Of a stretch of 64,000 nucleotides of DNA, positions 1 to 64,000 are shown piece after piece. The stretch is from assembly GCA_965263345.1 (NCBI GenBank), contig CBDHHC010000004.1, forward strand, positions 339,777-403,776, read 5' to 3'. A program made the translations under genes and the position numbers. Within the stretch, counting starts at the first letter, position 1. Every line of letters starts with the position of its first letter. The notes under the pieces were generated by a model. It saw nothing but the letters and a program-made list of their open reading frames with translations, was not told the origin of the DNA and ran no database searches. The stretch comes from Methyloligellaceae bacterium (GTDB lineage Bacteria; Pseudomonadota; Alphaproteobacteria; Rhizobiales; CBDHHC01).

Positions 1-138
1 CTGTTGATAGGCTTTAGCAAGCGCATTCATGAAGGCTTTTTTTGAAATACCACACCCGACCCATTTTAACTCTGCAGCGTGTGATGAAACTGAAAACATT
101 ATTAAACTTGCGGTAAGGATAAGAAATCTCTTAAACAT
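1..138 (-). CDS. 5' part of a periplasmic substrate-binding protein (PBP-like); runs off the window edge
   Basis: Manual translation from ATG at 138: MFKRFLILTASLIMFSVSSHAAELKWVGCGISKKAFMNALAKAYQQ. Signal peptide ending SHA-A, then a PBP-like N-terminus. Confidence 0.65.
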   Translation of the reverse strand, partial: MFKRFLILTASLIMFSVSSHAAELKWVGCGISKKAFMNALAKAYQQ

Positions 139-310
139 TCAATGGCCTATATAGCTTTGAGTTGAAAAATTCTAATTTAGTGACTAATTATAGATTATTT
201 ATCCTAAAAAAAAGCTAATAACAGTTGTTAATTTTATATTTTGAGACATTCTAAGCTGGTGGGAAAAGATTATTTAAGTGCTGAATCATTGGTAGTCATA
301 GTGTTTTGAA

Positions 311-395
311 TGGTGCGGGTGGGGAGAATCGAACTCCCACTCCCGAAGGAACGGGATTTTGAATCCCGCGCGTCTACCAATTCCGCCACACCCGC
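311..395 (-). tRNA. tRNA-Leu(CAA)
   Basis: Minus strand reads GCGGGTGTGGCGGAATTGGTAGAC...CGGGA-TTCAAAA-TCCCG...GTTCGATTC...CCCGCACCA: long variable arm, anticodon CAA, encoded CCA. Confidence 0.97.
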
Positions 396-629
396 ACTTT
401 GGTATGAAAATCGGCCTCTTATTAAGGATTGAGACGATTGTCGGTAGATGTGAAACGTGATCATAAGCATAGAATATGCTGCGTCAATATATAAGTTCGT
501 GTTTTTCAATTTGACTGTTATTTTCTTTACTTTAAAAGACAGTATAACATTATTTTTCTTAGGATATTTGTTAGATATCTCCCACACTTTCATCTTTTCT
601 TTGTGGCAATTAATAAGAGCGGTTGAACA

Positions 630-1265
630 ATGACCACACAAGCACAAATTCGCAGCATGACTGACCTTTTGGGCGACCTACAGGAAAGTGTTACTCAAGA
701 GTCCATTAGTTTTGGGGAAATTCTTGAGGCTTTCCATGAGCGAGGCTTTGGGTTCTTTCTGTTTATTTTCGCGTTACCCATGGCGCTTCCTTTGCCCGTT
801 CCTCCTGGGATCAATGTGTTGCTCGCAAGCCCGCTTTTGCTTTTAACGGCCCAACAGGCACTTGGACGCCATACAATCTGGATGCCGCAGGCGATAAAGA
901 AGAGGTCTTTGTCAAAAGACAAGCTTGATAAGATTATCGATACCTCTTCCCCCTGGCTGAGAAGAATTCAGTCTTTGGTGTTCCCAAGACTTGGCTTTAT
1001 TACCCACGGTATTTTCAGCAATATTATTGGACTTCTTGGTTTCATTATGGCCTTGTCAGTCTGTGTGCCTATTCCACTGACAAATACTGTTCCAAGCCTT
1101 GGTATTGCTTTGATGGCGATTGGGGTTTTGATGAGGGATGGTCTTGCTGTGCTGGCTGGTGCCATTATCGGGTCTGCCTGGGTGGCGATGCTCGTGGCTG
1201 TGACAGTTATTTTTGGGATGGAAGGTGTTGAAATCGCGAAGTCCTTTATTAAGTCTCTGTTTTAA
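630..1265 (+). CDS. exoD: Exopolysaccharide biosynthesis ExoD-family membrane protein
   Basis: ERGFGFFLFIFALPMALPLP and PIPLTNTVPSLGIALMAIG..RDG motifs; 211 aa hydrophobic. Confidence 0.85.
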   Translation: MTTQAQIRSMTDLLGDLQESVTQESISFGEILEAFHERGFGFFLFIFALPMALPLPVPPGINVLLASPLLLLTAQQALGRHTIWMPQAIKKRSLSKDKLDKIIDTSSPWLRRIQSLVFPRLGFITHGIFSNIIGLLGFIMALSVCVPIPLTNTVPSLGIALMAIGVLMRDGLAVLAGAIIGSAWVAMLVAVTVIFGMEGVEIAKSFIKSLF

Positions 1266-1308
1266 GCTAATGGTTATGAATAATCTTTTTTAAAATTAAG
1301 AGCTTGAT

Positions 1309-1818
1309 ATGTTCGCTGACCTGCAAAAAGCCCCGCCATTGTATATGTCCCTCGTGACACTCATTACTGCAAGTCTGGTGATTTTGGCTTCTGCCTGGGG
1401 GTTTGAGATCTTTGGCGGATATGCCCCCTGCCCGCTTTGCTTGAAGCAAAGATGGGCTTATTATTTTGCTATTGCTAGCCTTGTTCCTGCTCTTTTGCTT
1501 TATCGACATGATTATAAGATTGCTGTCTATATTATATTAGCTGCCGTGGTGCTTGCATTTATAGCGAACAGCATTTTTGGGGTTTATCATTCTGGCATTG
1601 AATGGAAATGGTGGGATGGACCAGCTTCTTGTGCTGGCGGAGGCGATGTCGGTGGTGGTGCTTCAGGCATTCTGGAAAAACTTAAAACGACACGTTTTAT
1701 AAGATGTGATGAAGCGCCCTGGCGTTTTCTAGGGATTTCTTTTGCTGGCTATAATGCTATATTTTCTGCTTTGCTTGCTGGTATTGGCGCTTATGGTTTA
1801 TTCGGTCGCAAAGATTAA
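1309..1818 (+). CDS. dsbB: Disulfide bond formation protein B
   Basis: PCPLCLKQR, second Cys pair (GPASC...RCDEAPWRFLGIS), four TM segments. Confidence 0.88.
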   Translation: MFADLQKAPPLYMSLVTLITASLVILASAWGFEIFGGYAPCPLCLKQRWAYYFAIASLVPALLLYRHDYKIAVYIILAAVVLAFIANSIFGVYHSGIEWKWWDGPASCAGGGDVGGGASGILEKLKTTRFIRCDEAPWRFLGISFAGYNAIFSALLAGIGAYGLFGRKD

Positions 1819-1839
1819 TTTATTTTTTAAGGTGGAATT

Positions 1840-2127
1840 ATGAGTATTTTGCGTATTTATGAATTTCAAGCCTCAGAAGGTCATTCCGATGGTCTTCATG
1901 TTTTCCTTAAAGATTTAATGGCTCATATGAGCCAGGTTGATGGGTGTCTTGATACTCAAATCTATAGAGGTGCTAAAAACTCAGAGAAATTCGTTGTTAT
2001 TGAGAGTTGGGCTTCTCAAGAACATCACGAAAAATCTTTTGAGCATTTCCCTAAAGAGAAGATGCAGGCTGCCAAACATTTGTTTGGAGGGCCTCCTCAA
2101 GGTGATTATTTCATAGATGCTTCTTGA
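1840..2127 (+). CDS. Antibiotic biosynthesis monooxygenase (ABM) family protein
   Basis: 95 aa with GCL....R.....KFVVIESWASQEHH pattern. Confidence 0.75.
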   Translation: MSILRIYEFQASEGHSDGLHVFLKDLMAHMSQVDGCLDTQIYRGAKNSEKFVVIESWASQEHHEKSFEHFPKEKMQAAKHLFGGPPQGDYFIDAS

Positions 2128-2362
2128 GCCGATCTCTTGCTTTGAAAATCGTATAGTCAGTTTTGTCCTCTTACATGAAGGTTGATGGCAGCCTCATTTT
2201 TGTCATAAATCGACATGGTTGCGAAAAATTATCAAATTTTTAAAAGATTATTTTTCGCAAAAAAAGAATCATTTTTTTACTCGCCAAATTCTATTGATAA
2301 ACTGGTTTAGCTTACCAATATAATCCTTTCATCAAGAAGCTTTTTTTCAGTTAATAAAATTC

Positions 2363-2377
2363 TTAATAAATCGTTAA
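2363..2377. promoter_or_regulatory. CtrA-box-like site
   Basis: TTAA-TAAATCG-TTAA (TTAA-N7-TTAA), extra TTAA half-site at 2351, GANTC at 2381. Confidence 0.45.
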
Positions 2378-2484
2378 AACGAATCAAAATGCTTGCCATG
2401 TGTTTCAAATGACACATATTTTATGTCTGGTTTTTAGAGAATCTGCGAAAGTTTTCCTCTGCCAGAGGACTAAAAAAGTTATGG

Positions 2485-2500
2485 TTAACAAAGGGTTAAC
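2485..2500. promoter_or_regulatory. CtrA binding site
   Basis: TTAA-CAAAGGG-TTAAC, an exact TTAA-N7-TTAAC match. Confidence 0.6.
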
Positions 2501-2593
2501 AATTGTCAAAATTGGGACAGATACCGTTCACATTGTAAACATAATCTTGAGTAGAAATAAAACTCAACAAGGCGATAAAAAAACGCCAGGCAC

Positions 2594-2621
2594 TTGAAAG
2601 AACCAAAAGAGAACATATATA
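2594..2621 (+). promoter_or_regulatory. sigma70-type promoter with an alphaproteobacterial LexA (SOS) box in the spacer
   Basis: TTGAAA (2594-2599), GAAC-CAAAAGA-GAAC (2600-2614, GAAC-N7-GAAC), TATATA (2616-2621). Confidence 0.75.
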
Positions 2622-2661
2622 GGATTTATTATAAAACAAAAGTTAACAGAGAGTGAAATCC

Positions 2662-2865
2662 ATGAGTAAAGGGTCTACTTTTACACCAGTTGGAGCGGAA
2701 ACAAATAAGATTATCTCTAGAATACTTGAGAAAAGATCTGGAAATAATTTTAATACTTTAAATAGGAAAGAAATACTTGAAGTGAGAGGAAATGATAATA
2801 CCCCCAATATCAATTCTTCTGCGTCTCTTCAGCTTAATCTTTTCGAACATGCTGTAGGCAGTTGA
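2662..2865 (+). CDS. Small hypothetical protein (67 aa), probably SOS-inducible, with C-terminal QLNLF motif
   Basis: ATG at 2662 (alternative GTG at 2653) after AGAGAG and directly downstream of the LexA-boxed promoter; ends SLQLNLFEHAVGS. Confidence 0.6.
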   Translation: MSKGSTFTPVGAETNKIISRILEKRSGNNFNTLNRKEILEVRGNDNTPNINSSASLQLNLFEHAVGS

Positions 2866-2891
2866 ACATATAAGAACTGAGACAGGAGTTA

Positions 2892-2999
2892 ATGAAGTTA
2901 GGCAAATACATTCAAAAGAACAGAACCACCGATGGCTTCGTATGGCATAGTCCCGCGTTTCGTCGCCACCCTCTTGAATGTATTTGCCGCCAAATTTGA
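2892..2999 (+). CDS. Putative 35-aa peptide
   Basis: AGGAG RBS at 2884-2888, then MKLGKYIQKNRTTDGFVWHSPAFRRHPLECICRQI*. RBS spacing is short and the ORF is below the track cutoff. Confidence 0.35.
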   Translation: MKLGKYIQKNRTTDGFVWHSPAFRRHPLECICRQI

Positions 3000-3670
3000 G
3001 AGTAACAGGGAAAATTATCTGCCCCACTCTGTTACCCTCAATTTAAACATGAGCGTATTTGCTATTTCTTGCTCTAGCCCCCTCATGGAAATAGCAAAAT
3101 CATGTTGCAAGCGGAGTGTATCGAGTTTGCTTGTATTTAAGTAGTGTATGAGTTGCGTAAGTGTAGTAGAGTTAAGCGTTTTATTAAGTTTGCGTATTGT
3201 TGCGTTAAGAGTACATGGTTTTAATTGGTTTTGCGTATCCAGTAAGTTGCGTTGTGTAGCAAGACGTGAGTGTTTTAAAACGTCTTAGTATTCATGATGG
3301 TATGCGTTTTTTACCTGTGTTCATGAGTCTGTCTTATTCGTTGTGTAGAGTATCATGAGTAATGCGTACTTGTAGTGTTTGAGTATTTGTATCAGTTGAG
3401 TTGCGTATACGTATGAGTTATTGCGTAGTTGTATTGCGTAAGCGTAAAAAGTATTGAGTATCTGAGTAAGTTAGTATTGTTGCGTAAATTTAGTAGCGTA
3501 TTGAGTAAAGCAGTATTTTCATGCCCCCAAATACATGACTATGCTGTCAGTAAGTGTAAAGCGTATTGAGTATTAAACTATAAATAGCGTACCCCGTTAT
3601 AGGAATTATGCGGAAAACTCCGAACTCAGACTTATCTTACCCCTCAAGTCTGAGTTCGGTATTTCTATCT
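2998..3670 (+). ncRNA. Putative long structured non-coding RNA or 3' trailer with repeated G(C/A/U)GUA motifs and C-rich-loop hairpins
   Basis: No credible ORF; about 28 strand-biased GHGTA pentamers; hairpins at 2998-3039, 3046-3106, 3510-3547, 3578-3602 and 3620-3659 each with CCCC(C) in the loop; ends at a terminator. Confidence 0.55.
3620..3670 (+). terminator. Intrinsic terminator, probably bidirectional
   Basis: Perfect 14-bp stem CCGAACTCAGACTT/AAGTCTGAGTTCGG followed by TATTTCTATCT; lies 25 nt beyond the stop of the convergent TauE gene. Confidence 0.8.
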
Positions 3671-3684
3671 CTTCTGAAATCCTC

Positions 3685-4608
3685 TTAAACAACTACTGCT
3701 GATAATAATATCCAAATTGTACATAACCATTTTATTGGGTTAGCGCCAATGCGGGTTACTGTTAGACGAGCGATATATCCCCCGATTATTGCCCCTGGTG
3801 CTACCATTAAAGCAATATCTAATCTTAACGCGGGATTATCCCAGATAAAGAATGCGCAACATAAAACTGTTACAGATGTTGTCACAACAGCAAGTCCGAT
3901 TGCATCAACAGCGTCATATCTTCGTAAAATTAGATATACTGCTAAGAGCTCACCAACACCTATAGAAATCCACGAGACCAATACCCCTCCAGCAATGCCA
4001 ACGATTATCAAAGGAATGATCTCAAAATTTAAATTGTTTTCAGGGTTTCTTTCTGTTTTATTTCCAAACAATAAAGAAAAGAGCATGAAGCATCCAAGAA
4101 TTAATGAGAGATATTTAAATAATACAATTATATCATTAGACGCTTTTATATTGTAATGCAGACACAAAGCGGCGGAAATGCTTGAAAAGACACTCACCAA
4201 TATTGCAATGAAGTAAAAATTTGATGTGCTAAGACGACCCTTTTGGGGATTGGCTAGCCTATGGGATTGATAAGCCATTGATCCCATTGTCATACCAAAA
4301 CACTGAATTAAAATGCTCGATGTAAGTATCGAAGCATTTGACAGACCTAAATAATAAAAGGCAGGGACAAATATGATTCCTCCACCAACACCAGTTGCAT
4401 TGGCAAAAAAAGCTCCAAAAACTCCTAATAGGATGAGCCAAATATTCTGAAAAATAATGTCAGAGCTTAATAATGTTACGATTAAGCTCACACATATGAT
4501 TGGGTTAATAATTTTTATAAACCAAATAACTCTCAGACCGAGCCGGGTATATTCTTCGTTTGTTTTTGAAATATTATATTTTTGTAAAAGCATATTAAGT
4601 ATCACCAT
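3685..4608 (-). CDS. Sulfite exporter TauE/SafE family membrane protein
   Basis: GAFFANATGVGGGIIFVP and GGVLVSWISIGVGE repeats; multiple TM segments. True start may be downstream. Confidence 0.8.
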   Translation of the reverse strand: MVILNMLLQKYNISKTNEEYTRLGLRVIWFIKIINPIICVSLIVTLLSSDIIFQNIWLILLGVFGAFFANATGVGGGIIFVPAFYYLGLSNASILTSSILIQCFGMTMGSMAYQSHRLANPQKGRLSTSNFYFIAILVSVFSSISAALCLHYNIKASNDIIVLFKYLSLILGCFMLFSLLFGNKTERNPENNLNFEIIPLIIVGIAGGVLVSWISIGVGELLAVYLILRRYDAVDAIGLAVVTTSVTVLCCAFFIWDNPALRLDIALMVAPGAIIGGYIARLTVTRIGANPIKWLCTIWILLSAVVV

Positions 4609-4705
4609 AACTCAATTCATAGGCGCTGAATTAAAGCACAATGGAACAAAATATGTCAAAAGTAGAATAAACTGTTTGTTATATTAAGCCTAATACAATT
4701 TTGTT

Positions 4706-4882
4706 TTACAGTTCAGTTCCAAAGAACATTGAGGCTACACCTAGGCCTACTGCCATAACACATGCTAATGCAGTTTTTGCAGAACTCTTCGTTAAGAATA
4801 TTCCAGAACACTTATTCTCAATTTTTTCAGCTAGAGGTGTGTTCAAAATTTCAGAATTTACCATTGAAATCGTATTCATCAT
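4706..4882 (-). CDS. Small membrane protein (58 aa), not in the ORF track
   Basis: GGGAG RBS, then MMNTISMVNSEILNTPLAEKIENKCSGIFLTKSSAKTALACVMAVGLGVASMFFGTEL*; one C-terminal TM helix. Confidence 0.5.
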   Translation of the reverse strand: MMNTISMVNSEILNTPLAEKIENKCSGIFLTKSSAKTALACVMAVGLGVASMFFGTEL

Positions 4883-5072
4883 AATATCTCCCGTTTCCTT
4901 TAATGATGTCTTGATGTTGAAATCATATTGTCATAGAGGCTCAGGGGAAGATGTGATATTCATCACAGTTTTTAAAATTGTTCTATTCTGGAAATTTCAA
5001 ATGTTATTAGAAATATGAGTTAAGTTATTGTTACTTATAACTATTTGTTTTTTTAAATACTATATTCACATC

Positions 5073-5106
5073 CAGAGCACATATTTGTGAACATATATGC
5101 GCTCTG
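5073..5106. terminator. Stem-loop downstream of the double-ATPase gene
   Basis: CAGAGCACATAT...ATATGCGCTCTG inverted repeat about 26 nt past the stop; no clear U tract. Confidence 0.4.
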
Positions 5107-5132
5107 AAAAGAATATTCGTTTTAGCAATTCA

Positions 5133-8100
5133 TTATCCAAAATCAAACAGGAGTTGGTTTTTACGCTTTCGTTTTGTTGGATGTCTTGCGGTATCTGCCG
5201 CAAGATCTTCAATGCGATCAAACGGAACTTGATCTGCCTGAACCAATGATCTTTCTGCCTTAATTGATTTAATTGCTCCTTCCTGAATCAGGTGGAACTC
5301 ACCAACTTTTTGGTTTGGTAATACAGCTGCAGGATCAATACCCGTTTCGCTTGTAAATGCAGCTTTTAGTTTCCTTAAAGCTGTATCTTCCCTAACCTTA
5401 CCAATAAACCATGATGTTATCTGGTCTCTTGATTTATAGTCTAAGTCACCAGGACTTTGCGTTGCCAACATCAAGCCGATTCCTGCCGAGCGTGCTCGTT
5501 TAAGCAAACTTTCAAGAGGCTCTTTTGTTGCAGGTTTTGAATTTGCAGGGATGTATAAGTCAGCTTCATCAAACATGATAACTGCTTGAAGATCTTCATT
5601 TGGGTTTCTTTGACAAAAACGTAGAGCTTCTGCAAGGAACTGGGCGACCCAAAAGAGGATATTTTCATTGTCACCCAAGAAACCGGTATAAATTACAGAA
5701 AGACGTGTTTTATCTGAGCGTGCATATTTACCCAATCCCAAAAGAGAGTCCATTGTTAGAGGTTCCCCGCCTCCTTCAAACAAGGCCCAATTTCTATGAC
5801 GTAATGAATCAAGCTGTGCAACAAGATCTCTTCTTAGTTTACCAGAAGGGTCCATACGATATGTTTCATCGACAACTTCGCTATGGTCATCCTCAAGAAG
5901 ACCTATCAGGTCAGCAAGTGTGACTTCTCTTGCACTGATTGCCCCTAATAAGCGAAGTGCAACAGTCAGAATTCCACCCTGTCTTTGATGCGTCGCTGAA
6001 TTACCTAGGTGTAACATATCACTTAAGGCAGCAGCTGATACATTTGCCAATTGTTGCTGTTCATGAGCGGGAAGATCTGCAACACCATTTGGCATCAATG
6101 TGATGGATATTGGACGTCCTGAAATGCGACCAGGCGTGTAAACTGCTACATCTAAATTTTCTTTTAGTTTTTCACGAATTTCGCGCCGCTCATCACTTAA
6201 ACTTAAGTCATCTTCCCAAACTTCTGGGTTTGCATAGCTACATAAATCACCCTTGCGGTCGATGAGGATGACAGGGATCTCTCTATCCAAAAGCTGTTCG
6301 ATGATGTTCAGAGCAAGTGTTGTTTTACCACTACCTGAGCCACCTAATACTGCAGCATGACGTTTTAAGGTATTTACAGGGAAAATGACTTGTTCTTTTT
6401 TATTTTCAATTACCCGACCGACATTAATTTTATCTGGATCAGAAACCAGTTCTTCTATTTCATTTTCTAATACAAGTTCTTCAGTTTGTTGTTCAGACTG
6501 TTCGCCATTTTGCTCTTCTGCTACCAAGTCATTATTTTCCATATCAATTGACTTGTTGGCAAAATCAACATGATGGATGTTACTTTCAGCATTTTGCATC
6601 TGCCCATTAGCAGACGTTCCATTGATGTGATGAACTTGTTGAATTGTTTGATCTGCGGTATTTTCCACCATTTTGATTGGTTGAGCAGACTTTGGTTGCG
6701 TTGTCTCTGTTAAATCCAATCTTAGTAGATAACGAATACCTGGCAGATCTTTTAAGATGCGCGAAACTTTCATCCAATCTGAAAAACCTGTCTGGCTTTT
6801 ATTCGCATCCCTAAATTCCTGAAGTGTGATTATACGTTCCCACTCATAGATCGGAATGACAAGAGTATGACCACCATCCTGATTAAACTGTCTTAATAAA
6901 TCACTTGTTGCACTTTTCTTGCTTGGTGGAAAATCACTTGTTCTTAAAATAATTGAGTCTTTATTTTCCGTGCTGCATAGAACTTTTTCCAATTGTCTCT
7001 TTAATCCGCCCCCCTGGCTCCCTTTATTACAAACAAAAAGTCTATATTCGACTGTCGGCATGTCTGTATATTCGAGCGTTAAATCAATCGCAGAAACACC
7101 TTCAATCCAAGATGGCTCAACTGATACGCGCGTATCAGCCATTCCTTCTTCGCGGCTCAATAGCAGGGCAGAGGTAAGGATATTAATTAACTCATCTTCA
7201 TCAGATGGGATATCGGCCTCATGAGCAGAGGCAAAATGCTCCCATTTCTGCTGGATCATACTGACTTCATTTTCTTTTTGTTGATCCGGCATGAGTGTTG
7301 GAGAGACTTTTTGAATTTTGTCTTCTTCAGCTATCTCTTCACCACATATTTCACGACGTTTTATTTCAGCAGCTTCTAGAAGACGTCTGGTTGAGAGGCC
7401 CGCCATTTCGTTGACAAAGGTATCGCCAAATACCTGTTCGACCTCAGCTTCAGTTGTATCTTCTGACTTTGACACAATGTGCTTCAGTCGGCGCTTAAGG
7501 ATAAGCCGTGCTTCTTCTTCCGTGCGAGATTCTCGCAAGATAACCGGGCCAGCTTTCTCAATTCTATCTACAAATGATTGGGGTAAAAATTCTCTCATTT
7601 GAAAATAAAAATCATCTAAGCAGGAAATAAGTATTATTGCGGATGGCACTCGGTTCGCAATTTGTATTAAGTCTCTTATTGCTTTTTGGAACCGCTCTTC
7701 AGCATCATCATAAAACCTTAAGTCTTCAACCTGATCAATACAAAAAACCATTGCCGCTTTTTCAGTCGTCCACATTAAACGGCCTATTGACTCAATAATC
7801 TCAAACGAACGATCTTCTCCATCATTTGGGTCTAATGCAGCAACGGACTCACTGCTTAACTCATTCAAATGACGACCATAAAGATACTGCCTGATACGTT
7901 GATCAATTTTTGGATCATTACGCTGAAGATAAAGCAGTGCCCTTACAATATTGATATCTAATTCTTGATCTATGAATTTATCAGATGAGACGATACCATC
8001 TGCAATATTCATGATTAAACGTGCCAAGTCTATGTTTGACAAATCCTCATCACGTAGTTTGCTCAGATCCTCTTCTGGGATGAGTTCTGCGTCAGAAACC

Positions 8101-8516
8101 AATGCATTGGTCAGTCTGGACAAACTGTTTGCAGATGCCTGTATCGGACTATATGGTTTTTCTAAGGAATTTATTAGCCTGCGCAAATAGTAGTCTGCGT
8201 AGTTTTTAATGTCCGGTGTCATTTGCGCATAGCCAAAATAACCTTTATCAGCGCAATGGGAATAGGACCTTAATGCCCTAATGAGATGTGTTTTCCCTGC
8301 CCCTGATTGCCCTTGGAACATTAAGATACGAGATTGTACCTGAGTATTTCCCTCAGTAATTGCAAACAATAAATCTAAATATTTTTTACGCGCGGTACGA
8401 TGCACCTGCTCTACATCAAAATAGTCCGCTTTCCATACATCGTCTTCCCAGGTGATATTATGATCAAAGACCCAAGAAGCTTGTTCGGAACACATTAAAT
8501 TCTGAACGCTGTCCAT
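5133..8516 (-). CDS. Double P-loop protein: N-terminal AAA-like ATPase plus C-terminal HerA/FtsK-like (DUF87/DUF853) ATPase
   Basis: GQSGAGKT and VFCIDQVE; then RHAAVLGGSGSGKT, IMFDEAD and RARSAGIGLMLATQSPGD (HerA signature). Confidence 0.85.
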   Translation of the reverse strand: MDSVQNLMCSEQASWVFDHNITWEDDVWKADYFDVEQVHRTARKKYLDLLFAITEGNTQVQSRILMFQGQSGAGKTHLIRALRSYSHCADKGYFGYAQMTPDIKNYADYYLRRLINSLEKPYSPIQASANSLSRLTNALVSDAELIPEEDLSKLRDEDLSNIDLARLIMNIADGIVSSDKFIDQELDINIVRALLYLQRNDPKIDQRIRQYLYGRHLNELSSESVAALDPNDGEDRSFEIIESIGRLMWTTEKAAMVFCIDQVEDLRFYDDAEERFQKAIRDLIQIANRVPSAIILISCLDDFYFQMREFLPQSFVDRIEKAGPVILRESRTEEEARLILKRRLKHIVSKSEDTTEAEVEQVFGDTFVNEMAGLSTRRLLEAAEIKRREICGEEIAEEDKIQKVSPTLMPDQQKENEVSMIQQKWEHFASAHEADIPSDEDELINILTSALLLSREEGMADTRVSVEPSWIEGVSAIDLTLEYTDMPTVEYRLFVCNKGSQGGGLKRQLEKVLCSTENKDSIILRTSDFPPSKKSATSDLLRQFNQDGGHTLVIPIYEWERIITLQEFRDANKSQTGFSDWMKVSRILKDLPGIRYLLRLDLTETTQPKSAQPIKMVENTADQTIQQVHHINGTSANGQMQNAESNIHHVDFANKSIDMENNDLVAEEQNGEQSEQQTEELVLENEIEELVSDPDKINVGRVIENKKEQVIFPVNTLKRHAAVLGGSGSGKTTLALNIIEQLLDREIPVILIDRKGDLCSYANPEVWEDDLSLSDERREIREKLKENLDVAVYTPGRISGRPISITLMPNGVADLPAHEQQQLANVSAAALSDMLHLGNSATHQRQGGILTVALRLLGAISAREVTLADLIGLLEDDHSEVVDETYRMDPSGKLRRDLVAQLDSLRHRNWALFEGGGEPLTMDSLLGLGKYARSDKTRLSVIYTGFLGDNENILFWVAQFLAEALRFCQRNPNEDLQAVIMFDEADLYIPANSKPATKEPLESLLKRARSAGIGLMLATQSPGDLDYKSRDQITSWFIGKVREDTALRKLKAAFTSETGIDPAAVLPNQKVGEFHLIQEGAIKSIKAERSLVQADQVPFDRIEDLAADTARHPTKRKRKNQLLFDFG

Positions 8517-8525
8517 TCATTACCT

Positions 8526-9596
8526 CTAATCTTCTACGCGGATAAAGTGCCACTCTGTGTTTTTATAACGCGTAACTGAATTCTGAATATCTGTAATATT
8601 TTCTTTGTCTCGCAAATCAGCAATTGCGAGCGTGAGATGCCCTGCTCTATGGGCATCTGTCAGCATGGATTTAAACGCATGCTCATCTAGTTTTAAATCT
8701 GTTTTTTCATTCTTTATGCAATCCCAAACATGGGAAATATATGCGCGTTTGTTTCCTGACCAACCTTTAGCCCGTGTTTTAGCAAGTTTATGAACGATTC
8801 CTGAAAACTTCACTAAATCCATAGATGTTTTCGGAAGATCATATGATTTTAATAGCAGGCTTTCATCTTTATTGACCTTCGTTTTTTCAGACCTATTTAC
8901 TAATTTACGAATTAATGCAAGTCGCAAAGCACTCGGATCTGCCTGTAATGAGCCGACAGCCTCTGCGGCAAGAAGTGTTAAAAGTTGGCTTGAAGTTTCC
9001 ACCTCTCGTGGTCTGTGTAACTTTCGACTGGCCAGAAATAGTGCCAACTTTTCCGGGACTCTAGAGTTTCCTGAAAACTTACTTTCTTTAGGTGCTTCAA
9101 AAGCTTCTCCGATCGTATGTAAAGCTAGCGCATTTCTTATTTGTACTGCCCCAGGTATTTCTGCTTTCAAAGGTAAGTTAAAATATTTTTTTACTATTGC
9201 AGCTCGAATTCCTTCAGCCATTTTTAAAGGCTTGAGGGTTTTTGAGGACCTTGACTTTAGCTCTAACGCTTTTGCTATCAGATAAACAGCTTTGAACTCT
9301 TTCCAATCCTTCGTCGGTAAAGTTTTTAAATTTAGAAAATCCAATACAGACTTCAGCCCATCATTTTGAGCTACAAACCGGTCTTTATTGAGAGTTCCGA
9401 TTAAATTTTGTTCTAACAAATTATCCAATACATCTTTAAGAGTTTGGCGCCATTCGCCTGGACTTAGTCGATGCGATACAAATGGTTGAATCTCATTTTT
9501 AAGATCAGAAAAGGTACACCCTGTATCCCCAGCACACAAAATACGCAGAACAATTATTCGGGCTAGGCTGGATTGATCAAGCATTCCTTCGCTCAT
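8526..9596 (-). CDS. Conserved hypothetical basic protein, putative DNA-binding partner of the ATPase
   Basis: 356 aa; winged-helix-like N-terminus (FSDLKNEI...LDNLLEQNLIGTLNKDRFV); 9-nt gap to the ATPase gene implies an operon. Confidence 0.75.
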   Translation of the reverse strand: MSEGMLDQSSLARIIVLRILCAGDTGCTFSDLKNEIQPFVSHRLSPGEWRQTLKDVLDNLLEQNLIGTLNKDRFVAQNDGLKSVLDFLNLKTLPTKDWKEFKAVYLIAKALELKSRSSKTLKPLKMAEGIRAAIVKKYFNLPLKAEIPGAVQIRNALALHTIGEAFEAPKESKFSGNSRVPEKLALFLASRKLHRPREVETSSQLLTLLAAEAVGSLQADPSALRLALIRKLVNRSEKTKVNKDESLLLKSYDLPKTSMDLVKFSGIVHKLAKTRAKGWSGNKRAYISHVWDCIKNEKTDLKLDEHAFKSMLTDAHRAGHLTLAIADLRDKENITDIQNSVTRYKNTEWHFIRVED

Positions 9597-10019
9597 GGTT
9601 TGCTTCCACTTCCCAGCTGATTATTCTGTTGTCATATCTTCAATGCTAAACATCTATACATCACTAGATGTCTGCTAATTCGCCCTATCGATCACAACTA
9701 TATATATTTTCCTTATAATTTACATCATGCATTTATTATGCATATCTGTAAAATCCTAAGCGCTTATTAACGAGCTTTGAAGAGATTAGATTTATTCATC
9801 AATGTGGTTATATATGTTGTATTTATGCAATTAATTCTTATAGCTGATTTGACAATAAAATCATATACGCAGGGCTTGATTGATACACAAAAAAATGCGT
9901 TTTTTTCTTCATTTACAATATACTGAAGACAATTATTAACATTTTTAAAGAATTATTTTGTAGATAACCAACTACAAAACATAATTGGTTATCATGACAA
10001 ATATCATTGTGTCATTTGC

Positions 10020-10283
10020 TTAGTTTGGTAAGATATTCTTAATATTTGATGGCCCCATTTGCTCAGCTTCCTCAGCAACTTCAAGAGCTAAACGACGCAT
10101 CTCTCTTAATTGTTTTGAAACAAATTTCAGAAATGGAGCAAATTGCTCAGTTATTTTATCTTTTGAAAGTTCATCTTCTATTTGATCTAAAAGATAAATA
10201 ACTTCTGGTACAGTTAGGGGGGTAGTTTTAGATAAACGTATTTCCTTATAATAGTCTGGAAACATAAGACGCCTCGTTTTCAT
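10020..10283 (-). CDS. Hypothetical protein (87 aa, helical)
   Basis: ORF with protein-like composition; no family recognised. Confidence 0.55.
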   Translation of the reverse strand: MKTRRLMFPDYYKEIRLSKTTPLTVPEVIYLLDQIEDELSKDKITEQFAPFLKFVSKQLREMRRLALEVAEEAEQMGPSNIKNILPN

Positions 10284-10533
10284 TGTTACGCATTACTTTA
10301 CAAATTTACTAGAGGGCCGCAGATAATCGTCTTACTACTTTGATAAATTTCAGAGGATTACTTTGCAATTTTTGTCACAAAGCATAATAGTTTCCTAGAT
10401 TTATCACAGTCAATAATTACAAACGGATAATCTACCTTCCTTTAGATGCCGCATTAAAGACTTTATCAATGGAATTATTGTTTGCATACTGTAGTGTTCT
10501 TTAGGTCACACAGATAAAGTTAAAATTTTAATC

Positions 10534-11253
10534 TTATTTCAGAGATTTTCCTATTAATCCCAATATACATGCCTTTGCTACCGCTTGTGTTCTGTTTTGC
10601 ACGCCAAGCTTATGTATCGCATTTGATATATGAAATTGAACAGTTTGCTCTGTTCTTTCCAAGAAGTTTGCAATTGACTTTGTTGATTCAAAGCTTAAAC
10701 ACAATTCAAGGCACTCAATTTCTCTTGGTGTCAGCATAGCATCAACAACGTTATCATATTTAACACCATGAATATTATCAAACTTATTCATGTTCAGCCA
10801 GAATTGCATACATTTTGCGTTTATGTATGGAAGATCATCTTTGCAAACATCCGAATTATTATCACCAGTTAAGAAGATTATTGACTGTTCTTTTTCTGTG
10901 GAGGGCAAAGGAATTGCTATGCCAGTGGTCGCACCAACTTTTTCAAAACTTTCAACGATTTTTCTGTGATTATTGTCCAGACTTTCTTGGTTAGGTATAT
11001 TATTCCAAAATAAAGGACGCGGAGTTTGTTTCAAATATTCGAAAACAATATTTGTTTTCAAATAAAATTCAGCGATTTCTTCATCCATGTGTGCGACGGG
11101 TATGGCCACTAATCGACCCTCTTTGGTTCTAAACAATACAAGGTTATTAAACCCATATCCTTGCATGCTTTTAGTAAATAGTTGAACCAAAGACGAAAAT
11201 GTACTTGCACACTCTGTAATTTTAACAAAGTCTTCAAATACTTCTACTGACAT
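10534..11253 (-). CDS. LuxR-family regulator with autoinducer-binding-like domain (LuxR solo)
   Basis: C-terminal LTPREIECL...IA..L..TEQTVQFHISNAIHKLGVQNRTQAVA; N-terminal PLFW and GIAIP motifs; GAGG RBS. Confidence 0.88.
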   Translation of the reverse strand: MSVEVFEDFVKITECASTFSSLVQLFTKSMQGYGFNNLVLFRTKEGRLVAIPVAHMDEEIAEFYLKTNIVFEYLKQTPRPLFWNNIPNQESLDNNHRKIVESFEKVGATTGIAIPLPSTEKEQSIIFLTGDNNSDVCKDDLPYINAKCMQFWLNMNKFDNIHGVKYDNVVDAMLTPREIECLELCLSFESTKSIANFLERTEQTVQFHISNAIHKLGVQNRTQAVAKACILGLIGKSLK

Positions 11254-11511
11254 TTTATGTCCTCAAACTATTTCGTTCGGTACTAAAAATTACAAGCAGA
11301 CAATTTTCCCACACAAACCTGCTTAAGTTGTATTCAATTCTTAATATTCACTTATATAGTGTTTTTATCAATAAAAAAATGATGTTTTTACTTTTTTCTA
11401 ATTCATACTCTTTTTTCATTCCCCCTCTATGACTTCATTAAGTAATGTCAAATAATATTAACGTACGTTATTTTAATATTAACTATAAAAAACTATAAAC
11501 CAAATATATTT

Positions 11512-12174
11512 TTGGAGATAAAAATTGTGAAATATGTTTTATACTTTACTACATTAAACTTAATCTATTTTATTCTCCCTGCATGCAGCTTGCACGTTTC
11601 TCCAAAAAATCTAAAATATACTCAATCATCGAACGATAATAACACCAATAAATCAGAAGGTTATAAGAACTATTCCAAGTATACCTCTATTGAACATCCT
11701 GAGAATAAAGCCCAAAAGATCCTTCCTCACAAAAATAATAGCAAAGTAAAGACTTTATCTAAGAGTATTGAAATACCAGTATTCAATAAAAAAATTGCTT
11801 TGGATAAAATTAATACTTACAGAAAAAAAATGGGTCTTAATTCATTAAAGTTGGACAAAAATCTTGTAACAGCTGCCCTTAATCATTCGAACGACATGGC
11901 GAATTCAGATTTGGTTTCACATTTGGGGTCAGATGGTTCAGATCCTTGGAAACGCGTTTTAAGAACAGGTTACCCTGCTGAAATAGCTGCAGAAAACATA
12001 GGTGCAGGGCAATATAATTTTGAAAACCTTCTAGATGCATGGAAGAAAAGTCCTGGTCATAACAAGAATCTTTTGCTTACAGAGGCTGAGGATATTGGGT
12101 TGGCACTTGTCCATAATAAATATTCCAGAATGAAAACATACTGGACACTTATACTTGCAAAAAAGAGACAATAA
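11512..12174 (+). CDS. CAP (SCP/Tpx-1/PR-1) domain protein, probable lipoprotein
   Basis: INTYR..GL..L, H..DM....SH.G, AENIG, WKKSPGH.KNLL and YWT motifs; LPAC lipobox-like. Confidence 0.88.
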   Translation: MEIKIVKYVLYFTTLNLIYFILPACSLHVSPKNLKYTQSSNDNNTNKSEGYKNYSKYTSIEHPENKAQKILPHKNNSKVKTLSKSIEIPVFNKKIALDKINTYRKKMGLNSLKLDKNLVTAALNHSNDMANSDLVSHLGSDGSDPWKRVLRTGYPAEIAAENIGAGQYNFENLLDAWKKSPGHNKNLLLTEAEDIGLALVHNKYSRMKTYWTLILAKKRQ

Positions 12175-12417
12175 TTCCAAATTAAGCAGATTAAACAGCT
12201 GTTAATTTCCTGTGGAATAAATTGTAAAGCAAATAATTTTCTAGAACATTTGTGTTTATCAGTCTTCACCCCTTTGGTTTATGTCTAAACAAATACAAAT
12301 CATTCTAAACAAAATACATATTAATTAGGTATTTACTCTAGAGAATCTCTTTTGTTTGTGGCAAATCCTAAAGACGAACAAGATGGTAAGACAGATATTC
12401 CTGCAGGAGCCCCTTAT

Positions 12418-13479
12418 ATGAATGATATCTCCATAGACGATTCATTTAAACCTAATTTAAATCATATCCCCAGAGGTCACCCTCATGTCCCCATTGGCCG
12501 CGTTGGTGTTCTTCTTATTAATCTTGGCACTCCAGATGCTACTGACTATTGGTCCATGAGAAGATATTTGAAGGAGTTTTTATCCGATAGACGGGTTATA
12601 GAAGTCAATCCAATCGTGTGGTGGTTTATATTAAATGGTATCATTCTAACTAAAAGACCGTTTTCTTCTGGCGAAGCATATCGTTCAATCTGGAATAATG
12701 AACTTGACGAATCTCCGCTGAGAACAATCACCCGAGCGCAATCCGAAAAAGTTTCTGAGGCTTTTAATAATTATGACAATATCATTGTTGATTGGGCCAT
12801 GCGCTATGGTACTCCTTCAATTGCACATGGTATTGAAAGTCTTAAAGATAAGGGTTGTGATCGAATATTGTTATTTCCACTCTATCCGCAATATGCAGCC
12901 CCAACAACCGCTACGGTTTATGATAAAGCTTTTGATGTTCTGAAAAAAATGCGCTGGCAACCTACAATTAGAGGTGTGCCTACTTATCATGATGACCCAG
13001 ATTATATTCGAGCTCTGGCAATTTCATTGAGACTTTCCTTATCTCAACTTTCCTTTAAACCTGACATTATTCTTGCATCTTTTCACGGTCTGCCAAAGGA
13101 ATATTTTGATAAGGGCGACCCTTATCATTGTTACTGTGCCAAGACAGCACGTCTTTTAAGAGAAGCACTTGGTATGGATGAAAATCAATTGCGCTTAACT
13201 TTCCAATCTCGATTTGGAAAAGCAGAATGGTTACAACCATATACTGACAAAACAGTTGAAGCTCTTGCTAAAGAAGGTGTTAAAAACCTCGCGATTATTA
13301 CGCCCGGCTTTGCTTCTGATTGTGTTGAGACATTAGAAGAAATTGCTGAAGAAAATGGAGATATCTTTAAAGAGAATGGTGGCGAGAATTTTGCAGCAAT
13401 ACCTTGTCTAAATGATACCGAAGCTGGAATCCGAGTTCTTGTTAATATTATCAAGCGAGAGTTAGGTGGTTGGATTTGA
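12418..13479 (+). CDS. hemH: Ferrochelatase
   Basis: GVLLINLGTPD, LFPLYPQY, SFHGLP, FQSRFG..WLQP and DCVETLEE motifs. ATG at 12418 preferred over TTG at 12352. Confidence 0.96.
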   Translation: MNDISIDDSFKPNLNHIPRGHPHVPIGRVGVLLINLGTPDATDYWSMRRYLKEFLSDRRVIEVNPIVWWFILNGIILTKRPFSSGEAYRSIWNNELDESPLRTITRAQSEKVSEAFNNYDNIIVDWAMRYGTPSIAHGIESLKDKGCDRILLFPLYPQYAAPTTATVYDKAFDVLKKMRWQPTIRGVPTYHDDPDYIRALAISLRLSLSQLSFKPDIILASFHGLPKEYFDKGDPYHCYCAKTARLLREALGMDENQLRLTFQSRFGKAEWLQPYTDKTVEALAKEGVKNLAIITPGFASDCVETLEEIAEENGDIFKENGGENFAAIPCLNDTEAGIRVLVNIIKRELGGWI

Positions 13480-13720
13480 TCTCCCTATCCTGGTCCTATT
13501 TTAAGTCCTCTTTCTGTCTTAATGGTATATCTTGAATTTTCCATGCCTTATTAATTACCAAATCATTAATCATGGTTTGGTAATCTACTTTCGATTTATA
13601 AAAATTTATATCTTTCATATGTTTTTACAGATAAATTAACCTTTAACTTGCTAATTACTCTTATATTTCTCGTTACATTTCCTACATCTAACTTAATGAA
13701 ATAATTACTGGTGGATTAAC

Positions 13721-14671
13721 ATGTTTGAATTTAATATTCTTGTTTTTGTTCTTATCGCTTTTGTTGTGGTTCTGGTTTTTTCCGCAGTTAAATTTGTTCC
13801 CCAAGGTTATAACTACACAGTCGAGAGGTTTGGAAAATATACTGTCACTCTTGAGCCTGGCCTTGGCATCATCATTCCATTTATGGACCGTATTGGCAAA
13901 CAAATGAACATGATGGAACAAGTCTTAGATGTTCCAAGTCAGGAAATTATTACAAAAGATAATGCCATGGTTCAGGTTGATGGCGTCGTCTTTTTCCAAG
14001 TTCTGAATGCTGCAAAAGCCTCTTATGAAGTTAATCAATTACAACGTGCAATATTAAATCTCACAATGACCAATATTCGTACCGTCATGGGATCAATGGA
14101 TCTTGATGAATTGCTCTCTCAACGTGACGAAATTAATGCGCGTCTACTTACAGTCGTTGATGATGCAACTGAATCCTGGGGTGTAAAAGTTACGCGAATT
14201 GAAATTAAAGATATCGCTCCACCACGAGATCTGGTTGATGCAATGGCACGGCAAATGAAGGCGGAACGCGAAAAACGAGCTAATATTTTAGAAGCTGAAG
14301 GAGAGCGTCAATCTGAGATCCTTAAAGCAGAAGGCGAGAAACAAGCACAAATTCTTGCCGCTGAAGGCCGAAGAGAGGCAGCATTCAGAGATGCAGAAGC
14401 CCGCGAACGAGAAGCACAAGCAGAAGCAAAAGCTACTCAGATGGTCAGTGAAGCTATTTCTAAAGGTGATGTTCAGGCGATTAATTACTTTGTTGCCAAT
14501 AATTATGTTGATGCTCTTAAAAGCCTTGCCTCAGCAAGAAATCAGAAAGTTTTAATGCTACCTCTTGAAGCTTCATCTGTTATTGGATCTATTGCTGGCC
14601 TCGCTGAAATCTCTAAGGAGGCTTTCAATAAAAATGATAAAGGTTCAGGTGGTTCCGTTCCATCCGTATAA
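13721..14671 (+). CDS. qmcA: SPFH/band-7 (stomatin-like, QmcA) protein
   Basis: VERFGKY...[27 protein letters not shown] and [10 protein letters not shown] motifs. Confidence 0.92.
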
Positions 14672-14692
14672 TATTGAATTATCAGATTTTGA

Positions 14693-15184
14693 TTGATGTT
14701 CATTTCGTTCGTCACTAAGGAGAGTACTTTGTCACTATCGCTTCTTACTGAATACCTAAACCAATTTGGGGCCTGGACATGGTTCATATTAGCGGGGCTT
14801 CTATTTATTTTTGAGTTCCTGTTGCCGGGGTTCTATTTATTGTTTTTTGGCTTATCCGCGCTTATTACAGGTCTTATCACATATTTCGTTGATATTAACT
14901 GGCAGTTACAAGCGATTATATTTTCGGCAATATCTGTCATAAATATCTATGTCGCACGGATATTCTGGAATCCAGATGTTGAGAGCGATGAACCACTCTT
15001 GAATAAACGCGGCCAACAATATATTGGGCGGAGCTTTACGCTCGCTACACCTCTTACAAATGGACGTGGGAAAGTTAAAGTAGGAGATAGTTTTTGGCCT
15101 GTCAGTGGGCCAGACTTACCTGAGGGTGCGACCGTTAAAGTTGTTAACTTAGATGGCTCCACATTGGTGGTCGTAGAAAATTAA
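14693..15184 (+). CDS. NfeD-family (YbbJ-like) membrane protein
   Basis: Three TM segments plus LNKRGQQYIG...GRGKVKVGDSFW.V.G OB fold; typical partner of SPFH genes. Start may be downstream. Confidence 0.88.
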   Translation: MMFISFVTKESTLSLSLLTEYLNQFGAWTWFILAGLLFIFEFLLPGFYLLFFGLSALITGLITYFVDINWQLQAIIFSAISVINIYVARIFWNPDVESDEPLLNKRGQQYIGRSFTLATPLTNGRGKVKVGDSFWPVSGPDLPEGATVKVVNLDGSTLVVVEN

Positions 15185-15194
15185 TATTTCTTGT

Positions 15195-15232
15195 ATATGT
15201 CCCATAACCCAATCTGGAGTTATGGGACATAT
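15195..15232. terminator. Bidirectional terminator hairpin
   Basis: ATATGTCCCATAAC...GTTATGGGACATAT, 14-bp stem between convergent genes. Confidence 0.75.
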
Positions 15233-15254
15233 GATATTTGAATAAAGTCGTTCT

Positions 15255-16106
15255 TTATCTTTTCTTCAACCAAACATCAGCAAGTTCTACTTTTTGGCCA
15301 TTCACTAATGTTACTGATGCGCCAACGCGTGTCTGGATATCATTTCCAAACTGATCTTGTGTGAAAGAGTCTGTTCCCTGTTGGCCGAAATCAACTTCCT
15401 GGATGACATCAGTCAGACTTAACAACTTACCATTCTCGCCTATGCCAGTTGTAAACTGAATACCAGCCTGCTCCAATTTTAACAGATCAGCATGATCCAG
15501 GATATTGTCATTTCCACCAATTAAGTTGAGGTCTCTGGCGAGAGCTTCTAAAGCTACAAAACCGTCTTTGTGACCATCAACAATACCATCTCCATTTAGA
15601 TCTGTCTTATCTCCAAACAACTCAGTGTTGTCATCAACTTTACCATTGTTGTTATTGTCAATTGCAAAATAGAATCCTTGAAGATTATTGACTGTATCCG
15701 CAACACCATCAGCGTCTACATCAAATTGAACAAGTTCACTACTGGTTAGATTCCCATATGGATTAAAGCCTAATGGAGAACCATCGCCATCATCTCCACC
15801 ATCACCGTCATCACCTCCTTGATCTTCAGGCTCTGGCGGGCTCTCTGGCTCTGGTTCTGAAATTGATTCTTCGATTTGCTCAGGCATTGGCTGTTCTGGC
15901 TCATGACAACAGCATGGAGGAGGTGGAGGGGGCGGACAACAACAGCTATGAGGTAATGTATCTGAAACGCTTGTTTGACTGTTCATACCACCTGACATTC
16001 CACCGATTTTACCGTCTTTGTTTATGTCAAGCTTTAATACATTCTCGAAAAGGTCAATTATCTTGTTTGCTAGCTCCATGTGGGAACCATTTAGTTGTCC
16101 AACCAT
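15255..16106 (-). CDS. Acidic Ca-binding protein with Cys/Pro-rich linker and C-terminal FrpC self-processing-module-like domain
   Basis: DxDxDG-type loops; DNNNNGKVDDNTELFGD..DGFVAL..LADVW pattern; CCCPPPPPPPCCC. ATG at 16106 (GTG at 16112 alternative). Confidence 0.7.
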   Translation of the reverse strand: MVGQLNGSHMELANKIIDLFENVLKLDINKDGKIGGMSGGMNSQTSVSDTLPHSCCCPPPPPPPCCCHEPEQPMPEQIEESISEPEPESPPEPEDQGGDDGDGGDDGDGSPLGFNPYGNLTSSELVQFDVDADGVADTVNNLQGFYFAIDNNNNGKVDDNTELFGDKTDLNGDGIVDGHKDGFVALEALARDLNLIGGNDNILDHADLLKLEQAGIQFTTGIGENGKLLSLTDVIQEVDFGQQGTDSFTQDQFGNDIQTRVGASVTLVNGQKVELADVWLKKR

Positions 16107-16232
16107 ATTCACACCTTGTTGTTATGACTATTTTTATCAACTCTGTTGCAAATACTAATACCTTTGTGAAGAAAGATATATTGTGGTTGACTACTTACTC
16201 ATCTAGGTAATTACGTAGTGGCTTAAGGTAAT

Positions 16233-17882
16233 TCACTCTGATTTTTTTGTTATGGAAAATAAGGTTCCACCTGCTCCTGCGATAAAGATTTTATTGTTAT
16301 TAAATACTGGCTTTGTGAGAAGTCGCTCGGATACTTTTATCCGCGAGCAAATTTCAAGTGTCTCATTTGCTATTCCGTTTAATGTTCCATCATTCCCACC
16401 AAACCAAATGACACCATTATGAGATGCTGGAGTACCGTATAATCTACCATTAGTTTTGTGTGTCTTCACGAGACAACCATTAGAGCTCTTCAATATATGG
16501 ATATGTTTATCTAATGAGGGACAAAATATGTGATCCTGGTATTTGTGAGGTGTTGTATAGATCGGGGCTTGTGTTTGGTAACTCCAGTTTTTTTTACCAT
16601 TATGTATATTTAGTGCGTAAATACATCCATCAAAGGACCCAAAAATTATCTGGTCATTTTCTTCATCAAAAATCAAAGATGCTTTTACTTCACCACCTGC
16701 ATCGAAAGACCATAGTTTCTCGCCTGTTTGAGCGTTACAGTAAATTACCGTTCGATCATTGGTTCCAACAGCTACGGTTTTATATTTAGGAATGTATATT
16801 GGACTTCCATGTAAAAATTGCTTTAATGGTTGCCACCAGATTTGTTTTCCTGTTTCTAAAGATAAAGCAATTAATGCTCCTTTTTGATTTGGGACAGCAT
16901 ATTCCGCCCCGATAAACACAAGCCCTAAATCTTCAGCAATCGCCGGTGAAGATCCAATGAAGTCTGAATCAAAATTTTCCCATAACAATGATCCGTCATC
17001 CATATTAACAGCGTAAACAGATCCTGTATAAGCACCAAAGATGATTTTATCCTGAACTTTGGCTGGACTTGAAAGAATACCTTTTGGGAGTCTTGGGGTT
17101 GTAAATTTCCAGATAAGTTTTTTGGTTTCCTGCTCTAAACAATAAAAGCATGAGTCGCTTGATCCAAAATATATTCGGTCTTTATAAAGTAATGGATTAG
17201 ACCTGGGAACATTAAATGTATAATTAGGTTTCTCAGGAACAAAAACCCAGTTCATAGAAAGATCATTTTTTATTTCAGGTAGAGTGGGAGCTAAAGAAAT
17301 AGTCTCAAAATCATCTAAGGAAAAAAGATGTCTCATGTGGATTGACTTAAAATCTTCCTCAACACATCTGCCGAAATTCACTATAGAAAATAGTTTATCG
17401 ATCTTTCGTCCATAAGAGGCCAGAACCGCATATACTTTTTTTATTGTTGTCCCACTATTTAATATATCATCAACAATAATGATTGGCTCATCTGTGAGAT
17501 TTCCTTCATATAGCCGACATCTGCCTGTGTCCTTACGTTCTTTGCGGACTATGAAACCATTAATTTTATGACCACGCTTTAAAGCTTCTAACTGTATTGC
17601 GCTGACCATAGGTGTGGCAGAGAATTCTATGCCCCCGACCTGAAATGGCAACTCCCCTTCATAAATCTCCCAAAAGATATTTGCGAAAATTTGTAATCCA
17701 ACTGGGTTGAGCAAAACCTGTCTAATATCAAACAACCACTTTGCTTCCCTCCCGTTTCTTTTGACTATTAATTCATTTGACGTTTCTGCAATCAAAAGAG
17801 CTTGTTCGGAAATCATTTTATGTAAGGTTGCTTTCCAATCATGGGCAGCATTTGATGTTTTTCTGAGTTCTTGAATGGCCAT
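16233..17882 (-). CDS. Orotate-phosphoribosyltransferase-like domain fused to a PQQ-type beta-propeller
   Basis: FIVRKERKDTG loop and IIIVDDILNSGTT PRPP motif; repeated SSP...G..YA....G..LW blades. Confidence 0.85.
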   Translation of the reverse strand: MAIQELRKTSNAAHDWKATLHKMISEQALLIAETSNELIVKRNGREAKWLFDIRQVLLNPVGLQIFANIFWEIYEGELPFQVGGIEFSATPMVSAIQLEALKRGHKINGFIVRKERKDTGRCRLYEGNLTDEPIIIVDDILNSGTTIKKVYAVLASYGRKIDKLFSIVNFGRCVEEDFKSIHMRHLFSLDDFETISLAPTLPEIKNDLSMNWVFVPEKPNYTFNVPRSNPLLYKDRIYFGSSDSCFYCLEQETKKLIWKFTTPRLPKGILSSPAKVQDKIIFGAYTGSVYAVNMDDGSLLWENFDSDFIGSSPAIAEDLGLVFIGAEYAVPNQKGALIALSLETGKQIWWQPLKQFLHGSPIYIPKYKTVAVGTNDRTVIYCNAQTGEKLWSFDAGGEVKASLIFDEENDQIIFGSFDGCIYALNIHNGKKNWSYQTQAPIYTTPHKYQDHIFCPSLDKHIHILKSSNGCLVKTHKTNGRLYGTPASHNGVIWFGGNDGTLNGIANETLEICSRIKVSERLLTKPVFNNNKIFIAGAGGTLFSITKKSE

Positions 17883-18068
17883 TTTTAATTGTTACTTATT
17901 TGACTTTTATTTTTAAGAAACCTTGATATGGGGGTGTCTTATTATAAAAAAATGACCCAATAATGTAACCTTCAGATTTTTAAGGCGATGCGAAATAAAA
18001 AAGGAGACCTGATATTACAGATCCCCTTGAGAACATTATTATTATTTTATTTTTGTTATTATGAATGC

Positions 18069-18716
18069 TTAGAAGTGTACAGAGAAGCCTGTACGAATTG
18101 TTGTGATATCTGTATCAATATCAACATTAAAAGGAGCTGTACCTAGTACATCTTCATTCTCAAATCTGTAATGAAGCAATTCACCTTTCAGGCTATATCT
18201 TGCTCCAAACTTTAATTCTGCACCTGCACCAATAACATATCCTGTATCATCAAGATCAAGATTGATTATTGTATCAGTATCTTTCCAGGCCACACCAGCT
18301 GTTGCAAATAGAAGAAGATCGTTAATTGCGTAACCCAGACGACCACGGACACTGCCAAGACTATCAATGCTTGCTACTTCAACATTTAAAACATCATAAT
18401 CTGTGCCTATCCAAGTAAAGTCACCTTCGATACCATATACGATGTTATTTCTTTGCCAATTGTATCCAACATGAATACCAGCAGCAAAAGAATCATCATC
18501 AAGCGATACCAAATCTATGCCAACTAGTGATACTTCTGACTCAGCAATTGATAACCCAAAATGGCCCCCAACATAGAAACCTTGCCAAATTTTAGGCTTA
18601 TAAGCTTCTTCAAAGCTGCCGCCAGCATTTGCTGAAAGTGATGAAAAGATCAATGTTGAAGATAATACAACGATTGAGAATATTCTTACGAAAGTTGCTC
18701 TCATTTTACCACACAC
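18069..18716 (-). CDS. Omp25/RopB-family outer-membrane beta-barrel protein
   Basis: WQGFYVG, GYNWQ, VYGIEGD and SVRGRLGYA motifs; terminal Phe; signal peptide. Confidence 0.88.
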   Translation of the reverse strand: MCGKMRATFVRIFSIVVLSSTLIFSSLSANAGGSFEEAYKPKIWQGFYVGGHFGLSIAESEVSLVGIDLVSLDDDSFAAGIHVGYNWQRNNIVYGIEGDFTWIGTDYDVLNVEVASIDSLGSVRGRLGYAINDLLLFATAGVAWKDTDTIINLDLDDTGYVIGAGAELKFGARYSLKGELLHYRFENEDVLGTAPFNVDIDTDITTIRTGFSVHF

Positions 18717-19050
18717 CCTAATTAATATTTCACTTTAATTCTGGGTAGGAACCTACGAGAAACTATGACATTCTTTCCCCACGCTATGAATCTAGGGTTA
18801 TGTTATTCGCCTCATTTTGGTCAATTTTTTTATTGTTAATTCATTATGTTAAATAAATTTGCTAATTTTTTAGTTTAATCTTAAATAGTATATACAATTC
18901 AATAGATTACAAGATCTCCCCATTGCAAAATTCACTAAATGTGACTGATGCAATATTGCAACAAGGCGCAATATTTTATGGTATATTTATCACTTAAAGT
19001 GATTTACCAGTATAAAACAGGATAAGATCTTTTGTTATGGGTGGGGCTTG

Positions 19051-19881
19051 CTAAAAGGAAGATTGATTGAATAAGCGATGCTTTAAGTGATCCAATTCGA
19101 AAAAGATATAAGGGTCAAAATGCTCGGCTCTGTGTTCAAATCCTTTGTAGCCTCTGCAATTTGTAAAAAGTTGGCATGTCCCAACATTGAAGCTTTTTTT
19201 CTGATGGGTATGGCCAAACACCCAATGTGTGATATTTTGATTTGCTTTAATCAAAGTTGATAGATCTGAAGCGTATGCCCCTTCTCTGCCATTATTACTT
19301 GCAAATGGCGAGAGACCTTCAAAACTTGGCGCATGATGTGTTAGTATAATGATTGGATATTGGCGATATTGTTCAGCCGTATATTTCAATGCCTCAACAG
19401 CTAAATTATGATCTTGTAAAACTAGTTCTGGTGTTAAAAACCTCGAACCAACCCTCACATATTTATATTCAGGCATTTTTGCAGATGCATTTTGGACCTG
19501 GCTAGGATTCTCAGACACAAAATTTGACCACAAGGTAGCGCCAAAAAAGATTATATCGTTTATCTTGATATGCTGCTTCTCAAGTAAATGTACATTTTTA
19601 GGCAAAAGATTTTTTAGAAAGTCTTCTGTATGGAAAAAATCAAAGTCAATGTGCTCGTGATTTCCCATGCAATATATAACATGATCAAAACGTTCTGAAA
19701 CATGATCGAAAAACCATAAGATACGATCACGTGCCTTACATTTTTCGCTATCCCCCTCCCATTGTACAAGCTCAGAGGCAACGCAAATATCGCCTGCTAA
19801 TAATAGTATATCCCCATGCGGCATATCACACTCAAGTTCTGACTTTTCTAAATGTAAATCTGAGCAATAATAAATACGCAT
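19051..19881 (-). CDS. Calcineurin-like metallophosphoesterase
   Basis: SDLH, AGDI, GNHE, THHAP and FGHTH motifs. Confidence 0.9.
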   Translation of the reverse strand: MRIYYCSDLHLEKSELECDMPHGDILLLAGDICVASELVQWEGDSEKCKARDRILWFFDHVSERFDHVIYCMGNHEHIDFDFFHTEDFLKNLLPKNVHLLEKQHIKINDIIFFGATLWSNFVSENPSQVQNASAKMPEYKYVRVGSRFLTPELVLQDHNLAVEALKYTAEQYRQYPIIILTHHAPSFEGLSPFASNNGREGAYASDLSTLIKANQNITHWVFGHTHQKKSFNVGTCQLFTNCRGYKGFEHRAEHFDPYIFFELDHLKHRLFNQSSF

Positions 19882-20041
19882 AGCAATATATTTTCCGATA
19901 AGTGATGGTTTTAATATCCTTAATTTTACATAAAATTGGTAATATTTACTAAATAAGAAATATTAATTTCACCATATTTTTGCGCATGAATGATTATTAT
20001 AGAAAATTTCAAAACTAAAACTTATAAACAGAATAAAACAC

Positions 20042-20881
20042 ATGACAGACATACAAAACAGTATACAGATATATGATCCTGAATGCCGTCATGCAATCGA
20101 GCTCATCGATTCAGGATCTGTTAAAGAACTGATAGAATACCTTAAGCAAAAACCTCATCTTCTGTCACAAAAGATTGAAACTTCTTATGGTGATGGTTAT
20201 TTTCAGTCACCTCATTTACTTTGGTTTACAGCTGAAAACCCCATACGCAATGCTTCATTACCAGACAATATTGTTGATGTGATTGAGGCTATAATTGTTT
20301 TAGGTAAATATTATAATGTCGAAGGTTTTGATGAACATATAAATTATACACTTGGTCTTGTTTCTTCTGGATGTATAGCCCGTGAAGACGGTCACCAAAG
20401 TGCTATGATTAAATCATTTGTTGATCATGGTGCTGACCCAAATCAATCCATCAGGACATGTTTAGCACATAGAGAGATCCAAGCTGCCAAGACCTTACTT
20501 GACTGTGGTGCTCGTTTAACATTGTTGTTAGCTTCTGGGTTAGGGTATGATAAAGATGTTGCTCACTTGATTGATCATGCATCAAAAATTGAAAAGCAGG
20601 ATGCTCTTGCTGCGGCAGCGATTAATTGCCACCCAAAATGTATTGATATTTTATTGAAGAATGGTGCCAACCCTAACCTTTTTCATCCAGAAGGCCTTCA
20701 TAAACACACAACACCTTTACACCAAGCAATCTTTTATGGGTGCCTTGATAGTGTGCGCCTTCTTGTGGCTGCTGGTGCTGATATCCATATTAAAGATACG
20801 CTGTTTGATGGAAATGCTATAGGTTGGGCCAATCATGCCCAGCATGAGCATGTTATAAAATTTTTATCTGAGCAAAACTAA
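20042..20881 (+). CDS. Ankyrin-repeat protein
   Basis: TPLHQA...G.LD.VRLLV.AGADI and LL.NGANPN repeats. Confidence 0.85.
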   Translation: MTDIQNSIQIYDPECRHAIELIDSGSVKELIEYLKQKPHLLSQKIETSYGDGYFQSPHLLWFTAENPIRNASLPDNIVDVIEAIIVLGKYYNVEGFDEHINYTLGLVSSGCIAREDGHQSAMIKSFVDHGADPNQSIRTCLAHREIQAAKTLLDCGARLTLLLASGLGYDKDVAHLIDHASKIEKQDALAAAAINCHPKCIDILLKNGANPNLFHPEGLHKHTTPLHQAIFYGCLDSVRLLVAAGADIHIKDTLFDGNAIGWANHAQHEHVIKFLSEQN

Positions 20882-22225
20882 TCAGGCTTCTTCTGACATT
20901 TTTCCATCGATTTTTTCTTCACGTATATCCTGCAAAGCCCTGTAGGGAAGTCCAGTGCTTACTTGTCCTGATTTTTCATTTTCAGTACGCTTTTTAAACT
21001 GAACGGTTCTTATAAACTCTCTAATACGTGGCTGAATTTCAGTTCTCCAGCGAGTACCATTAAAAACACCATAGTGCCCAACACCTGGTTGAACATAATG
21101 ATATTTATCCTGGGCGGGAATATTTGAACAAAGATGTTGAGCCGCTTTTGTTTGCCCTAACCCACAAATATCATCTTTTTCACCTTCAATTGTCATAAGG
21201 GCTGTATTTTCAATCAGAGAACAATCTACAAGCTCTCCTTTGTGGGTCATTGTTCCTTCAGGAAGAGCATAATCTTGAAATACAGTTTTGACAGTCTGTA
21301 AATAAAATTCTGCGGTTAGATCCATTACTGCAAGATATTCTTCATAAAAATCTTTATGTTTTTGGACTGAGTCACAATCCCCTTCTACCAAGTGATCGAA
21401 TAATTTCCGATGTGCTGTCATGTGACGATTAAGGTTCATTGTCATAAACCCGCTCAATTGCACAAAACCAGGATATACACGACGCATAAATCCAGGGTTT
21501 GGAAATGCAACATTAAAGATTACCTGACGCTCGAACCATTCTATTGGATGTTTTTCTGCAAGTTTATTGACTTCCGTTGGGTTCTGTCTTGTATCAACAG
21601 GTCCACCCATAAGGGTTAAAGATGCGGGTTGGCATGCGCTTTTATTTGCTGCCATTACAGCTGTTGCGGCTAAAGCAGGGACTGTTGGTTGACAAACCGC
21701 AATAACATGGGTATTTGGCCCTAAATACTCTATAAATTCGATGATATAATCAATAAAATCATCAAGGTCGAATTTTCCCATGTATGTTGGAACAGTCCTC
21801 GCGTCAACCCAATCAGTGATATATAAATTATGTTCCGGTAGCATTGCCTCAACAGTCCCACGCAAAAGAGTTGCGTAGTGACCAGACATAGGAGCTATCA
21901 TTAAGACTTTAGGATCGTAACGTTTACCTGCGATTTGTTCATCTCGATCAAAGTGTACCAGATTGCAAAATGTCTTTTTGAAAACTATTTCTTCTGTAAC
22001 AGGAACTGTTTGACCAAATATTTTTGTATTTTTTATTCCCCAGTCTGGTTTGCCATAACGGCGTGTCAAGCCCTCGAAGACCTCACAGGCTGCCTTAATT
22101 TGTTTACCTGCTTCACTTTGAGCAAATGGGTTAAAGGGAACTTCCAGCTGTGATTTTAGGAGCTTAGCTCCAAATCTGAATGGACTTAAAGCTGTATGGG
22201 CTAATTCATAAGCATAATAGTTCAT
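20882..22225 (-). CDS. phaZ: Intracellular polyhydroxybutyrate depolymerase
   Basis: APMSGHYATLLRGTV, AVCQP, GGPVD, EGEKDDI and GHYGVF motifs. Confidence 0.93.
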   Translation of the reverse strand: MNYYAYELAHTALSPFRFGAKLLKSQLEVPFNPFAQSEAGKQIKAACEVFEGLTRRYGKPDWGIKNTKIFGQTVPVTEEIVFKKTFCNLVHFDRDEQIAGKRYDPKVLMIAPMSGHYATLLRGTVEAMLPEHNLYITDWVDARTVPTYMGKFDLDDFIDYIIEFIEYLGPNTHVIAVCQPTVPALAATAVMAANKSACQPASLTLMGGPVDTRQNPTEVNKLAEKHPIEWFERQVIFNVAFPNPGFMRRVYPGFVQLSGFMTMNLNRHMTAHRKLFDHLVEGDCDSVQKHKDFYEEYLAVMDLTAEFYLQTVKTVFQDYALPEGTMTHKGELVDCSLIENTALMTIEGEKDDICGLGQTKAAQHLCSNIPAQDKYHYVQPGVGHYGVFNGTRWRTEIQPRIREFIRTVQFKKRTENEKSGQVSTGLPYRALQDIREEKIDGKMSEEA

Positions 22226-22272
22226 ATGCTCTCCTAATCACAGTGTTTTATGTTATTTAAGGTCAAATCTTA

Positions 22273-22283
22273 CTGCGCTGCAG
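22273..22283. promoter_or_regulatory. PhaR-type binding site upstream of phaZ
   Basis: CTGC-GCT-GCAG (CTGC-N3-GCAG) 48 nt upstream of the phaZ start. Confidence 0.6.
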
Positions 22284-22376
22284 CAAATTATGCCCAAACC
22301 ATAAATAAAAAGCAAGTATCACTTCGTATACAAGCTTAATTCTTGATTGAAATGATGCTTGTGATAGCACTGAATT

Positions 22377-23849
22377 TTATTCGTTATTTATCAAACCATC
22401 AGAGCCTACATAGGCGATACGCAACATATTTGTTGCCCCTGGCGTTCCCAATGGGACCCCTGCTGAAATGATTACACGATCACCAGAATTTGCAAATTTC
22501 TCTTTAAATGCAAGTTTACATGCTTTTGTAACCATATCATCTAAATCTTCTGGTTCTCCAGTTGTTACCACACAATGTATTCCCCAGACTATTGCTAAAC
22601 GACGTGCCGTTTTGACGACAGGTGTAACAGCCAGAATTGGTTGATTTGGCCTCTCTCTAGAGGCCCTTAATCCGGTTGATCCCGAAGATGTGTAACAAAT
22701 AAAAGCAGAAAGATTTAATGTTTCAGCTATTGTCCGTGCTGCAGCACTAATTGCGTCCGCACTTGTTGGTTGAGGTTTGTTTCTTTGAGCATGCAAAATA
22801 TCATTATAATATTCAGCTTTCTCAGTTTCAATTGCGATCTGATTCATTGTCGTAACAGCTTCTACAGGAAACTGACCAGCAGCGGACTCTGCAGAAAGCA
22901 TAACTGCATCTGCCCCTTCAAATACTGCTGTGGCAACATCAGAAACTTCTGCGCGTGTCGGGACAGGGGCTGATATCATAGATTCCAGCATTTGTGTTGC
23001 AACAACAACAGGTTTCCCTGCCTTGCGGCATGCCCTGGTCATACGCTTTTGTAGTGATGGTACTTGTTCTAATGGCATTTCAACGCCCAAATCACCACGT
23101 GCGACCATAAGGCCATCAGCAATTTCCAGAATCTCATCTAGATGCTCAATGGCAGATGGTTTTTCCATCTTTGCCATAATTGCAGCTCGACCTGCTGCAA
23201 CTTTTTTGGCTTCTGCAACATCATCAGGTCTCTGAACAAATGAGAGAGCAATCCAATCTACACCAAGACTAAGAACATAATCTAAATCTTTGCGATCTTT
23301 CTCTGTCATCGCACTAAAGCCGAGTAATGTGTCAGGAAGGCTTATTCCCTTGCGACTTGACAATGTTCCATTGACCATAACTTCAGCTGTAATTTTATCA
23401 GGCTCGGCTGAAATTACCTGCATGCGTTGTTTACCATCATCCAGAAGAAGCATATGACCTGGTTTTACAGACTCAAAAATTTCTTTGTGAGATAGGAAAA
23501 CACGTTTTTCATCGCCAGGCGTTTCGTCTTTATCAAAGATAAATGACTGCCCTTTTGTTAAGTTAACTTTTTCATTTGCAAATTTGCCAACTCTCAATTT
23601 TGGTCCCTGCAAATCTGCTAATATGCCTATTGGACGTCCAACAATTTCCTCTGTCCGGCGTATTGTTGCATGGAGTTCTTTTGCAACTTCATGAGCCGCA
23701 TGGCTCATATTAATGCGAAAGACATCTACACCTGCTTCGAAAAGCTGTTGAATTTTTTCGGGTGTATTTGAAGAAGGTCCCAGCGTTGCCAGAATTTTAA
23801 CTTTTCTATCACGTTTCATGTGTTTATCTGCTCTTATCTGCTTCTTCAC
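22377..23849 (-). CDS. pyk: Pyruvate kinase
   Basis: KILATLGP, DLQGPKLR, MVARGDLGVE, ATQMLESM and PTRAE motifs. Likely start is the second Met (MKRDRK). Confidence 0.97.
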   Translation of the reverse strand: MKKQIRADKHMKRDRKVKILATLGPSSNTPEKIQQLFEAGVDVFRINMSHAAHEVAKELHATIRRTEEIVGRPIGILADLQGPKLRVGKFANEKVNLTKGQSFIFDKDETPGDEKRVFLSHKEIFESVKPGHMLLLDDGKQRMQVISAEPDKITAEVMVNGTLSSRKGISLPDTLLGFSAMTEKDRKDLDYVLSLGVDWIALSFVQRPDDVAEAKKVAAGRAAIMAKMEKPSAIEHLDEILEIADGLMVARGDLGVEMPLEQVPSLQKRMTRACRKAGKPVVVATQMLESMISAPVPTRAEVSDVATAVFEGADAVMLSAESAAGQFPVEAVTTMNQIAIETEKAEYYNDILHAQRNKPQPTSADAISAAARTIAETLNLSAFICYTSSGSTGLRASRERPNQPILAVTPVVKTARRLAIVWGIHCVVTTGEPEDLDDMVTKACKLAFKEKFANSGDRVIISAGVPLGTPGATNMLRIAYVGSDGLINNE

Positions 23850-24306
23850 TCGGATCTCTTAGCCTTACGGTCCAGTCTTTTTCTTCTCCCGTATCAACCT
23901 CAAAAAACCCAGTGCGCTTATATCCTCTAGTTGTGCATTCTGAAACACCACGAATTGTAAACTCTTTATCTATCAAACACATGAAAGAGTTGCCGCCCCA
24001 TTCTCCACCGCGATCATAATCAACAGCATGGATGTAATAAAAGCGTGCGTTTAAATTGCCTTTCAGGAGAGTTTCACAGGTGTTTGAAGGTATATTCCAC
24101 CAGCCTTCAGAGGCCCAACCCTTTGAATCTTTGTAGCCTATTGCTATTCCAACCCGGCTTTTGGTTGTATTGCATAACTTTAAATCTGCTTTTGCGGCAT
24201 TATGTGGCAAACAAAACAGGAATAAGATTGTGCAATATTTTAAAATTCTCATATAAATCATCATGTCTCTTTTAACATTCTCAATCATTATGAACCCAAG
24301 TTCCAA
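23824..24306 (-). CDS. DUF1036-family exported protein
   Basis: LKLCN...VGIAIGY....W.SEGWW, RFYY and GFFEVDTG motifs; usual neighbour of pyk in rhizobia. Confidence 0.85.
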   Translation of the reverse strand: MELGFIMIENVKRDMMIYMRILKYCTILFLFCLPHNAAKADLKLCNTTKSRVGIAIGYKDSKGWASEGWWNIPSNTCETLLKGNLNARFYYIHAVDYDRGGEWGGNSFMCLIDKEFTIRGVSECTTRGYKRTGFFEVDTGEEKDWTVRLRDPSEEADKSR

Positions 24307-24450
24307 TCATCAAGCACTCTATTTCGTTATTGTTAAACTCATAACATGTGATGAATTTCCATTTATATATAGGAAGAGTCACATTAGACCATAGTCTAAT
24401 TCGTTATTTTTAACATTAAAAATAATTTACTGCGTTCTTTCGTCCATAAC

Positions 24451-25734
24451 TTATGGATTAATTAGAATTACACGGAAGTCATTGACATTTGTCTGTGTTG
24501 GCCCAAGAGTCACTAAATCCCCCAAATTTTCAAAAAAACCGCCAGAGTCATTGTTAGATAAATAGGATGCCGGGTCCATATGTTTTTCTTTTGCTTTAGT
24601 CAGAGTTTCTGGTGTTGTAATTGCACCAGCAGGATCTGCAGCAGCTCCACTTCCGCCATCTGTGCCATCTGTATCACCTGCGAGGGCATATATCCCATCT
24701 TTTCCTTCCAACTCAATAGCTAGAGCTAAAGCATATTCCTGATTTGGTCCGCCTTTTCCTGATCCATTAATTTTGACCGTTAATTCGCCTCCACTTAACA
24801 AAGCAACCCGCTTATCCTGTTGTTTTGCCTGCAAAGCTAATTTTGCGTGATTTTTCGCAACTAATTTTGCTTCTCCTTCAATGGAATCTCCAAGTATATT
24901 AACTTGATATCCTTTATTTATTAACTCTTTACTCACTTCATTTATTGAAATTTTTGGTGTTGCAATAAGATGATATTCGGAATTTCTAATTGTCTTATCA
25001 TCTGGAAACAAACTCTCATTTGTCTGTTTTAAAAATATTTCTCGTAGCTTATCTGAAACCTCAATATTGTACGTATTCAATATAGTTTCTGCCTCTATAC
25101 AAGTTGTTGGATCTCCAACTGTAGGACCAGAACCAATGCAGGCGATGTCATCATGTGGAACATCTGAGATCGCATAAGTTACCATTTTGGCTGGATAGGC
25201 CTGTGCTGCTAAGCGTCCGCCTTTGATTTCAGAGAGGTGTTTACGTACACAATTTATTTCTTCAATAGTTGCCCCACTTCGTAATAGATTTTTTGTAATT
25301 TCCTGTTTTTCACCTATTGTAATACCAGGGATGGGGGCTGACCAAAGAGCTGATGCACCTCCAGAGAGCAGAACTATAATTAAATCTTCCTTACCAGCAT
25401 TTTGAGCTATTTTAATTGCCTGCCGGGCTGCGATGATACTGTTTTCGTCAGGTATTGGATGTCCTGCTTCAATTATTGGAATGTATTTGGTTGGTAATTT
25501 GTAACCGTGCCTTGTAACACCCATCCCACTTAACAGGTTTTGTATTCCTAAATCTTCATAATGCTTCTCTAAGGCCTGTATCATTGCTGAGCACGCTTTA
25601 CCTGCTCCTAAGATAATTGTATTTTGGTTATAGTTTTGTTGAGATAAATGTTTAGGAAGACAGTAGCTTGGATGAGCTGCTTGAATTGCAATCTTAAAAA
25701 AATTTATTAATTCTTCTTTTTTAACATCAGACAT
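24451..25734 (-). CDS. Glycerate 2-kinase (TtuD/MOFRL family)
   Basis: GAGKA, LLSGGASAL, IKGGRLA, GGE..V, G.GGPNQE, DTDGTDG and TNVND motifs. Confidence 0.92.
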   Translation of the reverse strand: MSDVKKEELINFFKIAIQAAHPSYCLPKHLSQQNYNQNTIILGAGKACSAMIQALEKHYEDLGIQNLLSGMGVTRHGYKLPTKYIPIIEAGHPIPDENSIIAARQAIKIAQNAGKEDLIIVLLSGGASALWSAPIPGITIGEKQEITKNLLRSGATIEEINCVRKHLSEIKGGRLAAQAYPAKMVTYAISDVPHDDIACIGSGPTVGDPTTCIEAETILNTYNIEVSDKLREIFLKQTNESLFPDDKTIRNSEYHLIATPKISINEVSKELINKGYQVNILGDSIEGEAKLVAKNHAKLALQAKQQDKRVALLSGGELTVKINGSGKGGPNQEYALALAIELEGKDGIYALAGDTDGTDGGSGAAADPAGAITTPETLTKAKEKHMDPASYLSNNDSGGFFENLGDLVTLGPTQTNVNDFRVILINP

Positions 25735-25922
25735 AACTTTTGTATTTTAACACTTTTAATTTGATTTTGAAATTCTTAATTTATTTTTAACCATACCTAT
25801 ATGGTGACTATTCCATTGAATTGTAACTATATTTCATCACTTTGAAAAGATTTGTGAAAAATTAATTTTTCTCTACAAGTATTCTATAGAATTAAAAAAT
25901 ATATCTGATTATAGTCGCTAAT

Positions 25923-26759
25923 ATGGAAAATAATAAATCTAGTGGATGTGTATATTATGAAACATCCAATGAAAATCATTCGCAATCTTTTGAAGTCTTA
26001 GAAGGTCAATATGATACTGGACTCATTGTTTTGTGTGACCATGCTTCAAATATGATTGAAACTCATTACAATAATTTGGGCATTAAGTCAGAAGATCTTG
26101 AGCGACACATTGCATATGATATTGGCGTTGCAGGTGTTGCAAGATATCTGAATCGGCAGCTAAATTTTCCAACATTAATGACAAAGTTTTCAAGGCTTGT
26201 CATTGACCCCAATCGGGGGCTTGATGATCCTACATTAATCATGAAACTCTCTGATGGTGCAATTATTCCTGGTAATGCTTATATTACTGCCGAAGAAGCT
26301 ACAAAACGCGTAAATAAATATTATCTCCCATATCATCAAGAAATTGACAAACATATTGATCAATCGATTGCTTCTGGACATATCCCTGCGCTTTTCTCAA
26401 TTCACAGTTTTACAGAAAACTGGAAAGGTGTTCCGAGACCATGGCACATCTCTGTTTTATGGGATAAGGATCCAAGATTTGTAAAGCCGTTGTTAGATGC
26501 CCTTAGGCTAGAGACAGATATTGTTGTTGGAGAAAATGTACCATATTCAGGTGAAATGGAGGGCGATACAATGTATCAACATGCCAGTAATCGTGGCTTA
26601 GCTCATGCACTTATCGAGATTCGTCAAGATCTCATATCAACAGAAGCTGGCCAGAAAGAATGGGCTGATCGTCTTGCGCGAATTCTTAGTAAACTTATGG
26701 CAGATCAAAGTTTAATAGAGTCATTTCAAAAGATAGACTTCTCTGAGCAAGCCGCTTAA
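25923..26759 (+). CDS. N-formylglutamate amidohydrolase family protein
   Basis: CDHAS, HIAYDIG, SRLVIDPNR, SIHSFT and IEIRQDL motifs. Confidence 0.9.
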   Translation: MENNKSSGCVYYETSNENHSQSFEVLEGQYDTGLIVLCDHASNMIETHYNNLGIKSEDLERHIAYDIGVAGVARYLNRQLNFPTLMTKFSRLVIDPNRGLDDPTLIMKLSDGAIIPGNAYITAEEATKRVNKYYLPYHQEIDKHIDQSIASGHIPALFSIHSFTENWKGVPRPWHISVLWDKDPRFVKPLLDALRLETDIVVGENVPYSGEMEGDTMYQHASNRGLAHALIEIRQDLISTEAGQKEWADRLARILSKLMADQSLIESFQKIDFSEQAA

Positions 26760-26801
26760 TCTCATTATCAAACACTCTCATTTTAGTTAAGGAGACATGA
26801 G

Positions 26802-27062
26802 ATGCCCGAGATGGATATTGATGCAGATACAAGAGTTCAAATAGAAGCTGCTGTTTTTCGCAGGTTGGTTAAGCATTTACAAGAGAATACAGAGGTTCAA
26901 AATATTGATCTTATGAACCTTTCCGGCTTTTGTAGAAATTGTTTATCAAAATGGTACCAAGAAGCTGCCGAACCACATGGTCTGTCTTATGATAAAGCCT
27001 CTTCCAGGGAACTGATTTATGGAATGCCTTATGAAGACTGGAAAGAAAAATATCAAAAATAG
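26802..27062 (+). CDS. DUF1244-family protein
   Basis: EAAVFRRLV.HL, VQNIDLMNL.GFCRNCL and IYGMPY..WK motifs. Confidence 0.9.
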   Translation: MPEMDIDADTRVQIEAAVFRRLVKHLQENTEVQNIDLMNLSGFCRNCLSKWYQEAAEPHGLSYDKASSRELIYGMPYEDWKEKYQK

Positions 27063-27066
27063 GTAT

Positions 27067-27110
27067 TAACTCATACTGTTACAGAGAAATTCCAGTATGA
27101 GTTATATTTT
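27067..27110 (+). terminator. Intrinsic terminator
   Basis: TAACTCATACTG...CAGTATGAGTTA followed by TATTTTT, between convergent genes. Confidence 0.7.
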
Positions 27111-27122
27111 TCCACTTCACCT

Positions 27123-27362
27123 TCAAGAAATTTTGGTATTCTCGAAGATGTATTGTGCAACCCTCTCCCAAGCTCTGGCGTGAGAAACACTATTCATTGA
27201 TTTATGGTCTTGCATAAATTGTCTTGCTAATGCATAGGCTTGAGCGCCATGACGCTCCATTAATATTTTCCCCATCATATCGATTTCTTTTTGAGGAATA
27301 CCATTGGTACAATCTTTTACTTTTGTTTTAGCCTTAACGTCACGTAAAGAATGAACAATCAT
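27123..27362 (-). CDS. Small hypothetical protein (79 aa)
   Basis: ORF with AGAGAG RBS and an upstream sigma54-type promoter; LMERHG..A..A...W..VA pattern. Confidence 0.65.
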   Translation of the reverse strand: MIVHSLRDVKAKTKVKDCTNGIPQKEIDMMGKILMERHGAQAYALARQFMQDHKSMNSVSHARAWERVAQYIFENTKIS

Positions 27363-27455
27363 GTGGAACTCTCTTTAATAACTCAATCTGACTTAACGCC
27401 TAATTTTCCTAAAATAGATCATTTGGCGATACAAATTCATGTGTTATGTAAAGAA

Positions 27456-27472
27456 AGCAACTTCTGGGCCAA
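27456..27472 (-). promoter_or_regulatory. sigma54 (-24/-12) promoter
   Basis: Minus strand TTGGCCCAGAAGTTGCT: GG-N10-GC with TTGCT, about 94 nt upstream of the ORF starting at 27362. Confidence 0.65.
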
Positions 27473-27506
27473 AAATAAGTTTTGGTTATGGTAACATATA
27501 TAATGT

Positions 27507-28523
27507 CTAATTTTTCTTTTTAACTTTTCTTGGTTTTGCTTTATTTTTTCTTTTTTTTATTGCCGCTTTTTTATTTTTTTTCTTAATCTTCTTTTTATAT
27601 ACCCGTCTTCTCCCTGCACATGAGGTCGATGTCAGGCGATAGCGCATGTTTTTTGGGCCTCTTAAATCCGTTTTATCTTCTTTAATATTCCCAATTGCAC
27701 TTTGCTTATAGAGGGCTTTCCAGTCATAGATTTTGAACCCATAATTCAGTAACTTTGTTGCCCGTACACGCCTTAAAGCAGTTGTTTTAGACCCCAATAC
27801 TACTGCTACTAATCTACGGTTATTTCTTGTTGCACTGGTCACGACATTGAATCCTGATGCACACACAAAACCTGTTTTCATGCCATCTGCACCAGCATAT
27901 TTTCTCAACATATCATTATGGGAGCGTAATTTCCGTTTACCAATTTTCACATAGATTTGCTTGAAAAACGCTTTGTGTTCTGGAAAGTTTTTAATGAGCG
28001 CTTGAGCTAATAACCCCATATCTCTTGCAGTTGTGACCTGACGTCCATCGGGCAACCCATTGGGATTATAAAATTTGGTCCTTGTCATCCCAAGTTTTTT
28101 TGAAGTTTCATTCATGCGTGCTGCAAAAGCATGAACATTTCCGCTAATTTTCTCAGCTATCATAACAGCTACGTCATTCGCTGATTTTACAATAAGAGCC
28201 TGTAAGCCAAGATTTAAGGAAATTTGTCTTCCTACTGGCAAACCAATTTTGCTTGGAGGTTGTTTATTCGCATATACACTGGAGGTGAGTTGATCATTAA
28301 AAGACAATCTTCCTGCTTTTATTTCTTCGAACGCAATATATGCAGTCATTAACTTTGTTAGGGAAGCAGGGTACCAGAGATCATGTTCATCTTCTGCGTA
28401 TAAAATATTTCCGTTCTTGGCATCAAATAATAATGCTGGGCCAGCATGCACATATGATGTAAACAAAAAAAGTATAGAAAATACCTTCCAAAAGGCAATT
28501 ACTCTTTGCACTTTCACGCTCAA
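27507..28523 (-). CDS. D-alanyl-D-alanine carboxypeptidase (peptidase S11) with Lys-rich tail
   Basis: PASLTK (SxxK), SAN (SxN) and KTG motifs. Confidence 0.92.
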   Translation of the reverse strand: MSVKVQRVIAFWKVFSILFLFTSYVHAGPALLFDAKNGNILYAEDEHDLWYPASLTKLMTAYIAFEEIKAGRLSFNDQLTSSVYANKQPPSKIGLPVGRQISLNLGLQALIVKSANDVAVMIAEKISGNVHAFAARMNETSKKLGMTRTKFYNPNGLPDGRQVTTARDMGLLAQALIKNFPEHKAFFKQIYVKIGKRKLRSHNDMLRKYAGADGMKTGFVCASGFNVVTSATRNNRRLVAVVLGSKTTALRRVRATKLLNYGFKIYDWKALYKQSAIGNIKEDKTDLRGPKNMRYRLTSTSCAGRRRVYKKKIKKKNKKAAIKKRKNKAKPRKVKKKN

Positions 28524-28641
28524 TCTCCCCCGAGACTATTTTTTTCATATTTTATAGCGGCATGATCTAGGTGTTACAAGACCAGATCAATCTTTATATT
28601 GATGCCATATCTTGGAGCAAGCTGTAAAAAGCCTCAGTTCG

Positions 28642-31296
28642 TTAATTTTTTATGCCCAGTGTTTTTGTCACTATTTCATATGTATCTCTGGATAGCTTAT
28701 TATGTGATGCAATATCCATCAGCAGTTTTTTTGCTTTTCTTTGACGTTTTGTCTCCAACATTCTCCAACTTTTAAATGCACCACATAGTCTTGCAGCAAC
28801 CTGAGGGTTAAATTGATCAATTTCTAAAATTGTATCTCCTACAAGTTCGTAACCTGATCCATCCTCAGCATTAAAGTGAATTGGATTAGATTGTGCAAAT
28901 ACTGCGATTAATGAACGAACTCTATTTGGGTTCTTTAAAGAGAATTTGGGGTGAGATTTTAAATTTAAAACACGTTCATGAGTATCTGGACATGATGATA
29001 AGGCCTGTAATGAAAACCACTTATCTAATACCAAATGATCATCTTGAAACTCTTGATAAAAGTGTTCGAAAATTGCCTCGCGTTCTTCAGACATTGTATT
29101 GGCTAATATCGTTAGGGCTGCCATCTTGTCTGTCATATTTTTGGCTTTCCAATAGTGATTAGCTACAAGCTGAATCTCCTCTGGTTTCTTAGCTGAAGAT
29201 AGCAAAAATAGTAAAGCATTGCGAAAAGCTCTTTTACCAATATTTTTTGCGGATGGCGTGTATTTTCCCCTTAGGGCACAATTTTCATATGTCTCAAGAA
29301 GTAAAGGATGCAAATCTTTAGAGATGTTATTTATTAGCATATTGCGCGCTTTATGAATGTGAAACGGGTTTACATTTTTACCTATCTCACGCGCAATATC
29401 TGTTTCTCCAGGGAATGTGATAAATTCTGCGCGATATGCTTCTTCCAAGTTTTCATCAGTAATTGTTGCGCTAATTACGTTTGAAAGCCGTGCACCTTTT
29501 TTTGATCTTTTTCCTGAAGCTACCAATTTGACCAATTCTACCATTAATCTTGAGGCATACGTCTGAGTTGATTGCCACCTGTTAAATAAGTCTGTGTCAT
29601 GCAAACTTAAAAACTCCAGATCACGTTCTGTTTGGCTCATGTTGAGATGAATTGGTGCTGAGAATTCTCTGAATAATGATACTATCGGTTTTGATGATAT
29701 ATCAGTAAATTTGATTGACTGCTCACGTTTGGTTAAATGCAATATCCCTTCTTTGAATGCTTGCTCATTGTCTGTATGCAACTCAAAGTCCTGGCCATCT
29801 GGAGCTAGTAGCCCTAATTTTATCGGAATGTGCTGCGGTTTTTTTGAACTTTTATCTGGGGTACTGGGGCATATTTGTTGAAACTTTAATGTCGCTTCCT
29901 TTAGCCTTTTATTATATTCCAGTTTTGCCATAACCTGAGGCGTACCTGCCTGTGAATACCAGAGCATAAACTGATCAAGACAGACTTTATTTGCCTCTGC
30001 CATTGATGAAATGAAATCTTCAACTGTCGCAGCTTCTCCATCATGGCGTTCAAAATAGAGATCCATTCCTTTCCGAAACCCATCTTTACCAACCATAGTC
30101 ATAATCATACGACACAGTTCTGCGCCTTTTTCATAAACAGTCGCTGTATAAAAATTATTGATTTCGATATACGCACTTGGCCTAACAGGATGTGCCAGTG
30201 GTCCTCCATCTTCAGGAAACTGATGACGTCTCAACTGCCTCACATTCTGGATTCTTGATACAGTTTTCGAATGATGATCTGCGGTAAATTCCTGGTCACG
30301 AAAAACTGTTAAACCTTCTTTAAGACAGAGTTGGAACCAGTCCCTACATGTAATTCTATTGCCCGTCCAATTATGGAAATATTCATGAGCGATCACAGCT
30401 TCTATTGCCATATAATTACTGTCCGTCGCTGTTTCAGGACTTGCGATAATCAGTTTATCGTTAAATATATTCAGCCCCTTGTTTTCCATCGCTCCCATGT
30501 TAAAGTCACTGACCGCAACAATATTGAAAACATCAAGATCATATTCTAAGCCGAAGCGTTTTTCATCCCAGCGCATTGATCGCTTTAAGCTTTCCATTGC
30601 CCAATCACAGCGGTCTTCTTTGCCATGCTCTACGAATATATTTAACTCAACATCTTTTTTTGACTTCGTTTTAAAACTGCTGGAAACCTTTGCTAAATCT
30701 CCCCCAACCAAGGCAAATAAATAAGCGGGCTTTGGATGTGGATCATGCCATACTGCATAATGCCAGTCTTTTTTGCGCAGTTTTCCTGTCTCGATCAAAT
30801 TTCCATTTGAAAGCAAGATAGGCGCTTCTTTCTTATCTGCCTCTATGCGAGTGGTAAATACAGCTAGAACGTCTGGACGGTCCAAATAATAAGTAATACT
30901 TCGAAAGCCTTCTGCTTCACATTGGGTGCAATATGTATTATTTGATCGGTATAGCCCAGAAAGTGCTTTGTTTCGGTCTGGATTGCATGTTGTTGTAATT
31001 TCTAAGGTAAATTTCTTTTTTGGAGGCTCTAATATTGTTAATTCTTTTTTATCAATTCTATAAGCCTGCTTTTCGAGTTGCCTATTATTTAGCTTGATTC
31101 TTAATAGTTTTAAATTTTCGCCGTTTAATTTTAACGCTCTAAAAATTTTTACTTCAGGGTTAGGCCTTACATGTAACTTCGATTTAACCACAGTTTCTGT
31201 AGGATTCAGAGAGATATCCAATTTTACCTTATCTATCAGATATTCCGATGGCTGATAATTTTTAAGTTCTATCGTTTTTGGCTTATCAGTTTTCAT
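28642..31296 (-). CDS. pepN: Aminopeptidase N
   Basis: GAMEN, HEYFH...E, TQCEAEGFR and YEKGAE motifs. Confidence 0.97.
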   Translation of the reverse strand: MKTDKPKTIELKNYQPSEYLIDKVKLDISLNPTETVVKSKLHVRPNPEVKIFRALKLNGENLKLLRIKLNNRQLEKQAYRIDKKELTILEPPKKKFTLEITTTCNPDRNKALSGLYRSNNTYCTQCEAEGFRSITYYLDRPDVLAVFTTRIEADKKEAPILLSNGNLIETGKLRKKDWHYAVWHDPHPKPAYLFALVGGDLAKVSSSFKTKSKKDVELNIFVEHGKEDRCDWAMESLKRSMRWDEKRFGLEYDLDVFNIVAVSDFNMGAMENKGLNIFNDKLIIASPETATDSNYMAIEAVIAHEYFHNWTGNRITCRDWFQLCLKEGLTVFRDQEFTADHHSKTVSRIQNVRQLRRHQFPEDGGPLAHPVRPSAYIEINNFYTATVYEKGAELCRMIMTMVGKDGFRKGMDLYFERHDGEAATVEDFISSMAEANKVCLDQFMLWYSQAGTPQVMAKLEYNKRLKEATLKFQQICPSTPDKSSKKPQHIPIKLGLLAPDGQDFELHTDNEQAFKEGILHLTKREQSIKFTDISSKPIVSLFREFSAPIHLNMSQTERDLEFLSLHDTDLFNRWQSTQTYASRLMVELVKLVASGKRSKKGARLSNVISATITDENLEEAYRAEFITFPGETDIAREIGKNVNPFHIHKARNMLINNISKDLHPLLLETYENCALRGKYTPSAKNIGKRAFRNALLFLLSSAKKPEEIQLVANHYWKAKNMTDKMAALTILANTMSEEREAIFEHFYQEFQDDHLVLDKWFSLQALSSCPDTHERVLNLKSHPKFSLKNPNRVRSLIAVFAQSNPIHFNAEDGSGYELVGDTILEIDQFNPQVAARLCGAFKSWRMLETKRQRKAKKLLMDIASHNKLSRDTYEIVTKTLGIKN

Positions 31297-31528
31297 TTTT
31301 TAAGAAAAGCTCCCTTAACAACCATCTTTTATTGATATTAAATGGGTCAATATTCACTATACATTTATCATTTTTCTTTTCCTAAAGAGATACCCTTAAG
31401 AAAGTATGCAACTTTTTGGATTTTCTTAAAATTTATTATATTAACTTTCTGAGATGTTTTTTTATTGCAAACTTATTGAAAGTAAATATTAATTTAAAGT
31501 TTATATAATTTAGGAACTTAAAGTCTAA

Positions 31529-32515
31529 ATGCTTTCACTTTTATTATTTTTGATTCTTATCATTTCGTGCTTTTTTTCTCTAACAATTGGACCGGCTGAT
31601 ATCAGCTTCTGGGATATTCTTAAGGGCTTTCAAGCTGGGAAACATGATACTATTCCAATTATCATATGGGAAATCCGTTTGCCAAGAACATTATTGGCTC
31701 TTTCCATAGGTGCTACACTTGGAATTTCTGGTGCAGCTTTGCAAGGCCTTGTACGCAACCCCCTTGCGTCTCCTTCATTATTAGGAGCTTCCAATTTTGC
31801 GGCTTTAGGAGCAGTTCTGGCGATCTACTTTGCTTCGGGTGCCCAATACCCTATTGTTATCTTTGTCTGTGCAATTGGGGCATCAATCATATCGGTTTTT
31901 ATATTAATGGTAATATCTGGACAAGACTCTCGGATACTTACACTTATCCTTTCTGGATTGGCTTTATCCTCCCTCGCAAGTGCTTTGACAGCCTTGGTTC
32001 TCAATCTTGCTCCAAATCCTTTTGCTATCGTTGAAATTACATTTTGGCTGTTGGGATCCTTATCAGATAGAACCTTTCAACAATTCTGGCTTGCACTCCC
32101 TTTTATGATGATTTGCTGGGTTCTGTTGTTTATGGATAAGAAGGTTCTTCTTGGCTTGACACTTGGTGAGGACACAGCAAAGACTTTGGGCTTTTCAATT
32201 TCTTATGCGAAATGGCGTATTGCAATTGCCGTTGCTTTTGGGGTTGGAGCTGCAGTGGCTGTAAGTGGGGTTATTGGCTTTATTGGCCTTGTTGTTCCGC
32301 ATCTGTTGAGACCATTTGTAAATTACAACCCAGCCAAACTTTTGTTGCCTTCTGCTCTGGCTGGTGCTCTATTTTTAATTATCGCAGATTGTATAGTTCG
32401 ACTGGTTCCAACTACCAGTGAATTAAAACTTGGTGTTGTTACATCCTTAATAGGTGTACCATTTTTTCTTATGCTGGTCTATCGTGAACGACAGGGCCGT
32501 CCTGCATTCCTATGA
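31529..32515 (+). CDS. FecCD/BtuC-family ABC permease (iron chelate or cobalamin)
   Basis: IRLPR, LQGLVRNPLASP, LG.D.A..LG and IGFIGLVVPH motifs. Confidence 0.9.
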   Translation: MLSLLLFLILIISCFFSLTIGPADISFWDILKGFQAGKHDTIPIIIWEIRLPRTLLALSIGATLGISGAALQGLVRNPLASPSLLGASNFAALGAVLAIYFASGAQYPIVIFVCAIGASIISVFILMVISGQDSRILTLILSGLALSSLASALTALVLNLAPNPFAIVEITFWLLGSLSDRTFQQFWLALPFMMICWVLLFMDKKVLLGLTLGEDTAKTLGFSISYAKWRIAIAVAFGVGAAVAVSGVIGFIGLVVPHLLRPFVNYNPAKLLLPSALAGALFLIIADCIVRLVPTTSELKLGVVTSLIGVPFFLMLVYRERQGRPAFL

Positions 32516-32556
32516 GCTATTTTGAAGTAAAAATTATTGAAAGGGCCCTATAGATA

Positions 32557-33318
32557 ATGGCATTTATTGAATTTAAAGATGTCACGGTTCGAATCAGCAA
32601 TCATACAATTCTTGATAAAATTTCTTTTATATTACAAGAAGGTTTTTTTGTTAGCCTTTTAGGACCTAATGGCGCTGGCAAAACAACGCTTGTGAAAGCT
32701 CTTGCGGGGTTGCTCCCATATGAAGGATCTATTAAGATTAATGGTCTTGAAGTCCGAGACATGCCTTCAAAAGAACTTGGACAAAATTTAGCTTATATCC
32801 CTCAAGGACATGAGGTTAACTGGCCAATGCGCGTGAGGGATCTTGTTGGACTTGGACGATTGCCCCATCAATCCATACTTCGTCCTAATGGTTCAGATGA
32901 TGAAATAGCTATTGACTCAGCATTAAAAATCACAAATTTATCAGACTTTACTGAACGGCGTTTTGATCAATTATCAGGCGGTGAAAAAAGCCGTGTTATG
33001 ATTGCAAGATCATTGGCCAGCCAACCTCTTCTTCTTCTTGCTGATGAACCAACAGTAGCTCTTGATCCTTATCATCAATTACAAATTTTGAGCGTTTTAC
33101 ATCAAAATACTCAACAGGGACTAAATTTAATTGCAATATTACATGATATTTCACAAGCTGCCCAATTTTCTGACCAAATTTTATTGTTAGATAAAGGTAA
33201 ATTAATCCATCAAGGAAAACCAGACGAAGTATTAACGAATGAGTATTTAAAAAAAATTTATAATATTTCTTTTGCGCAACACATTGAATTAACTAAAGGT
33301 ATTTGGAAAATTGACTGA
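32557..33318 (+). CDS. ABC ATP-binding subunit (FecE/BtuD-like)
   Basis: GPNGAGKT, LSGGE, LLADEPT and H-switch motifs. Confidence 0.92.
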   Translation: MAFIEFKDVTVRISNHTILDKISFILQEGFFVSLLGPNGAGKTTLVKALAGLLPYEGSIKINGLEVRDMPSKELGQNLAYIPQGHEVNWPMRVRDLVGLGRLPHQSILRPNGSDDEIAIDSALKITNLSDFTERRFDQLSGGEKSRVMIARSLASQPLLLLADEPTVALDPYHQLQILSVLHQNTQQGLNLIAILHDISQAAQFSDQILLLDKGKLIHQGKPDEVLTNEYLKKIYNISFAQHIELTKGIWKID

Positions 33319-33681
33319 TATTAAATTCCAAGTTTAGTATTTAAAATTTTAAATCATGTATTTTGATAGATTTAATTATGTAATTTTTAATAAGATAAGA
33401 GAAATTTTCTTGATTTTCATTGTGTAGATGTTTATATGACGCAATGGGATATTTTTCTTATATTGTATAGGTCTAGTAGTTGGTTTTTTCCGTATATTAT
33501 AGTCTAATGATAAATTAAACTATATTTATTGTTAGTAGTTACATAAAACATAGTAGATTAATATCAATTATTTGTGCCGGAAAATAATATTAAATGAGAT
33601 TAATGTTCTTTAACTTAAATTTAAAAAAATTATTACCTCCATTCCTAAATTTAATAACGGATTTCTGGAGGGGGAGATCCG

Positions 33682-34296
33682 ATGGCTCGTCGTTCTAGTA
33701 TTGGTCGTGATGAACTCAAAAGACGCATGATTTCTGCCGTCAGGGACATTGTTACTGAAGGTGGATTAACGGCTGTGTCCGCTAGGGCATTAGCAAAACG
33801 CGTTGATTATTCAACAGGAACTATATATAGCATTTTTTCAAATCTTGATGAGATTATATTTCATGTTGAGATAGAATTGCTTGAAAGTTTAGAGGATACA
33901 CTTTTATCAGTACATAAAGACAAAGATCCTTTACAGAATCTTTTGGAATTTACAAAAGTCTACATTAATTTCATATGTGAAAATTTTAATTTGTGGCACC
34001 TTATCGTTGAGCATAGGCTCTCTGATAATAAAAAGCTGCCCGATTTATATCCTGAAAAACTGAAAAGAATACAAAGCTTATTTGAAGAGAAACTAAAACC
34101 GTTTGTTGAGAAGGATATATTGAACTCAATAGAGAATCCTTCTTTCGTGTTCCTCTCTGGTCTTGATGGCCTTATAATTTTCTCAAATACAAATAAACTT
34201 GATACCTTAGATATGGATGTGCTTCATAAACGCAGAGAAATGTGGGTTAAAGCTTTCGTTTCTGGTCTCAATGCTTATGATCGTAAAGCCAGCTAA
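33682..34296 (+). CDS. TetR/AcrR-family regulator
   Basis: GLTAVSARALAKRVDYSTGTIYSIF HTH; strong GGAGG RBS. Confidence 0.88.
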   Translation: MARRSSIGRDELKRRMISAVRDIVTEGGLTAVSARALAKRVDYSTGTIYSIFSNLDEIIFHVEIELLESLEDTLLSVHKDKDPLQNLLEFTKVYINFICENFNLWHLIVEHRLSDNKKLPDLYPEKLKRIQSLFEEKLKPFVEKDILNSIENPSFVFLSGLDGLIIFSNTNKLDTLDMDVLHKRREMWVKAFVSGLNAYDRKAS

Positions 34297-34322
34297 ATTC
34301 TGACTTAATTATATCTAAGAGA

Positions 34323-35192
34323 TTACTTTATTGTAGATGTTTCAAGGGATTCAATTTTTGAGGACTCAACTGTCCCTACAGGTGGTTGATCGGGTAATGA
34401 TGAATTTGTATTCTCAACCGTAAAATTAAAATATGTAGCGATCTGTTTGACTTTTTCTTCTATCCCAAAAAGACTTCCCTCTGGTAAAAGCTTTTGCCCT
34501 ACGAATTGCCAAACATCCTGGGATGTCACAACACTTGTTATTGTTTCATAGGATGGGGTGAAATAGTATACTCCAATAGCCGCCATTAACATTGCAATTG
34601 AAGCGCCTGTACTTTTATATTCATATAGTTTAAGCGCTGATCCAAATGACCTTTTTATTCGCGTGTTATCAAAATCGACACTATAAATTTCATCTAAGAG
34701 CAGATGAACGATATACCCAAATAAAACAAAAATTCCAGCTAACCATGCCATGGTCGCACTTGTTTCAAATATCCTATAAAAAATTGCAGATGTGGCAAAC
34801 ATGAAAAAGACGCCCGCCAACAATGAATGGAATACACCTCTATGAACAGCAAAACGATGGAAGATACCTTGTCCGAAATATCTAATTCCTAAGAATACTG
34901 CAACCCATATTAACCACATTTCGATTATGGAATATTTCCACCCATATGCAAAAAGCACACAGAATGACAAAAATAGAGCTAATGTGAAAAAGATTGCTCT
35001 AGAAGAGCGGGACCTTTGTAAGTCTACATCAGGTAAAACACTTCCAAGCGCACCAGCGAGGGCTAATGTTATGACTTCATTTGGAGTTACGACTGATGCA
35101 GCCAACGTAATGGTTGCCAACAAACCTGTTGAAATTGTTCCAACGGCTATATGGGTTCTAAAATTTGCCATTCTGGCCTCCAAATATCGCAA
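34323..35192 (-). CDS. Membrane-bound metal-dependent hydrolase (YdjM-like)
   Basis: MANFRTH, GSVLPDVD, HRGVFHS and GYIVHLLLDE motifs. Likely start at MANF. Confidence 0.85.
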   Translation of the reverse strand: MRYLEARMANFRTHIAVGTISTGLLATITLAASVVTPNEVITLALAGALGSVLPDVDLQRSRSSRAIFFTLALFLSFCVLFAYGWKYSIIEMWLIWVAVFLGIRYFGQGIFHRFAVHRGVFHSLLAGVFFMFATSAIFYRIFETSATMAWLAGIFVLFGYIVHLLLDEIYSVDFDNTRIKRSFGSALKLYEYKSTGASIAMLMAAIGVYYFTPSYETITSVVTSQDVWQFVGQKLLPEGSLFGIEEKVKQIATYFNFTVENTNSSLPDQPPVGTVESSKIESLETSTIK

Positions 35193-35359
35193 ACACTAAG
35201 AGTTTTTATTCGTCGTTCTTTTTATTGTGTAATGTATACAGATCCGATTCGTTGTATTCCGAACAGAGGTATTGCAATCGAATCTGTGGATATGAGGCTG
35301 GTTGTTTGTAACCCTAATGATTATATAGCCTACTGCCTTATTTAAGAAGACTAAGATCT

Positions 35360-36643
35360 ATGCATTATGAGAAAAAAATGGTTGAGCCTAAGATTAAATG
35401 CCCAAATTGTTTTACTGAAATAAAACTAACTGAATCCCTTGCGGCACCTCTGATACAAGAAACTCGTGAGAAGTATGAAGCCCAAATTGCTCAGACGCAA
35501 AGTGATATTTCCAGGCGTGAGGCTGCCTTAAATATACAAAAACAAGAGCTTGAGACTGCCCAAAAATCCTTGGAAGAAAAGCTACAAATAAGAGTGGCTG
35601 AAGCCAGAAAACAGATTGCTTTAGAAGAAGAAAAGAAAGCAAAAGCAGCTATTTCAGAAGATCTTGATGGAAAAACAAAACAGCTAAAAGAAATGCAAGA
35701 CTTATTAAACTTGAAGGAAGAGAAGCTCTCTCAAGCTCAGAAAGCTCAGGCTGAGATTATGAGAAAAGAGCGAGACTTGGAAGATAAGAAACGTGAGTTA
35801 GATTTAACGATAGAAAAACGAGTTAATGCCTCTCTTTCAGGTGTACATAAAAAAGCGCGTCAAGAAGCTGAGGATGCATTGAAACTTAAAGTCTCAGAGA
35901 AAGAAGAACAAATTTCTTCGATGCAAAGACAGATCGATGATCTAAAACGTAAAGCGGAGCAGGGTTCTCAACAATTGCAAGGAGAAGTTTTAGAACTTAG
36001 CCTAGAGGAAGATTTGCGTACTAAATTTCCCTTCGATGTGATTGAGCCAGTTAAGAAGGGGGAGTTTGGTGGAGATATTTTGCATACCGTTGTTAATCCA
36101 TCAGGTCAAAAGTGCGGGGCTATTTTGTGGGAAACGAAGCGCACCAAAAATTGGAGTGATGGTTGGCTTGTCAAACTTCGTGAAGACCAACGCACTTCAG
36201 GAGCAGATATATCTCTACTGATGACACATGCTCTGCCTAAAGGTGTTGAAACATTTGATCTTATTGATAATGTTTGGGTTGTACAAACTCGCTATGCCTT
36301 GCCACTTGTCAGTGCATTACGCCAGTCATTGATTGGTGTCTATTCAACACGTCAAGCCCAAAGTGGTCAGAATACAAAAATGGAAATGGTTTATAATTAT
36401 CTTACCAGCACTAAATTTCGACACAGAGTTGAAGCAATTGTCGAAAAAATTTCAGATATGCAGCAAGATCTTGATAAAGAACGAAAAATGATGACTCGTT
36501 CTTGGGCGAAACGTGATGCACAAATTCAAAGTGTCATCACAGCTACAGTAGGTATGTATGGCGACTTACAAGGTATTGCAGGACAAGCAATTCAAGAGAT
36601 TGAGGGACTTGATATTCCATTACTTGAGGATGAAACGTCCTAA
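35360..36643 (+). CDS. DUF2130-family coiled-coil protein
   Basis: I.CPNC zinc ribbon, long coiled coil, SQQLQGEVLE, ILWETKRTKNWSDGW. Confidence 0.88.
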   Translation: MHYEKKMVEPKIKCPNCFTEIKLTESLAAPLIQETREKYEAQIAQTQSDISRREAALNIQKQELETAQKSLEEKLQIRVAEARKQIALEEEKKAKAAISEDLDGKTKQLKEMQDLLNLKEEKLSQAQKAQAEIMRKERDLEDKKRELDLTIEKRVNASLSGVHKKARQEAEDALKLKVSEKEEQISSMQRQIDDLKRKAEQGSQQLQGEVLELSLEEDLRTKFPFDVIEPVKKGEFGGDILHTVVNPSGQKCGAILWETKRTKNWSDGWLVKLREDQRTSGADISLLMTHALPKGVETFDLIDNVWVVQTRYALPLVSALRQSLIGVYSTRQAQSGQNTKMEMVYNYLTSTKFRHRVEAIVEKISDMQQDLDKERKMMTRSWAKRDAQIQSVITATVGMYGDLQGIAGQAIQEIEGLDIPLLEDETS

Positions 36644-36675
36644 AGTGCGAGATTAAATCTCACACTTTATTTCAT
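36641..36675. terminator. Terminator hairpin between convergent genes
   Basis: TAAAGTGCGAGAT-TAA-ATCTCACACTTTA followed by TTTC. Confidence 0.6.
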
Positions 36676-36694
36676 AACTTATTTTTTCAATTTT

Positions 36695-37828
36695 TTAGGT
36701 TAAAGATCTCTTTTCCAAAATAGAGTCTATAAAGAATTTTGTGGCCCAGTTAGGATATTGTAAGGGTGCATAACGTCCATATATTGGATGGGACCCTGCG
36801 ATTCCACCATAGTATGGCGCTTGGTTATCTTTTATATTTTGTGTAATGCAAACATCTTGGACTAGTTTTACTGCTGCATCATAATATTTCTGCTGATTAT
36901 TGTCTTTATAAAGCTTAAACAAAATGATCGCCGTTTGGACATACCCAGTTAAACATACATAATTGTATAAATATTCCCAATTCTCGCCTAACTCTCCAGC
37001 GATATATTTTTTCTCAGCATATAGTTCGATCAATTTATCTGCAGCCAATACCACTGAATTTAGGTATTTTGTGTCACCGGATTGCTTATAAATTTCCAGC
37101 AAACCTCTCATTACATATGCTGTGCCATGTAAATTTGCATTACCATTTGGTTTAAAATTATTTTTACGATAATACCCATTTGGTAATTGTTGGCTCACTG
37201 CCCAATCTGCATTAGCCAATGCGGCTTTTTTATATTTATCTTCCGATAATAAACCCGATAGTGACATAAGAGCCCATGCTGCTCGCACGTTATAAGTATG
37301 AACAATATCATTACTTAAATTACGTACAAAACAACCTTCTTCATCCATGGAGGATACCATAAAATCTGCAGCCCGTTTCGCAGGTTCTATAAACTTTTGC
37401 TCATTTAAATCCCGAATTAGAGCAACAAACCCATGTAGTATCATGCCCGTGTCAAAGATGATCGGTTTATCTAAAGCGCCAACTTCACGGCCTACAAACC
37501 CTCCCTCATCTGTCTGACGACTTACAAGCCAGTCCCCTACTTTAAGTGCTTTTTCTTTATAAGTTTCATCTTCGTAATATTTCGATAAAGCAAGTAATGT
37601 AGGTATGATGTAACCGCTAGTTTCAGGGTAAGGGGTCATCCATCCATCCATGAAACGATAAGCTTTCGCAGAAGCTTCCCCATTACCTTCCTTAATTGAT
37701 GTCATTAACCAATCAACTGCAGCATCAAAGTGCTCTTGCTCATTAATTTGTGTTCTGTCAATTCCATTTGCCGGTAGTTTGCGATTGGCGAAATCATATA
37801 ATGATTTAGAGATGAAATGCGTGAACAT
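36695..37828 (-). CDS. Alpha/alpha-toroid protein (prenyltransferase/glycosidase-like) associated with polysaccharide genes
   Basis: YPETSGYIIPT, repeated WL...Q..DG, FDTGMIL.G and YPNWATKFFID motifs. Confidence 0.7.
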   Translation of the reverse strand: MFTHFISKSLYDFANRKLPANGIDRTQINEQEHFDAAVDWLMTSIKEGNGEASAKAYRFMDGWMTPYPETSGYIIPTLLALSKYYEDETYKEKALKVGDWLVSRQTDEGGFVGREVGALDKPIIFDTGMILHGFVALIRDLNEQKFIEPAKRAADFMVSSMDEEGCFVRNLSNDIVHTYNVRAAWALMSLSGLLSEDKYKKAALANADWAVSQQLPNGYYRKNNFKPNGNANLHGTAYVMRGLLEIYKQSGDTKYLNSVVLAADKLIELYAEKKYIAGELGENWEYLYNYVCLTGYVQTAIILFKLYKDNNQQKYYDAAVKLVQDVCITQNIKDNQAPYYGGIAGSHPIYGRYAPLQYPNWATKFFIDSILEKRSLT

Positions 37829-37991
37829 AATTCTGCCCCCATTATTCTTTTATGCAATGTATTTAGAGTTCTATATCTGCTTAAAAATTAAGTCTATTAT
37901 GGCTATACAAGTTTAAGCATTCATACTTAAAGTGTGTTCGTGTTTAAATTACATACATATTTATAAGTTAAAGATAGTGTGAATATGACAT

Positions 37992-38915
37992 TTGAACACA
38001 TATGAATTTATTCGATTTGTATTTATACCTTGCATAAATTTATCTCATTGGAGATTAAATTTATTGCATATGCAAATAACACAAAATTTATTTTATAACC
38101 TGGTGTGTATTATGTTCTCTGAAAACTATAGTGATTTTATAAATGAAAAATCTCGTCGTCATAAATTCTTGGGTGCGAATATCGATCTGTATAAGATGGA
38201 AGAGACGCTAGATCTTATTGGTGAAGTCATCCGAAACAGGGATAAGGTTCTACAATCTGATATAAATGTAGCAAAATTTGTCTCCATGAGGTCTGACGCT
38301 GTTCTGAATGAAGCTGTTCAGAAAAGCGACCTGATAAATATTGATGGTATGGGGATTTATATAGGCTGTAAGCTTCTTGGGGTTCCTGTCGAAGAAAAAG
38401 TTTCGGGTGTTGACTTGATGATGAATCTTTTGAAACGTTGTCAAGATGAAGGATTTCGACCATATTTTTTCGGTGCTAAGCAAGAAGTCGTTGAACAGAC
38501 TGTTCGTAAGGTACAAGAACAATTTCCAAAAATAAACGTTGCTGGTTTTAGAAATGGTTACTTTTCCGATGCGGATGAACCAGATATTATTGATCAAATC
38601 AATGCCGCACAAGCGGACTGTTTATTTGTTGGTATATCTACTCCTAAAAAAGAAGTCTTTCTTTATAAATACAGAGAACGACTTAATGTTCCATATCTAA
38701 TGGGTGTTGGTGGAGCTTTTGATGTTGTTGCCGGAAAAGTAAAACGCGCGCCATTATGGATGCAAAACTCTGGACTTGAGTGGTTTTATCGATTTTTACA
38801 AGAGCCTGGGCGCATGTGGAAAAGATACCTCTCTACTAATTCTGAATTTGGTCTAATTTTATTGCGAGCACTGTTTGCAAGAAATATTCTTCGTCGAAAT
38901 GTTCATACATCATAA
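37992..38915 (+). CDS. WecG/TagA/CpsF glycosyltransferase
   Basis: DGMG, V.GVDL, FVG...PKKE, MGVGGAFD and RAP.WMQ..GLEW..R..QEP.R motifs. True start probably near 38112. Confidence 0.9.
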   Translation: MNTYEFIRFVFIPCINLSHWRLNLLHMQITQNLFYNLVCIMFSENYSDFINEKSRRHKFLGANIDLYKMEETLDLIGEVIRNRDKVLQSDINVAKFVSMRSDAVLNEAVQKSDLINIDGMGIYIGCKLLGVPVEEKVSGVDLMMNLLKRCQDEGFRPYFFGAKQEVVEQTVRKVQEQFPKINVAGFRNGYFSDADEPDIIDQINAAQADCLFVGISTPKKEVFLYKYRERLNVPYLMGVGGAFDVVAGKVKRAPLWMQNSGLEWFYRFLQEPGRMWKRYLSTNSEFGLILLRALFARNILRRNVHTS

Positions 38916-38928
38916 AAAAAAATATTAA

Positions 38929-40065
38929 ATGGAAAAGAAAATGAGAGTTCTTGTTGTATTTGGCACACGCCCAGAAGCGATAAAATGTTTTCCCGTTGTG
39001 AAAGAATTACAAAAGAGGCCTGATGTTGATGTGAGAGTTTGCATCACAGCTCAACACCGTCAAATCTTGGATCAAATGCTACAACTCGTTGAGCTTGTTC
39101 CAGATTACGACTTAAATATCATGAGAGAAAAACCCACTCTTACAGATATTACTTCTGATGTTCTTATTAAAGTTGGCGAAATTTTAGATCAGTACCAGCC
39201 TGATCGGGTGATTGTACAAGGCGATACGACTACGACTTTTGCGACTGCCCTGGCAGCATTTTATCGTAAAATTCCTGTCGGTCATATTGAAGCAGGATTA
39301 CGTAGTTGGGATTTATATTCGCCTTGGCCTGAAGAAGCAAACCGTAGATTTGTTAGTGTAGTTGGTGACCTGCATTTTGCCCCGACACAAAAATCTCGAG
39401 CGAACCTTCTATCTGAAAATATCAGTGAAAAAAATATATTTGTCACAGGTAATACTGTTGTTGATGCCCTAAATTATATTAGACGCCGTATGTCAGATGA
39501 CAACAGCATGTTTTCTAATTTGGACCAATATTTACCTGATGAAAACGGTACTAGAAAACTCGTTCTGGTTACGACGCATAGACGTGAGAATTGGGAGAAT
39601 GGTCTTCAAAATATTCTAGAAGCTATTATCACCTTATCCCAAAGGCCTGATGTTCATATTGTTTTACCAGTTCACCCGAACCCGAATGTTAAAATACCCG
39701 TCTATGAAGCTCTTGATCAAAAGGCTAATATTAACCTTATTGAGCCTCAAGATTATCTACCTTTTGTCTATCTTATGAAAAGAAGTCATATCATTCTGAC
39801 TGACTCTGGTGGTGTTCAAGAAGAAGCACCAGCACTTGGTAAACCAGTTCTTGTCTTAAGAAATACAACTGAGCGTCCTGAGGGAATTGAGTCTGGTAAT
39901 GCGCTCCTTGTGGGGACTGATAGAGACAAAATTATAACTGAAGCTGAACGTTTGTTAGATGACCCTTCTGCTTACAGCAGCATGAGTCATGCTAGTAATC
40001 CATATGGTGATGGGACTGCTTCCGTGCAGATCGTAAATCATATTCTAAGCAGACATAGAATATAA
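38929..40065 (+). CDS. wecB: UDP-N-acetylglucosamine 2-epimerase (non-hydrolysing)
   Basis: FGTRPEAIK, QGDTTT, HIEAGLRS, PEEANR, TDSGGVQEEAP and NPYGDG motifs. Confidence 0.95.
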   Translation: MEKKMRVLVVFGTRPEAIKCFPVVKELQKRPDVDVRVCITAQHRQILDQMLQLVELVPDYDLNIMREKPTLTDITSDVLIKVGEILDQYQPDRVIVQGDTTTTFATALAAFYRKIPVGHIEAGLRSWDLYSPWPEEANRRFVSVVGDLHFAPTQKSRANLLSENISEKNIFVTGNTVVDALNYIRRRMSDDNSMFSNLDQYLPDENGTRKLVLVTTHRRENWENGLQNILEAIITLSQRPDVHIVLPVHPNPNVKIPVYEALDQKANINLIEPQDYLPFVYLMKRSHIILTDSGGVQEEAPALGKPVLVLRNTTERPEGIESGNALLVGTDRDKIITEAERLLDDPSAYSSMSHASNPYGDGTASVQIVNHILSRHRI

Positions 40066-40068
40066 ATT

Positions 40069-40827
40069 TTACACATTCTTGCAGAGAATATTATAAAAGA
40101 ACTCTGCAAGATCAACTGTGTATCGTCTCCCGAGCCTTGATGGTTCAGATATCAGGCGATGTAACCATTCAATTTTTGCTCGTTGCATCCAAGCTGGGCA
40201 CCGCTTCTTCACACCTGATGTAAAATCGAAAAGTGCTCCAACACCAAAAACAACTGGAATATTTAGAGCATCCCGGTTTTTTGCCATCCATAGCTCTTGT
40301 TTAGGATTTCCAAAAGCAACTAATAATACATCTGCTTCGGATGCATTGATTTTAGCAATTAGTTCATCAGTAGATATTTCCCAGCAAGAATACCCATCCG
40401 TATAACCTGCTATTTGTACATTACAGTTTTTAGTAAATTTTTCGGCAGCTCCTTTTACAGATTCTGGCGTGCTTCCTAACAAGTATATGCTATTCACATA
40501 TGTAGATTCTTTTATATAGTATGGCGTAAAATCTGTGCCGTTAAGATTTTCTGGAAATTTTTTCCCTGTCAGTAAAAAGCTGGCAATATCTAATCCAATT
40601 CCATCATTTAACATTAAGAAACTTTGCAAGCTATCACGAATTTGATTATCCCGATAAGCAAAATTAATTAGATTTGTATTTGCATACCCTACTAAAGCCT
40701 TATTATGTGAAGTAAAGTTTTCATCAATTATTGCAAGTGCATCATTTCTATGCACGGCAAGTACACTCAGTGGGCCAATTTGTCTTCGATCAGCACCTGT
40801 TGGTAATTCTACAGCTGAATTTAACAT
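40069..40827 (-). CDS. Second WecG/TagA/CpsF glycosyltransferase
   Basis: NDGIG, NLNGTD, VAFGNPKQE, GVGALFDF and EW..RL..EP.RL motifs. Confidence 0.9.
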   Translation of the reverse strand: MLNSAVELPTGADRRQIGPLSVLAVHRNDALAIIDENFTSHNKALVGYANTNLINFAYRDNQIRDSLQSFLMLNDGIGLDIASFLLTGKKFPENLNGTDFTPYYIKESTYVNSIYLLGSTPESVKGAAEKFTKNCNVQIAGYTDGYSCWEISTDELIAKINASEADVLLVAFGNPKQELWMAKNRDALNIPVVFGVGALFDFTSGVKKRCPAWMQRAKIEWLHRLISEPSRLGRRYTVDLAEFFYNILCKNV

Positions 40828-41045
40828 AGTTCACTCCACTTTATGGTCTTATCCATAGACTTTACTCAAGTTCATTACTCAAGAATTATGCCAAATTATT
40901 ATAATAATCCAGTTAAAGTGAACGGTGTTATTGTGACATTTTGTATTGCATTTATTATATGTTAGACAGCAGGTTAATTTTCTAAATTTAAATATTGTTA
41001 CCCTAAACATACATAGGTTTAACAACTTATCTAACGAGTTACTCT

Positions 41046-41717
41046 ATGAAATCCTTGGTTCCTGATTATATTCAAAGTTACATAAATTCAGTTACTGACA
41101 AGCAAAATGATATACAGAAATTGCTTCAAAAAGAAACTGAAGAACTTATCGGCTTTCCAATGCAGACACCTCATGACCAGGCCGTATTTCTCAGCTTCAT
41201 GATCAAACTTATCAATGCTAAAAATGTTATAGAAGTTGGTGTTTTTACAGGTTACAGCGCATTATCTATGGCTGTTGCTTTGCCTTCTGATGGTCGACTT
41301 ATAGCTTGTGATAATAATATTCCTTGGACACAGATGGCTCAAAAATACTGGGAGAAGGCCGATGTTCGGCATAAAATTGATTTACGCATTGGCCAAGCCG
41401 TAGATACATTAAATTCAATAATTTCTGATGGCCAAATTAACGCATTTGATATGGCGTATATCGATGCAGATAAGAATAATTATGAGAATTATTATGAAGC
41501 TTGCCTGCAACTCATACGACCAGGGGGATTATTATGCATAGATAATATGCTATGGGGTGGGAGAGTCGCAAAGGAAGATCCTGTAGAAAATATTGCACAG
41601 GCTGATGCTTATACCCAATCCCTACGAGACCTTGCTCGCTTTATTTATAATGATAAACGCGTTGATGCTAGTCTTGTTCCTATCGGAGATGGCTTACTGC
41701 TCGTAAGGAAAATTTAA
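41046..41717 (+). CDS. Class I SAM-dependent O-methyltransferase (caffeoyl-CoA OMT-like)
   Basis: IEVGVFTGYS, FDMAYIDADK, DNMLW.G and PIGDGL motifs. Confidence 0.9.
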   Translation: MKSLVPDYIQSYINSVTDKQNDIQKLLQKETEELIGFPMQTPHDQAVFLSFMIKLINAKNVIEVGVFTGYSALSMAVALPSDGRLIACDNNIPWTQMAQKYWEKADVRHKIDLRIGQAVDTLNSIISDGQINAFDMAYIDADKNNYENYYEACLQLIRPGGLLCIDNMLWGGRVAKEDPVENIAQADAYTQSLRDLARFIYNDKRVDASLVPIGDGLLLVRKI

Positions 41718-41738
41718 TGAAGGTGTTTTTTGCACCTT

Positions 41739-41945
41739 CTAAGATATTGCGTCTATATTCTCGTCTTTTAAACCGTGGGTCGAAAATCCGATAATCCATA
41801 AAAAAGTTACAGGGAGAATAAATAGAATAGCTGTATTTATATTTATATCCATAACAATGCAGCCTAGAATAACTAATAAGCATATATTGCTAATGAACAT
41901 TGCAATATTGCTTGAGTTATCGTAAATATCATCATTTTCTTTCAT
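41739..41945 (-). CDS. Small two-TM hypothetical protein
   Basis: AGGAG RBS upstream; 68 aa with two hydrophobic stretches. Confidence 0.55.
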   Translation of the reverse strand: MKENDDIYDNSSNIAMFISNICLLVILGCIVMDININTAILFILPVTFLWIIGFSTHGLKDENIDAIS

Positions 41946-42546
41946 GTTTTACTCCTTTTACTATTACCATATTTATTATTAAAACATTCAATATTAATAA
42001 ATTGTTACTGTGCTTTGCTCTACACAAAGTTTAAAGCTTTATATATATAAAACAGTGAGGTGCTAAAAGAATAATTGAGGGTGAATTAGGTCTGATTTTA
42101 TAAAGAAAAAATGCAGTATCGTGGAGCGTTTTAACTAATTTTACTTCAACTTACCAGGCTTATTTTTATGCCTGTGTGTTTTTTGTTATACTATTTCGTT
42201 CCATCTCCTTTTATGGGTCTCTCTCATTCGACTATGGTTTATTCTATCAAGCATACTATGTCATCATACAGCGTAATGCTTTTTTGCAAAATTTATAAGA
42301 AAACTGATTTTTTTTTCAGATCGCAGAAGAAAATGACTCATCTGAAATTCTAGGCAAAGCTCTATTTTACCGTAACCATTCAGGGAGATGATGTAAAACC
42401 TAGGATAAAGATAAATAAAATACTCATTTCTTAAGTTATCAAATCAATTTGATACCATTAATTTAAATTCGGGTTTATACTGATTCAGTATTCTTAATCA
42501 ATAGTTTGAGGCAAGTATTATACATAATAAAAACGGGGTTCTTTTT

Positions 42547-44379
42547 ATGATTTTCAGATTAGGCATCCTCATTGTCTTTTTTCTTGCGCATATGAATATA
42601 TCTGCATTTGCGAAAACCAAACCAGACTCACCTATATATTATTTTCCATTTATGCACGCTATTCCTGGTGGAAAAGGATATGAAGGTCTCGGTGGTGATC
42701 GTATATTTTTTAGTTATATCCATGTGGCTCTTGAAATTCTCAAAGCTCCGCAAAAATATGAAATCTATTCTGAAGGCTTTAGTATCGATCTTTACCGTGG
42801 TGGTCGATATTATATTGGGCCTAAAATTACTCGAAAAATTAGATCACGATTTCCAAACGGGTTTCCGCAACATGTTCGTGAATGGACGCAGCCTCAAAAA
42901 GACGTCTTTGTCGAATATGGTCCTGTAACTGTTTTATACGCCCTTAATAAAATTAAAAGGATCAGAGCTGCTGATCGGGAAAAATCTCTTGCCCGGGCGA
43001 AGCGTCTTTTATCAAAATGCGAGACGACCAGATATTTTAAGGCCTGGACGACAACTCTTTTTCGAAAAATCTACAAAAATTGGGATGAGTTTTACACTCA
43101 ACTTCGAAAAGATCGTGGCCAAGGTGTATCTAAATCCTGTAAAAGTATTTATCAAACACGAGAAAAATATGCCGTTAAACGTTTAAAAAAACATCGCACA
43201 ATTATTCGTAAGCCTTTGCTGATTATCTATGGAGCCTCACATGATTTTGGAAAATATTTTGGTGATAAGCTTCATTATCTAGGCAATCCTATTTTAAGCC
43301 ATGCAGCTGCGTGTTATCATCATAGAAACAGTTTCAGAATAAGTTATGATTTTAAAATCTGTTCTAAACTTTTTCTATCCTGGCTAGAAACTCTTGGTCA
43401 TAAGAGCTATTTTTCTGGTTCACTCCCAAAGTCTTTTGCTCCAAATACTGTGGCTTATGCGCGCCGTCTTGCGCCTGATAATAGCCGGGGCTCGTCTCAA
43501 GCTGAACACGAAAAACTTTTTAGAGCCTGTTCGAATGAGACCCTTAAAGCAAAATCACGCATTACGGCCTGCAATCGGTTTATCCATATTCTTTCTACCA
43601 AAACATCTTACGATAAAGCTGACCTTTATTACTTCCGAGCACAGGCCTTTTTTGATAATTTACAATATCAGCAGGCCATTGAAGATCTTAAGACATACAT
43701 AGGATCTTACCCAAACTCAAATAAGGCCTATAATCTTCTTGGTTGGGCTTATTTTAAAAAGAAAGATTATGTCTCTGCTCTTTCTCATCTTAATAAAGCC
43801 ATTGAAATTAGTCCAAACCATACGAATAGTTATAATCGTCGTGGTCTTACGCATATGGCTGTTCGTAATTACACAGAGGCGATTAAAAACTTTAAAAAAG
43901 CTATTCGCCTCGATCCGCAATATATTCATGCCTATAATAATATTGGCTGGGCTTATTTCAGCCATAAGAAATATAAATCTGCGATACGTTATTATAAAGA
44001 TGCGTTGAAGCTTAACCCTCAGTTTCAGAAGGTTCTTAATAATCTTGGTCTGACTTATATTAAAACCAAAGATTATCGCTTGGCCTTTAAATATCTTAAA
44101 AAAGCTATCGATGTTAACCCGAATGATGCGCAGGCTTATAATAATCTTGCCTGGGCCTATTTTAAAGCTGGACGTCCAAAGTCTGGTTTAAAATATGTTC
44201 AAGACTCTATAAAACTTCTTCCTAAAAATCCCCTTGCTTATGATACGAGGGCGCATATTTATGAGGCTTTGGGGGACTATAAAAAAGCCCTTTCTGATTA
44301 TAAAAAAGCGTTAGAACTTAATCCTCGGTTAAATGTTAGTCTGGCTGGGTTAGAGCGGTTAAAGAAGAAAGTTAATTGA
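42547..44379 (+). CDS. Exported TPR-repeat protein with unknown N-terminal domain
   Basis: Signal peptide; about seven 34-aa AYNNLG.AY...A..L.P repeats at the C-terminus. Confidence 0.85.
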   Translation: MIFRLGILIVFFLAHMNISAFAKTKPDSPIYYFPFMHAIPGGKGYEGLGGDRIFFSYIHVALEILKAPQKYEIYSEGFSIDLYRGGRYYIGPKITRKIRSRFPNGFPQHVREWTQPQKDVFVEYGPVTVLYALNKIKRIRAADREKSLARAKRLLSKCETTRYFKAWTTTLFRKIYKNWDEFYTQLRKDRGQGVSKSCKSIYQTREKYAVKRLKKHRTIIRKPLLIIYGASHDFGKYFGDKLHYLGNPILSHAAACYHHRNSFRISYDFKICSKLFLSWLETLGHKSYFSGSLPKSFAPNTVAYARRLAPDNSRGSSQAEHEKLFRACSNETLKAKSRITACNRFIHILSTKTSYDKADLYYFRAQAFFDNLQYQQAIEDLKTYIGSYPNSNKAYNLLGWAYFKKKDYVSALSHLNKAIEISPNHTNSYNRRGLTHMAVRNYTEAIKNFKKAIRLDPQYIHAYNNIGWAYFSHKKYKSAIRYYKDALKLNPQFQKVLNNLGLTYIKTKDYRLAFKYLKKAIDVNPNDAQAYNNLAWAYFKAGRPKSGLKYVQDSIKLLPKNPLAYDTRAHIYEALGDYKKALSDYKKALELNPRLNVSLAGLERLKKKVN

Positions 44380-44457
44380 GTTCACGTTTGTTTTTTTTTG
44401 CATTCAAGCGGCATATCGCCTTTTTCGAGCAAAGCTCGGCTCGCAGTCGCACTTGCT

Positions 44458-44490
44458 AATGAAGATTATGGGGAACTCATAATCTTCATT
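44458..44490. terminator. Stem-loop downstream of the TPR gene
   Basis: AATGAAGATTATG-GGGAACT-CATAATCTTCATT, 13-bp perfect stem. Confidence 0.5.
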
Positions 44491-44868
44491 GGGATAATTT
44501 TTTCCTATTCTTATTTGAAGGCTTAACAATTTTCACTATAGCCTAAACCCGTTTTCGTTTTGATGATATCTAATATAATGCAGGTTGAGAGTATGAGGAT
44601 AACTTTTTTTGTGTTTTTTATTTCAATAGATTCAATGAGTTAATATTTTTTATGGTTAGGATTGAGTTAAGATGGGGACCTCTCTATGTGAGTGACTATG
44701 TATAGTTAGATCAACATTGCAAAGACCATCAGACGTTTGGTTACAAAACAAATGCAGATAGAAAATTAGTGAATTTGTGGTAACTGACAAGATGAACGGT
44801 TCCGGGCATGCTGAAAGCATGGCCCAGCTGGGGAAAGCACTGCCAGAGTATTTAAGCTCTGATCCCTA

Positions 44869-45360
44869 TCATAAACATTCTATCCAGAATGTTTTATAGG
44901 TATCGGCCCCATTATCTGAAAGCATGATAATGGATATTGCATATTTTCCTGCTTTTTCTGGTGTTGTCACATAGACCCAACATGGAACAGGTTCTTGACC
45001 ATAAATCAGATGTATTCCCTTCAGACGCATGGTTTTCGTTCCTCCGCTCCCAGTTTTCAGTTCATCATAAACATATTGTTCTTCTGTTCCTGATGTTACT
45101 TTGGTTAACTCGAAACTAGGATCCAGATCAAAATGAACAGCTATCGACATCGCAGCCGGCTTTGCATACCAGTGGCCTTCGTTAAAAAGTTCAAAGTTAA
45201 TTTTTGTTGTTTCACCGCACTTAAATTGTTCTTTTGTTTTGATACGTGCGTTAATTTTTGGTTTTGCTGTGTGACGCAAAGCAATCAATGACAAATATAG
45301 TGCACAAAAAGCGGTGATTGCTGAGAATATTAAATTTAAAATTGATATCTGGTTTTCCAT
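44869..45360 (-). CDS. Hypothetical protein, N-terminal TM anchor plus Ig-like beta domain
   Basis: 163 aa; hydrophobic N-terminus; FELFNEG...PEKAGKYAISI pattern typical of Ig-like folds. Confidence 0.6.
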   Translation of the reverse strand: MENQISILNLIFSAITAFCALYLSLIALRHTAKPKINARIKTKEQFKCGETTKINFELFNEGHWYAKPAAMSIAVHFDLDPSFELTKVTSGTEEQYVYDELKTGSGGTKTMRLKGIHLIYGQEPVPCWVYVTTPEKAGKYAISIIMLSDNGADTYKTFWIECL

Positions 45361-45502
45361 GCCTGATGTCCCCCGGTTTTTATTTATTCAAGATAATAGA
45401 GGTTTTGGGCTGATTTAAGGTTTCAGGGGACCTTAATAGAAGGTGTGTTATGATAGGTTTTGCTGTTCGCACCTATGTTTGTTGATATTTTTTTTCATGA
45501 AC

Positions 45503-45534
45503 TTTAAGGTCGCGACTGCAAGTCACGACCTTAA
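45503..45534 (-). terminator. Terminator of the EEP nuclease gene
   Basis: TTAAGGTCGCGACT-GCA-AGTCACGACCTTAA inverted repeat about 22 nt after the stop. Confidence 0.6.
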
Positions 45535-45556
45535 ATGGATTTCGCATATCCACCCC

Positions 45557-46699
45557 TCAAACGCTCTCTGCCATGCGCTTGATGTCGTCTTTGATTGGGT
45601 CCCAGTTGAATTCGGCGCGGACGAGGCCGTGATCGCTGGCGCCTGTTGCTTGGATGATTCGTTTTTTGGCTGTGCGGCCTTCGTCGGCGATGTTTAAGTG
45701 ATCGTTGATCATTTCCATTTCTTCGAAAGACCAGTGGCGTTTTTTGGAATGATCGTAGAATTCCTCTGATACCAAAATATGATCTAAGGTATCGAGTTTG
45801 TTTTTGTAAATATGAGTGTAATAGACATGACGCTGAGAGCGGTATTGCTGAAGACTTTCAACGGAATAGAGGCCTTTATCAGATTTACCACCCGCCCTGC
45901 TTGCTGCAAAGAGACGGTAAGTTGGTTGACCTGAGATAAGTTCGGTTGTAACGCTTGCCGTGGCGTCGTTCAGATCTCCTAAGACCACTGTGGGGGAGAA
46001 CTCTTTGTCATCGGTTTCTTTCATATCCGCATCAAGCATCGCCCGTAAAGCCCCTGCTTCCATAACCCTTCGGATGTGAGAAACGGCGGAAAGTGTTATC
46101 CCGCTATGATTTTCTAATACAGGGTTATCACGGGAGCCTCTTAATCTTGCCGGGCCTTTTGATTTTAAATGGGCGACATAGACTTTGATTGGGGGCGGAG
46201 TTGGGCCATTTGCTTCAATCTGAATATCAACAGCAAGAACAGGGCGAGAGAAGTTGTTGATGGTGACAGAAATTTCTTCCTGGGCGCCATCCATTTCTTT
46301 TAAATCATTAAAGACAAAAGTCTCGGGGAAATTTTCTTTCCACAGGCTATCATCAATAGATGCGTTTTTCACCCAGCCTTTACGGACGGCCATTGCAACT
46401 TGTGGGCGGCCTATGCCTGGGGCATCTCTGGCGATCAAATCATATTCACTGGAAAGCTCAGCTTTATTAAAAGCGTCTTGTAAGGCTTTTGCGCTCCAGA
46501 GTTCCTGAAAGCCAATCACGTCAGCGTCCAATGCGATGATTTTATCTGCTGTCCATTGGAGCTTTTGTTCGTAAATTTCACGGCCTTCCGCACTGTCTTC
46601 AAAGGCAGGCTTTTTCGAGCTGTAGGTATGTTTTCCTGGTTCTTGGAGGTTTAGAAGGTTGAAAGTAGCGAAACTGATATCTCTTTTGTTGGCACCCAT
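45557..46699 (-). CDS. Endonuclease/exonuclease/phosphatase family protein
   Basis: ATFNLLNL, IGFQE, AHLKS, LGDLND, LDHI and SDH motifs. Start at ATG 46699 after AGAGAG preferred. Confidence 0.88.
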   Translation of the reverse strand: MGANKRDISFATFNLLNLQEPGKHTYSSKKPAFEDSAEGREIYEQKLQWTADKIIALDADVIGFQELWSAKALQDAFNKAELSSEYDLIARDAPGIGRPQVAMAVRKGWVKNASIDDSLWKENFPETFVFNDLKEMDGAQEEISVTINNFSRPVLAVDIQIEANGPTPPPIKVYVAHLKSKGPARLRGSRDNPVLENHSGITLSAVSHIRRVMEAGALRAMLDADMKETDDKEFSPTVVLGDLNDATASVTTELISGQPTYRLFAASRAGGKSDKGLYSVESLQQYRSQRHVYYTHIYKNKLDTLDHILVSEEFYDHSKKRHWSFEEMEMINDHLNIADEGRTAKKRIIQATGASDHGLVRAEFNWDPIKDDIKRMAESV

Positions 46700-46960
46700 A
46701 GTATCTCTCTTTAAGAATGAATTAAAAAATGAAAACATGAGAGATAAAATACAGGTAATTTTAGGGAGCAACAATCATCTGTTTAAAGCTATTGACAGTT
46801 TTTTATTTGGTTTGAGAAATTTTCTATTCACCTTCAAGAGGGCTTATATCTGCGCTATAATACTCTCTGATCACCAAAATATCTATTGAGGTTCTTTCAA
46901 AATACCTTAAGGCTTCTTTAGATGAAGGGGAGAGGGGTTTAGATTTAGGATATATGAAAA

Positions 46961-48325
46961 TTACTCATTCCCACCTTCATGCAAACTCCCCCATAAATCA
47001 TACTCATCTGTAAACTCTACACGAACTTTCACAATATCTCCTGGAGCCAGAGATGTTTCTCCATTTAAAAAGACATTGCCATCGATTTCAGGTGCATCCC
47101 AGATGGAGCGTCCAATGGCTCCCTCTTCGTCAACCTCATCAATAATCGTATCAATAATTTTATCTTTTCGAGTTGCTAAAATTTCACGACTGATTTCTTG
47201 TTGTGCTTGCATAAAGCGCTCAAAACGCTCCTGTTTCACCTCTTCATCAACATGGCCGTCTAGATCATTTGACAAAGCGCCTTCAACATTTTCATATTTG
47301 AAGCATCCGGCACGGTTGATTTTCGCTTCTTTCATCCAGTCTAAAAGCATTTGAAAGTCTTCTTCGGTTTCACCCGGGAACCCGACAATGAAGGTTGAAC
47401 GTACACCGAGATCTGGGCAAATTTCCCGCCATTTTTTAATTCGCTCAAGAGTTTTTTCCTGATGAGCTGGACGACGCATCGCTTTTAGTACAGTTGGGCT
47501 TGCGTGCTGGAAGGGAATATCAAGATATGGCAATATATAGCCCTCTGCCATCAGCGGAATGATGTCATCTACATGAGGATAAGGGTAGACATAATGCAAA
47601 CGAACCCATGCTCCCAAGCTGCCCAATGCTTTGCTTAGATCATAAAATCTTGCTGCAATGTTTTGTTGTTTCCAGGTGCTTTCTTGATATTTCAGGTCTG
47701 TACCGTAAGCACTTGTATCCTGACTTATTACAAGTAATTCTTTTACACCAGCCATTACTAATTTTTCAGCTTCTGCCATCACATGGTTTGCTGGACGGCT
47801 GTTTAGCTTTCCACGCATAGATGGGATAATGCAGAACGAACAAGAATGGTTGCAACCTTCTGAAATTTTAACATAGGCATAATGGCGAGGTGTAAGTTTT
47901 ATACCTTCTGGTGGCACAAGGTCTGTGTATGGGTTGTGCTTTGGTGGTGCAACTTTATGTATTTCATTTACCACTGTTTCATATTGTTGTGGCCCTGTTA
48001 CTGCTAAAACATCAGGGTAGTTGTCTCTGATTTTATCTTCTTCTACGCCTAAGCAGCCTGTAACAATGACCTTACCATTTTCCGCCATTGCTTCGCCAAT
48101 AGCCTCTAAGGATTCTTGCTTGGCCGTATCAAGGAAACCGCAAGTGTTGACCAAAACAACATTAGCTTCACTATATTCGTTTGAAATCTCATAGCCTTCA
48201 GACCTTAATTTCGTAATGATGCGCTCTGAGTCAACAAGAGCTTTAGGGCATCCTAAGCTTACGATACCTACTTTTGGACTATTCTGCTCTGAATCATTGG
48301 ACGTGTGAGACGGCGTATCGGGCAT
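46961..48325 (-). CDS. rimO: Ribosomal protein S12 methylthiotransferase
   Basis: [21 protein letters not shown] radical-SAM motif and TRAM-domain DAPEIDG. Confidence 0.97.
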
Positions 48326-48364
48326 AGTTTTGTGCTTTCAACCAATATGTTTGGTAAAGGGATC

Positions 48365-51046
48365 TTAGAATTTTAATTGTAACTGGGGCTCTTCATTAGA
48401 AGAGCTCTCCCCATCACTCCCTAGCACACCTTGTATAAGACTTTCAAAATCTATTTTTTTCTTTTTCTTCTTTTGTTTCTTGATGTTATTTACGACATCA
48501 TTAATCCCTTGCAAGATTGATTCTGGGTTTTTTGCTATTTCGCCCAAATCAAGAGATACTTTTGGAGATTCTAAGGGGCCTTGCAAGCGGATCGGAATTG
48601 GTAGTCCTTTTGCATTCTTTCTTCGTGTTCCCTGGCCCTCTATATTGCCGACTAATTTGGGCTGAAGGCGATAATCAATCCATTGTTTTGTTAGGTCAAT
48701 TGATCCTTCACCTTTGGCACGAATGAGTGGTGCCACGAAAATGAGATCTTTGTTATCAGCGATCCCTTTTTCAATTGTAAATGTGCCGTTTAGTTCACTA
48801 AAGTCTGTTTTTTCTGATGGTTTTCTAGACCAGTTTTGAAATTCTCCTTTTTGGAGGTTTCTTATGAGTTTTGCAATGTTTACACCTTCAATTGCACCAT
48901 CAACAAAGGCAATACTTCCTTTTCCATTCAAGCTTGATAAGATCTGTTCTTTTGAATGCCCTTTGCCATTGATATCAAGTTTTATATTGGTTTTTCCGGA
49001 GATCCAATCAAAATTGTTTGAGTCTCTTAGGAATGGTAATGCTTCGACATTTGATATTGTGACCTGACTGTTAAATTCAGGGACAGCTCCTTTTGCGGTT
49101 AGCACAAGTTTTGCGATTGCTGTTCCTGTATACAGGCTAATATTTGGAATAACCGCTGTCATGACTCCTTTGCGGATCTTCATATCCAAAACGGTATTAC
49201 CTATTTTCATTTTCTCATAGATGATATTCTCAGATGATAAATTTACATCTGCATCAAAATGTTCAAAATTTGAGGCAATTGAATTGATAGGTCGAGCTGA
49301 AATCTGGCCTTGACCGTTTTCATTAATTCCGCCTGTGAAGAATGATGCTTCAGCCTTATTACCTTGTTGGTTAACATTTTTTACAAAATTGTCACTAGAG
49401 GCTTGTTCAGAGAATTTGAAATCAAAATTTCTCAATTGTGATTCTTTTAGTGACGCTTCTTTCAAATATGTGTTGAGGTCAATTTTATCTGCATTTAACT
49501 TTGCTTTTAAATAAGGAACCTTGCGACCAAGGAAAATAGTTGCTTCGCCTGTTGCGTTGGTTGAGTCCAATTCAACTGTCGCTTCAGTAAAGCTTATTTT
49601 ATGTGACTGTGCCTCAAGTTTACCTCGAATTGCAAATTCCTGAAGTCCACCTACAGGTGCAATATTTAATTTTAACCAATCAGAAACTGCTCTTAAAGAT
49701 GGAATTTGAAGTTCTGTTTCGCCTGTAATGTATGGTCCGTCTGCCCAAGATAATTCCCCATCCAGGAAATGTCGAAAATGCGTCGATTTTACATTCAAAT
49801 TGATCGGAAGTTTTTCACCTGTCAGTAAGCGCATTGGTGACTGAAGGTTTATATCAAATGAAATTTCTCTTGATTTCCAGTTTGTTGTACCTACTGCAGT
49901 CAACCATGACGCTAAATTTGATAGCGAAATATTAACGTTTAAATTTCCTATACGCTCAGCGAAATTTGATTTCTCATCATTATATGACACACTGCCATTG
50001 ATAACTTTCACTTCACCTAGCTTTAAGTCATTTAAATTTGTGACATACTGGCCCTGACTGAAAACGGGACCATACATCAACTTTTCAAAAAAACTTATAA
50101 ACCCACTGCCTTGAGATGGCGCTTTAATATTTTGGGCTTCCGCGCTTCTGCTGTTTTTGAAAATTTGATATTTTTCGGCAAATGACCAGTTATTTCTACC
50201 TTGCCCATCTAAACGTAATGCTATTTCAGGCTCTTCAAGGATAAAACGCTTTATTTCAATTTTTCTTTCTAAAAGCGGCCAGAATTTCAGCTGTATATCC
50301 AGTGAAGACATCTTAATAAGAGGCGGCCCTACAACTCCAGGAGGGTTTGATAACGAAACCTGGTGCATTTTCACACCAATATTTGGTATCAAAGAGAATT
50401 TACTATTTCCTCTCACAGTGAGAGTTCGACCCGTTTTTTCTTTTACCTGGCGCGCAATTTGTTCGCGAATAAAGTCAGCAGGTATAATTGCAGGTAATGC
50501 CACCAGGCATATTCCTAACAAAACCGACATGATTATTAGAAAAGAGGCAACTCGTCTCAGAAGGCTTTTTTTGTTCTTAACAGGTTTCTTTTGAGCGTTA
50601 TCAGGCGTTTTATCGGATATTGGTATAAAATCTTCAGAGGCTTTGAACTCTGCTCTTTCTCTGAACTCTGGCCTTTCTTTAAACTCTGGCCTTTCAAATA
50701 CTGGTTCTGCCTTTAGTTCAGTGTCAAATACAGGTTCTGGCTTTGGTTCAATTTTTTCTTCTTTTTTCTTAGGCTTTTGGAACTGTTCTGGATCTGGAAT
50801 TGTCTCTAATGGTGGCTCTGTATTTGTTTCAGGTACAGAAACTGGTTCAGGATCTAAAAAGCCAGGTATTGATCCAGCCTCAACCCATTCGGTAAACCCC
50901 TGACGCCAAACTAAATCTTCTGGCTTTACATGGTTGGAAGCTATAAGTTTTTGCAACTCATCTTCAGAAATAGGCCCGTATCTCTGACCATCTCTTGCTA
51001 AATACCAAGTCTTTTCTTGCGAAGAACTTTCCATATTCCTGGCCAC
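48365..51046 (-). CDS. AsmA-family protein with N-terminal GYF_2 (DUF4339) domain
   Basis: WYLARDGQRYGP....L......LVWRQGFTEW (GYF_2); TM segment; AsmA N-region (TGRTLTVRG) and C-region (G.G.IDL). Confidence 0.85.
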   Translation of the reverse strand: MARNMESSSQEKTWYLARDGQRYGPISEDELQKLIASNHVKPEDLVWRQGFTEWVEAGSIPGFLDPEPVSVPETNTEPPLETIPDPEQFQKPKKKEEKIEPKPEPVFDTELKAEPVFERPEFKERPEFRERAEFKASEDFIPISDKTPDNAQKKPVKNKKSLLRRVASFLIIMSVLLGICLVALPAIIPADFIREQIARQVKEKTGRTLTVRGNSKFSLIPNIGVKMHQVSLSNPPGVVGPPLIKMSSLDIQLKFWPLLERKIEIKRFILEEPEIALRLDGQGRNNWSFAEKYQIFKNSRSAEAQNIKAPSQGSGFISFFEKLMYGPVFSQGQYVTNLNDLKLGEVKVINGSVSYNDEKSNFAERIGNLNVNISLSNLASWLTAVGTTNWKSREISFDINLQSPMRLLTGEKLPINLNVKSTHFRHFLDGELSWADGPYITGETELQIPSLRAVSDWLKLNIAPVGGLQEFAIRGKLEAQSHKISFTEATVELDSTNATGEATIFLGRKVPYLKAKLNADKIDLNTYLKEASLKESQLRNFDFKFSEQASSDNFVKNVNQQGNKAEASFFTGGINENGQGQISARPINSIASNFEHFDADVNLSSENIIYEKMKIGNTVLDMKIRKGVMTAVIPNISLYTGTAIAKLVLTAKGAVPEFNSQVTISNVEALPFLRDSNNFDWISGKTNIKLDINGKGHSKEQILSSLNGKGSIAFVDGAIEGVNIAKLIRNLQKGEFQNWSRKPSEKTDFSELNGTFTIEKGIADNKDLIFVAPLIRAKGEGSIDLTKQWIDYRLQPKLVGNIEGQGTRRKNAKGLPIPIRLQGPLESPKVSLDLGEIAKNPESILQGINDVVNNIKKQKKKKKKIDFESLIQGVLGSDGESSSNEEPQLQLKF
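50643..50696 (-). repeat. In-frame 18-bp tandem repeat x3 (ERPEFK/ERPEFR/ERAEFK)
   Basis: GAACTCTG(G)C(C/T)CTTTC-like unit recurring every 18 nt in the linker of the AsmA-family gene. Confidence 0.7.
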
Positions 51047-51236
51047 AGGCTCTCAAACACTTAAGTAAATTCTATTTTTTATATCTTATTTTGCTTCATG
51101 AGCCACTTAATTATTTAAACCACAATAGTGCAACAGTTTTTTTAAAAATTTCGCCCAAAATGCATAATTCATTATGCATAGCATTTTCGATTACATATTC
51201 ACATATAAAACTAAATAAAAACTTCAATTTTCCCCC

Positions 51237-52805
51237 CTAAGGAAGCGGTAACGCTTCGTGGTCTATGATTGTCTTGCCTGTATCTGTATCAACCTCAGAT
51301 AAAGTCACACGATAGCCCCATAATTGAGCTACATGCCTTAAGGTATGGTCACATTCTTTTTTGTCTAGAAGTGTACCATTTTTAACATAGTGTGTCATTG
51401 CCAATCTTCTTGCACCACTTACGTCTGCATCGGTTACACAAATGTCTGGATCTTGGGTAGAAACATCGTATTGTTTTGAAAGATTTTTTCGTATCTGGCG
51501 GTACCCCACTTCATCATGAATCTGGGTAATTTCAGCAACAGGCTCCTCCGCATTGTCATAGAGTGAAAACAAGCGAAAATCTCTTATAACTTTGGGGCTT
51601 AAATATTGATGTATGAAACTTTCATCTCTGAAATCTGCCCATGACTGTTTCAGTACATCTAAATCATTGCCATGGCCTGCAATCTGAGGGAACCATTCCT
51701 CATCTTCTTTCGTGGGTTCATTACAAATTCTTTGAATATCCTGCATCATGGCAAAGCCTAATGCATAAGGATTTATTCCCGAGAATCGCGGGTCTGAGAA
51801 ACCTGGCTGCAATATTACAGCTGAATGCATGTGGAAAAATTCTAACATTGTGCCTTCTGTTAGTAATCCTTTTTCGAACATACGATTCATAATGTGATAA
51901 TGCACAAATGTTGCGCACCCCTCATTCATCATTTTGGTTTGACGTTGAGGATAAAAATATTGGGCAATAATACGTACAATACGTAATATTTCACGCTGCC
52001 AATCCGTCAACCTGGGAGCATATTTTTCCAAGAAATATAGAAGGTTTTCTTCTGGCAGACCTAGATCCTGGCCTTCAGACGAAATATCTCCTTCATTTTG
52101 AATATTATCATCGTCTATAGGATTTTTGGGAATTGTCCTCCAAAGATCGCTGAAAACAGCTTCTGCATATTCTCTACGTGTCCTTGCACGTTCCAATTCC
52201 TGTTTTGGATTTAAGGGCCGCAGACGTTTTGGATTGCGGCTAATTCCCTGACGCATTAAGGCATGCGCTGAGTCCAATATTGTTTCAACAGCATCATATC
52301 CATATCTTTCTTCGCATTTTGCAATATAATCTTTAGCAAAGGAGAGATAATCTATAATCGCATCCGCATTGGTCCATTGTTGGAATAAATAATTGTTTTT
52401 GAAAAAGTGATTATGTCCCATAGCGGCATGAGCCATTACCAAAGTCTGCATCATTGCAGAATTTTCTTCCATCAGATAGTTGATGCAAGGATTTGAATTA
52501 ATTACGAGTTCGTATGCTAGGGAACTCATACCACGCTGGTAACTGCTGGCTTCGCGCACAAATTGCTTTCCAAAAGACCAATGGCGGTACATCAACGGCA
52601 TCCCAACAGATGCATAAGCATCAAGCATTTGTTCAGACGTGATGAGTTCAATTTGGTTGGGATATATATCTAACCCCATTTCTTCAAGACCAATGATTTC
52701 TATTTCGTCATAGACCTTTTTTAAGAGGTCAAAGTCCCATTCTGCCCCTTCAAATAGAGGTTTGAGTGATTTGTTATTTTTGGTCTTATTTTGCATCTTA
52801 CCCAA
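51237..52805 (-). CDS. SpoVR/YcgB family protein
   Basis: Y.HWSFGK, LAYELVINSNPC, AHA..GHNHFFKNN and TKMMNEGCA motifs. Confidence 0.93.
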   Translation of the reverse strand: MGKMQNKTKNNKSLKPLFEGAEWDFDLLKKVYDEIEIIGLEEMGLDIYPNQIELITSEQMLDAYASVGMPLMYRHWSFGKQFVREASSYQRGMSSLAYELVINSNPCINYLMEENSAMMQTLVMAHAAMGHNHFFKNNYLFQQWTNADAIIDYLSFAKDYIAKCEERYGYDAVETILDSAHALMRQGISRNPKRLRPLNPKQELERARTRREYAEAVFSDLWRTIPKNPIDDDNIQNEGDISSEGQDLGLPEENLLYFLEKYAPRLTDWQREILRIVRIIAQYFYPQRQTKMMNEGCATFVHYHIMNRMFEKGLLTEGTMLEFFHMHSAVILQPGFSDPRFSGINPYALGFAMMQDIQRICNEPTKEDEEWFPQIAGHGNDLDVLKQSWADFRDESFIHQYLSPKVIRDFRLFSLYDNAEEPVAEITQIHDEVGYRQIRKNLSKQYDVSTQDPDICVTDADVSGARRLAMTHYVKNGTLLDKKECDHTLRHVAQLWGYRVTLSEVDTDTGKTIIDHEALPLP

Positions 52806-54086
52806 TCATTTGTAATTGTTGTTAGAGAATAAGTCGTGAAAGACTGGATAAATATCATCTGGTGATGCGACACAACGCATTGCCAGATTCTGATGTTGCC
52901 CTAGAAGCGTCGTATAATTAGACCAGACTAAACTTTCAAAATCATTATCTTCTTGGTCAGTTCCAACTTCAATATACGCAAAGTACTGGCATATGGGCAG
53001 AATATCTTCTTTTAACAGCTCAAGACACCTTATCATATCACTAGGATAATTTTCACCATCAGATGCTTGGGCTGCATAGATATTCCAATCGTCAACGGGA
53101 TAGCGATCCGAGACAATTTTTAACATCTCTTCAAAAGCTGTTGAGATCACGGTTCCACCAGTTTCTCTGCTGTGAAAAAATGTTTCCTCATCTACTTCAC
53201 TGGCAACACTCGTATGGCGGATAAAGACGATATCTAATTCCCGATAATGCCTTGACAAGAAAATATGCAAAAGCATGTAAAATCTTTTTGCCAAATCTTT
53301 TAAGTACTCGGACATTGATGCTGATGTATCCATCAAGCAAAACATGACGGCTTGTGATGTTGGTTTTGGTAGATGTTCAAAACGATTATATTTTAAATCG
53401 ATTGGATCAATGTATGATATTGCCCTGCGGAGATTTTCAAGCTTTTTGAGTTTTGCTTTTAATTCTATGATTTTTTGTTCGTTGCGAGGATCTTCGGCTT
53501 CAGCTTCTTCAATTTCCTTTTCCAACTCGCGCATTTGTTCAGATTTGGGGCGCTTTAAGGCAATGCGGCGTGCTAAACTGTTTCGCATTGTTTTTTCATG
53601 ATTTAACTTTGCCGGAGGACCATCAGAGACATAACCAGCTCTGTAGGGTTTCATAGCATCAATGTTTTTTAATTTTGTCTTGATGAAATTTGGTAAATTT
53701 AAATCTTCAAAGAAAAGATCCAGAAACTCATCTTTTGTTAGAGTGAAAACGAATTCATCTTCTCCAAAACCATCAGGACTTCCACCTGATCCGCCTCCAC
53801 CAGCCTCTTCTGTTGGTTTGGGAATTTCATCGCCAACAACATATTCTTGATTGCCAGGTAAAATAAAGTCTCGTTTGCCTTTATCTCTTCCTAGAGAAAA
53901 AGATGGTTCTCTTAAACTCTTGGAATTTATACGCATCTCCTCGCCGCTATCAGCTTCAGAAATTTTGCGCTTCTTCAGTGCCCTGCTTACAGACTTTCGT
54001 ATCTCATTTTTTGCACGTCTGATAAATCTTTGTCTGTTACCTAAACTTTTAGATTTTGGATTTAACCGTCGATCAATAATATGCAT
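52806..54086 (-). CDS. yeaH: YeaH/YhbH (UPF0229) vWA-like protein
   Basis: IIDRRLN...KS..NRQRF, AVMFCLMD.S.SM and WNIYAAQASDG motifs. Confidence 0.93.
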   Translation of the reverse strand: MHIIDRRLNPKSKSLGNRQRFIRRAKNEIRKSVSRALKKRKISEADSGEEMRINSKSLREPSFSLGRDKGKRDFILPGNQEYVVGDEIPKPTEEAGGGGSGGSPDGFGEDEFVFTLTKDEFLDLFFEDLNLPNFIKTKLKNIDAMKPYRAGYVSDGPPAKLNHEKTMRNSLARRIALKRPKSEQMRELEKEIEEAEAEDPRNEQKIIELKAKLKKLENLRRAISYIDPIDLKYNRFEHLPKPTSQAVMFCLMDTSASMSEYLKDLAKRFYMLLHIFLSRHYRELDIVFIRHTSVASEVDEETFFHSRETGGTVISTAFEEMLKIVSDRYPVDDWNIYAAQASDGENYPSDMIRCLELLKEDILPICQYFAYIEVGTDQEDNDFESLVWSNYTTLLGQHQNLAMRCVASPDDIYPVFHDLFSNNNYK

Positions 54087-54165
54087 CGTGCTGTATGGCT
54101 CTCCGTAGCTGCTATTCCTGCTGGATAACGGCTATACTTTCATAAAGGGCTTCATTGTTTTGTTG

Positions 54166-54200
54166 CCTGAAAGAAATGCGTTCACTGTATTTCTTTCAGG
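54166..54200. other. Intercistronic stem-loop in the prkA-yeaH operon
   Basis: CCTGAAAGAAAT...ATTTCTTTCAGG 12-bp stem with no U tract on the coding strand. Confidence 0.55.
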
Positions 54201-54246
54201 GTTCTTTATTAGTCGCTAGATTTGAATGCTTTATGATCTGTAAAAG

Positions 54247-56205
54247 CTAGCTTGATTTTTTAACTCTCATATACCATTCAACCAGACGACGTACCTGACG
54301 CGTTGTGTACCCTCTATTCGTCATTCGCTCTACAAACTCATTATGTTTTTTCTCAGCTTCGCTATCTTTTTTAGCACCAAAACTAATTACTGGCAAAAGA
54401 TCTTCAACCTGACTGAACATACGTTTTTCAATGACTTCTCGGATTTTCTCATAAGACGTCCAATTAGGATTTTGTCCGCCATTCCGTGCTCTTGCTCTCA
54501 ATGAGAATTTCACGACTTCATAACGAAAATCTTTTGGATTCGCGATGCGTGCTGGTTTTTCGATTTTTGATAGCTCCTGATCTAACAAAGTCCGGTCCAT
54601 CAATTGGCCTGTATCAGGATCTTTGAAGTCATGATCCTCAATCCAAGCATCTGCATACGCCACATAACGATCAAAGAGGTTTTGACCAAAGTCATGATAT
54701 GATTCAAGGTAAGCTTTTTGAATTTCATTCCCGATGAATTCAGCATATCTTGGCGATAAATCTTCTTTAATAAATTCGATAAAGCGGCTCTCAATATCTT
54801 CTGGATATTGTTCTCGTTGTACAGAACGTTCTAGAACGTACATCAAATGAACTGGATCTGCGGCGATTTCCTCATTATCAAAGTTAAAGACTTCAGATAA
54901 CACTTTATAAGCAAAACGCGTTGATGAACCTTCCATACCTTCTGTAAGGCCGGCAGTATCGCGATATTCCTGGATTGTTTTTGCTTGTGGATCTGTATCT
55001 TTTAAGCTTTCACCATCATAAATTCTCATTTTAGAGTATAATGTAGAATTCTCATGATCTTTTAGACGTGACAATACAGAGAACTGCGCTAACATCTCTA
55101 AGGTTCCAGGAGCACATGGAGCGCTTGATAATTCACTCGATGCCAGAAGTTTTTCGTAAATCATTTTTTCTTCTGTGACACGCAGACAGTAAGGTACCTG
55201 AATTACGCATATTCTGTCCAAAAATGCTTCGTTATTCCTGTTTGATTTGAATTTTTGCCATTCAGATTCATTGGAGTGTGCAACAATTATTCCTTGATAA
55301 GGCATTGCACCAACATTCTCTGTACCGACGTAGTTACCTTCCTGGGTTGCTGTCAGAAGAGGATGTAGCATTTTGATTGGCGCTTTGAACATCTCCACGA
55401 ATTCCAGAACACCTTGTGTGGTTAAGTTTAGGCCGCCACTATAGGAATATGCATCGGCATCATTCTGGCCAAAAAATTCAAGCTTACGAATGTCTAATTT
55501 ACCAACAAGGGCAGAGATATCCTGGTTGTTTTCATCACTTGGTTCTGTTTTAGCGATTGCTATTTGGCGCAATTTTGAGGGATAAAGTTTGACAACTGAG
55601 AACTTAGAAATATCGCCACTAAATTCATCTAATCGTTTTACTGCCCATGGAGACATGTGATTGGTTAATCGGCGCCTTGGGATACCATATTTTTCTTCTA
55701 CCACAGCGCCCATTGTTTCAGGATTAAACAGGCCTAGTGGGCTTTCGTATAGTGGGCTTATTTCTTTTCCGGCTTTAAGAACATAGATTGGGCATTTTTC
55801 CATCAACTCTTTTAGGCGTTCTGCTAGAGAGGACTTTCCTCCCCCAACTGGCCCAAGGAGATATAGTATTTGTTTACGTTCTTCTAATCCTTGTGCAGCA
55901 TGTCTGAAGAAACTTACAATCCGCTCAATTGTTTCTTCCAAGCCATAAAAGTCTTTAAAAGCAGGGTAGACTTTCATGGTCCTATTCATAAAAATTTTGC
56001 CTAATCGAGTATCTTTGGATGTATCGATAAGTTCAGGCTCTCCTATTGCTGCGATCATACGTTCTGCAGCACTTGCATACATTAATGGATCTGTTTTACA
56101 AGCCTCGAAATATTCCTTGAGTTCGAATTCTGTATGGCTCTGCTTTTTGTACGTTTCAGAGTAAATTTCATTAATGTCGTTCGATGTTGTCATTCCTGGC
56201 CTCAA
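54247..56205 (-). CDS. prkA: PrkA/YeaG serine protein kinase (AAA+)
   Basis: LLGPVGGGKSS, DENNQDIS.LVG, EFVEMFK and AHSNE motifs; canonical operon with yeaH and spoVR. Confidence 0.95.
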   Translation of the reverse strand: MRPGMTTSNDINEIYSETYKKQSHTEFELKEYFEACKTDPLMYASAAERMIAAIGEPELIDTSKDTRLGKIFMNRTMKVYPAFKDFYGLEETIERIVSFFRHAAQGLEERKQILYLLGPVGGGKSSLAERLKELMEKCPIYVLKAGKEISPLYESPLGLFNPETMGAVVEEKYGIPRRRLTNHMSPWAVKRLDEFSGDISKFSVVKLYPSKLRQIAIAKTEPSDENNQDISALVGKLDIRKLEFFGQNDADAYSYSGGLNLTTQGVLEFVEMFKAPIKMLHPLLTATQEGNYVGTENVGAMPYQGIIVAHSNESEWQKFKSNRNNEAFLDRICVIQVPYCLRVTEEKMIYEKLLASSELSSAPCAPGTLEMLAQFSVLSRLKDHENSTLYSKMRIYDGESLKDTDPQAKTIQEYRDTAGLTEGMEGSSTRFAYKVLSEVFNFDNEEIAADPVHLMYVLERSVQREQYPEDIESRFIEFIKEDLSPRYAEFIGNEIQKAYLESYHDFGQNLFDRYVAYADAWIEDHDFKDPDTGQLMDRTLLDQELSKIEKPARIANPKDFRYEVVKFSLRARARNGGQNPNWTSYEKIREVIEKRMFSQVEDLLPVISFGAKKDSEAEKKHNEFVERMTNRGYTTRQVRRLVEWYMRVKKSS

Positions 56206-56636
56206 TCTTTCCTACTCAACTATTATATATGGGCATCTCCTGTGATCATTGTATAGGTGTCTTTATAAAAAATCTTTTTTTATTGTATAACATATCGACA
56301 TCTAAGCATAGGTTTTTCAACACTGATTACTGAATGATCTGTTCTTTATGAATTTGCATAAATATTGTTCTGTTTTCATAATTCCCTGGATTATTTACTA
56401 ATATTTTTAATAAATTCTTTTTATATTAGCAGGCTATCGGATATTCGTCTTTTCGACATTCTTCTAAAGTATTTCATATATAGTACATGGTAATTTTTTT
56501 TTAAATCAATACAATAACAACACCCCTTTAAGCATAATATTATTTTCATACCGATCTTATTTTACATAATATTTCTTGAGAACAAAAAATGTATATTTGT
56601 TCTCACAATTATTATACCGCTAAATATATCAATTTA

Positions 56637-57536
56637 TTATGCATCTACTCTGATGTTCTCATTTAAAAATTGGTTGATGATTTTTTTTGATTGTATCCCT
56701 TCACGCCTTAGATCTCTTAAGGATTTGCTTTTTAAACTTTTTGAGAGTTTTTTTCCTTCATCATCTGTAAGCAACCTATGGTGATGATATATTGGTGGGT
56801 CTATATTTAAAACACTTTGCAAAAGCCTATGCAGGTCTGTTGAGAACTCAAGATCCTCTCCTCTAACAACATGCGTTATGTTTTGTTGTGCATCATCAAC
56901 AATTACAGATAAGTGATAGCTGGTTGGCGTGTCTTTGCGAATTATTACTGCGTCCCCCCATATTTCAGGTTGAGCATAACGAAATAGCACTTTGTTAACA
57001 TTGTTTATGCTTGTGATTATTAATGGATTTTGTCTTACTTTTATTCTTTCTAAAGCGAGAGTCATATTTATTCTGTAGGCGTAAGGTTCACCATTTTTTA
57101 TCCGACCTGAAATCTCTTCGTTGGTTAAACTTTTGTGAAGTCCTGGATAAATAGGTGCTCCATCTGGATCTAATTCAGGTTTGATTTTTAAATCTTCGAT
57201 TGCTTTTTTTATCTCTTTTCTTGTTGCAAAACAGGGATAAATAATTTTTTGTTCAAGTAACTTATTGAATGCAGCTTGATATAGTTCAAATCGCTGAGAT
57301 TGCTTTATTACAGGCTCTTCCCATTCGATACCAAGCCAGCTTAAGTCTTCATAAATTGCATCGATATATTCCTGGCGCGATCTTTCCTTATCGATATCTT
57401 CTATTCGTAATAAGAACCGACCATTCATTTTTTTGGCCATTTGATATGATTTTATAGCTGAGAAGGCATGACCCAGGTGTAAATAACCATTTGGGCTGGG
57501 AGCAAAACGAAAAATTGGTTGTTTGTTCATGCCCAA
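56637..57536 (-). CDS. gluQ: Glutamyl-Q tRNA(Asp) synthetase
   Basis: RFAPSPNGYLHLGH, LRIEDID, VVRGEDL and KLSKS motifs; no anticodon-binding domain. Confidence 0.92.
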   Translation of the reverse strand: MGMNKQPIFRFAPSPNGYLHLGHAFSAIKSYQMAKKMNGRFLLRIEDIDKERSRQEYIDAIYEDLSWLGIEWEEPVIKQSQRFELYQAAFNKLLEQKIIYPCFATRKEIKKAIEDLKIKPELDPDGAPIYPGLHKSLTNEEISGRIKNGEPYAYRINMTLALERIKVRQNPLIITSINNVNKVLFRYAQPEIWGDAVIIRKDTPTSYHLSVIVDDAQQNITHVVRGEDLEFSTDLHRLLQSVLNIDPPIYHHHRLLTDDEGKKLSKSLKSKSLRDLRREGIQSKKIINQFLNENIRVDA

Positions 57537-57588
57537 TATAACTTATGGTATGATGTCATTTTTATTTTCATAGATCTAAGATAGCAAA

Positions 57589-58236
57589 ATGCCTCTGATT
57601 ATTTCAACACCAGAAGATATAAAAAAAACGACAAAAAAACTTATTAGACAATGTCCTTACATGAAAAAAATCTACCAGGACGTGGGCTATCCTCCTACGC
57701 GTCGCTTTGAGAATGGTTTTCCTGGACTTGCTCGCATTGTTATTGGTCAACAGCTTTCTGTTGCAAGCGCAAGTGCAATCTGGACCCGTTTTGAGAATTT
57801 ACTGCACGATGTTTCGGTGAGAGCCATGGACAAACAGTCTGATATAGATATCAAATCCTGTGGTGTTTCATCAGCAAAAATTAAAACACTTAGAGCCCTT
57901 TGTGAGCATATCACTTCCAGTCAAATTAATTTTGAAGACTTTGTTAAACAAAATGTAGAGGATACAAAAAAACAGCTGACAAATATACACGGTATTGGCC
58001 CATGGACTGCTGATCTATATCTTATGTTTTGTTTGGGGCATCCTGATGCCTGGGCTTCAGGAGATCTTGCTTTACAATATGCTGTTCAAAATATTTTATC
58101 TCTTCAAGAAAGACCCACTGCAAAAGAGTTAGAAATACTCTCTAACCAATGGCAACCTTGGCGAGGGGTTGCAGCGCGATTATTATGGTCTTATTACTCT
58201 CATATAAAACAACAAAAATCAGCTTTACCATTGTAA
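57589..58236 (+). CDS. alkA: DNA-3-methyladenine glycosylase II (HhH-GPD)
   Basis: QQLSVASA.AIW, I.GIGPWTA, GDLAL and W.PWR.VAARLLW motifs. Confidence 0.88.
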   Translation: MPLIISTPEDIKKTTKKLIRQCPYMKKIYQDVGYPPTRRFENGFPGLARIVIGQQLSVASASAIWTRFENLLHDVSVRAMDKQSDIDIKSCGVSSAKIKTLRALCEHITSSQINFEDFVKQNVEDTKKQLTNIHGIGPWTADLYLMFCLGHPDAWASGDLALQYAVQNILSLQERPTAKELEILSNQWQPWRGVAARLLWSYYSHIKQQKSALPL

Positions 58237-58276
58237 GATCAGCTTACACAATCTTATACTAGCGAGAAATATATAC

Positions 58277-58939
58277 ATGACTTATCCCACCTTAGATGGA
58301 CCGCGTAAATCACCAGCTTCAGGAAATCCCGCCAAACAATTGGTCATTCTTGTTCATGGATATGGTGCCGATGGCAATGACCTGATTGGATTAGCTGATT
58401 ACTGGCAGACTTTGTTACCTGAAGCGGAATTTGTTTCTCCTCATGCCCATCAACCTTGTGCAATGAACCCATTTGGGGGGCGACAATGGTTTGAACTTAC
58501 ACTTCGTGACCCCAATGAGTATTGGCGAGGCGTCACTGAGGCTGGACCTATTTTTAATCATTTCATTGATAGTGAGCTTGAACGTCTTGGGCTTGAAAAC
58601 ACGTCACTTGGACTTGTTGGTTTTAGCCAAGGCACAATGATGTCTCTTCATTGTGGTTTACGAAGAGATATAGCCCCTGCTTGCATCGTTGGATATTCAG
58701 GGCTTTTGGCTGGCCCAGAAGACTTGAACAAAACTATTACGTCAAAACCTCCTGTTTTACTGGTTCATGGAAGTGCAGATGAGGTTATTCCGGTTCAGGC
58801 ACTTGATATTGCCAAAGATGCCCTAACGCAGAATGATGTTAGTGTAGAAACTCATATCTCAAATGGAGTTGGTCACGGCATTGACCAGAAAGGACTAGAA
58901 TTAGGGGGAGCCTTTTTGCAAAAAGCTTTTGGTTTATGA
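58277..58939 (+). CDS. Phospholipase/carboxylesterase (alpha/beta hydrolase)
   Basis: HGYGADG, GFSQG, HG..DEVIP and GHGI catalytic triad motifs. Confidence 0.92.
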   Translation: MTYPTLDGPRKSPASGNPAKQLVILVHGYGADGNDLIGLADYWQTLLPEAEFVSPHAHQPCAMNPFGGRQWFELTLRDPNEYWRGVTEAGPIFNHFIDSELERLGLENTSLGLVGFSQGTMMSLHCGLRRDIAPACIVGYSGLLAGPEDLNKTITSKPPVLLVHGSADEVIPVQALDIAKDALTQNDVSVETHISNGVGHGIDQKGLELGGAFLQKAFGL

Positions 58940-59099
58940 ATCCCTAACATATTCTCCTTAGATTATATATATTTATCATAAAGTAACACTCATATGCTTA
59001 AATGATACATCTGTTGCTGCGTTACAGGGCTAAAAGTATTTTTAACCTTAGCCTTTTGTTCTGAGACACCAGAATATGTGTCAATGTTAAGGTGTATTA

Positions 59100-60047
59100 A
59101 TGTCTTCTTCTGAAAAAGATATGTTCTTATTTGCTCCAGAAGACTTATTGGACTGCCTTGGACGTATCACCGAAACTAAAATTATCTATAAATGGCATGG
59201 TGACAAGAAGATCAGCTTTGAAATTTTTTCAGCTGAGAAGAAAATTGAATATTTTGTTAAAGTAGCTAACGTTATTCGGAACTATATCTCTGATCAAAGA
59301 GGGATCGAGTGCCAGTTTTCTTTTTCACAACTCAAAGATCTCCAGGATTCATCCGAAGAGGATGCTCCACCTCTCAATAATAATCCTAATTTTATGCCAA
59401 ATAAATCTATCAATCGCCTTATTCTCATCTTTCAATCCCCTGAAGATGATTTTCGTTTGTTGAGGTTTGCGGCAGGAGAAGGTATTTTAAAAGGGCATCG
59501 TTATTTCGATCCTGATCCAAATATTGTTGAGATTGAATGTAACTCATTACAAAAATCATTTCAGATCTGCTCTAAAACTAAAAATGCTGAGCAGATATCA
59601 AATATCTTTGAAATTAATGCGAATTGTATAGGGATCCCTCAATATTATAGTAAATACCAGACTATTTTTGATCGTCTGCCTAATATCATAAAGCAAAATG
59701 CTATTATTTCCCTCGTTCGCTTAAACCCAAAACAAAAAAAAGAAGATTTATGTGTGCTTATTCAGTCAATTAAAAACATGATTGGGCGTGTTTATCTCTC
59801 TTTGTCTGTTGATAGCTTTGTTGAAAAGAAGAGTCATTTTCTTTCCTTGAATTGTGATGGTTTTATCTTAACTGTTGGGGCAAAAGAAATGAACAAGAAG
59901 GATAAAGCTCATAAAATTCAACAAATTAAGGAAGATAGCGAAATAACATCAGAAGTTTTATTTTTATTTTATGGATCTTACCAGAAAACCCCAAGTCTTG
60001 TTGGCGGTGCGAAAGAACTGCTCTATTTACGCAAATTTGAAACATAG
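59100..60047 (+). CDS. Hypothetical protein (315 aa)
   Basis: Long ORF with AAGG RBS; no family recognised. Confidence 0.6.
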   Translation: MSSSEKDMFLFAPEDLLDCLGRITETKIIYKWHGDKKISFEIFSAEKKIEYFVKVANVIRNYISDQRGIECQFSFSQLKDLQDSSEEDAPPLNNNPNFMPNKSINRLILIFQSPEDDFRLLRFAAGEGILKGHRYFDPDPNIVEIECNSLQKSFQICSKTKNAEQISNIFEINANCIGIPQYYSKYQTIFDRLPNIIKQNAIISLVRLNPKQKKEDLCVLIQSIKNMIGRVYLSLSVDSFVEKKSHFLSLNCDGFILTVGAKEMNKKDKAHKIQQIKEDSEITSEVLFLFYGSYQKTPSLVGGAKELLYLRKFET

Positions 60048-60245
60048 TTCTGACTGTATCTGAACGTTTGTAATATTCATGCAACTGATATTATATGTTA
60101 TTAAATTATCCCAATGCTTTAAAAGTTTCCTAAAATGATTATATGAAAGCTTCACAGAAGTGACATGGAGATGTAGTATCCGTGCGGTATGTTAAGGCGT
60201 ATTTTGATTCACCTATGGCTGAAACAAAGTAAATGAGGAGACGTC

Positions 60246-60806
60246 GTGATAGCAAATGCAGGATCACCCGATGCTTATCCGGCCTTGGTTTTAAATGCTG
60301 ACTATAGGCCTCTTAGCTATTATCCTCTGTCACTTTGGAGCTGGCAGGAAACAGTAAAGGCTGTGTTCCTTAACAGGGTTAACATCGTCTCAGAATATGA
60401 AAGATGTGTTAACAGCCCTAGTTTCCAGATGAAGTTGCCTAGTGTTGTTTGTCTTAAAAACTATGTTCGCCCGGCACTTTACCCAGCTTTTACACGCTTT
60501 AACGTGTTCTTACGTGACAGATTTACATGCCAATATTGCGGTTCTATGGAAGACCTTACATTTGACCATCTTATTCCACGCTCAAAAGGTGGACTAACAA
60601 CATGGGACAATGTGGTTACTGCCTGTGCACCTTGTAATTTGGCTAAAGGTGGAGACATGCCCGAGGATGTTGGCATGATTCCAGATCAAATGCCTTACAG
60701 GCCAACAGTTCATGAACTCCATCGTAATGGTCGGTTATTCCCACCTAATTACCTTCATGACAGTTGGATGGACTTCCTGTATTGGGATACAGAACTTGAA
60801 CCTTAG
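60246..60806 (+). CDS. HNH endonuclease (conserved McrA-like)
   Basis: LVLNADY.PL, RD.FTCQYCG, TFDH.IPRS.GG..W.NVV.AC..CN..K motifs; GAGGAG RBS. Confidence 0.93.
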   Translation: MIANAGSPDAYPALVLNADYRPLSYYPLSLWSWQETVKAVFLNRVNIVSEYERCVNSPSFQMKLPSVVCLKNYVRPALYPAFTRFNVFLRDRFTCQYCGSMEDLTFDHLIPRSKGGLTTWDNVVTACAPCNLAKGGDMPEDVGMIPDQMPYRPTVHELHRNGRLFPPNYLHDSWMDFLYWDTELEP

Positions 60807-60835
60807 ATTTTAGGGCCTATAAAGACAAAATAAAA

Positions 60836-61282
60836 ATGACTGAGGCAGAAATTTTACAACTCACATTTGATGTTAATGAAGCTATGTCCAGCTTATTTTC
60901 CATCTTTTTTGGTATTATTTCTGCCTATATTGCTGGACTTTATTTCTTTTTATACAAATCTCCCCTTACTTTGAAAGCCATGGCTTTTCTGCTTCTCACT
61001 TTTGGATTTTTATTTTTAGGTCAATCCATGTCAGGTGTTGAAGCAAGATTACTTGGAATAATCGAAGCCTGGAATAGTGTCGCGGTCAAAACAACGGGTA
61101 TTGAGGACTTTAAGCAATCTACAATTCCACTTCCAATCAGAGATGTATTGAACTGGCTAGGCCTTAAGCCCTTTTCATATGATGGTGAAAGAGTCGTCAT
61201 ATATACTGGCTGGATCACTTCCATTTTTGTTTATTTTACTCTCTTTTATGCGACATTTATTTATAAATGGCCTGAGAGATAA
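60836..61282 (+). CDS. Hypothetical membrane protein (three TM segments)
   Basis: 148-aa hydrophobic ORF following the HNH gene. Confidence 0.65.
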   Translation: MTEAEILQLTFDVNEAMSSLFSIFFGIISAYIAGLYFFLYKSPLTLKAMAFLLLTFGFLFLGQSMSGVEARLLGIIEAWNSVAVKTTGIEDFKQSTIPLPIRDVLNWLGLKPFSYDGERVVIYTGWITSIFVYFTLFYATFIYKWPER

Positions 61283-61523
61283 ATAGGTAGCTCATAGTTG
61301 GCGAGTTTCCTTAAGTTGTTTTGTTCCCAAACTAACCTTATCATTCTGATATATCTAACTTTCCTAAGTTTTACTTAGATCTTACTAAAATTTACGTAAG
61401 TAGAGCCTTAAGGCTACCTAAGTAGTCAATACGGATGCATGTAGGTTGCTTTTTTTATTATAAGTTTAGAGAAAAAGATAAAATTTGCGTTCACATCGCA
61501 CTCTTACGGAGGCCTCTTCAGAC

Positions 61524-64000
61524 ATGACTGGTGTAAATACAACTGCAGATACTACAAGCAATGGTATTTCAGCTAATCAGGCTGATGACTTTGGAAAACA
61601 TATCCCTGATAACAATAAACCCGAGGCTGAAAAAACATCTGATAAGCCCAATGACGAAGGTAATATCGTTTCGGGTGCTGTCGAGACAGGGGCTAAGGTT
61701 GTCAATCATATAGACCAACATCTTGTAGACCCTGCAACAAAGGCAATTATAGATCCTGGCGCTTTGATTGCTGATTTAAAACCAAAGGATCAGTTACAGC
61801 TTCAGGTTACGCTTGAGGGTAAGGTGCAAGCACCGATCCCAACGCCCATTGGTCCTGTTGGTATTGGTAATAAAAGTCAATATGGATATCATATCACAGT
61901 TGAGCGCCTTGAAGCGACTCCTGGTGAGACAGGGCAGTATGAAGTTACGTTCAATAAACATCTGCAAACAGGTGTTACTCTAGAACCTCCTGTTCCTGGA
62001 TTTGACCCTGCTGCTGAATATAGTATTCGAACTGCCAATTCTGTTACTATGCGGTTTGATACTCAAGCTGAGGCAACACGTGCCGTGCAAGCTTTACAAC
62101 GCCTAGCTGTTTCCGAGACTTTAAAAGATGCTAAAGCAGCAGGATCATTGGCAACAGGTTCAGACCCATCACTCTCTAATCCAACGACTAATCCCGTTCT
62201 TGATCAGGGCTCTCAAAATTTCCCATTAGCGGACAGAGTTGCACCATCAGAACAAGATATGCAATTCTTACAGCAGAACATTACAAGCATTACACATCGT
62301 TTTGGTGATCAGACTCGTCTCAAAGCTGCCTTCAAAGGCTTTAATTTTGGATTCGAACCTCGTTTTGATAGGAACCGGGGCTTTACTCGTACCATTACTA
62401 TGCCTCAGGGTGACAATCCAGGTCGAGTCACTTATGGCTTCTCAACTGAGCTTGATCCTTCTGTGAAGGAGAGTTTGGTTGTTATCGGTAAGCAGAAATT
62501 TGACCAACTGGAAGTTGGAGCTGTTTATCAGAACATAGCTGATGTTGGACAGCTGACAAATAATATTGAAGTGAGTTGGGATCTTCCTGCTTCATCTTTT
62601 GACAGTACAGCCAGTGGCACACCTGTGCCAGAATTAAGAGCTATAATTGATGGTGAGATGTTAAGAGCCCCTGATAATATTTCTGGCAGCTATACTCTTG
62701 AAGCTCCAACTTTAGCTTCTCTTGCCGATCCTGTGAGCCGAACCGACCTTAGACGTTTTGATATTAATTTTTCTCTGGACAATCCCGGTCAACATGCTGG
62801 GCCTGTGCTTAAAGAAATTTTTCAAGGAGATATTGAAGGCGTCTTTAGAGAAGTTGGTGAAGATGGGCAGGTTACGATTACAAACGAAACTATTCGTCGA
62901 GATGGTTTTCATATCCAACCCGAACTGAAGGCCGAATTTGCTGATGTTGCTGAAGGAAAAATAAGCACAATTATTCAAGTTGGCCATGATCGTATGCTAA
63001 CGCATAATTCTAGAACATTTACCGCAAATGATTTTGCTGACAGAATTTGGGGACCTGAAGGTCCTCAGGATCCGACAGTTTCTGGTGATCAAGATACAAA
63101 ACCTAGCAATACATATGTTGTTGTTCCGGAAGTTGGTCTCAATGTTCGAGAAACGCCCTCTCTTCAAGGGACAAATACTGGTGATCTACAGCATGGAAGC
63201 TTTGTAACTACTGGTGTTTCTGTGGTTGATGAACAAGGTCGACAGTGGGTACACATTCAAAGTCTTGATGAAAATGATAAACTAATCTCAGGGTGGGTTG
63301 CGAGTGAATATCTTCGACCTCATAATGAGCAAGGTGCTATGGATGACCACGGACGTATGAATCCTGAATTAAAAGAACAAGGTTATACTGAAGTTGAGGT
63401 TGAACATCGTGATAACCTTTGGGATTTGGCACAACAACATAGCGTTGACTTCCAACAAATGGTGGAGCTCAATCAAGATCATCTGATTAATCCGGGGCTG
63501 ATTTTCCCTGGAGATAAAGTTTACATCCCAGGTACGGCTGCTCCTGTTCAACCTGTACAAGAAGAGACTATCAATGAAACTCAGGATTCTAGATCTGAGA
63601 GCGCTGCAGAAAGCACAGAGAGTTCTGAGGCTCAAAATGAAAGTGCTCAAAGCTCTGAGTCTCAAGGTGAAAGTACTGAAAGTTCTCAGTCCCAGAGTGA
63701 GACAACGGAAAGTTCAGAATCGCAAGGTGATAATTCCGCGAGCACATCAAACAACACTGAAAGTGATCAAAGTGCCAGTGGTCAAGATGTTAAAGAACCT
63801 GAAAAAACAGAAAGTCCTGCTGACGAGAATTATGATGATCCAAGCCTGAGTGGTGATCATCAAACGACAACACCAGAACAACCTAAAGATATTCCAGGAA
63901 CTCTACCCGGGTTGCCATTAGATCAGAGACCTAACCTTGTAGATGTGGCGGCTACCTATCAAGTTACAGATGATATCATGGTGAACTGGGGACCAAATGG
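61524..64000 (+). CDS. Large acidic SH3b + LysM domain protein, more than 825 aa, truncated by the window end (absent from the ORF track)
   Basis: GGAGG upstream; ATG at 61524 (MTGVNTTADTTSNG...). No stop found in the stretches translated. GLNVRETPS...GWVASEYL (SH3b, about 63110-63320); VEHRDNLWDLAQQH...NQDHLINPGLIFPGDKVYIP (LysM, about 63385-63530). Confidence 0.85.
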   Translation, partial: MTGVNTTADTTSNGISANQADDFGKHIPDNNKPEAEKTSDKPNDEGNIVSGAVETGAKVVNHIDQHLVDPATKAIIDPGALIADLKPKDQLQLQVTLEGKVQAPIPTPIGPVGIGNKSQYGYHITVERLEATPGETGQYEVTFNKHLQTGVTLEPPVPGFDPAAEYSIRTANSVTMRFDTQAEATRAVQALQRLAVSETLKDAKAAGSLATGSDPSLSNPTTNPVLDQGSQNFPLADRVAPSEQDMQFLQQNITSITHRFGDQTRLKAAFKGFNFGFEPRFDRNRGFTRTITMPQGDNPGRVTYGFSTELDPSVKESLVVIGKQKFDQLEVGAVYQNIADVGQLTNNIEVSWDLPASSFDSTASGTPVPELRAIIDGEMLRAPDNISGSYTLEAPTLASLADPVSRTDLRRFDINFSLDNPGQHAGPVLKEIFQGDIEGVFREVGEDGQVTITNETIRRDGFHIQPELKAEFADVAEGKISTIIQVGHDRMLTHNSRTFTANDFADRIWGPEGPQDPTVSGDQDTKPSNTYVVVPEVGLNVRETPSLQGTNTGDLQHGSFVTTGVSVVDEQGRQWVHIQSLDENDKLISGWVASEYLRPHNEQGAMDDHGRMNPELKEQGYTEVEVEHRDNLWDLAQQHSVDFQQMVELNQDHLINPGLIFPGDKVYIPGTAAPVQPVQEETINETQDSRSESAAESTESSEAQNESAQSSESQGESTESSQSQSETTESSESQGDNSASTSNNTESDQSASGQDVKEPEKTESPADENYDDPSLSGDHQTTTPEQPKDIPGTLPGLPLDQRPNLVDVAATYQVTDDIMVNWGPN
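63609..63728 (+). repeat. In-frame degenerate 30-bp repeat x4 (ESTESSEAQN / ESAQSSESQG / ESTESSQSQS / ETTESSESQG)
   Basis: Manual translation of the Ser/Glu/Gln linker after the LysM domain. Confidence 0.7.

Follow-up and report, generated by a model that had tools for sequence, protein, structure and literature searches.

Overall organization of the locus

The locus lies within a window of 64,000 nucleotides, the whole stretch of DNA that was analysed, from the genome of a Methyloligellaceae bacterium (G000). It was compared with the genomes of a congener (G001), a member of the window's own family (G002) and further relatives. Positions 2594–3676 form a single conserved unit, comprising a −35 element, a GAAC-N7-GAAC box, a 67-residue open reading frame (ORF), a structured RNA, a tract of G(C/A/U)GUA motifs and a 14-bp terminator. 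The original prediction of one unit with a LexA-type box between the −35 and −10 elements, and with a long motif-rich non-coding stretch, agrees with what is found here: the anatomy can be read directly in the sequence, and both the unit and the motif-rich stretch recur in relatives. The features are as follows.

2594–2599, plus strand: −35-like hexamer TTGAAA, read from the sequence; TTGAAG at the equivalent place in G001
2600–2614, plus strand: LexA-type box GAACCAAAAGAGAAC (GAAC-N7-GAAC), an exact match that occupies the −35/−10 spacer
2616–2621, plus strand: putative −10-like element TATATA, 16 nt past the −35 and kept in G001
2649–2653, plus strand: Shine-Dalgarno-like GAGAG, 8 nt 5′ of the ATG, with identical letters in G001
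2662 (ATG) to 2863–2865 (stop), plus strand: sORF1, 67 residues by translation (MSKGSTFTPVG...NDN...QLNLFEHAVGS)
2758–3027, minus strand: ORF of 89 residues over the hairpin, no counterpart in G001
2901–2988, plus strand: hairpin 1, with a 15-bp outer stem (2901–2915/2974–2988) and an inner hairpin with its apical loop at 2942–2959
2932–3144, plus strand: ORF of 70 residues over the hairpin, no counterpart in G001
2996–3041 and 3047–3105, plus strand: two hairpins from single-sequence folds, the second with a C-rich loop, GCCCCCUCAUGG
3110–3600, plus strand: motif tract with approximately 20–26 copies of G(C/A/U)GUA by motif counts, commonly as (U)UGCGUA(A) or UUGAGUA
3520–3537, plus strand: small hairpin CAUG-CCCCCAAAUA-CAUG with a C-rich loop, read from the sequence and also present in the fold
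3594–3613, plus strand: short hairpin CCGU...GCGG preceded by GCGUA, from an eight-locus alignment and RNAalifold
3620–3676, both strands: terminator hairpin with a 14-bp stem (3620–3633/3647–3660), a 13-nt loop and a U-rich tail

The prediction that no known RNA family would account for the locus held in Rfam. At the gathering score the sole match in the 64-kb window is a tRNA at 314–395, with none at the unit and none in 10 related loci, and at E values up to 10 the region 2300–3900 gives chance-level matches only. In particular, neither the CcsR family or its repeated hairpins nor the CsrB/RsmZ families are matched at the unit. A blastn comparison of the unit with 40 relatives gave matches confined to parts of G001, and full-text literature searches found no description of the unit.

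Putative promoter region

The box in the window is one of 20 sites in the genome that match GAAC[AC]N6GAACA, and others of these sites lie upstream of genes for an IMS/Y-family polymerase, a comM-like protein, a radical-SAM protein and ssb. The same genome carries a LexA gene, and the upstream regions of its recA and lexA genes contain one-mismatch boxes. According to an excerpt of PMC9578287, the LexA consensus of Caulobacter is GTTCN7GTTC. The bare pattern GAAC-N7-GAAC is not enriched genome-wide (79 found, approximately 97 expected), so that the weight of the box rests on its context and conservation and not on the pattern alone.

Of the 26 loci with the homologous unit, 12 have an exact box upstream of it, with a chance expectation of approximately 0.02 per locus. 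The box lies approximately 33–46 nt 5′ of the sORF1 start in G000, G050, G006, G059, G103 and G143, and directly 5′ of the tract in G004, G427, G419, G429, G432 and G063. Among the 14 loci without an exact box, one (G001) has a single-mismatch version of GAAC-N7-GAAC, five, including G002 from the window's own family, have none even when one mismatch is allowed, and eight were scanned for exact matches only. An EcfG-type promoter (GGAAC...CGTT) was considered and rejected, as it fits two loci only. A scan for consensus promoters and terminators listed neither end of the unit. The promoter escaped because the rules of the scanner demand T at position 6 of the −10 hexamer, and the terminator because its loop has 13 nt compared with a permitted 3–8 nt. 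The unit is predicted, from its sequence, to be LexA (SOS)-controlled: LexA would bind the box inside the promoter, and DNA damage would induce transcription.

A small protein with a clamp-binding motif

The product of sORF1 comprises a conserved N-terminal segment, an NDN motif and a C-terminal motif of the β-clamp-binding type. The proposal of a 67-residue ORF with a QLxLF motif proved to describe a genuine gene. Homologues of 62–67 residues occur at the equivalent position, with the frame kept, in eight genomes, and the ratio dN/dS is 0.076 for the closest pair (G103 and G143) and 0.39 for G000 and G001. Six further protein clusters belong to the family, one found by word search (P0003) and five new in a library of 1.84 billion proteins. 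Among the matches of the representative search, P0010 is a truncated, 53-residue form of sORF1 and P0009 was discarded as a repeat-protein false positive; a weak match in G196 (L012) also appeared in the sORF1 search. sORF1 matched no family in Pfam or NCBIfam and had no informative neighbour in the Atlas. DUF1127 is absent from it, with 0 Pfam families for the G000 and G001 versions. The AlphaFold model has low confidence (pLDDT of 59, and in the low 50s at QLNLF), and sORF1 is a mostly disordered, hydrophilic protein, not a membrane peptide.

The β-clamp-binding pentapeptide has the form QL[SD]LF, with examples in UmuC (QLNLF) and Hda (QLSLF). In sORF1 of G000, QLNLF makes up residues 57–61 of 67, and G001 has QLSLF. 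A Qxx[LM]F motif is present in the last dozen residues of 11 of the 14 aligned family members; distant members have QLRMF or QYQMF or lack the motif, which in this 14-member alignment is absent from G050 and G006.

In the predicted complex of sORF1 with the genome's own DnaN, QLNLF is placed in the hydrophobic cleft between clamp domains II and III, with predicted contacts between residues 56–61 and 63–64 of sORF1 and residues 177–182, 248–253, 326, 350–352 and 366–371 of DnaN. The complex has a score of 0.68, compared with 0.00 for the best of three controls, a difference that may only mirror motif likeness, since clamp–peptide complexes exist as solved structures. In calibration, 58 of 80 solved complexes reached this mark, as did 2 of 110 mismatched pairs; at least 36% of contacts agreed across the three runs, with a partner pLDDT of at least 43. 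On this modelling, sORF1 probably grips the replication clamp, and it would be expected to do so in the cell.

A conserved RNA hairpin downstream of sORF1

A second, 35-residue ORF had been proposed at 2892–2999. Its letters are present, but it is not a gene and corresponds to the 5′ half of a covarying RNA hairpin (hairpin 1): at the homologous position an ATG is found in none of four relatives, and three of the four have in-frame stops.

Hairpin 1 was aligned across 14 genomes, and its apical loop ends in an invariant GCGU in all 14 sequences. RNAalifold reports compensatory change in 17 of 23 pairs. A separate count gives compensatory change in 16 of 22 pairs and pairing in 92.5% of cells, compared with 32–44% when the partners are slid along the alignment. 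None of 500 shuffles matched the covariation, a count that is not a probability because the 14 sequences are related. The stems contain 39 G·U cells and 5 A·C cells, and therefore 92.5% of cells pair on the plus strand compared with 81.4% on the minus strand. Under the covariance model R1, G000 scores 108 bits on its plus strand and 19 bits on its minus strand; a further model, R2, matches the window at 2897–2996. These comparisons suggest that the downstream part of the unit acts as RNA, on the plus strand.

The motif tract

Between 3100 and 3620 the plus strand contains GCGTA 12 times, GAGTA 8 times and GTGTA 6 times, which together account for 26 of the 98 copies in the whole 64-kb window; of the 103 reverse complements in the window, none falls in this region. 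Across the 4.0-Mb genome, G[CA]GTA reaches 19 per 400 nt in the tract, 6 at the next best place and approximately 0.38 in the background, and the tract is unique, with one locus per genome. Over eight loci, GCGTA occurs 60 times against 4.7 expected (13-fold) with no reverse complement, and GAGTA 48 times against 6.9 expected with a single reverse complement. These two words, and not GGA, are those enriched. Over 26 loci there are 422 motif matches on the sense strand and 101 on the antisense strand, and the motif strand is that of hairpin 1 in every locus with hairpin 1, the sole exception being G053 with three matches on each strand.

The motif is kept on a constant strand across at least 10 families and in loci with G+C contents from 37% to 67%, although the tracts themselves cannot be aligned between genera. 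By these comparisons of sequence, the motif is under selection. The number of copies ranges from 8 to approximately 29, and tract length is likewise highly variable; the near-identical loci L010 and L031 differ by one 10-nt unit. Spacings of 10–11 nt are common, and in G006 and G103 they line up in short phased runs, but spacings of 5–7 and 13 nt are equally common. The copies are dispersed and not head-to-tail, Tandem Repeats Finder detected no tandem array in the tract, and no palindromic or longer operator-like consensus emerged. By local folding the copies are no more single-stranded than the remainder (0.10 compared with 0.13; Mann–Whitney p = 0.58). In the window's family the tract is located 3′ of the hairpin, whereas in Hyphomicrobium-type loci it comes immediately after the box, on the 5′ side of the hairpin; it is therefore always within the same transcription unit.

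The tract in the window is poor in C (9% in 3120–3520). Strong depletion is confined to G000, G001, G002 and G427, and Rho avoidance was therefore rejected as a general feature. On reading of the loci, no support was found for Chi sites (outside the tract, GCGTA in the window has no strand skew, at 24 compared with 32), for RfaH ops-like GTAGCGTG or TRAP-like GAG triplets, or for a tRNA-Thr anticodon loop mimic or Ter/Tus-like sites.

Minor hairpins and terminator

Single-sequence folds of G000 and G001 contain a matching series of three hairpins with C-rich loops, and the G001 counterpart of the hairpin at 3520–3537 is UUGC-GCCCCCAAC-UGCAA. In the post-ORF regions, CCCC occurs 28 times against 7.7 expected, in seven of eight loci. 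The hairpin at 3594–3613 has a stem of 4 bp with weak covariation.

The predicted 14-bp terminator can be read in the sequence with its stem, 13-nt loop and U-rich tail. The U-run that follows the stem is UAUUUCUAUCUCUUCU on the plus strand and AGUUUUCC on the minus strand, and with this second U-tract the hairpin probably also ends the convergent TauE-family gene (3685–4608, minus strand). Compensatory change is found in 11 of 18 predicted pairs of the terminator hairpin across eight loci; most relatives lack a U-rich tail on the plus strand. In six loci (L006–L011), this hairpin coincides with the end of a convergent HNH ORF, whose last residues are TELEP, and in L007 the 3′ arm of the terminator encodes the C-terminus of the HNH ORF.

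Occurrence in related bacteria and a second small ORF

Related loci were found by scans with IUPAC patterns and with the hairpin models. Of 151 genomes of the order, 17 contain the hairpin together with a sense-strand tract; among 150 genomes elsewhere in the class the number is 0. A scan of genome contigs returned five loci, all identical to loci already in the set, and a scan of metagenomes three: one has a stretch in common with L009, and the remaining two are near-identical to loci L010 and L011. A match of model R1 in G012 (L041) was judged false, as it falls in coding sequence rich in repeats, where the architecture is missing.

The wider family shares, as its conserved core, the hairpin and the (U)UGCGU(A) tract. 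The QLxLF ORF is confined to a few families, and the exact box to the 12 of 26 loci described above. Most relatives have, in place of sORF1, a different ORF of 71 residues (ORF2). In 14 of the 18 loci found only via the hairpin models, an ORF2-type frame lies 3′ of hairpin 1, with the tract upstream as a long leader, and L042 (G427) contains an ORF2-like frame read by eye. ORF2 is absent from G000, G001, G002 and G059, where the only ORF precedes the hairpin and tract. The ORF2 protein family contains at least 128 clusters, all labelled "hypothetical", and the record titles of relatives name Hyphomicrobium. Its structure model is confident (pLDDT of 85.5) and consists of three helices, with no Foldseek match in the Protein Data Bank at E ≤ 0.001.

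Proposed function

We propose that the locus is a LexA-repressed unit making one RNA of approximately 1.05 kb with two jobs, serving as the mRNA of a clamp-binding protein and as a conserved non-coding RNA; we place the probability of this reading at about one half. LexA would repress the unit as part of the SOS response, and on induction a single RNA would be made, read through the tract. Its 5′ part would be the mRNA of the mostly disordered 67-residue protein, whose QLNLF would insert into the hydrophobic cleft of the β sliding clamp, so that after DNA damage the protein may compete with partners for the clamp or recruit them to it, with the conserved N-terminal segment as a candidate adaptor or effector end. 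The 3′ part, approximately 800 nt, would be a conserved non-coding RNA of Hyphomicrobiales that ends at a bidirectional terminator and that would comprise a covarying hairpin showing GCGU(A) in its loop, the hairpins with C-rich loops and approximately 20–26 more motif copies.

With its many copies, flexible in how many there are and how they are spaced, the motif array is most like a platform for multivalent binding, which would make the RNA a sponge or a scaffold. A bolder form of this proposal, which we hold only tentatively and consider unlikely to be correct as a whole, is a new class of SOS-controlled regulatory RNA, in which, after DNA damage, the (U)UGCGUA array, with a further copy displayed by the long hairpin, titrates or assembles an RNA-binding factor or self-associates, and which is fused here to the mRNA of a clamp-binding microprotein. 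Self-association is conceivable because UGCGUA can self-pair through G·U. If true, damage would couple the replisome and post-transcriptional control via one ribonucleoprotein. Alternatively, the tract and hairpin could be a cis-acting untranslated region only, which sets the stability, processing or translation of the neighbouring small ORF and does not act in trans. The element never occurs without a small ORF physically linked to it, and an ORF2-type frame follows hairpin 1, with the tract as its leader, in the 14 of 18 model-only loci and similarly in L042. This explanation nevertheless seems unlikely, given that hairpin and tract are kept in the four genomes without ORF2 (G000, G001, G002 and G059), downstream of their only ORF, that the tract changes place with respect to the ORFs from lineage to lineage while the motif is kept, and that 20 or more copies of one motif far exceed the needs of known cis elements.

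Quite unlikely is a role as the precursor of base-pairing small RNAs derived from the 3′ untranslated region, with the hairpins with C-rich loops as anti-Shine-Dalgarno seeds that processing would release, on the pattern of the CcsR/CcaF1 operon, and the GCGUA tract as a spacer or processing signal. A layout of a small ORF with downstream small RNAs is known in alphaproteobacteria (described in an excerpt of PMC8034643), the hairpins of G000 and G001 carry C-rich loops (CCCCCUC, CCCCCAA and CCCCUCA) at equivalent places, and the enrichment of CCCC in post-ORF regions (28 against 7.7) extends to seven of eight loci. However, these loops cannot be aligned beyond the genus, as the GCGUA motif and hairpin 1 can, sORF1 contains no DUF1127, the RNA has no match in Rfam, and the motif array would be left unexplained. 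That the array instead acts as double-stranded DNA, with direct-repeat protein sites serving titration, a nucleoprotein structure or a polar barrier and with transcription incidental, appears improbable. The frequent 10–11-nt spacings with their phased runs in G006 and G103, the change of copy number by whole units and the single locus per genome would suit such sites, but spacings of 5–7 and 13 nt are equally common, no palindromic or longer operator-like consensus is present, the tract lies between promoter and terminator, downstream of genes in the window's family, and the motif occupies the strand of a G·U-rich covarying hairpin and occurs inside the loop of that hairpin. Least credible, and very improbable, is a decaying, slippage-prone filler without function between convergent genes: although the tract is unalignable between genera and varies greatly in length and copies (8 to approximately 29), a single motif of 5–6 nt persists on a constant strand in at least 10 families and over 37–67% G+C, and GCGTA is enriched 13-fold with its reverse complement absent.

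Relation to known systems

The two-job unit proposed here has partial counterparts in several described systems. In the CcaF1 (DUF1127)–CcsR1-4 'cuckoo RNA' operon of Rhodobacter sphaeroides, a small ORF and repeated RNA modules are induced by stress (PMC8034643, in part). The unit resembles that operon in having a small ORF followed by repeated RNA elements on one transcript, as predicted here, and differs from it in that sORF1 contains no DUF1127 and the RNA has no Rfam match. The loops of the CcsR hairpins carry the motif CCUCCUCCC, and CcsR RNAs are controlled by oxidative and general stress sigma factors; unlike these CCUCCUCCC-loop hairpins, the repeated element of the unit is a GCGUA-type motif of 5–6 nt, and its predicted control is by LexA. 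In the sponge RNAs CsrB/RsmZ and CrcZ, many copies of a short motif are present, partly in loops and with variable spacing, at one or few loci per genome. The unit likewise has many copies of a short motif, variable in number and spacing, at one locus per genome, but its motif is G(C/A)GUA and not GGA or A-rich, and its RNA is fused to an mRNA.

SidA of Caulobacter, SulA and YneA are SOS-induced small proteins that act on the replication or division machinery, and SocB of Caulobacter is a clamp-binding toxin. sORF1 is similarly small, predicted to be damage-induced and to act on this machinery, and, like SocB, it is a predicted clamp binder. Unlike the membrane peptide SidA it is hydrophilic and disordered, and its gene has no antitoxin or adaptor gene beside it. 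It shares QLNLF or QLSLF with the clamp peptides of UmuC and Hda, but is a 67-residue protein without a catalytic domain. The tisB/istR, dinQ/agrB and symE/symR loci combine LexA-controlled small ORFs with a functional non-coding RNA. The unit also has a small ORF under predicted LexA control and a non-coding RNA; unlike loci of the tisB/istR type, it shows neither a hydrophobic toxin nor an antisense RNA, and its RNA is in cis, in sense orientation and approximately 800 nt long. To our knowledge, few SOS-controlled non-coding RNAs are known, and none has been described for alphaproteobacteria.

The locus yields an RNA family that Rfam does not contain, which covaries well and carries an unusual motif array specific to one strand, and a protein family absent from Pfam and NCBIfam, with a canonical clamp peptide and a conserved N-terminal segment. 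If the predictions hold, the unit would connect DNA damage with occupancy of the clamp and with a titration step based on RNA. A second uncharacterized family, the 71-residue ORF2, is tied to the same RNA in Hyphomicrobium. This genus includes cultured species, and the RNA part of the unit is therefore probably accessible in culture through the relatives that carry ORF2.

Architecture of the unit

The unit occupies window positions 2594–3676. As the original prediction had it, an exact GAAC-N7-GAAC box lies between −35- and −10-like elements, with TTGAAA on its 5′ side and TATATA on its 3′ side, and a 14-bp terminator stem with a U-rich tail follows a motif-rich tract. Both the promoter and the terminator were missed by a consensus scanner because of the scanner's own rules, and Tandem Repeats Finder reported no tandem array in the motif tract.

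Features of the unit in the window, with the basis of each assignment in brackets
2594–2599, plus strand, TTGAAA (sequence reading)
2600–2614, plus strand, exact GAAC-N7-GAAC box (sequence reading)
2616–2621, plus strand, TATATA (sequence reading)
8 nt 5′ of the ATG at 2662, plus strand, GAGAG (sequence reading)
2662–2865, plus strand, 67-aa open reading frame (ORF), sORF1, from its ATG to its end (translation)
2901–2988, 2996–3041 and 3047–3105, plus strand, three hairpins, the first being hairpin 1 (fold)
~3110–3600, plus strand, C-poor tract rich in GCGTA, GAGTA and GTGTA (sequence)
3520–3537 and 3594–3613, plus strand, two small hairpins
3620–3660, plus strand, 14-bp stem with U-rich tail (fold)

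Conservation across the order

The architecture recurs in relatives. In the congener G001 the order is TTGAAG, GAAT-N7-GAAC, a 66-aa ORF with the C terminus QLSLFDYAVGS, hairpins, a GCGTA/GAGTA tract and a terminator; by blastn it aligns with the genome of the window (G000) only at the promoter, over the start of the ORF and at the first hairpin. A profile of sORF1, searched against six-frame translations of 401 genomes of the order, identified eight genomes and one weak match. All eight loci have an ORF of 62–67 aa followed by a GCGTA/GAGTA-rich stretch on the sense strand, and a DsbB-family gene upstream; in six, the unit reaches a hairpin overlapping the end of a convergent HNH-endonuclease gene. 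Five of these loci are labelled Methyloligellaceae, Hyphomicrobiaceae, Hyphomicrobiales and "Bacterium MnTg02".

A hairpin model built from 14 sequences found hairpin 1 in 17 of 151 sampled genomes of the order, spanning at least ten families, and in none of 150 from the rest of the class, both sets being samples, so that absence holds for the genomes searched. At the 18 loci found through the hairpin only, sORF1 is absent and the hairpin is preceded by a (U)UGCGU(A) tract. The common core is therefore the hairpin with its one-strand motif tract; the small ORFs vary, and the tract is found on one or the other side of the hairpin, though in every case within the unit.

Most related loci carry a different ORF, ORF2, 3′ of hairpin 1 (usually ~71 aa, pattern NP.QW.QA.G.AR...GG.P.DA...W). 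A script detected a frame of this type in 14 of the 18 hairpin-only loci, four of which also have a convergent HNH gene just past the unit; at a further locus (L042, genome G427) reading by eye showed a similar ORF with HNH after it. ORF2 stands beside sORF1 in G050 and G006 and is absent from the entire G000 genome. It comprises at least 128 clusters, each labelled "hypothetical" and several from Hyphomicrobium, and neither Pfam nor NCBIfam has a family for it. ORF2 is modelled with confidence as three helices (pLDDT 85.5); the fold search gave no PDB match at E ≤ 0.001, its weak, non-significant rows being helix-turn-helix-type proteins.

ORF2 at four related loci (locus coordinates)
L040, 1671–1883
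L007, 2080–2304
L038, 1692–1904
L042, ~1711–1923

Hairpin 1

The 35-aa ORF originally predicted after sORF1 is not a gene: at the homologous position an ATG is found in none of four relatives and in-frame stops in three, and the region forms the 5′ arm of a long helix. A first hairpin model, built from five sequences, recovered further copies and scored 108 bits on the plus strand of G000 versus 19 on the minus strand. RNAalifold, applied to a MAFFT alignment from 14 genomes, yields a 15-bp outer and a 7-bp inner stem. The helix covaries, with changes on both sides in 16 of 22 pairs, and 92.5% of cells are paired, versus 32–44% when partners are slid by 1–3 columns; these values were reached by 0 of 500 shuffles, a count that is not a probability because the sequences are related. 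The pairing is also strand-biased: the alignment holds 39 G·U cells versus 5 A·C cells, and therefore the 92.5% on the plus strand falls to 81.4% on the minus strand. All 14 sequences have GCGU, mostly extended to GCGUA, at the end of the inner hairpin's apical loop; this is the motif of the tract.

Motif tract

The predicted motif-rich tract is present and strand-specific. Between 3100 and 3620, GCGTA, GAGTA and GTGTA occur 12, 8 and 6 times (26 of the 98 in the 64-kb window), and their reverse complements account for 0 of 103. Across the 4.0-Mb genome, G[CA]GTA reaches 19 per 400 nt in the tract and 6 at the next best place. In the post-ORF regions of the eight sORF1 loci, GCGTA was observed 60 times versus 4.7 expected (reverse complement, 0) and GAGTA 48 times versus 6.9 (reverse complement, 1). 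The two bases preceding a motif are mostly U or A, the following base is A or U, and the commonest spacings are 7, 10–11 and 13 nt. Near-identical loci differ in copy number by one 10-nt unit. Over all 26 loci, motif words number 422 sense versus 101 antisense, and G053 (69% G+C) is the only locus with no strand bias. Folding predicts no greater single-strandedness for the motif copies than for the sequence around them (0.10 versus 0.13).

The 67-aa protein

The predicted 67-aa ORF is retained in the eight genomes, with a dN/dS of 0.076 for the closest pair and 0.39 between G000 and G001. No family in Pfam or NCBIfam matches it, nor is there a useful neighbour in Atlas. A word search added one cluster (P0003), and a library of 1.84 billion proteins five new ones (P0005, P0006, P0007, P0008 and the truncated P0010), together with P0004, which is closely related to the G001 query row; P0009 was rejected as a repeat-protein false positive. 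Conserved parts are an N-terminal MS..(S/T)F(T/M)(P/H)(I/V)G.(E/A)A... and an NDN motif, and in 11 of 14 aligned members Qxx[LM]F falls within the last dozen residues (QLNLF, QLSLF, QLRMF or QYQMF). AlphaFold gives a low-confidence helix at residues 10–42, the rest being flexible (pLDDT 59).

The predicted complex of sORF1 with the genome's own DnaN scored 0.68, versus 0.00 for the best of three controls, which reports likeness of the motif rather than binding in the cell, because clamp–peptide complexes have already been solved. In the predictor's calibration, 58 of 80 solved complexes reached this mark, as did 2 of 110 mismatched pairs; at least 36% of contacts agree between runs, and partner pLDDT is at least 43. 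Residues 56–61 and 63–64 of sORF1 are predicted to contact DnaN residues 177–182, 248–253, 326, 350–352 and 366–371, the usual peptide cleft. On this modelling, clamp binding is reasonably probable; a clamp-binding peptide is the only feature shared with known clamp partners.

LexA-type box

A review (PMC9578287) gives GTTCN7GTTC as the LexA operator of Caulobacter. The bare GAAC-N7-GAAC is not enriched genome-wide (79 observed versus ~97 expected). Its extended form, GAAC[AC]N6GAACA, has 20 sites, 12 of them outside long ORFs; four of these 12 precede genes for a Y-family polymerase, a comM-like Mg-chelatase-type ATPase, a radical-SAM protein and SSB, typical alphaproteobacterial SOS genes. 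One-mismatch versions lie at recA and lexA of the same genome. The box is exact 33–46 nt 5′ of sORF1 in 6 of 8 loci and immediately 5′ of the tract in 6 of 18 hairpin-found loci (12 of 26 in total). G001 has one mismatch, five loci including G002 have no box even at one mismatch, and eight further loci lacking an exact box were scanned for exact matches only. The window's box is partially conserved and resembles those at SOS genes; LexA control of this unit is likely, and is not taken to be universal in the family.

Extended boxes outside long ORFs also occur at C21:133867, C24:145781, C24:277438 and C14:45093–45134 of G000, the last being two boxes 40 nt apart near the end of a fumarate hydratase ORF. 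These sites, whose neighbours include an integrase-like ORF and a RhuM-family gene, are candidate SOS regulon members.

A conserved element, GACAGATACCGTTCACATTGTAAACATAATC, lies at 2516–2548, ~50–80 nt 5′ of the −35. It is near-identical in G001 and recognisable in G002, G050 and G014 (..GTTCACAA.GT..). Part of it, GTTCAC-ATT-GTAAAC, is an imperfect inverted repeat, and the element may serve as a second operator or as an upstream promoter element.

Proposed mechanism and alternatives

We read the unit as an SOS-controlled RNA that encodes a clamp-binding small protein and carries a trans-acting 3′ RNA, with a probability of about 0.5. LexA would repress the promoter, and DNA damage would yield an RNA of ~1.05 kb; the small protein would be translated and occupy the clamp cleft, its N-terminal segment being the effector or adaptor end, and the 3′ RNA, acting in trans, would offer a GCGUA-binding factor a multivalent platform. 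In principle, UGCGUA could pair with another copy of itself through two G·U pairs. A sponge or scaffold role is rather doubtful.

Less probably, the motif array could be a set of sites at the DNA level, or the tract functionless filler. Both the motif and sORF1 are under selection, and action at the RNA level is probable. Two other, less probable proposals are compatible with the SOS-controlled dual RNA: the tract and hairpin may be a purely cis-acting untranslated region, or the unit may be a precursor of small RNAs with C-rich seeds.

The layout resembles the CcaF1–CcsR operon, and the motif array resembles CsrB/RsmZ-type sponges. Membership of either type was rejected: Pfam finds in sORF1 no DUF1127, a defining feature of CcaF1–CcsR, the motif differs from those of both, and Rfam matched no known family in the window's unit or in ten related loci. 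No description of such a unit was found in the parts of articles returned by a full-text literature search. The unit may be filed as a combination of known kinds, namely a dual-function mRNA/non-coding RNA, a motif-array RNA and an SOS microprotein, with an RNA and a protein family both absent from the curated libraries searched.

Surroundings of the unit

In most relatives the convergent HNH gene directly adjoins the unit; in the window it lies at 60264–60803 (plus strand), ~57 kb away, with no hairpin after its stop. The 3′ end of the HNH gene in relatives is resembled by the window's terminator, which still ends in GAGTTCGGTAT; this points to a breakpoint at the terminator loop, from an inversion or rearrangement. 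In G006 (locus L008, orientation coordinates ~2283–2385) two tandem copies of the terminator hairpin separate the tract from the HNH gene. The sole Rfam match in the window is a tRNA gene at 314–395 (minus strand). At 5133–8516 (minus strand), a gene absent from the equivalent position in G001 encodes a 1127-aa protein with two P-loop regions, an AAA_16/STAND-like N terminus and a HerA/DUF87-like region at residues 697–1030; the protein is possibly a defence-type or mobile ATPase.

What the first reader, a model, noticed from the sequence alone, without database searches (positions are those of the whole stretch)
3000..3591. About 28 same-strand G(C/A/T)GTA pentamers with irregular spacing in a G+T-skewed tract
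Seen, by manual count: GCGTA x13 (3053, 3155, 3192, 3233, 3364, 3403, 3423, 3436, 3442, 3482, 3496, 3561, 3587), GAGTA x9 and GTGTA x6, plus several GCGTT. I saw no TACGC (reverse complement). AGCGTATTGAGTA recurs exactly at 3495 and 3560. Only a few such pentamers are expected by chance, and the aperiodic spacing excludes a simple tandem repeat. Inference: a multivalent single-stranded binding platform, organised like CsrB/RsmZ GGA arrays but with a GHGUA motif, which could titrate an RNA-binding protein or endoribonuclease. Alternatives: a C-rich/G-poor Rho-utilisation zone on the minus strand, or an oriented DNA-protein loading array.
Basis: partly seen in the sequence, partly recalled or inferred. 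Interest (0 to 1): 0.8.

Follow-up and report, generated by a model that had tools for sequence, protein, structure and literature searches.

The report
Damage-linked RNA carrying a pentamer array
A stretch packed with 28 same-strand copies of a five-letter motif is part of a conserved RNA, probably switched on by DNA damage, that occurs across a whole order of alphaproteobacteria and whose binding partner is still unknown.

Summary
Window 3000-3591 holds 13 GCGTA, 9 GAGTA and 6 GTGTA on the + strand and no reverse complement. That density is unique in the 3.99-Mb genome (27 per 600 nt; 7 is the maximum elsewhere).

The tract is not isolated. It lies in a roughly 1-kb unit: a sigma-70-like promoter overlapped by a perfect alphaproteobacterial LexA (SOS) box, a 67-aa ORF ending in a UmuC-type QLNLF clamp-binding motif, a covarying 15-16-bp helix, the array, then two hairpins.

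All 9 genomes carrying the ORF (4 families) show this layout, although the array DNA no longer aligns. Sixty-two further Hyphomicrobiales loci have the same helix and a same-strand array (GCGTH 1692 versus 202 opposite). There it lies behind a LexA box and ahead of a different small ORF.

G-U pairs and compensatory changes mark the ORF strand as the folded strand, so I read it as RNA. Most likely it is a DNA-damage-induced multivalent binding platform. No RNA-seq was available, and the partner is unidentified.

It is not a CsrB/Rsm member: no GGA, no CsrA, no Rfam hit. A minus-strand rut zone is disfavoured.

The parts
2485..2500 (+). TTAA-N7-TTAAC, a CtrA-box-like sequence upstream of the promoter (possible second regulator)
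   Evidence: Read. Similar sequences occur in G001, G143, G103 and G006. The CtrA consensus is recalled and was not tested.
2594..2621 (+). Promoter-like region: -35 TTGAAA (2594-2599), LexA/SOS box GAAC-N7-GAAC (2600-2614), -10 TATATA (2616-2621)
   Evidence: Sequence. The box is perfect at the aligned position in 6 of 8 orthologous promoters, has one mismatch in G001 and is degenerate in G002. The consensus GTTCN7GTTC comes from PMC9578287 Table 1. In G000, perfect boxes also precede a Y-family polymerase, ssb and a ComM-like gene.
2662..2865 (+). ORF1, 67 aa, no known family. Conserved N-terminal helix, NDN motif and C-terminal QLNLF (beta-clamp-binding-motif-like).
   Evidence: Substitutions between G143 and G103 by codon position are 4/0/16. 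Only 11-12 relatives were found in 5.8 and 1.84 billion proteins. QLNLF equals the UmuC motif (PMC3716654).
2901..2988 (+). Helix H1: a 15-bp stem (2901-2915 with 2974-2988) enclosing the invariant GTCCCGCGT (2950-2958), which holds a motif copy
   Evidence: RNAalifold and pair counts on 5 sequences: 92.5% paired, 9 of 16 pairs with double changes, 0 of 500 shuffles as high. The covariance model finds it in 29 of 73 further sources, always on the ORF strand: 96.7% paired, 12 of 16 pairs compensatory, many G-U.
2996..3098 (+). Two further hairpins (about 2996-3040 and 3058-3098) with C-rich loops
   Evidence: The fold of 2866-3100 has z = -3.74, and 0 of 200 shuffles fold as well. Hairpins stand at the same places in G001, by eye.
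3053..3591 (+). The array: 27 of the 28 G(C/A/T)GTA copies (the 28th, GAGTA at 3000, lies in hairpin H2) plus GCGTT copies. Dense core 3116-3591. Extended consensus (T/A)(T/A)G(C/A)GTA(A/T).
3593..3613 (+). Small hairpin Pa, directly after the last motif copy
   Evidence: Alignment of the 3' ends of 8 orthologues. The stem changes as CCGC/GCGG, CCGCA/TGCGG, CCGTA/TGCGG and TTCGC/GCGAA, read by eye.
3620..3666 (+). Long hairpin Pb (3620-3633 with 3646-3659) followed by UAUUUCU; the likely 3' end of the transcript
   Evidence: In G002 and G059 the stem has G-U pairs that would be A-C on the other strand (read).

Best explanation
The tract is the repeat-bearing body of a roughly 1.0-kb + strand transcript (about 2625 to 3666). 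The unit consists of a promoter overlapped by a LexA (SOS) operator, a 67-aa ORF, a covarying helix H1, the pentamer array and two terminal hairpins. It is the AT-shifted local form of an element shared by many Hyphomicrobiales. In that element, 13-53 same-strand UG(C/A)GU(H) sites sit in a LexA-box-controlled RNA next to H1. Proposed mechanism: DNA damage removes LexA, the RNA accumulates, and its many sites (28 in this window) bind many copies of a factor specific for single strands. The RNA would then either sequester that factor or gather it on a scaffold. H1 and the last site before hairpin Pa would serve as fixed, structured copies of the site. What is shown: the enrichment, uniqueness in the genome, strand constancy, motif conservation despite sequence turnover, covarying helices with G-U pairs, and a conserved LexA-box-like sequence. 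What is inferred: transcription itself, induction by the SOS response, action as RNA rather than DNA, and protein binding. The partner is unknown. ORF1 is the only candidate by linkage within its own lineage.
For: 1. Uniqueness and enrichment.
2. Orthologues keep the motif but not the sequence. A DNA search of 61 genomes finds only a 95-nt match in G001. Yet same-strand versus opposite-strand counts in the region after ORF1 are 28/0, 29/2, 15/0, 8/1, 9/0, 8/0, 18/0 and 9/0 in 8 genomes. GCGTA and GAGTA are the top de novo 5-mers in 8 of 8 genomes (60 versus 9.0 expected, and 48 versus 9.6).
3. G143 and G103 swap GAGTA and GCGTA at aligned sites.
4. ORF1 and the array occur in every genome of 4 families.
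5. In 62 further loci found through a second small ORF, GCGTH counts are 1692 same-strand versus 202 opposite upstream, against 357 versus 333 downstream. TGCGT is 645:33.
6. H1 covaries and has G-U pairs on the ORF strand.
7. The LexA box is conserved: 6 of 8 promoters and 43 of 57 loci with at least 1400 nt upstream. The same box precedes SOS-type genes in G000.
8. G000 lost ORF2 but kept and enlarged the array. That argues for a role of the RNA or array itself rather than a leader function for ORF2.
9. The spacing is irregular, with a minimum of 5 nt and no helical phasing overall.
Against: No expression data exist: no RNA run holds the stretch. Predicted folding does not place the motifs preferentially in unpaired positions, and the array fold is not distinguishable from shuffles (z = -1.34). 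No other motif clusters that could mark competing targets exist in the genome (10 triple clusters versus about 7 expected). No candidate RNA-binding protein was found: G000 has no CsrA and no RRM, and ORF1 is not basic and is mostly disordered (pLDDT 59.8). The SOS and clamp context would fit a DNA-level role equally well. Some relatives show local 10-11-nt spacing (G059, G006). A perfect GAAC-N7-GAAC is not rare by itself (79 genome-wide versus about 97 expected), so its weight rests on conservation of position.
Confidence: 0.45

Rival explanations
1. The array works as DNA. It is an oriented array of sites for a single-strand- or double-strand-specific DNA-binding factor. The sites could be exposed on the non-template strand when the SOS promoter fires (R-loop) or on a replication template strand, and the function could be linked to the clamp-binding ORF1.
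For: The context concerns DNA metabolism: a LexA box and a QLNLF clamp-type motif in ORF1. Orientation is strict. Local 10-11-nt periodicity occurs in G059 and G006. TTGCGTAA is a near-palindrome (read from the sequence).
Against: The array is embedded between helices that covary and use G-U pairs, so at least its flanks act as RNA. The fixed motif copies sit inside those RNA structures. Spacing is mostly irregular, down to 5 nt. The locus lies 1.1 Mb from dnaA in G050; that contig's length was not determined, so a position near the terminus is not ruled out. Contig C4 shows no clear skew switch. There is no genome-wide orientation bias of the pentamers in the window (GCGTA 36 versus TACGC 32, with 13 of the 36 in the array).
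Confidence: 0.2
2. The array is a cis-acting transcription or RNA-processing device. It could be a run of RNA polymerase pause sites, Rho or antitermination sites, or nuclease sites. Such a device would delay or gate expression of the downstream gene (ORF2 in most lineages) or set the mRNA half-life.
For: In 62 loci the array is a 700-1400-nt leader between the LexA-box promoter and ORF2. About half the sites read TG(C/T)G, which resembles the core of the consensus pause element (recalled). A long untranslated leader needs some way of handling Rho.
Against: In the G000 family and in f58 there is no downstream gene, and ORF2 is undetectable in G000. Yet G000, G001 and G002 keep large arrays (15-29 copies), while f58 keeps only 8-9. 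GAGTA, about 39% of sites across the 8 orthologues, does not fit a Y at pause position -1. The conserved TA or TH after the G is not part of the pause consensus (recalled).
Confidence: 0.2
3. The array is a C-rich, G-poor Rho-utilisation zone for minus-strand read-through.
For: The minus-strand RNA of 3100-3600 is C-rich, G-poor and unstructured (z = +1.04). In 7 of the 9 ORF1-carrying genomes a convergent HNH gene ends at hairpin Pb.
Against: The window and G001 have lost the convergent HNH gene and have the largest arrays. In the 62 ORF2 loci the array lies between two co-directional genes, so no minus-strand gene reads into it. UACGC contains no YC dimer (the rut definition is recalled). 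In relatives the skew is slight (mean GC skew +0.05). The hairpins use G-U pairs that would be A-C on the minus strand.
Confidence: 0.03
4. The array is a sponge or decoy for a base-pairing small RNA, or a decoy substrate for a sequence-specific endoribonuclease toxin.
For: The arrangement is many short identical sites on one RNA. SOS-controlled toxin systems exist in alphaproteobacteria (recalled).
Against: Position 2 accepts C, A or U but never G: 0 GGGTA in the window and at most 1 in any orthologue. No single complementary seed gives that pattern. No cluster of the complementary pentamer exists anywhere in the genome. No nuclease gene is linked to the locus in the loci read in full.
Confidence: 0.07

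Closest known systems
CsrB/RsmZ/RsmY protein-sponge RNAs (CsrA/RsmA system)
   Same: One RNA carries many short, irregularly spaced, same-strand copies of a motif. The motif is conserved while the surrounding sequence drifts, and the RNA ends in a hairpin.
   Different: The motif is UG(C/A)GU(H), not GGA (0 GGA in the array core). G000 has no CsrA gene, and no Rfam model matches. The RNA is about 1 kb, partly coding, and behind a LexA box rather than a GacA-type promoter. The motifs are not predicted to sit in loops.
[quoted passage not shown]
   Same: It is a DNA-damage-linked RNA whose function rests on many repeated short protein-binding sites. It works as a titrating platform for a genome-stability pathway.
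   Different: NORAD is eukaryotic and unrelated in sequence, its partner is known, and the motif is UGUANAUA (recalled). Here both induction and partner are inferred. This is an analogy of logic only.
CrcZ/CrcY of Pseudomonas (A-rich motif arrays that tie up Hfq/Crc; recalled)
   Same: Several copies of a short single-stranded motif on one RNA, acting by sequestration.
   Different: Different motif, many more copies here, and different regulation. No match in Rfam.
TRAP-binding (G/U)AG triplet arrays of Bacillus trp leaders (recalled)
   Same: Where copies abut, the pattern GNG-UA-GNG-UA is a triplet plus a 2-nt spacer, like a TRAP site. In most relatives the array is a 5' leader.
   Different: Most spacings are longer and irregular, there are up to 53 copies, and the clade is alphaproteobacterial. 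TRAP itself was not searched for.
LexA-regulated genes of alphaproteobacteria (SOS box GTTCN7GTTC; PMC9578287 Table 1)
   Same: A perfect box overlaps the promoter spacer and is conserved across the orthologues.
   Different: The calls returned no description of a LexA-regulated RNA with a repeat array, or of these small ORFs. LexA binding was not tested.

Membership tests
CsrB/Rsm sponge RNA family | Repeated GGA (ANGGA) motifs | tested here: not met
   0 GGA in the 392-nt array core of G000, and 0-1 in orthologues.
CsrB/Rsm sponge RNA family | A CsrA/RsmA protein encoded in the genome | tested here: not met
   PF02599 was not found in G000 (100% complete); the control genomes matched.
CsrB/Rsm sponge RNA family | Match to the Rfam covariance models | tested here: not met
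   No Rfam 15 family at E <= 1 in window 1-10000 except a tRNA and one chance hit. None in 9 related loci.
Protein-sponge or scaffold RNA (functional kind, not a family) | Many copies of one short motif on one strand, conserved as a motif while the sequence turns over | tested here: met
Protein-sponge or scaffold RNA (functional kind, not a family) | The RNA is expressed and binds its protein multivalently | not testable with these tools
   No RNA run was listed, and no protein-RNA tool is available.
Alphaproteobacterial SOS (LexA) regulon | GTTC-N7-GTTC operator at the promoter, conserved in orthologues | tested here: met
   Window 2600-2614 lies between the -35 and -10 elements. The box is perfect in 6 of 8 aligned promoters and in 43 of 57 further loci. 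In G000 it also precedes IMS polymerase, ssb and ComM-like genes (10 of 11 neighbouring ORFs were scanned, L029 was left out).
Alphaproteobacterial SOS (LexA) regulon | LexA binding and induction by DNA damage | not testable with these tools
   Needs EMSA or RNA-seq.
Beta-clamp-binding proteins (ORF1) | A QL[S/D]LF-type pentapeptide in a disordered, near-C-terminal segment | tested here: met
   QLNLF or QLSLF is invariant in 8 relatives, with QYQMF or QLRMF in f58. It is absent in G050 and G006. The motif definition comes from PMC3716654.
Beta-clamp-binding proteins (ORF1) | Physical binding to DnaN | not testable with these tools
   See Tried and rejected.
Type III toxin-antitoxin RNA (ToxI-like) | Regular tandem repeats of about 34-36 nt next to an endoribonuclease toxin gene | tested here: not met
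   No tandem repeat in the window. Neighbours are DsbB, ABM, TauE and a HerA/STAND ATPase.
Rho-utilisation (rut) region on the minus strand | A minus-strand gene reads into a C-rich, G-poor, unstructured RNA, conserved with that gene | tested here: not met
   The composition fits in G000. However, the array persists without the convergent gene, lies between co-directional genes in 62 loci, and the skew is slight there.

The most novel reading that the evidence does not exclude
This is a bacterial counterpart of a DNA-damage-activated sponge or scaffold RNA. When LexA is cleaved, Hyphomicrobiales would make a roughly 1-kb RNA whose 13-53 UG(C/A)GU(H) sites capture a so far unrecognised single-strand-binding factor of genome maintenance. 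In the G000 lineage the same RNA also encodes a 67-aa protein with a UmuC-type clamp-binding motif. RNA and peptide could then form a multivalent particle that gathers or withholds sliding clamps while damage persists.
Probability: 0.15. Interest if true: 0.9.

Novelty: new variant of a known kind. Interest (0 to 1): 0.78.

Why it matters
Alphaproteobacteria mostly lack CsrA (recalled; G000 itself has no CsrA gene). I know of no RNA with a protein-titrating repeat array under SOS control, and my searches found none.

This element is conserved across at least eight GTDB families of one order (f1, f3, f5, f13, f37, f43, f49, f58). By record titles it also occurs in Hyphomicrobiaceae, Devosia and Filomicrobium. 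It is unique in each locus examined and absent from Rfam.

It comes with clear handles for experiment: a LexA box, a covarying helix and two unknown small proteins. If it binds a factor, it defines a new RNA-binding specificity and a new branch of the bacterial DNA-damage response. If it acts as DNA, it is a new kind of oriented chromosomal array. Either way, the question can be tested directly in cultured, harmless carriers.

Tried and rejected
**Searches that gave nothing**
- RNA evidence: the look-up of sequencing runs listed no RNA holder.
- Complex prediction of ORF1 with G000 DnaN gave no verdict. It scored 0.65, but a control with an unrelated protein scored 0.58. This is evidence neither way.
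- AlphaFold2 of ORF1 gave low confidence (pLDDT 59.8).
- The ESM Atlas had no hit at 0.9 or above.
- No longer or fused forms of ORF1 were found.
- Foldseek of the confident ORF2 model (pLDDT 86) against the PDB gave no match at E <= 0.001.
- Pfam and NCBIfam found nothing for ORF1 or ORF2.
- The search for related loci failed on three alignments that were too variable and found nothing with P0010.
- The search of earlier findings returned nothing.
- A literature search on the raw motif was uninformative. Searches on SOS, small proteins, clamps and non-coding RNA found nothing describing this locus.

**Ideas rejected**
- Replication origin or terminus element: no clear skew switch on contig C4, and the locus lies 1.1 Mb from dnaA in G050. 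This is weak, because that contig's length was not determined.
- Chi-like sites: no genome-wide excess or orientation bias.
- Genomic island: the 57 kb between the array and the HNH gene holds housekeeping genes.
- Motifs sitting in loops: predicted unpaired probability does not differ between motif and non-motif positions.
- Other target clusters in the genome: none beyond chance.
- ORF2 as an obligatory partner: not detectable in G000.
- The weak ORF1 hit in G013 lies inside a longer ORF with no array. I counted it as false.

Full report
**1. The observation**

Window 3000-3591 holds 13 GCGTA, 9 GAGTA and 6 GTGTA on the + strand, plus 4 GCGTT. No reverse complement is present, and there is no GGGTA.

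Dinucleotide-preserving shuffles of the tract give 6.8 +/- 2.3 copies (maximum 15 in 2000) against 28 observed. In the whole 3.99-Mb genome (38.6% G+C), 600-nt windows hold 0.88 copies on average. All 9 windows with 9 or more copies belong to this locus (up to 27), and the next highest value is 7. There is no tandem periodicity.

The extended consensus is (T/A)(T/A)G(C/A)GTA(A/T).

**2. What surrounds it in the window**

Upstream lie tRNA-Leu, ExoD, DsbB and an ABM monooxygenase gene, all on the + strand except the tRNA. The locus itself then reads as follows:

- **Promoter, 2594-2621.** -35 TTGAAA, a 16-nt spacer and -10 TATATA. The spacer is filled by GAAC-N7-GAAC at 2600-2614.
- **ORF1, 2662-2865.** A 67-aa ORF.
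- **Structured stretch, 2866-3100.** Its fold has z = -3.74. It contains a 15-bp helix, H1, at 2901-2915 paired with 2974-2988.
- **The array.**
- **Hairpin Pa, about 3593-3613.**
- **Hairpin Pb, 3620-3659,** followed by UAUUUCU.
- **TauE, 3685-4608,** convergent on the minus strand.

No ORF of 50 aa or more covers 3145-3684 on either strand. Rfam 15 has no match.

**3. Orthologues with ORF1**

A DNA search of 61 relatives finds only a 95-nt match in the one other species of the genus. Reading that locus nevertheless shows the same order of parts, with 29 same-strand motif copies.

A profile of ORF1 finds 9 true carriers among 401 genomes of the order. The tenth hit, G013, lies inside a longer ORF without an array and I count it as false. 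The carriers are all the genomes held for four GTDB families: f1 3 of 3 including G000, f58 3 of 3, f49 1 of 1 and f5 2 of 2.

ORF1 is coding. Substitutions between G143 and G103 fall 4/0/16 by codon position. The family is tiny: 11 proteins among 5.8 billion and 12 representatives among 1.84 billion, all unnamed.

In the region from the ORF1 stop to hairpin Pb, same-strand versus opposite-strand counts are 28/0, 29/2, 15/0, 8/1, 9/0, 8/0, 18/0 and 9/0. GCGTA and GAGTA are the most enriched 5-mers, and both occur in 8 of 8 genomes. Between G143 and G103, aligned sites switch between GAGTA and GCGTA. G001 enlarged its array by a 40-nt, 3.3-copy duplication. Selection therefore acts on G-H-GUA sites, not on the sequence as a whole.

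**4. The RNA strand**

H1 is supported by covariation. On five sequences, 92.5% of cells pair, 9 of 16 pairs carry changes on both sides, and 0 of 500 shuffles reach the observed score. Controls with the partner slid by 1-3 columns pair at only 34-48%.

A covariance model built from these five finds H1 in 29 of 73 further sources, always on the ORF strand. In that alignment, which is fitted to the model, 96.7% of H1 cells pair and 12 of 16 pairs are compensatory. G-U and U-G pairs are frequent. Such pairs would be A-C on the other strand.

The loop of H1 holds the invariant GUCCCGCGU, a fixed copy of the motif. Another fixed copy directly precedes Pa, whose stem also changes in a compensatory way (by eye). 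Pb has G-U pairs in G002 and G059 (by eye). I conclude that the + strand is the functional single strand, most simply as RNA.

The array itself is not predicted to be more or less folded than shuffles (z = -1.34). Motifs are not preferentially unpaired in predicted ensembles.

**5. Regulation**

GAAC-N7-GAAC is the reverse reading of GTTCN7GTTC, the Caulobacter SOS box (PMC9578287, Table 1, seen as a passage). At the aligned promoter position it is perfect in 6 of 8 orthologues, has one mismatch in G001 and is degenerate in G002.

A perfect box is not rare by itself: there are 79 in the genome against about 97 expected. Its weight comes from conservation of position and from the other genes it precedes. 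Of 22 intergenic boxes, I scanned 10 of the 11 neighbouring ORFs (L029 was left out). Three are typical SOS genes: a Y-family polymerase, ssb and a ComM-like Mg-chelatase gene. recA and lexA carry one-mismatch versions.

LexA control is therefore likely but inferred.

ORF1 ends in an invariant QLNLF or QLSLF in eight relatives, and in QYQMF or QLRMF in f58. [quoted passage not shown] G050 and G006 lack this motif.

**6. The element is much wider than ORF1**

The convergent neighbour in most carriers is a housekeeping HNH gene, present in 136 of 151 genomes of the order. In G000 it sits 57 kb away on the other strand, at 60246-60806, behind housekeeping genes. This points to a rearrangement rather than an island.

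I inspected the flank beyond the HNH gene in 30 loci. This revealed arrays in genomes without ORF1 (G014, G044, G147, G038, G130). These genomes carry a second small ORF, ORF2:

- It is 66-75 aa long in most loci (about 90 aa in G006 and G065).
- Its signature is NPxQWxQAxGYARxxCARIFRDGGxPxDA.
- It folds as three helices with pLDDT 86.
- It has no Pfam, NCBIfam or PDB relative.

G050, G006 and G065 have both ORF1 and ORF2, which links the two forms of the locus.

A collection-wide scan with ORF2 returned 62 loci. Their titles name Hyphomicrobiaceae or Hyphomicrobiales MAGs, Filomicrobium insigne, Hyphomicrobium and Devosia. In the 1.5 kb upstream of ORF2, GCGTH occurs 1692 times on the ORF strand and 202 times on the other. 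Downstream the counts are 357 and 333. In all 60 loci with at least 700 nt of upstream sequence, the same-strand count (9-51) exceeds the opposite-strand count (0-9).

The most strand-biased 5-mers are TGCGT (645:33), GCGTC (617:33), GCGTT (503:43), GCGTA (280:15) and TGAGT (170:7). The median is 30.5 sites per locus.

A perfect LexA box in a conserved promoter context lies 700-1400 nt upstream of ORF2 in 43 of the 57 loci with enough sequence. A few loci also have a second perfect box about 1250-1320 nt upstream that seems to fall within the dsbB coding sequence; every such locus also has the promoter box. H1 lies 50-250 nt upstream of ORF2 in most of the 29 hits, and about 340-450 nt upstream in L084, L094 and L054.

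The general layout is therefore LexA-box promoter, array, H1, ORF2. In the G000 lineage it is LexA-box promoter, ORF1, H1, array, and ORF2 is lost. The G(C/A/T)GTA motif of the window is the AT-shifted form of UG(C/A)GU(H). The strong G+T skew is local; the mean GC skew in relatives is +0.05.

**7. Mechanism**

The array is kept, and enlarged, in a lineage where nothing lies downstream of it. That argues against a pure leader function such as delay, pausing or attenuation of ORF2. It argues for a role of the RNA, or of the array DNA, in its own right.

Several features fit a multivalent platform for a single-strand-specific factor made when LexA is inactivated:

- strict strand constancy;
- fixed motif copies built into covarying RNA structures;
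- irregular spacing down to 5 nt;
- fast turnover with motif retention.

I give this reading 0.45.

The partner is unknown. G000 has no CsrA and no RRM protein, and ORF2 is dispensable. ORF1 is linked to the array, but only in its own lineage, and it looks like a disordered peptide carrier rather than an RNA binder. No other motif clusters exist in the genome.

A DNA-level reading stays open at 0.2, given the SOS and clamp context. In that reading, non-template or template single strands, or direct-repeat operators, would be the functional form. A cis-acting transcription or processing device is given 0.2. A small-RNA or nuclease decoy is given 0.07, and the minus-strand rut idea 0.03.

**8. 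Comparison and novelty**

The element works like CsrB/RsmZ or CrcZ. In its link to DNA damage it resembles mammalian NORAD (listing and abstract starts only).

It fails every defining test of the CsrB family and is in no Rfam family. My literature searches found no description of it. Supplementary files could not be consulted.

I rate it a new variant of a known kind (repeat-array RNA). It has a new motif, new regulation and new associated proteins, and it is of high interest because it is widespread, sharply defined and testable.

Noticed in passing
window 60246-60806 (+), compared with 3620-3666: The HNH endonuclease gene lies convergent to the array, with its stop inside hairpin Pb, in G002, G143, G103, G059, G050, G006 and G065. 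In G000 it lies 57 kb away on the opposite strand. The interval holds housekeeping genes: ferrochelatase, pyruvate kinase, PepN, AsmA and PrkA. This suggests an inversion or rearrangement with a breakpoint at the hairpin. The hairpin kept next to the array still reads ..NTEL.. on the minus strand, like the HNH C-terminus DTELEP.
   Followed up: partly
L013 2080-2304, L038 2287-2487 (-), and loci L063-L124: ORF2 is a 66-75-aa protein (about 90 aa in G006 and G065) conserved across Hyphomicrobiales, with two invariant Trp and one invariant Cys (a second Cys nearly invariant). It has a confident three-helix model and no Pfam, NCBIfam or PDB relative. It always lies just downstream of helix H1. 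It is absent from G000.
   Followed up: partly
window 5133-8516 (-): A 1127-aa protein with two P-loop regions (AAA_16/STAND-like at the N-terminus, HerA/DUF87-like at 697-872). A 356-aa ORF without Pfam hits lies next to it at 8526-9596. This could be a defence-type NTPase pair.
   Followed up: no
window 2485-2500: A perfect TTAA-N7-TTAAC (CtrA-box-like; consensus recalled) lies about 100 nt upstream of the LexA-box promoter. Similar boxes occur in G001, G143, G103 and G006. This hints at cell-cycle control in addition to SOS control.
   Followed up: no
window 2662-2669: The ORF1 start reads ATGAGTAA in G000 and G001, so it contains a copy of the array motif TGAGTAA. Seven of the 8 orthologues use AGT for Ser2; G006 reads GTT (Val) there.
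   Followed up: no
G000 C10 upstream of recA; C16 upstream of lexA: The recA and lexA operators in this genome read GAAC-N7-GTAC and GTTC-N7-GTAC. They are one-mismatch variants in which GTAC replaces one half-site.
   Followed up: partly
window 2996-3098 and 3520-3537; L002 about 1590-1690 and 2205-2235: Hairpins flanking the array carry C-rich loops (GCCCCAC, GCCCCCUCAU, GCCCCCAAAU). CCCC is enriched in the transcripts of 7 of 8 genomes (28 versus 13.6 expected). They are reminiscent of the anti-Shine-Dalgarno loops of alphaproteobacterial small RNAs (recalled).
   Followed up: no
L120 770-1560 (Devosia MAG): The most extreme array seen has dozens of GCGTC, GCGTT and GCGTA copies in about 800 nt (51 GCGTH in the 1.5 kb upstream of ORF2), often abutting as GCGTCGCGTT.
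   Followed up: partly
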